Positions 1 to 19,326 of a DNA stretch of 19,326 bases are shown in pieces (position 1 is the first letter of the stretch; every line of letters begins with the position of its first letter). The notes under the pieces were generated by a model that saw nothing but the letters and a program-made list of their open reading frames with translations, searched no databases and was not told where the DNA came from. The translations under genes were made by a program, and so were the position numbers. Source of the stretch: a bacterium (GTDB taxonomy: Bacteria; Fidelibacterota; Marinisomatia; Marinisomatales; UBA1611); contig JAYPIC010000032.1 in the NCBI GenBank assembly GCA_038127595.1, positions 1 through 19,326 of the forward strand, given 5' to 3'.

Positions 1-124
1 TTGCTCCCGCCAAGGGTAATTGGTTATCAATGTCGATAATTTTCCCCTTACTGACACCTGTCGAGTCAGAATAGCATATGGATGTAAAAAATAAAAATAG
101 ACTTAAAATAGATTTGATATTCAT
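1..124 (-). CDS. N-terminus (partial, runs off window) of a secreted protein with a carboxypeptidase-regulatory-like domain, probably a TonB-dependent receptor
   Basis: Manual translation from ATG at 124: MNIKSILSLFLFFTSICYSDSTGVSKGKIIDIDNQLPLAGA. A signal peptide is followed by the G-x-I-x-D-x4-P-L-x-G-A motif typical of the N-terminal domain of FCB-group TonB-dependent receptors. Not in the ORF track. Confidence 0.65.
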   Translation of the reverse strand, partial: MNIKSILSLFLFFTSICYSDSTGVSKGKIIDIDNQLPLAGA

Positions 125-179
125 AGATATTTGAGCAGCATATCCTTATATTGTGTTTATGAGATGTTTATTGTAATAT

Positions 180-200
180 AATGTTTACTATGATAACATT
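180..200. promoter_or_regulatory. Putative TetR operator, copy 1 (AATGTTTACTATGATAACATT)
   Basis: 21-bp imperfect palindrome AATGTT-N9-AACATT between divergent genes; 19/21 identical to copy 2. Confidence 0.75.
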
Positions 201-214
201 TTAAGTTAAGCACC

Positions 215-235
215 AATGTTTACTATGTCAACATT
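215..235. promoter_or_regulatory. Putative TetR operator, copy 2 (AATGTTTACTATGTCAACATT)
   Basis: Palindrome with 8/9 matching arms around TAT, ending 8 nt before the TetR start codon. Confidence 0.75.
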
Positions 236-243
236 AATTCATT

Positions 244-804
244 ATGAGCTATCATAAAAAAAATCTTAAAGACCATCTTATTGACATTGCATGGGACATT
301 TGTAAAATAGAATCTTGGCAAAAAGTTAATATGCGTAAGATTGCTCATAAAGCTAATGTTTCGAATACTGCATTTTATAGACATTTTAAAAACAAAAATG
401 ATCTTAAAGCAGAGTTGATTCGAAGAGGTTATAAAATGATTCTTGATGGTAGAAAGGATACTGATACATTTGCTGGTTGGGGCGCCTATTACATAAGGTT
501 TGGCTTAGATTATCCGCATATTTACGATTTAATGTTTGGTAATGTAGATTTAGACATGTCTATTTATCCAGATTTAAAAGAACAACATAATGCAGCTTTT
601 GATGAGGTGTTAGTAGCATTAAAAAATTTTATGCCTGGTGCAATTGAGAAAGACCTCAAGATAAAAGCAATTAATATATGGACCTCTGTTCATGGATTAA
701 TTGGATATTTGAGGCGTGGAGATTTGCAGGATAGTCTATCTGAGGAACTAAAATGGATTGAAAATAACTTAGAAGAGTATTTAAAAATGACAACATTCCG
801 CTGA
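244..804 (+). CDS. TetR/AcrR family transcriptional regulator (WHG-type C-terminal domain)
   Basis: N-terminal HTH 'VNMRKIAHKANVSNTAFYRHFKNKNDL'; C-terminal 'YIRFGLDYPHIYDLMF' and 'WTSVHG'. Confidence 0.92.
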   Translation: MSYHKKNLKDHLIDIAWDICKIESWQKVNMRKIAHKANVSNTAFYRHFKNKNDLKAELIRRGYKMILDGRKDTDTFAGWGAYYIRFGLDYPHIYDLMFGNVDLDMSIYPDLKEQHNAAFDEVLVALKNFMPGAIEKDLKIKAINIWTSVHGLIGYLRRGDLQDSLSEELKWIENNLEEYLKMTTFR

Positions 805-973
805 AGAGATTTTTTTTAGAGTAACAAATATTTTAGCCCTTGATACATTAAACAGAAGAATTAAGCTTGGTATTACATACTTAATTATTTAAAACAATAA
901 TATTAAATAACTATTTCCCGGAACAAACAGTATATTATATCATATATATTTAGAATAGACAGTAATAATTCTT

Positions 974-2152
974 ATGAAACTTTTAAATAAATTATTTTAC
1001 TTAATACCTTTGGTTTTATTTTTCTCTGGATGCACAAAAGATGAACCCAAGGGATTATCTGATGCAGAATTAATATTAGCTATTATTGATGCTGAAGATA
1101 AAACCGAGGTTGATATGGAGTCGTTACCTATGGTAGCTAGGTCAACGATGGAGGACAATTATTTGTCTGAGTACTATCACTTAAATACCTACAAAGCTTC
1201 TACACTTGGGTATGAAGTATTCATAGCTGGTAAACCTGGCCGTCTTGGAAAACGCAGCGAAGTGTATTTTGATATAACTGGTAATAAGCTTGATTATGCT
1301 GAATACGAGCGAGATGTAATGTCTAATAATGATGATTTTTATAATGGAGATGAATCAGGGGATAGAAGAGATTGGGATTGTTTTACAATTCAGTACCCAA
1401 TAACAGTAACTCTATCTGATGGATATACATATACCTTTGAAAGTGAAGAGGCAGTAAAAGAATATTACGATGCATATGAGATTAATGAAGAGATGTATAT
1501 AGCTTTTCCTATTAGCGTTATAGGCAATGATGGAGAGGCAATTGTCATTGAGAACGATGAAGCACTAAAAGAAGCCTACAGAGGTTGCTATAGCGGTGAA
1601 AGAGACATTGTAACTGAACAAAAATGTTTTTCATTGGTTTATCCTGTTTCTTATCAATTGCCAGATGGCTCATTAATTGAAGTGTTAGCAGATAACGAGG
1701 ACAGTTGGGCTGAAATGAACGCATGGTATGATGAAAATCCTGAATCTACCGAAAGACCAACTTTGCAATATCCAGTTGTAATAATGTATGAAGAAGATGA
1801 TGAAGGTAGTGAAGACGCTTTGATGGTAACTATAAACAATGAAGATGAAATGATCAGTGCCAGAGAAGATTGTCTTGAACTTGAATTTGATGATGTTGAT
1901 GAATGTTATGAGTATAGTTATCCTATAACATATATTCTCCCTGATGATTCAACCGTGGAGATAGCTAGTTCGGATGATGAAAACGCATGGGGTCTAATTA
2001 GAAGATTCTATGAAGAAAATCCAGAGGCTGAAGGAGAACCTATTTTACAGTTTCCAATAGAAATTATTTTTCAGGGTGATATGGTTTTTGTCTTTGAAAC
2101 AAATGCTGAATATGCATCTTTTGTTGAAGAAAATTGTAATAGGCAAGATTAA
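974..2152 (+). CDS. Acidic lipoprotein with a PepSY-like N-terminal domain and three Cys-bracketed tandem repeats
   Basis: Lipobox FSG-C20. 'LP...Y...GYEV...VYFDITGN' resembles PepSY-like/BLIP-like modules. Repeats begin C-[FY]-x3-Y-P-[IV]. Very D/E rich. Confidence 0.8.
   Translation: MKLLNKLFYLIPLVLFFSGCTKDEPKGLSDAELILAIIDAEDKTEVDMESLPMVARSTMEDNYLSEYYHLNTYKASTLGYEVFIAGKPGRLGKRSEVYFDITGNKLDYAEYERDVMSNNDDFYNGDESGDRRDWDCFTIQYPITVTLSDGYTYTFESEEAVKEYYDAYEINEEMYIAFPISVIGNDGEAIVIENDEALKEAYRGCYSGERDIVTEQKCFSLVYPVSYQLPDGSLIEVLADNEDSWAEMNAWYDENPESTERPTLQYPVVIMYEEDDEGSEDALMVTINNEDEMISAREDCLELEFDDVDECYEYSYPITYILPDDSTVEIASSDDENAWGLIRRFYEENPEAEGEPILQFPIEIIFQGDMVFVFETNAEYASFVEENCNRQD
1379..2137 (+). repeat. 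Three intragenic protein repeats (C136-C205, C218-C300, C311-C388)
   Basis: Starts CFTIQYPITVTLSDG / CFSLVYPVSYQLPDG / CYEYSYPITYILPDD. Each has a second [FY]-P-[IV] half-repeat and ends in Cys. Confidence 0.85.
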
Positions 2153-2187
2153 AATTATTTTACTAAGTTTTATTAAGAGGATATATT

Positions 2188-2322
2188 ATGAAAAATTGTT
2201 GTTCTACTAGTTGTAAATGCTGTGATGGCGGTTGCAAATGTGATTGCTGCGATAAAGGTCTTTCATGCATGAAAGGCTGTGTCAGTAATTGTTGTAAAAG
2301 CGATTGTTGCTGCGCTAGTTAA
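2188..2322 (+). CDS. Small Cys-rich peptide, metallothionein-like (44 aa)
   Basis: Manual translation: MKNCCSTSCKCCDGGCKCDCCDKGLSCMKGCVSNCCKSDCCCAS*. 16 Cys, no aromatic residues or His. SD-like AAGAGG at 2175-2180, 7 nt before the ATG. Fills the intergenic gap. Absent from the ORF track, whose shortest entries are 60 aa. Confidence 0.85.
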   Translation: MKNCCSTSCKCCDGGCKCDCCDKGLSCMKGCVSNCCKSDCCCAS

Positions 2323-2327
2323 AAAAA

Positions 2328-3101
2328 TTAGTATTTGAAGTGCTTGATTTTCTCGCCTTCATCTCCAATTTTTGTCATGGCTTCAATGCCCATATCTATA
2401 TGTAGGTCTACATATTTTTGGGTCACATCTTTATCTTTTTCCTCTGTTTTAATTCCTTCCGGTATCATTGGCGTATCACTTACAAGTAGCAATGCCCCTC
2501 TATTAATTTCATTTGAAAAACCAGTGATGAAAATAGTGGCAGTCTCCATATCAATGCCCATCACTCTGATTTTGCGAAGGTATTTTTTGAATTTATTATC
2601 ATGTTCCCATACTCTACGATTAGTAGAATAAATAACGCCGGTTCTGTATTCAATCTCTCTTTCAACTAAAATTCCAGAAACATATTTATGCAGCTTAAAT
2701 GAAGGCATCGCTGGAACCTCTTTTGGAAAATAATCATCACTTGTTCCTTCTCCGCGAATCGCTGCAATTGGCAGAATGAAATTTCCTATTTCTGTGGTCT
2801 TTTTTAACCCTCCACATTTGCCTAAAAACAAAATTCCTTTGGGTTCAATCGCTGATAGAAGATCCATAATAGTAGCAGCATTTGCGCTTCCAATACCAAA
2901 ATTAATGATTCCCAATCCATCTTTATTTATTGATGATGTCATTGGTCCACCAATGCCATTTATTTTTGAGCCAAATCTATCAGCAAATTTTTCAACATAA
3001 TTATGAAAATTTGTTAAGAGTATCCAATCTCCATACTTACTAGGATCTGTGCCTGTGTACCTTCTAAGCCAGTCAAATGCTATGTCTTTCTTTTTATTCA
3101 T
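2328..3101 (-). CDS. amn: AMP nucleosidase (short Bacteroidota/Chlamydia type, PNP/UDP fold)
   Basis: Motifs 'WLRRYTG', 'ILLTNF', 'IINFGIGSANAATIMDLL', 'LFLGKCGGL', 'AIRGEGTSDDY', 'NRRVWEHD', 'DMETAT', 'GALLLVSD'. Confidence 0.9.
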   Translation of the reverse strand: MNKKKDIAFDWLRRYTGTDPSKYGDWILLTNFHNYVEKFADRFGSKINGIGGPMTSSINKDGLGIINFGIGSANAATIMDLLSAIEPKGILFLGKCGGLKKTTEIGNFILPIAAIRGEGTSDDYFPKEVPAMPSFKLHKYVSGILVEREIEYRTGVIYSTNRRVWEHDNKFKKYLRKIRVMGIDMETATIFITGFSNEINRGALLLVSDTPMIPEGIKTEEKDKDVTQKYVDLHIDMGIEAMTKIGDEGEKIKHFKY

Positions 3102-3134
3102 GTGTAATTTTAATACTTAAACATTGGGGAAAAA

Positions 3135-3752
3135 ATGCAAAATAAAGCTACTGAACTTTTTAGTGATTGGGCTGACATTGGAAAAGATGAAGGTATGGCA
3201 GAAGCTCATAGCCCTGCTGTAAACCAAATTCTTGAGCAGGCATTATCTGGTAATAAATCTCATTTTAATTTTATAGATGCTGGTTGTGGTAATGGTTGGG
3301 TTGTAAGAAAAGTAAGAGAAATGCCACTTTGCCTGAGCTCTTGCGGTATCGATGGGGCAAAAGGCATGATAGAAAATGCTAGACGTATTGATCCTGGTGG
3401 TGATTACCACTTAGCTGATCTATTATCCTGGTCGCCAATTATAAAAGCAGAACTAATTTTTAGTATGGAAGTATTCTACTATTTTAAATCTCCAGAAGAA
3501 TTAACCAGACATATTGTTGATAACTGGCTAGCACACTCAGGAAGGCTAATCATTGGCATTGACCATTATACTGGTAACCCGGATAGTCATAGCTGGCCAG
3601 AGGATCTTAACGTTCACATGACTTTAAAGGATTCCGATGAGTGGGTGCAGCTTTTCAGGGACGCCGGTTTATCGAACTGCACTACCTCAAAGGCAAATGT
3701 ATCAAAAAAATTTCCAGGTACTTTGGTGGTATCTGGAGATTTGATTGTTTAG
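3135..3752 (+). CDS. Class I SAM-dependent methyltransferase
   Basis: Motif I 'FIDAGCGNGW', motif II 'GIDGAKGMI', 'LIFSMEVFYY', 'SGRLIIG'. Stop overlaps the htpG stop by 4 nt. Confidence 0.9.
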   Translation: MQNKATELFSDWADIGKDEGMAEAHSPAVNQILEQALSGNKSHFNFIDAGCGNGWVVRKVREMPLCLSSCGIDGAKGMIENARRIDPGGDYHLADLLSWSPIIKAELIFSMEVFYYFKSPEELTRHIVDNWLAHSGRLIIGIDHYTGNPDSHSWPEDLNVHMTLKDSDEWVQLFRDAGLSNCTTSKANVSKKFPGTLVVSGDLIV

Positions 3753-5614
3753 AGAGATTTCTCCATAAGCTTATTAAGTCTTTTTACAAATCCTGCAGGA
3801 TTATCCAACTTTACACCTTCTTGTAATAACGCCTGCTCATAGATCAATAAAACTCCATCATCAAAAGCTTTTCCTTTTCGCATAGCTGACAATTTTTTAA
3901 TTATCTTATGTCCAGGGTTAATTTCTAGTATCGGTTTTATTTCTGGCATGCCAACTTGTCCAGTAGCTCGCATAATTTCTTGCATTTGAGCAGTAGGATC
4001 ATTTTCATCTGCCACAATACAAGATGGAGAATCACTTAGTCTGCTTGAAGACTTAACATCTTTCACCTTATCACCAAGAACTGATTTCACTTTTTTGATA
4101 AGTGGCTTCAGTTCATCTTTTTTCTCCTTATCATCTTCACCACTTAGCTCATCAGCAGCGCCGCTTCTGTTCACGGATTTAAGGCTTTTTTCTTTGAATG
4201 TTGGAATAGAGGGCATAATGATTTCATCTATTTCGTCATCGAGAATTAGAACTTCGATATCTTTTTTCTTATACATCTCTAATAAAGGAGACTCTCTAAG
4301 TGCTGATTCGTTTGTACCCGTGATATAGTATATTGATTCTTGATCGCTTCCCATTCGATCCAAGTAATCTTGCAAGGATACATATCCATCCTCTTTAGTT
4401 GACTTGAATCTTAGTAGCTCAGTTAATGCTTCTTTATGTTCAAATTCTTGATAAACACCTTCCTTTAATAATCTGCCAAACTCATTGTAAAAACCTTCAT
4501 ATTTGTCTTTGTTCTTAGAGATAGTTTTGATCTTATCTAATACTTTTTTCACTGAATTAGATTTGATCTTAGCCATCACTCGATTTTGCTGAAGAATTTC
4601 GCGACTAACATTTAAAGGAAGATCGGAAGAATCAATAACACCTTTAACAAAACGAAGCCATGTTGGAAGTAGCTCTTTCTCATCATCTGTAATAAAAACT
4701 CTATTGACATAAAGTTTTACACCAGGTTGGTAATCAGCTCTATAGATATCTGCTGGAGCTTTACTTGGAATGAAAAACAGTACAGTAAATTCTAGCATAC
4801 CCTCAGCTGTGCTATGAACCCAATCTAACGGATTTTCTGAATCATAAGAGAGGGTTTTGTAGAATTCGTTGTAATCTTTCTTTTTAAGTTCATTCTTAGG
4901 CCTTTTCCAAAATGCGGTGGCATCGTTTATCTGCTCTGTTTTTGGAGTTTTACCTTTTTCTTTCCCCTCATCGTCATATTCTGTGTCTTCGTATGACAAA
5001 AATATTGGAAAGTCTATATGATCAGAATATTTTTTAACAGTGCTCTCAATTTTCCATCTACTTGCAAATTCCTTACCTTCATCGTTGAGGTGAAGGATAA
5101 TTGTAGTACCTGTCTCATCTGTTTTATCTGGAACAATTTCATAGCCAGATTTACCATCACTTGTCCATTTATGAGCTTGTTTTTGACCGGCTTTTTTTGA
5201 AATAACATCGACTTTGTCTGCTACCATAAAACACGAGTAAAAACCTACTCCAAATTGACCGATAAGATTAGAATCCTTTTTGGCATCTCCTGACATTTTG
5301 GATAAAAAGTTTTTCGTTCCAGATCTTGCAATAGTGCCTAAATTATCCTTGAAATCTTTTTTACTCATCCCAATACCGGAATCTTTTATTGTAAGAGTTG
5401 GATTATCACCGTCTTCAAAAGAAATATCAATTCTAGGATCAAAATCAAAAGATTTAAAATCATCCTGAGTAAGCGTCAAATATTTTAATTTGTCTAATGC
5501 ATCAGATGAGTTGGATATTAATTCCCGCAAAAAGATCTCTTTTTGTGAGTAAAGAGAATGAATGATTAAATGTAGTAGTTGACTAACTTCCGTCTGAAAT
5601 GTTTGTTTTGCCAA
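3749..5614 (-). CDS. htpG: Molecular chaperone HtpG (Hsp90)
   Basis: Motifs 'FQTEVSQLLHLIIHSLYS', 'FLRELISNSSDALDK', 'DSGIGM', 'IGQFGVGFYS', 'DLPLNVSREILQ', 'LEINPGH'. TTG start with GGAG upstream (5621-5624). Confidence 0.98.
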   Translation of the reverse strand: MAKQTFQTEVSQLLHLIIHSLYSQKEIFLRELISNSSDALDKLKYLTLTQDDFKSFDFDPRIDISFEDGDNPTLTIKDSGIGMSKKDFKDNLGTIARSGTKNFLSKMSGDAKKDSNLIGQFGVGFYSCFMVADKVDVISKKAGQKQAHKWTSDGKSGYEIVPDKTDETGTTIILHLNDEGKEFASRWKIESTVKKYSDHIDFPIFLSYEDTEYDDEGKEKGKTPKTEQINDATAFWKRPKNELKKKDYNEFYKTLSYDSENPLDWVHSTAEGMLEFTVLFFIPSKAPADIYRADYQPGVKLYVNRVFITDDEKELLPTWLRFVKGVIDSSDLPLNVSREILQQNRVMAKIKSNSVKKVLDKIKTISKNKDKYEGFYNEFGRLLKEGVYQEFEHKEALTELLRFKSTKEDGYVSLQDYLDRMGSDQESIYYITGTNESALRESPLLEMYKKKDIEVLILDDEIDEIIMPSIPTFKEKSLKSVNRSGAADELSGEDDKEKKDELKPLIKKVKSVLGDKVKDVKSSSRLSDSPSCIVADENDPTAQMQEIMRATGQVGMPEIKPILEINPGHKIIKKLSAMRKGKAFDDGVLLIYEQALLQEGVKLDNPAGFVKRLNKLMEKSL

Positions 5615-5661
5615 TTTGAACTCCGATTAGTTATATGTTTTGATAAAATTATATTAATGCA

Positions 5662-5702
5662 TCAAAAATTATACCTACTATAGTTTTTCTGCCACATTGG
5701 CA
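5662..5702 (-). promoter_or_regulatory. Candidate htpG promoter region with palindrome TGCCA-N3-TGGCA
   Basis: Palindrome TGCCACATTGGCA at 5690-5702. On the minus strand, GTGGCA-16 nt-TATAAT follows, overlapping AGGTATAATTTTTGA. Confidence 0.4.
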
Positions 5703-5788
5703 TCACATTATATCATAATTAGCAACACCGTACATTTGGAAATATGTTATTCTATGTACATAATAAAAAATTGATGTTAAATTAGAAA

Positions 5789-7000
5789 ATGAGTTCAAAT
5801 GCTAAACCATTTCTTGCTATCTTCATTTTGTTAGTTTTTGGGTTATTAAATGCTCAAATTTTGGAAAGACCAAAATGTGGATTTCCTCCCGAGCATGAAG
5901 ACAGTGCTAGAAATTGGGGGTATGGATATAGTGATTTGCTTGAAGATATTGAAGTATGGCAACAAAGTCCTTTTGTGTCTATTGATTCAATTGGTTCAAC
6001 TGTTCAAGGCAGAGCTGTTTGGGAATTAACAATATCTGAAAACCCTTCATCTGATTTTTACAAAAGGATATACATTCATGCCAGAACTCACCCAGGTGAG
6101 GAGGAATCATTTTGGGTAGCAGATGAAATAATAAACTATTTAATTGCTGATACTCCAGAGGCTGCATTCATACGATCAAACACTATTTTTCATATAGTGC
6201 CCATGCATAATCCAGATGGTGTTGAACTTGGATATGCTAGAGAAAATGCAAACGGCCTGGACATTGAAAGTGGATGGGATGATAGTATTTTACAGCCTGA
6301 GGTTGTCGCTCTGCAAAATAGATTTATTGAACTTTCCTTTGCCCCGAACCCAATAAAAGTTGCATTGAATATGCACTCGGCTTATGCATGTAAAAGATAC
6401 TTTGTTTACCATCATGAAAATGGTACCAGTGATTATTTCACAGATCTAGAGAAACAGTTTATCTCAGGGGTGCAATTTTATTATCCTGATGGTATTGAAG
6501 ATTGGAATTATTATGTAAGTTGGACAAATAGTACTCCTGATCAGTATCCTGAAAGCTGGTGGTGGTTTAACTATGCAGAGGATGTATTAGCATTAACATA
6601 TGAAGATATGAACTGTAGTTCTGCTGGCAACTTCGATAGGACAGCAGAAGCTTTAATAAGAGGGTCACTTGACTTTGTAGGCATAAACATTGCAAAAGTT
6701 GATAATGATTTAGTCGTCCCAGATAATTTTATTTTAAATCAGAACTACCCAAATCCATTTAATCCATCAACTTCAATTGATATTGAGCTTAAAAAACCAG
6801 CTCATGTTAGGTTATCTATATCGGATTTAAATGGAAAAGAAGTTAGGGTGATTACTGACCAGTTTTTTTCGCAAGGCATAAACTCATTTAATTGGGACTC
6901 GAAAGATTCAAGAGGTCAGAATGTACCAGCTGGAGTCTATTTTTATCAAGCAAAGGCGAATAGTATTGTTCAATCAAAAAAAATGTTACTTTTGAAATAG
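5789..7000 (+). CDS. Secreted M14 zinc carboxypeptidase-family protein with a C-terminal T9SS type A/FlgD-Ig-like sorting domain
   Basis: Signal peptide LNA|Q; Zn ligands H101-P-G-E104 and H196; 'VPMHNPDG'; probable catalytic E272 (LTYE); tail 'QNYPNPFNPSTSI...WDSKD...AGVYFY...KKMLLLK'. Confidence 0.88.
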   Translation: MSSNAKPFLAIFILLVFGLLNAQILERPKCGFPPEHEDSARNWGYGYSDLLEDIEVWQQSPFVSIDSIGSTVQGRAVWELTISENPSSDFYKRIYIHARTHPGEEESFWVADEIINYLIADTPEAAFIRSNTIFHIVPMHNPDGVELGYARENANGLDIESGWDDSILQPEVVALQNRFIELSFAPNPIKVALNMHSAYACKRYFVYHHENGTSDYFTDLEKQFISGVQFYYPDGIEDWNYYVSWTNSTPDQYPESWWWFNYAEDVLALTYEDMNCSSAGNFDRTAEALIRGSLDFVGINIAKVDNDLVVPDNFILNQNYPNPFNPSTSIDIELKKPAHVRLSISDLNGKEVRVITDQFFSQGINSFNWDSKDSRGQNVPAGVYFYQAKANSIVQSKKMLLLK

Positions 7001-7006
7001 TAACTA

Positions 7007-7666
7007 TTATTCAACTTTTTCCAACCACTCTAGCAAGTCATTTAAGCATTGATTTGAGATAGTATGACCCGTTTCATATTCATGATAGGTTGTCTCTAGC
7101 CCTAACTTTTTAAGGCTGAGATTTGTCATTCGTCCTAAATGTACTGGAACTTTATCATCATATATTGCACTGCATAAAAATAGATTTAATTTTTTTATTG
7201 CATTTTCATCAATTGTAAAATCGATTTTTTTAACATCAAAATATCCGCACAATGCCATGATACCTTTGAATGTGTTAGGGAATTTAAAACTAGTACTCAA
7301 TGCTAAGTCTGCGCCTTGACTAAAGCCTAGGATGAAAATATTATTCTTATCAAGATCAAGACTCTTTGAAAAAATTGAAATTGATTCATGTATTTTTTCA
7401 ATACTTTCTACTTTTTGTTGAGGTAATGGTAATTCGCGAAGATTAGTGAAATCTAATTCTGCCCATGCAAAGCCACCAAATGCAGTTGGTACTGGACCCT
7501 GAAGGCTAATAATCGTCCAGTTTTCAGAAAAAAACTGGTTAAGAGCAAACAAATCCAGCATGTTGCTCCCATATCCATGTAATAAAACTAATGCTGGAGA
7601 ATTTTTAGGGTTCACTGCTTTACGGATTTTATAATTTAGTGGAGTTTTAATTTCAGTGTTGTTCAT
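7007..7666 (-). CDS. Alpha/beta hydrolase, phospholipase/carboxylesterase family
   Basis: 'LLHGYGSN', nucleophile elbow GFSQG, Asp in 'DDKVP', His in 'GHTIS'. Confidence 0.9.
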   Translation of the reverse strand: MNNTEIKTPLNYKIRKAVNPKNSPALVLLHGYGSNMLDLFALNQFFSENWTIISLQGPVPTAFGGFAWAELDFTNLRELPLPQQKVESIEKIHESISIFSKSLDLDKNNIFILGFSQGADLALSTSFKFPNTFKGIMALCGYFDVKKIDFTIDENAIKKLNLFLCSAIYDDKVPVHLGRMTNLSLKKLGLETTYHEYETGHTISNQCLNDLLEWLEKVE

Positions 7667-7752
7667 ATTGTGTTCTTCGTGTTAGGATTTTTTCTTCATG
7701 CATCTAGCAGTATTTCATAAGTTTAATCGTTATTAAATCAACTATTATTCAA

Positions 7753-9537
7753 TTGAAATTTAATCATAGTTCCATACAATCGTTTGGTGAATTGATTCGT
7801 TATATTCGCCCTTGGAGAAACAAAGTACGTTTTGCTTCAATCTGTTCTATTTTGAACAAAGTTTTTGATATTGCTCCGGAGGTCTTGATTGGTGTTGCAG
7901 TTGATTTAGTAGTTGAGAAGGAGAATAGCTTTGTCGCATCACTTGGTTTCAGTTCCATTGAAAGCCAGGTCATCTTTCTAGGTGTAGTTACATTTATCAT
8001 ATGGGCGTTAGAATCAATGTTTGAATATATTTATTCAATACAGTGGCGTGGTTTAGCTCAGGTAGTAGAGCATGAGGTGAGAGTATCAGCATATGACCAT
8101 GCTCAACGGCTTGGTCTAAGTTGGCATGAAAATCAGTCTACAGGAAATATTACTGCTATTTTAAATGATGATGTAAACCAATTGGAAAGATTCTTAAACA
8201 ATGGAATGAATCAGATTATCCAAGTAATCGTATCAACTATTTGTATTGGTTTTATATTTTTTTATATATCGCCAATTATAGCCTCTATAGCTGTTTTGCC
8301 AGTTCCGATTATTTTTGCAGTAAGTTTTTTCTTTCAAAAAAAATTATCGCCCAGGTATAAGAAGGTCAGGGATAAGGTAGGGGCTCTTAATTCCTCTGTT
8401 TTTAATAATTTATTAGGTATTCAAACCATAAAAAGTTTCATGTCTTTTCATAATGAAAAGCAACGAGTAAGTGACCTAAGTCAAGATTATCAGAATGAAA
8501 ATGTAAAGGCAATAACAGTAAGTAGCGCATTCGTCCCTGTCATAAGGATGGGAGTATTAGCTGGTTTTTTAGGTACTATTTTAATTGGTAGTCACATGGC
8601 ATTAAGTGGAACATTAGCAGTTGGTTCTTACAGCGTATTAGTTTTCCTTACTCAAAGATTTCTATGGCCTTTTACAACTTTAGGTACATTGGTAGATGAT
8701 TTTGAAAGATCAATGGCATCAAGTAAGAGAATTTTTGATCTCTTAGAAACGAAAGAGCACATTGTTGAACAAGAAAAACCTGAAAGTATTGAGAATTTAA
8801 AAAAGGACATACATTTTGATAACATTACATTTAGTTATGATAAAAATTCTATTTTGTTTAAAGAATTCAATCTTAAAATAAAGTCTGGAACTGCCGTTGG
8901 AATTGTTGGCGATACAGGTTCAGGTAAAACAACACTCGCAAAATTATTACTAAGATTATATGATCCTGATCAAGGAAGAATTATGATTGGAGATCAGGAT
9001 ATTTCAAACCTATCAATTGAAAATTTACGAAATAGGATTGGAATAGTAAGCCAGGATACATTTCTGTTCAATGCATCAATAAGAGAAAATATTCGCTATG
9101 GGAATAAATTATGCTCAGATGAGGAAATTGTTTCAGCTGCAAAGCAAAGTCAATGCGATGAATTTATATCCTCTTTGAAAGATGGGTATGAGACTTTGAT
9201 AGGTGAGCGAGGTCAAAAATTATCTGGCGGACAAAGACAAAGGTTAGCCATTGCTAGAGCTATAGTCAGAGATCCAGACGTATTAATATTTGATGAGGCA
9301 ACTTCATCAGTTGATAACAGAACTGAAAGGTTAATTCAAAAATCATTTTTTGATCTAAAAAAGAATAGGACCATGATCATTATAGCTCATAGGCTCTCGA
9401 CAATAAGAAATTGCGATAATATTTTTGTCATTAAAGACTCAGCAGTTCATGAGTCAGGAACCCATGATCAGCTTATGAGCAGTTCAGACAGTTTTTATGC
9501 GGAATTGTGGAATATTCAAACTGGAAAGAAAATTTAA
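7753..9537 (+). CDS. ABC exporter, fused permease/ATP-binding protein (MdlB/MsbA-like)
   Basis: N-terminal TM domain; Walker A GDTGSGKT, signature LSGGQ, Walker B LIFDE, H-loop IAHRL. TTG start. Confidence 0.95.
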   Translation: MKFNHSSIQSFGELIRYIRPWRNKVRFASICSILNKVFDIAPEVLIGVAVDLVVEKENSFVASLGFSSIESQVIFLGVVTFIIWALESMFEYIYSIQWRGLAQVVEHEVRVSAYDHAQRLGLSWHENQSTGNITAILNDDVNQLERFLNNGMNQIIQVIVSTICIGFIFFYISPIIASIAVLPVPIIFAVSFFFQKKLSPRYKKVRDKVGALNSSVFNNLLGIQTIKSFMSFHNEKQRVSDLSQDYQNENVKAITVSSAFVPVIRMGVLAGFLGTILIGSHMALSGTLAVGSYSVLVFLTQRFLWPFTTLGTLVDDFERSMASSKRIFDLLETKEHIVEQEKPESIENLKKDIHFDNITFSYDKNSILFKEFNLKIKSGTAVGIVGDTGSGKTTLAKLLLRLYDPDQGRIMIGDQDISNLSIENLRNRIGIVSQDTFLFNASIRENIRYGNKLCSDEEIVSAAKQSQCDEFISSLKDGYETLIGERGQKLSGGQRQRLAIARAIVRDPDVLIFDEATSSVDNRTERLIQKSFFDLKKNRTMIIIAHRLSTIRNCDNIFVIKDSAVHESGTHDQLMSSSDSFYAELWNIQTGKKI

Positions 9538-10524
9538 ATGTTAGCTGCTTGGTATAAAAACTTTGGGACAGCAGAAAATGTATTAGAAACAGGTGAATTT
9601 GCTGAACCAAAGCCAGGAAAAGGAGAAGTAAAAATAAAAATATATTCATCAGGGGTGAACCCATCGGACACAAAGAAAAGAGCAGGTTCAAATCCTGATA
9701 TTTTAGATGATGGACCCATAATACCGCATAGCGATGGAGCAGGCGAAATAGTAGATGTAAGTGATGAAAAATTACGCCATAGGATTGGAGAAAATGTTTG
9801 GGTGTACGAATCTCAGCACAACCGAAGGCTTGGAACAGCGGCAGAATTTGTATGCTTGCCTTCTCACAATGCTGTAAGACTACCTGATAGAGTTAGTTAT
9901 GATACAGGTGCAATGCTGGGCATTCCTGCTATGACTGCTCATAGATGCGTTCATAATAGTGGAGATATTAAAGATCGTTATGTTTTAATTACAGGAGGAG
10001 CAGGTAGAGTAGGACATTACTGTATCCAATGGGCCAAAAAAGCTGGAGCAATTGTAATTGCTACATCTTCCAATAATGAAGGAGGGCAGGAATGTAAAAA
10101 TGCAGGAGCTGATATCATTGTTGGGCATCCATCGGAAACTTTTAAAGAAGAGATTTTAGATTTAACAAAAGGTCAAAAAATTGAAAAAATAATTGATGGT
10201 GATTTTGGGAAAAACATAAACTATTTATTAAGCGTAATTAAGCCAAATTCTAGCATATGTACTTACGCTTCCATGACCGAAAAGACGCCGGTCATTCCAT
10301 TTTATCAAATGATGAATTTAAATGTAAAAATGAAAATGGTTTTTGTTTATGATATGCCTAACAAAGCTAAGGAATCTGCAATATTAGATATAACAAAGGC
10401 TTTAAAAGAAAATGAATTACTAAATAGATTACATGAAAATTATAATTTGAAAGATATCAGTCAAGCTCATCAAAAAATTGAAAACTCAAAAACTACTTAC
10501 GGGGCAGTTATTGTAAACCCATAA
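9538..10524 (+). CDS. NADPH:quinone oxidoreductase (zeta-crystallin/MDR family)
   Basis: 'GVNPSDTK', 'PHSDGAG', 'GTAAEF', 'GIPAMTAH', 'VLITGGAGRVG'. Starts immediately after the ABC gene stop (TAA-ATG). Confidence 0.92.
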   Translation: MLAAWYKNFGTAENVLETGEFAEPKPGKGEVKIKIYSSGVNPSDTKKRAGSNPDILDDGPIIPHSDGAGEIVDVSDEKLRHRIGENVWVYESQHNRRLGTAAEFVCLPSHNAVRLPDRVSYDTGAMLGIPAMTAHRCVHNSGDIKDRYVLITGGAGRVGHYCIQWAKKAGAIVIATSSNNEGGQECKNAGADIIVGHPSETFKEEILDLTKGQKIEKIIDGDFGKNINYLLSVIKPNSSICTYASMTEKTPVIPFYQMMNLNVKMKMVFVYDMPNKAKESAILDITKALKENELLNRLHENYNLKDISQAHQKIENSKTTYGAVIVNP

Positions 10525-10530
10525 GTTATT

Positions 10531-11067
10531 TCAACTTAAGGTTTTTGTTTTTTTTACCATTCTAGAAATTGATTCTTCTGAATTGTACTCCAAGACATCA
10601 TCCAAGTGAATCCACTTTACATCATGAGACTCTTCACTAATAATAATGTCTTGTTCATTCGGATCTGCCTCTAACAAAAATCGAACATCATAATGTAAAT
10701 GCTCTGGTTCCTCATTCATTGGTTCAATCTTATGAATATCTAGATCAAAAATTTCCTCAATTAAAATAGAAAAATTGTTAAAGCCAGATTCTTCTTTTGC
10801 TTCTTTTAGTGCTACTGATTTTAGATCTTTTTCTCCGTCTGCATGACCGCCTAGTTGAAGCCACATATTCAGTTTTTTGTGATGGGTCATTAAAATTTTA
10901 TTTTTATCTGGGCTAATTACCCAAGCAGAACCTGTAAAATGACCTGGAAGATTATCTTTTTCAAAGCAACCATCATGATTATCTAAAAAGTTTAACATTT
11001 TTATGGCATTTACTTCATAAGGGTTTTTTTGAATATATATTTTTAACAGTTGTTTTAAGTTTTTCAT
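10531..11067 (-). CDS. NUDIX hydrolase
   Basis: 'GHFTGSAWV', 'HHKKLNMWLQLGGHADGE...ALKEAKEESG', 'HLHYDVRF'. Start moved to ATG 11067 (MKNLKQ) to avoid overlap with the upstream gene. Confidence 0.9.
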   Translation of the reverse strand: MKNLKQLLKIYIQKNPYEVNAIKMLNFLDNHDGCFEKDNLPGHFTGSAWVISPDKNKILMTHHKKLNMWLQLGGHADGEKDLKSVALKEAKEESGFNNFSILIEEIFDLDIHKIEPMNEEPEHLHYDVRFLLEADPNEQDIIISEESHDVKWIHLDDVLEYNSEESISRMVKKTKTLS

Positions 11068-11074
11068 AGCAGTG

Positions 11075-11842
11075 TTAAATAAATGTCTTATCGAACAGAG
11101 TAGCATCAAATATTAGTTTTATTGCTATTATGGTCAAAGATATCTTAAATATCATTTTAAATGTCCTTTCAGGTATATAGCCAAGTAGTTTTTTGCCAAG
11201 GTGAGTTCCTATATACACTGAAAGCATAAGTGGGATTAATAGTATTGCATGATTAAAATAATTCAATTCAAAAAAATACATGAACAATGGAATTTTCCCC
11301 AAATGGGTAATTATTTGGCATGCCGCTTTATTTGCTATAATATTTTCTTTTGTTAGTTTATCGTTTAAGAAAAATGGAGCAATTAAGGGTCCTACAGCTC
11401 CTATAAATATAGATGTCAAGCCTCCTAGTATGCCTACAGAAAAATAATTAAATAGTTTTGCTGACTGTTTTTTTCTTAGATATAAAAACCATAAAATGTA
11501 TGTACCGATCAATGGTTTAAGGTAATCGAAATTAATTTCATTAGCTGTTTCCACATCAAATGATTGAATTAGAAAAAAAACGATCAACCCAGAAAGTGAT
11601 AATCCTATTAGAGACCCATAAAAATAGTTAGATATTATATTTTTTTTGATTGCATCTTTGAAAATAAAAGCTCTGGTTCCGTTACCTATTAATTGGATCA
11701 TGCCATGCAAAGCAATGACAAGATAACCTTGTGGCATAAGAATTGCCATTAAGCCAAGAAGCACAATACCGCCACCCATTCCAATCATTGCTGAAAGTGT
11801 AGAAGTGAAAAGTGCAGCGGTTATAAGAATGAAGTTTTCCAT
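11075..11842 (-). CDS. Sulfite exporter TauE/SafE family membrane protein
   Basis: 'SAMIGMGGG' and repeated 'SIFIGAVGP', multiple TM helices, 'GTHLGKKL...F' C-terminus. Confidence 0.85.
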   Translation of the reverse strand: MENFILITAALFTSTLSAMIGMGGGIVLLGLMAILMPQGYLVIALHGMIQLIGNGTRAFIFKDAIKKNIISNYFYGSLIGLSLSGLIVFFLIQSFDVETANEINFDYLKPLIGTYILWFLYLRKKQSAKLFNYFSVGILGGLTSIFIGAVGPLIAPFFLNDKLTKENIIANKAACQIITHLGKIPLFMYFFELNYFNHAILLIPLMLSVYIGTHLGKKLLGYIPERTFKMIFKISLTIIAIKLIFDATLFDKTFI

Positions 11843-11878
11843 AATAATTTATAGAAAAGTTGAATATTTAGAATTCAA

Positions 11879-12145
11879 TTAGTAAACAAATAATCGTAGT
11901 GCAAATGATTCAGCCATATTTAAGGCAAGAAGTAGTATAAAAGGAGAAATGTCAATACCCATAGACGAAACAGGGATTAGTTCTCTTAAAGGTTTTAAAA
12001 GCGGTTCAGTTACAGTGTAAACTGTTCTGGTTATTTCGTTGTAAGGATTATGAGGAATCCAGCTTAAAATTACTCTGGCCCATACAAAAAGGTCGAGGAT
12101 TGCGAATATTCCTTTTACTACTTTAAGAGCAAATAAGGTATCCAT
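11879..12145 (-). CDS. yggT: YggT family membrane protein
   Basis: 'RVILSWI...NPYN...TEPLLKPLR..IP...GIDISP'. Confidence 0.92.
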   Translation of the reverse strand: MDTLFALKVVKGIFAILDLFVWARVILSWIPHNPYNEITRTVYTVTEPLLKPLRELIPVSSMGIDISPFILLLALNMAESFALRLFVY

Positions 12146-12189
12146 TTATAAGTTAGTTAGGTGTAAAAAATGTTAAAGAATTATTTTTA

Positions 12190-12999
12190 CTAGTCTTCGC
12201 CTAAACTAGGATTTAACATAGTTGGAAAATTGAGTCGAATATCATCGCTACCGACGCCATCAAACGGATCTTCGAGATCTTCTTGGATATTATCAAGAAT
12301 AGTTAGCACTAGACTGTAAATGACAGCCAATACAAGACCAAATTCCAATCCTTTTTCAATAGCAACATGAGCAAAAAACGGCCCAAATATTACAGGGAAT
12401 ATATTTAGAAAAACCTTTGTGTAAGCCCTCAATGAATTTGGGGTTCTATAATTTTTGATATTTATGATATTTTCAAGTTCTACTGCCATTAACCTTAAAT
12501 TTCTATGTCCCATTACATTTTCAGGGTCTAATACAAACGGTCTGAGTTTTTCATTCGAAAGAGATATATCTCCCAATAGGTTTATTATTTTATCATACGT
12601 TTCTGATTTCGGTTTTTTTGAGTGTAGGTAATCATACATATTTTTAAAAAGATTAGATATTATATTATCAATTCTATCTATATGCTCTTTTACATCTAGC
12701 TTCTCATTTTTTTTATTCTCTTTTTGCCCCTCGTTGACCCAATGCATGTGAGCATAACGTATTGATAAAGCGCAACCCTTAAAACTAGCATAGTGCTCAA
12801 GCGCTTTTTCTCTTCTATTATACGCAGCATGAATGGAAAAAACGATTGGGAAGACTATTGCTATGCTGATTAAATCAGTTGGAACACTAAAATGAAAACC
12901 AAGCTCTGTACATATGTAAGTAGTTGTACATGCTGCAATAATAACAATTAATGATTTAATGTTAATTACAGAAAAAAAATCTCTTAATACTTTAGACAT
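12190..12999 (-). CDS. Bestrophin-like ion channel family protein
   Basis: Four TM segments; 'VFSIHAAYNRR' and C-terminal 'EDLEDPFDGVGSDDI' match the bestrophin E-x-P-F-x-x-D-D pattern. ATG 12999 preferred over the TTG at 13095, which lies in the AT-rich divergent spacer. Confidence 0.65.
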   Translation of the reverse strand: MSKVLRDFFSVINIKSLIVIIAACTTTYICTELGFHFSVPTDLISIAIVFPIVFSIHAAYNRREKALEHYASFKGCALSIRYAHMHWVNEGQKENKKNEKLDVKEHIDRIDNIISNLFKNMYDYLHSKKPKSETYDKIINLLGDISLSNEKLRPFVLDPENVMGHRNLRLMAVELENIINIKNYRTPNSLRAYTKVFLNIFPVIFGPFFAHVAIEKGLEFGLVLAVIYSLVLTILDNIQEDLEDPFDGVGSDDIRLNFPTMLNPSLGED

Positions 13000-13121
13000 C
13001 CTATAAATTATTTTAAATTTTAAAGAATTCCAAAAAACATTCTTAAAGCTTCTAAATGATAAATTTTTTAAATATTTTTTAAGATAATTCAACAATTAAT
13101 AAATAAATAAAAAGTGATTAA

Positions 13122-14873
13122 ATGAATAATAAAAGCAAAGCCCTTTTTTTAATTTTGGCAATATTAAGTTTTTTTCCTACTGCTACCTTAGCATTATCTC
13201 CAGCAGCCTCAAGTGGTAAGGAAATTTCTGTGTTTTTAATGATAACAAGTTTATTTGGTGGCCTAGGCATGTTCCTATATGGTATGGAAATGATGAGCGA
13301 TGGAATGAAAGTTGCGGCTGGTAATAAAATGCGATCAATTCTGGAAAAGCTTACGTCAAATCGTCTTCTAGCTGTGGGCGTAGGCGCGTTTGTAACCATG
13401 GTCATTCAGAGTAGTAGCGCTACAACTGTTATGCTTGTGAGCTTTGTAAATTCAGGTTTGTTGACTTTTATCCAGGGTCTAGGAGTTATTCTAGGTTCAA
13501 ATATTGGGAGTACTATTACTGCTCAAATTGTTGCTTTTAAAGTTACTGATTATGCACTAGCTCTAGTGGCCGCAGGCGCGTTAATGGCGCTATTTTCCAA
13601 AAAGGATTCAACAAAAAATATAGGCTTTGTCATCCTTGGTTTTGGATTACTCTTTTATGGTATGAAAGTAATGTCAGACACCATGAAACCACTTCGGTCT
13701 AATCCTGCTTTTAATGATATACTCATTAGTTTGGAAAACCCTTTTATGGGAATTCTTGCGGGTGCTGTATTTACAGCATTAATTCAGAGTAGTAGTGCCA
13801 CTACTGGTATTGTTATCACACTTGCTAGTGGGGGATCAATTACATTAGAGGCTGGAATTCCATTGATTTTTGGAGCAAATGTTGGTACGTGTATTACAGC
13901 TTTATTAGCAGGACTAAATGCATCTAAAGAAGCAAAAAGAGTAGCTATTGCTCATGTAACCTTTAATTTAACTGGTGTTTTATTATTTTGTTTTTGGATT
14001 CCAACATTTTCGGAATTTATTTCAAAAACATCAAATGATATCCCTAGGCAGATTGCAAATGCTCATACTATTTTTAATATTTTAGCAACAGTGGTATTCA
14101 TTCCATTTACTCCTTTGGTTGGTAGGCTTATAATAAAATATTTTCCTGATGAGAAAAAAGATAGAGACATTACCAAGCCTGCAGTAATGCATTTGAATGA
14201 CGATGTGTTAGATACTCCTACAGTAGCTATATCTAATGCTCAAGCGGAAATAAGAGGTGTTATAGGTCTATTAGAAAGAGTAGTTGGTTCTGTAGCAAAA
14301 CCATTTATTTCTGAAGAATCACTGAAAGATATTGAAGATGAGAATGAAGATTTTGAATCAGGATTGCAGAATCGAATGAAAAAGATAGAATTTTTGAATG
14401 ATGAAATCTCGTCATATTTAGTAAAAATCAATAATCAAGATTTAACCAAAAATCAGTCAGCAGAGATCTTTAACCTAGTTTCAATAATAAATAACATTAA
14501 TTCAATTAAATCTAGTGTTGATTTAAGATTACATGATTTGATAATAAAAAAAGATCAGCTAGAAAGTGGAATGTCAGATGTTCTAGCTACTGAAATCGAG
14601 TCATATCATACAAAGCTTGTTAAGCAAATAAAACGATTAGGCAAATTTTTTGACAAATATGATCAAAATAAAATTGATAAAATTTTAACAAAAAGTAAGA
14701 AATACAAAGACCTTGAAGAAAAATATAGAGTGGAGCATATTAAACGCTCTAATGCTGGCGAAGGTAGTGATAAACAGCAACTTATTTACAGAGATCTTAT
14801 GGATATGCTAAAAGAGATAAGTATATTTATAGATTTGATTGTAGAGAGGCTCAGCTCACTAGAGAATAATTAG
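13122..14873 (+). CDS. Na+/phosphate cotransporter (NptA/YjbB family) with a C-terminal PhoU-like helical region
   Basis: 'GGLGMFLYGM', two QSSS motifs, 'GSNIGST' and 'GANVGTC', 'IANAHTIFN'. Confidence 0.93.
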   Translation: MNNKSKALFLILAILSFFPTATLALSPAASSGKEISVFLMITSLFGGLGMFLYGMEMMSDGMKVAAGNKMRSILEKLTSNRLLAVGVGAFVTMVIQSSSATTVMLVSFVNSGLLTFIQGLGVILGSNIGSTITAQIVAFKVTDYALALVAAGALMALFSKKDSTKNIGFVILGFGLLFYGMKVMSDTMKPLRSNPAFNDILISLENPFMGILAGAVFTALIQSSSATTGIVITLASGGSITLEAGIPLIFGANVGTCITALLAGLNASKEAKRVAIAHVTFNLTGVLLFCFWIPTFSEFISKTSNDIPRQIANAHTIFNILATVVFIPFTPLVGRLIIKYFPDEKKDRDITKPAVMHLNDDVLDTPTVAISNAQAEIRGVIGLLERVVGSVAKPFISEESLKDIEDENEDFESGLQNRMKKIEFLNDEISSYLVKINNQDLTKNQSAEIFNLVSIINNINSIKSSVDLRLHDLIIKKDQLESGMSDVLATEIESYHTKLVKQIKRLGKFFDKYDQNKIDKILTKSKKYKDLEEKYRVEHIKRSNAGEGSDKQQLIYRDLMDMLKEISIFIDLIVERLSSLENN

Positions 14874-14910
14874 TGAATGTTTTTTAAGTTTTCTTAATTT
14901 AATTTCATCT

Positions 14911-15963
14911 ATGTCCGAAGAATCGCACAACAGTCAAAGTCATGTACAACAGGTTATATTCAACTTAGCAGCATTTTCTATTGTTGTTGCTGGGATGAAA
15001 TTAGCGAGTGAAATTTTAATACCCTTTTTATTGGCTATATTTATTTCAGTTATTGCGAACCCGCTCGTTACAAAATTGAGAAACAAAGGTCTACCTATAT
15101 TAGGAGCAATATTAGTTGTCATTTTAGGCATTGTTTCAATTGGTATCGCGATAGCTTCTCTCTTAGGAACTTCTCTTAGTGACTTTAGACAAAATTTACC
15201 GCAGTATAAAGAAATGGTAAATAATTCGGCTGAGAAATTTTTTGATTTTTTTCAGCAACTAGGTCTGCAAATATCAAGCAGTGCCATCATCGAACAGTTT
15301 GATCCAGGCGCTGCAATGTCATTTACCACATCAATTCTTTCCGGGTTTGGTGGCGCTTTAAGTAGCGGATTATTGATCCTACTTATGGTCGTTTTTATGC
15401 TTCTGGAGGCTACGATTTTTCGGTACAAAATAAGAAATATTTTTGGTAGTCATAGCGATGGAGCTAGTCAGGTCGACTCATTTTCTGATACTGTGAACAG
15501 ATATATGCTCATCAAAACGGGTACAAGTTTAGCCACGGGTTTAATTGCTACTATATGGTTGCTAATACTAGATGTTGACTATCCGTTATTGTGGGGATTT
15601 TTAACATTTTTGTTTAACTATGTGCCCACTGTTGGTTCAATCATTGCAGCCGTGCCTCCTGCTTTATTAGCGCTTATCCAATTTGGATTTTTAACCTCCT
15701 TTTTATCTGCAGCTGGCTATCTTGTGATAAATATTACTATCGGTAGTATTTTAGAGCCCAGAATTCTTGGTCATGGGTTAGGTCTTTCAACATTGGTCGT
15801 TTTTCTATCGTTATTATTTTGGGGTTGGGTTTTTGGCCCTGTTGGAATGGTCTTATCTGTACCTCTTACAATGACAATCAAAATTGCGCTCTCAAACTCA
15901 AAGAGTGGTAAGTGGGTTAGCACCTTAATGGACGCTCCCATGACATTTAATACTGAAAAATAA
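14911..15963 (+). CDS. AI-2E family transporter (YhhT/TqsA-like)
   Basis: 'PFLLAIFI', 'RYMLIKT', 'FNYVPTVGSIIA', 'LEPRILG..LGLS', 'FWGWVFGPVGM.LSVPLT'. Confidence 0.92.
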   Translation: MSEESHNSQSHVQQVIFNLAAFSIVVAGMKLASEILIPFLLAIFISVIANPLVTKLRNKGLPILGAILVVILGIVSIGIAIASLLGTSLSDFRQNLPQYKEMVNNSAEKFFDFFQQLGLQISSSAIIEQFDPGAAMSFTTSILSGFGGALSSGLLILLMVVFMLLEATIFRYKIRNIFGSHSDGASQVDSFSDTVNRYMLIKTGTSLATGLIATIWLLILDVDYPLLWGFLTFLFNYVPTVGSIIAAVPPALLALIQFGFLTSFLSAAGYLVINITIGSILEPRILGHGLGLSTLVVFLSLLFWGWVFGPVGMVLSVPLTMTIKIALSNSKSGKWVSTLMDAPMTFNTEK

Positions 15964-15970
15964 ATTTACC

Positions 15971-17434
15971 TTATTTAGCGTACTTGCTTACAATAAACCC
16001 AGCAAGCATAGCAATTATAATTGATGGTAGAAGAACATCAAGTTTCTCAATATATGGGCCAACTAGTGTGATTTTAGGGACGATAAATTTAAATATAGGC
16101 ACACATATAAATCCTGAAATCATAGAATAAATAGCTCCTTTTTCAGTCAACTTATCCCAAAAAATAGTTAGGATTATAACTGGGCAAAATGTAGCAGCTA
16201 TTCCTGACCAACCAAAAATAACAAACCAAAATATTGTCCTCGTAGGTGAAATAAGTGATACGCTAACCGCTACAATTAAAGAAATAATTGCAAGCGTTAA
16301 AGTAATCTGTTTTGAGAGTTTAATTAAAAAGTCAGGGTTTGCTTTTGGGTTAAGAATTTGTTGATAGAAGTCTCTAGTTACAGCGCTCGATGCTACAACT
16401 AATAATGAGTCAACTGTAGACATTACAGCAGACAATACAGCAGCAATATATATTCCCACAATAATTGTTGGCATTATTTCAATAAGAAGAATGTAAAGTA
16501 CATTTTCGCCAGATATCCCCAATATAGATTCAGGGTTCTGGCCCTGGGTTGTAAACATTAATCTACCAATTATGCCAATTAATACAGCTGATGAACTTGT
16601 AAGTAGGGTATACAGTACAGCAACTAGTTTACCTTTTTTTATTTCCTCTGTATTTTTGATTGCAATGAATCTTACGTAAACCTGAGGTGACCCAAGGAAA
16701 CCTATTCCAATAGATATGAGTCCAATTACAGATAATAGGTTCATGATATTAAATCCGCCATCTCCCCAAATATTTATAAGTGCAGGACTGATACTTTCTA
16801 AGCTATCAATTATGTTAATATCTACTGGAATTTTAAAATAAGCAATAACTGGGAGTAAAAGGAGAGCAAAAAACATAAGTGACCCTTGAAAAAGATCTGA
16901 CCATGCAACAGCAAGAAACCCTCCAGAAAATATATATGCAATAACAATACCAAAACCAATTAATATACCATTGTAGTAATTATAGCCTAGAAAAGATTCA
17001 AATGTTTTTCCAGTTATGTCTATCTGAGCGCTTACATAAATGACTACGAAAACTGATAATGCTGTTGCACCAATTATTCTTATCGTATTGTTTTTTGAAT
17101 TGAAATGACTGTGTAAAAAATCTGGAACTGTAATTGAATTATATTTATCAGTAAGTGTTTTGAATTTTTCAGCCATAAAATGCCATGATAAAAAAACGCC
17201 TAGTACTTCACCTATCACAATCCAAAATGCACTTACTCCCATTACAGCCCCCATACCTGTAACGCCCAACAATAACCAGCCAGATTCTCCAGTAGATCTA
17301 GCAGAGAGAGCAGCAATCCAGTAATTAAGTTTTTTGCCGCCGACGTAGTAGTCGCTGATATTGTGGATTTTCCTAGATGCTAGAAAACCAACACCAATTA
17401 AAAGTGAAAAATATAACGCTAAAATTATTTCCAT
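15971..17434 (-). CDS. putP: Sodium:solute symporter, PutP-like sodium/proline symporter
   Basis: 'DYYVGGK', 'ALSARSTGESGWLLLG', 'GGFLAVAWSD', 'GFLGSPQVYVRF', 'SAVMSTVDS', 'GWSGIAATFCP'. Substrate not proven. Confidence 0.8.
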   Translation of the reverse strand: MEIILALYFSLLIGVGFLASRKIHNISDYYVGGKKLNYWIAALSARSTGESGWLLLGVTGMGAVMGVSAFWIVIGEVLGVFLSWHFMAEKFKTLTDKYNSITVPDFLHSHFNSKNNTIRIIGATALSVFVVIYVSAQIDITGKTFESFLGYNYYNGILIGFGIVIAYIFSGGFLAVAWSDLFQGSLMFFALLLLPVIAYFKIPVDINIIDSLESISPALINIWGDGGFNIMNLLSVIGLISIGIGFLGSPQVYVRFIAIKNTEEIKKGKLVAVLYTLLTSSSAVLIGIIGRLMFTTQGQNPESILGISGENVLYILLIEIMPTIIVGIYIAAVLSAVMSTVDSLLVVASSAVTRDFYQQILNPKANPDFLIKLSKQITLTLAIISLIVAVSVSLISPTRTIFWFVIFGWSGIAATFCPVIILTIFWDKLTEKGAIYSMISGFICVPIFKFIVPKITLVGPYIEKLDVLLPSIIIAMLAGFIVSKYAK

Positions 17435-17569
17435 TAATTATTTGGCAACAAATGAGGTAGAAAGAGTATTTTTGTATTCGAAATTCATATATTAATTGAA
17501 CTAGTGTAAGAATTTTTTATGTCATTTAATTTTGATATAATCAATTTAGCCAGAAATTTTATTATCAAA

Positions 17570-18772
17570 TTGAAAAAATTATTAAAAAGCACCCTAACAG
17601 TAATTGTATTTACCTCTTTTTTTATGGCAGAATTAAGTGCCTGTAAAATATGGGCAACAATGTTAAAAAGTGGAAATTCATTTAGCTCCCTAGCTCAAGA
17701 GGAACAAGAGCTAATACAATTTCAGATGAGTGCATATTATGATCAAAGCCAGTATAATGCAAATGGTTGGTCCATCATTCAGTATGAGAAGCAGCCTAAT
17801 GTAATTGAAAATAACATTTATAGATCAGCATATCCTGCAGTTCAAGATTCAGCGAATTATTGGCAGATAATGAACTCAGTTTTAAATGACTCTTTGCACA
17901 ACATAGCTGTTGCTCATTTGAGGGCAGCAACCTCAGGAGCTAGTTCAATTCAAAATCCTCACCCCTGGATTTTTGAAAGTGATAGCGTCTATTCGTTCGT
18001 TCATAATGGAGGTGCTTCCAAAGATGTTCTTTATAACCTAATAACTGAATATGGAACTGATGAGAGTTGGTTAATTCAAAATCCTCCCCAAACTTACGGC
18101 AATGGTGATTGGCAAGATGAGGGGTGGAACTCAGTGGTTGATTCTGAGCTAATTATGTTACTAATAATGAAAGAGATTAATGCATATAGCAGCGTCATTG
18201 AGGGCCTTCAGTCTGCTCTCAGTAAAATGTTAAGCACTGGTATTTATCCTTCTATGTTAAATTTTGTTTTTTCTGATTCGAACTCATTATATGTCTATGG
18301 TGGTAATAGTGGATTAAAGATTATGGAATCAAATAGCTATTTTTCAATAATGAGTAGTCCACCTTCTAATCAGCAGTTATATGCTTGGGAACCTATAAAT
18401 TCGAATGAGCTTACTATAATCAAAGAAAATAGTATCACCAGACACCAAACTTTTGCGAGCACTTCGATAGAACAACCAGATGTCATTCTACCTGAATCTG
18501 CTAAGTTGCACTCTCCTTATCCAAACCCATTTAATGGAAAATTATCAATACCGTTTGATGTAAATATATCCCAGTTACCAAATATTTCAATTTATAACAT
18601 AAAAGGTAAGAGGGTATTTACTAAAAATTTATCTAGAAATGATATTAGTAGAGGAAAGATTTATTGGAATGTGAATGATAATCAAACACTGAACCCTTCC
18701 AGTGGTATTTATATTGTAAAATTACATTCGAAAACTAATTCAGAGTCATCAAAGATAATGTTTATAAAATAA
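17570..18772 (+). CDS. Secreted class II glutamine amidotransferase-fold (Ntn hydrolase, EgtC/YafJ-like) protein with a T9SS type A-like C-terminal domain
   Basis: Likely TTG start 17570 (MKKLLKSTLTVIVFTSFFMAELSA|CKIW; the track starts at 17519). Motifs 'NANGWS', 'AHLRAATSG', 'NPHPW', 'FVHNG', 'DSE', 'LNFVFSD'; tail 'PYPNPFN...IYNIKG...SGIYIVKL...KIMFIK'. Confidence 0.82.
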   Translation: MKKLLKSTLTVIVFTSFFMAELSACKIWATMLKSGNSFSSLAQEEQELIQFQMSAYYDQSQYNANGWSIIQYEKQPNVIENNIYRSAYPAVQDSANYWQIMNSVLNDSLHNIAVAHLRAATSGASSIQNPHPWIFESDSVYSFVHNGGASKDVLYNLITEYGTDESWLIQNPPQTYGNGDWQDEGWNSVVDSELIMLLIMKEINAYSSVIEGLQSALSKMLSTGIYPSMLNFVFSDSNSLYVYGGNSGLKIMESNSYFSIMSSPPSNQQLYAWEPINSNELTIIKENSITRHQTFASTSIEQPDVILPESAKLHSPYPNPFNGKLSIPFDVNISQLPNISIYNIKGKRVFTKNLSRNDISRGKIYWNVNDNQTLNPSSGIYIVKLHSKTNSESSKIMFIK

Positions 18773-18835
18773 ACTTTTTTTTTGTAATATCGCCGGCACT
18801 GCTTGAATGTCATATAAAAAATAGGAGCTTTAATC

Positions 18836-19326
18836 TTGCCAAAAACAAAAAAAGAAAAAGTTGATCCAAAAGAATTAGAAAAAGAATTAGAAGCTATCTC
18901 CAAAGAGGAAGGTGGCCTCGATGTTAAAGAAGATTCTAAAAATAAAAAAGAAGACAAAGATAAACCTAAATCGAAAAAAGCCAGTAAAGTAGCTAGTGGT
19001 AGTATTAGTATGTACTTAGCTGAGATTGGCCAGTATAACCCGCTTCCTCCTGATAGAGAAGTAGAGCTAGCTATCCGAATTCAAAATAATGATGAAGCGG
19101 CAATGAAAGAACTCGTTGAAGCTAATTTGCGTTTTGTTGTTTCTGTAGCAAAAAAATATCAGGGTAATGGTTTATCATTAGCAGATATTATCAATGAAGG
19201 TAATTTGGGTTTAATTAAAGCAGCTAAACGTTTTGATCATACTCGCGGATTTAAATTTATATCATATGCTGTATGGTGGATCCGTCAATCTATACTCCAA
19301 GCATTAGCTGAGCAGTCTAGATTAAT
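18836..19326 (+). CDS. rpoD: RNA polymerase sigma-70 factor, RpoD/SigA-like, FCB type (partial, runs off window)
   Basis: Manual translation from TTG 18836 (AGGAG at 18823-18827): MPKTKKEK...MYLAEIG...[70 protein letters not shown] (regions 1.2-2.4). Not in the ORF track. Confidence 0.9.

Follow-up and report, generated by a model that had tools for sequence, protein, structure and literature searches.

Metallothioneins of bacteria and animals

Metallothioneins (MTs) are defined as proteins of about 3.5-14 kDa that are rich in Cys and carry CC, CxC and CxxC motifs (PMC13578184). The canonical bacterial members given in Table 1 of that source are about 60 aa long with about 16% Cys; few have been characterised, and they reach about half the Cys density of P0001, the peptide described here. 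The canonical proteins are further described as having both His and hydrophobic residues, and as carrying a GATA-type zinc finger (PMC10612145). For some marine strains without efflux pumps, a reliance on BmtA has been reported (PMC3323870). The SmtA/BmtA proteins (PF02069) of cyanobacteria and Pseudomonas resemble P0001 in being small, Cys-rich and presumably cytoplasmic. In contrast to them, the 16 copies of the P0001 family are 34-53 aa long with 12-18 Cys (34-38%), lack Phe, Trp and Tyr throughout, contain a single His in one copy and do not match PF02069. Judged from these properties, P0001 probably works like a metallothionein and yet stands outside SmtA/BmtA.

MymT of Mycobacterium tuberculosis, a Cys-rich Cu(I)-binding protein of 4.9 kDa, is encoded by a non-annotated ORF (PMC7558416). 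P0001 is likewise a small Cys-rich product of an uncalled ORF; no family or structure match connects the two. MymT has fewer Cys and is controlled by a CsoR-type repressor, whereas CsoR/RcnR was found in none of five carrier genomes of the P0001 family.

Animal MT domains of the 11/12-Cys and CC-rich types share with P0001 a Cys content above 30%, CC, CxC and CCC motifs, spacers of K, S, G, D and N, and the lack of aromatic residues. The domains compared were echinoid family 4, vertebrate alpha, limpet gamma, mollusc beta1, ascidian and appendicularian, together with Metallothio_5 of Diptera. The arrangement CxCC-xn-CxC of the P0001 family recalls the start of the echinoid family 4 rule (PMC5412396). 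The complete rule (IPR001396), P-D-x-K-C-[VF]-C-C-x5-C-x-C-x4-C-C-x4-C-C-x(4,6)-C-C, was found in 0/16 copies, also when reduced to its Cys, and the same result was obtained with each of the vertebrate alpha, limpet gamma, mollusc beta1, ascidian and appendicularian Cys spacings. The first-pass annotation, made from the sequence of this DNA, had called the Cys pattern eukaryote-like; the likeness holds for composition (34-38% Cys, His-free, rich in CC and CCC) but not for the pattern itself, which matched none of seven published animal motifs in any of the 16 copies. Nothing points to transfer from eukaryotes. Convergence on MT domains that arose de novo has been described in tunicate and mollusc papers, and would be the simpler reading of the likeness between P0001 and animal MTs.

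The peptide gene and its locus

The window, that is, the whole stretch of 19,326 nucleotides analysed, is a contig (C32) of a 2.0-Mb genome (G000) that is 96% complete. The features around the peptide gene are collected in Table 1. The ORF reads as first annotated: of its 44 aa, 16 (36%) are Cys and none is His or aromatic, and its stop does lie 5 nt from that of the convergent amn gene. The Shine-Dalgarno site and its 7-nt spacer were also confirmed; such sites had been called few, consistent with SD-like words upstream of 215 of 1232 long ORFs in the genome (17%, a crude first-ATG count). The Cys pattern is x3-CC-x3-CxCC-x3-CxCxCC-x5-C-x3-C-x3-CC-x3-CCC-x2. Among 34,523 stop-to-stop frames of at least 25 aa in the whole genome, P0001 alone exceeds 10 Cys per 44 residues, and the second-densest frame has 10 against its 16. 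The opposite strand of the ORF in the same register is interrupted by a stop.

Table 1. Features at the P0001 end of the window
Feature	Position	Strand	Remarks
TonB-dependent-receptor-like gene, start	1..124	-	cut by the contig end; divergent from the lipoprotein gene
TetR-family gene	244..804	+	between the receptor and lipoprotein genes
G(G/T)AACAAA-N13-CAT motif	920..943	+	before the lipoprotein gene; kept in several relatives
Acidic putative lipoprotein, 392 aa	974..2152	+	lipobox-like Cys near residue 20 (from sequence); 35 nt upstream of the peptide gene
Shine-Dalgarno-like AAGAGG	2175..2180	+	7 nt 5' of the ATG; purine-rich word at this place in orthologs
Metallothionein-like peptide gene (P0001), 44 aa, 16 Cys	2188..2322	+	ATG to TAA
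AMP nucleosidase (amn)	2328..3101	-	convergent; NCBIfam PRK07115 above cut-off

The gene order of the genus comprises a divergent TonB-dependent-receptor-like gene, the acidic lipoprotein, the peptide and the convergent amn, with no known metal gene among the neighbours at the window locus. Relatives of the receptor-like protein are 769 aa long and contain Plug and CarboxypepD_reg domains. The TetR gene is absent from this position in those relatives whose contigs reach it and is probably a strain-specific insertion; RNA-library contigs leave it uncovered. The motif before the lipoprotein gene is a possible ECF-type promoter.

The lipoprotein gene accompanies the peptide throughout the genus wherever the contig extends that far, and the 35-nt gap suggests that both are probably co-transcribed at the window locus. 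The lipoprotein contains repeated C-[FY]-x3-YP modules, varies in length from about 300 to 510 aa and belongs to no credible family. A functional linkage between the two was considered and rejected: the lipoprotein occurs in 73/233 genomes of the order, and a Cys-rich ORF follows it at 0/23 loci in other genera.

Absence from catalogues and databases

The first-pass annotation proposed that genes of this type are missed by gene callers, and this is borne out. The exact P0001 sequence does not occur among about 15 billion called proteins, nor do five homologs in an exact-sequence lookup, while four genes neighbouring those five homologs are called. The two neighbours of P0001 fall into clusters that count 450 and 744 called proteins, against a cluster of 5 for the peptide, an example of how genes of this kind are lost from catalogues. 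Called variants amount to this cluster of 5 and three single entries, several of them truncated, run-on or with Cys lost.

For the tested members, Pfam, NCBIfam and PDB contain no match to a described family. P0001 has no Pfam match at E values up to 10, the ciliate, fungal and plant MT models included, and 0/13 family members match NCBIfam; the filters of HMMER penalise Cys-biased peptides and make both searches weak for them. PDB sequence searches returned chance matches only (E 0.28 or worse). The PF02069 model finds nothing in the window genome and responds to the positive control in Synechococcus. In the ESM Atlas, the closest cluster is Metallothio_5 at 0.80; this is no more than a lead, as shuffled proteins reach that level one third of the time. 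An AlphaFold2 model from an 11-row alignment is uninformative (pLDDT 55, pTM 0.26) and has no fold match among 48,161 chains.

Wide protein searches for unfused forms of about this length, with 4 and 5 matches, returned only genus-level variants and one member of a 48-aa type, and a narrow profile gave one match among 1.84 billion protein representatives. No relative was found in IMG/VR viral contigs, 50,697 phage records or 72,556 plasmids, these wide collections being covered by the narrow profile or as called proteins.

In a full-text literature search that covers few subscription journals, metallothionein was never paired with Marinimicrobia or Marinisomatota. The term was also absent from the matches listed for SAR406, and wider searches with the same coverage of journals found no description of the family. 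More than 500 mined MTs have been reported in PMC11705764; four supplements of that paper contain no motif match. Its list, or similar sets mined from metagenomes, could hold a member of the family.

Selection and expression within the genus

Orthologs of P0001 are present in 5/8 genomes of the same genus. All 16 Cys are invariant in six genus orthologs, and at five of them the codon switches between TGT and TGC. The dN/dS ratio is about 0.08 (0.127/1.65 and 0.047/0.51, NG86), with several ortholog pairs saturated at silent sites. Between the window and G005, the differences by codon position number 3/6/18 and are concentrated at third positions. One very close pair, with two non-synonymous and no synonymous changes, counts against this trend. 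In metagenomes, 14/14 loci of the P0001 type, taken from 195 pattern stretches, are intact with 44 aa and 16 Cys; Cys were lost or the end was run-on in a few called metagenomic variants (P0032, P0033, P0061, P0063 and P0064). RNA-library contigs span the whole ORF in 3/4 runs from four studies, which establishes its presence in the libraries rather than strand, level or translation; in the other run, X12, the ORF is partly covered. The stops, frameshifts and loss of Cys that had been named as signs of a spurious ORF are thus missing from the homologs, which keep their Cys. The P0001 ORF is a real protein-coding gene under purifying selection.

The wider family

A narrow six-row profile matched 6/384 genomes of the phylum, two of them weak non-members. 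The range first appeared to be limited to the genus, an artefact of sensitivity because this profile overlooked the wider family. In G006, a peptide of 34 aa and 12 Cys was reached via the upstream lipoprotein in the same slot; it corresponds to the 48-aa type minus 13 internal residues. The DNA pattern CxCC-x3-CxC occurs in 204/401 phylum genomes, mostly by chance in other frames, and among the matches listed (the first 150) it exposed 48-aa homologs in another family. Wider profiles matched 4/70 genomes of that other family and 4/80 chosen genomes, which consisted of pattern matches and previously unsampled relatives, more distant families being left out.

When P0001 is set against four 48-aa homologs, 15/16 Cys lie in register with no gap, which 0/20,000 shuffles reach, 5 of those 15 being preset by the search pattern. 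The conserved scaffold is CC-x3-CxCC-x3-C-x-C ... C-x5-C ... CC-x3-CCC. Outside the Cys, P0001 has only weak identity to the other forms, from 3/15 to 7/25 (shuffle p 0.03-0.15); given this and the five pattern-selected Cys, the case for homology is built on the Cys register plus the shared residues K10, G14 and G24. The 48-aa homologs are themselves conserved, with dN/dS of 0.025/0.36 and 0.016/0.28. Combining synteny, Cys-pattern and profile searches, the family comprises at least 16 copies in at least 15 genomes, distributed over five genera and two families of one order of Marinimicrobia/Marinisomatota. It is an undescribed family in ocean Marinimicrobia.

Cys counts across the family are 12, 16, 17 and 18, odd numbers included, and a signal peptide is absent from all 16 copies, as judged from the sequences with no predictor. 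Both features bear on whether P0001 could be a disulfide-knotted mini-protein, secreted or antimicrobial. The high Cys content and the even count of the window form would suit such a protein, and exported-looking C-x3-C-x3-CC repeat proteins of sister genera resemble P0001 residues 27-36. Nevertheless, it would have to do without an export signal in any copy and accommodate 17 Cys and CCC or CCCC runs; GG at positions 14-15 is not retained beyond the genus, neither a transporter nor an immunity gene is adjacent, and no PDB match is significant. This makes a disulfide mini-protein quite unlikely. The varying and odd Cys counts and the natural deletion of 13 residues fit a metal cluster better than a fixed set of disulfides. 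Descent of the peptide from the exported repeat proteins of sister genera is not supported, as the 48-aa forms show CxCxCxCxCC at that place.

Cys-repeat proteins of this exported-looking kind were also noted across the phylum. These proteins (L088:1498-1815 (-) in G025, and L089-L103) are about 70-230 aa long, with a hydrophobic N-terminal segment and one to four C-terminal C-x3-C-x-K-P-CC repeats. They occur in 16/301 phylum genomes, 12/26 of this family and 0/4 of this genus, often lie beside a DUF1028 gene and have no Pfam match. One of the genes (L092:1501-1731, G011) shows an internal TAG within the match. They are possibly an exported metal-binding repeat family.

The copies of the peptide gene in G194 and G067, which belong to different families, share 97% DNA identity, whereas that of G194 and its congener G191 share 71%, and several such copies are flanked by hairpin repeats. 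This suggests a recent transfer, misbinning being the alternative. On one or both sides of the peptide gene, several genomes carry an intergenic repeat of about 50 bp with a GC hairpin, a T run and a conserved purine-rich tail (L146, L165, L172, L173 and L174). The repeat is also present at four places in the window genome (C5, C10, C14 and C50). It is REP-like or terminator-like, and possibly linked to gene movement.

Gene contexts and metal handling

Eight distinct gene contexts of the family were recognised, and six of them have no metal gene nearby. In genus g42 (G191 and both copies in G195), the gene after the peptide encodes a GxxCxxC protein that resembles the metal-binding domains of CopA (E 3e-5) as well as CopZ (E 1e-3). 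This HMA-like neighbour has no Pfam HMA match, and its structure predicted from the single sequence reaches pLDDT 31. Downstream of one G195 copy lies, in addition, a membrane protein that is MerT-like (E 7e-5, below cut-off) and has no relevant PDB match. In G066, the peptide is followed by a DoxX/MauE-like gene and by one that matches Pfam HMA (E 6e-12). The chance of an HMA/CopZ-like gene in 2/8 contexts is about 0.001, a rough and post hoc estimate. An 8-bp inverted repeat lies upstream of the peptide in g42 only; terminator-like hairpins bracket the gene in several other genera.

Behind the g42 peptide lies a cassette (G195 L149:246-2263 (-) and G191 L147:2538-3735 (-)) made of an exported-looking Cys-containing protein (G195 only), a CopZ/MerP-like GxxCxxC protein, the MerT-like protein (G195 only) and a barrel-like protein; none of them belongs to a Pfam family. 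The cassette was not found in the window genome by tblastn. It is a candidate for an undescribed soft-metal transport system.

A promoter scan for sensor sites gave chance-level results only. A CsoR-like box 5' of the G068 copy was discarded as a single case and because CsoR was not found in the five genomes searched, which do not include G068. Elsewhere, the window genome yields two Fur-family and three ArsR-like matches. It also encodes subunit I of a haem-copper oxidase, three HMA proteins and one RND protein below the CzcA/CusA cut-off. No P1B-ATPase, other P-type ATPase, CDF, ZnuA, BmtA, DUF692 or CsoR was found in this 96%-complete genome, even though it has a haem-copper oxidase. A P1B-ATPase occurs in 10/54 genomes of the family and is scarce with or without the peptide. 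Its lack is a background feature rather than a specific link, because most genomes of the family are without it. The peptide as a replacement for the P1B-ATPase is not supported across genomes, and G067 carries both.

The contexts also bear on several other functions. Short Cys-rich peptides are typical substrates of RiPP pathways, and the genome contains five radical SAM genes above cut-off, as a RiPP precursor modified in trans by MNIO/DUF692, radical SAM or similar enzymes would require. DUF692/MNIO is, however, not found in the genome, the window contig has no radical SAM match, no modifying enzyme was recognised beside the eight contexts (part of the neighbours being family-scanned), and the peptide has no leader/core split; a RiPP precursor is therefore highly improbable. 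A carrier of iron, Fe-S or another cofactor, rather than of d10 metals, is very unlikely: in g42 the peptide gene has a divergent hemerythrin (HHE) neighbour and in G191 a Moco/Fe-S gene cluster is nearby, but this link is confined to one context, and the peptide has neither a ferredoxin-type CxxCxxC motif nor a match to an Fe-S family. Mycobacterial polycysteine ORFs have been described as Cys-sensing attenuators (bioRxiv 10.1101/834739), and a leader peptide of this kind would account for the runs of Cys codons and for the first position of the peptide in a same-strand run in g42 and G066. The amino-acid spacing is conserved, however, though the downstream genes differ and none is a sulfur-metabolism gene. 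At the window locus this role is excluded because the next gene, amn, is convergent and nothing is left to attenuate. For the family, an attenuator can almost be dismissed.

A thiol/redox buffer or cysteine-sulfur reserve, acting mainly in redox protection or starvation survival with metal binding possible in vitro, agrees with the six non-metal contexts and with the lack of any metal sensor found. It also has a parallel in the MT of Pseudomonas, a stationary-phase survival factor dispensable for metal resistance (PMC7387436), which implies that binding need not mean detoxification. On the other hand, the exact Cys spacing over 40 residues in two families exceeds the need of a bulk thiol store, and HMA-type neighbours appear in two contexts, so that a redox or sulfur role as the main function is unlikely.

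Proposed function

P0001 is quite likely a putative cytoplasmic metallothionein-like buffer based on metal-thiolate clusters and the representative of a new family distinct from SmtA/BmtA. The low mass, Cys richness and CC/CxC motifs by which MTs are defined are all found in P0001 (44 aa, 36% Cys) and its family (34-53 aa), together with scarce aromatic and hydrophobic residues, no export signal and a Cys scaffold under selection. A metal-thiolate cluster fits best with 36% Cys in the absence of a hydrophobic core, with the tolerated deletion and with spacing kept across families. The metallothionein-like reading put forward in the first-pass annotation has thus gained from the intact, Cys-conserved homologs, the lack of a described family and the HMA/CopZ-like genes in two independent contexts.

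Cys in the cytoplasm are reduced. Having no export signal, the peptide would stay there with its Cys as thiols. The apo-peptide may be largely unfolded and would take up its fold around soft d10 ions bound in a metal-thiolate cluster. Animal MT domains with 11-12 Cys bind four divalent ions (PMC8476144, Table 1). By this measure, the 12-Cys short form could take up about four divalent ions and forms with 16-18 Cys five or six; for the 16-Cys form this would mean about 5-6 Zn(II) or Cd(II), or more Cu(I). Such a peptide could buffer or store these ions in a cell whose small genome yielded neither a P1B-ATPase nor a CDF exporter.

Provided that metal is bound, the physiological metal would be zinc or cadmium with somewhat less than an even chance, copper(I) with a slightly lower one, and mercury, silver or another metal with a small one. 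Zn/Cd is favoured because the composition leans towards divalent ions, Cu(I) and Hg because of the CopZ/MerP-like neighbours. The K/N ratio was rejected as a predictor of the metal, as it spans 6:2 to 3:5 within the genus; this rule has also been doubted outside gastropods (PMC8476144).

A more far-reaching proposal, which is tentative and rather doubtful as a whole, is that P0001 represents an independently evolved His-free family of bacterial MTs with animal-like Cys density and runs of CCC or CCCC, moving as a single-gene unit between Marinimicrobia families and acting as the main soft-metal buffer in ocean bacteria of small genome size without P1B-ATPase and CDF efflux. If this is true, bacteria would have, in the 12-Cys deletion form, their own example of the 12-Cys/4-metal domain that evolved repeatedly in animals. 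With 12, 16, 17 and 18 Cys, the natural variants of this one scaffold would offer a prokaryotic test of convergence on such domains and are inexpensive to make and assay. Finding a His-free family in this marine lineage, which is abundant and uncultured, would broaden what is known of the chemistry of metal buffering in bacteria.
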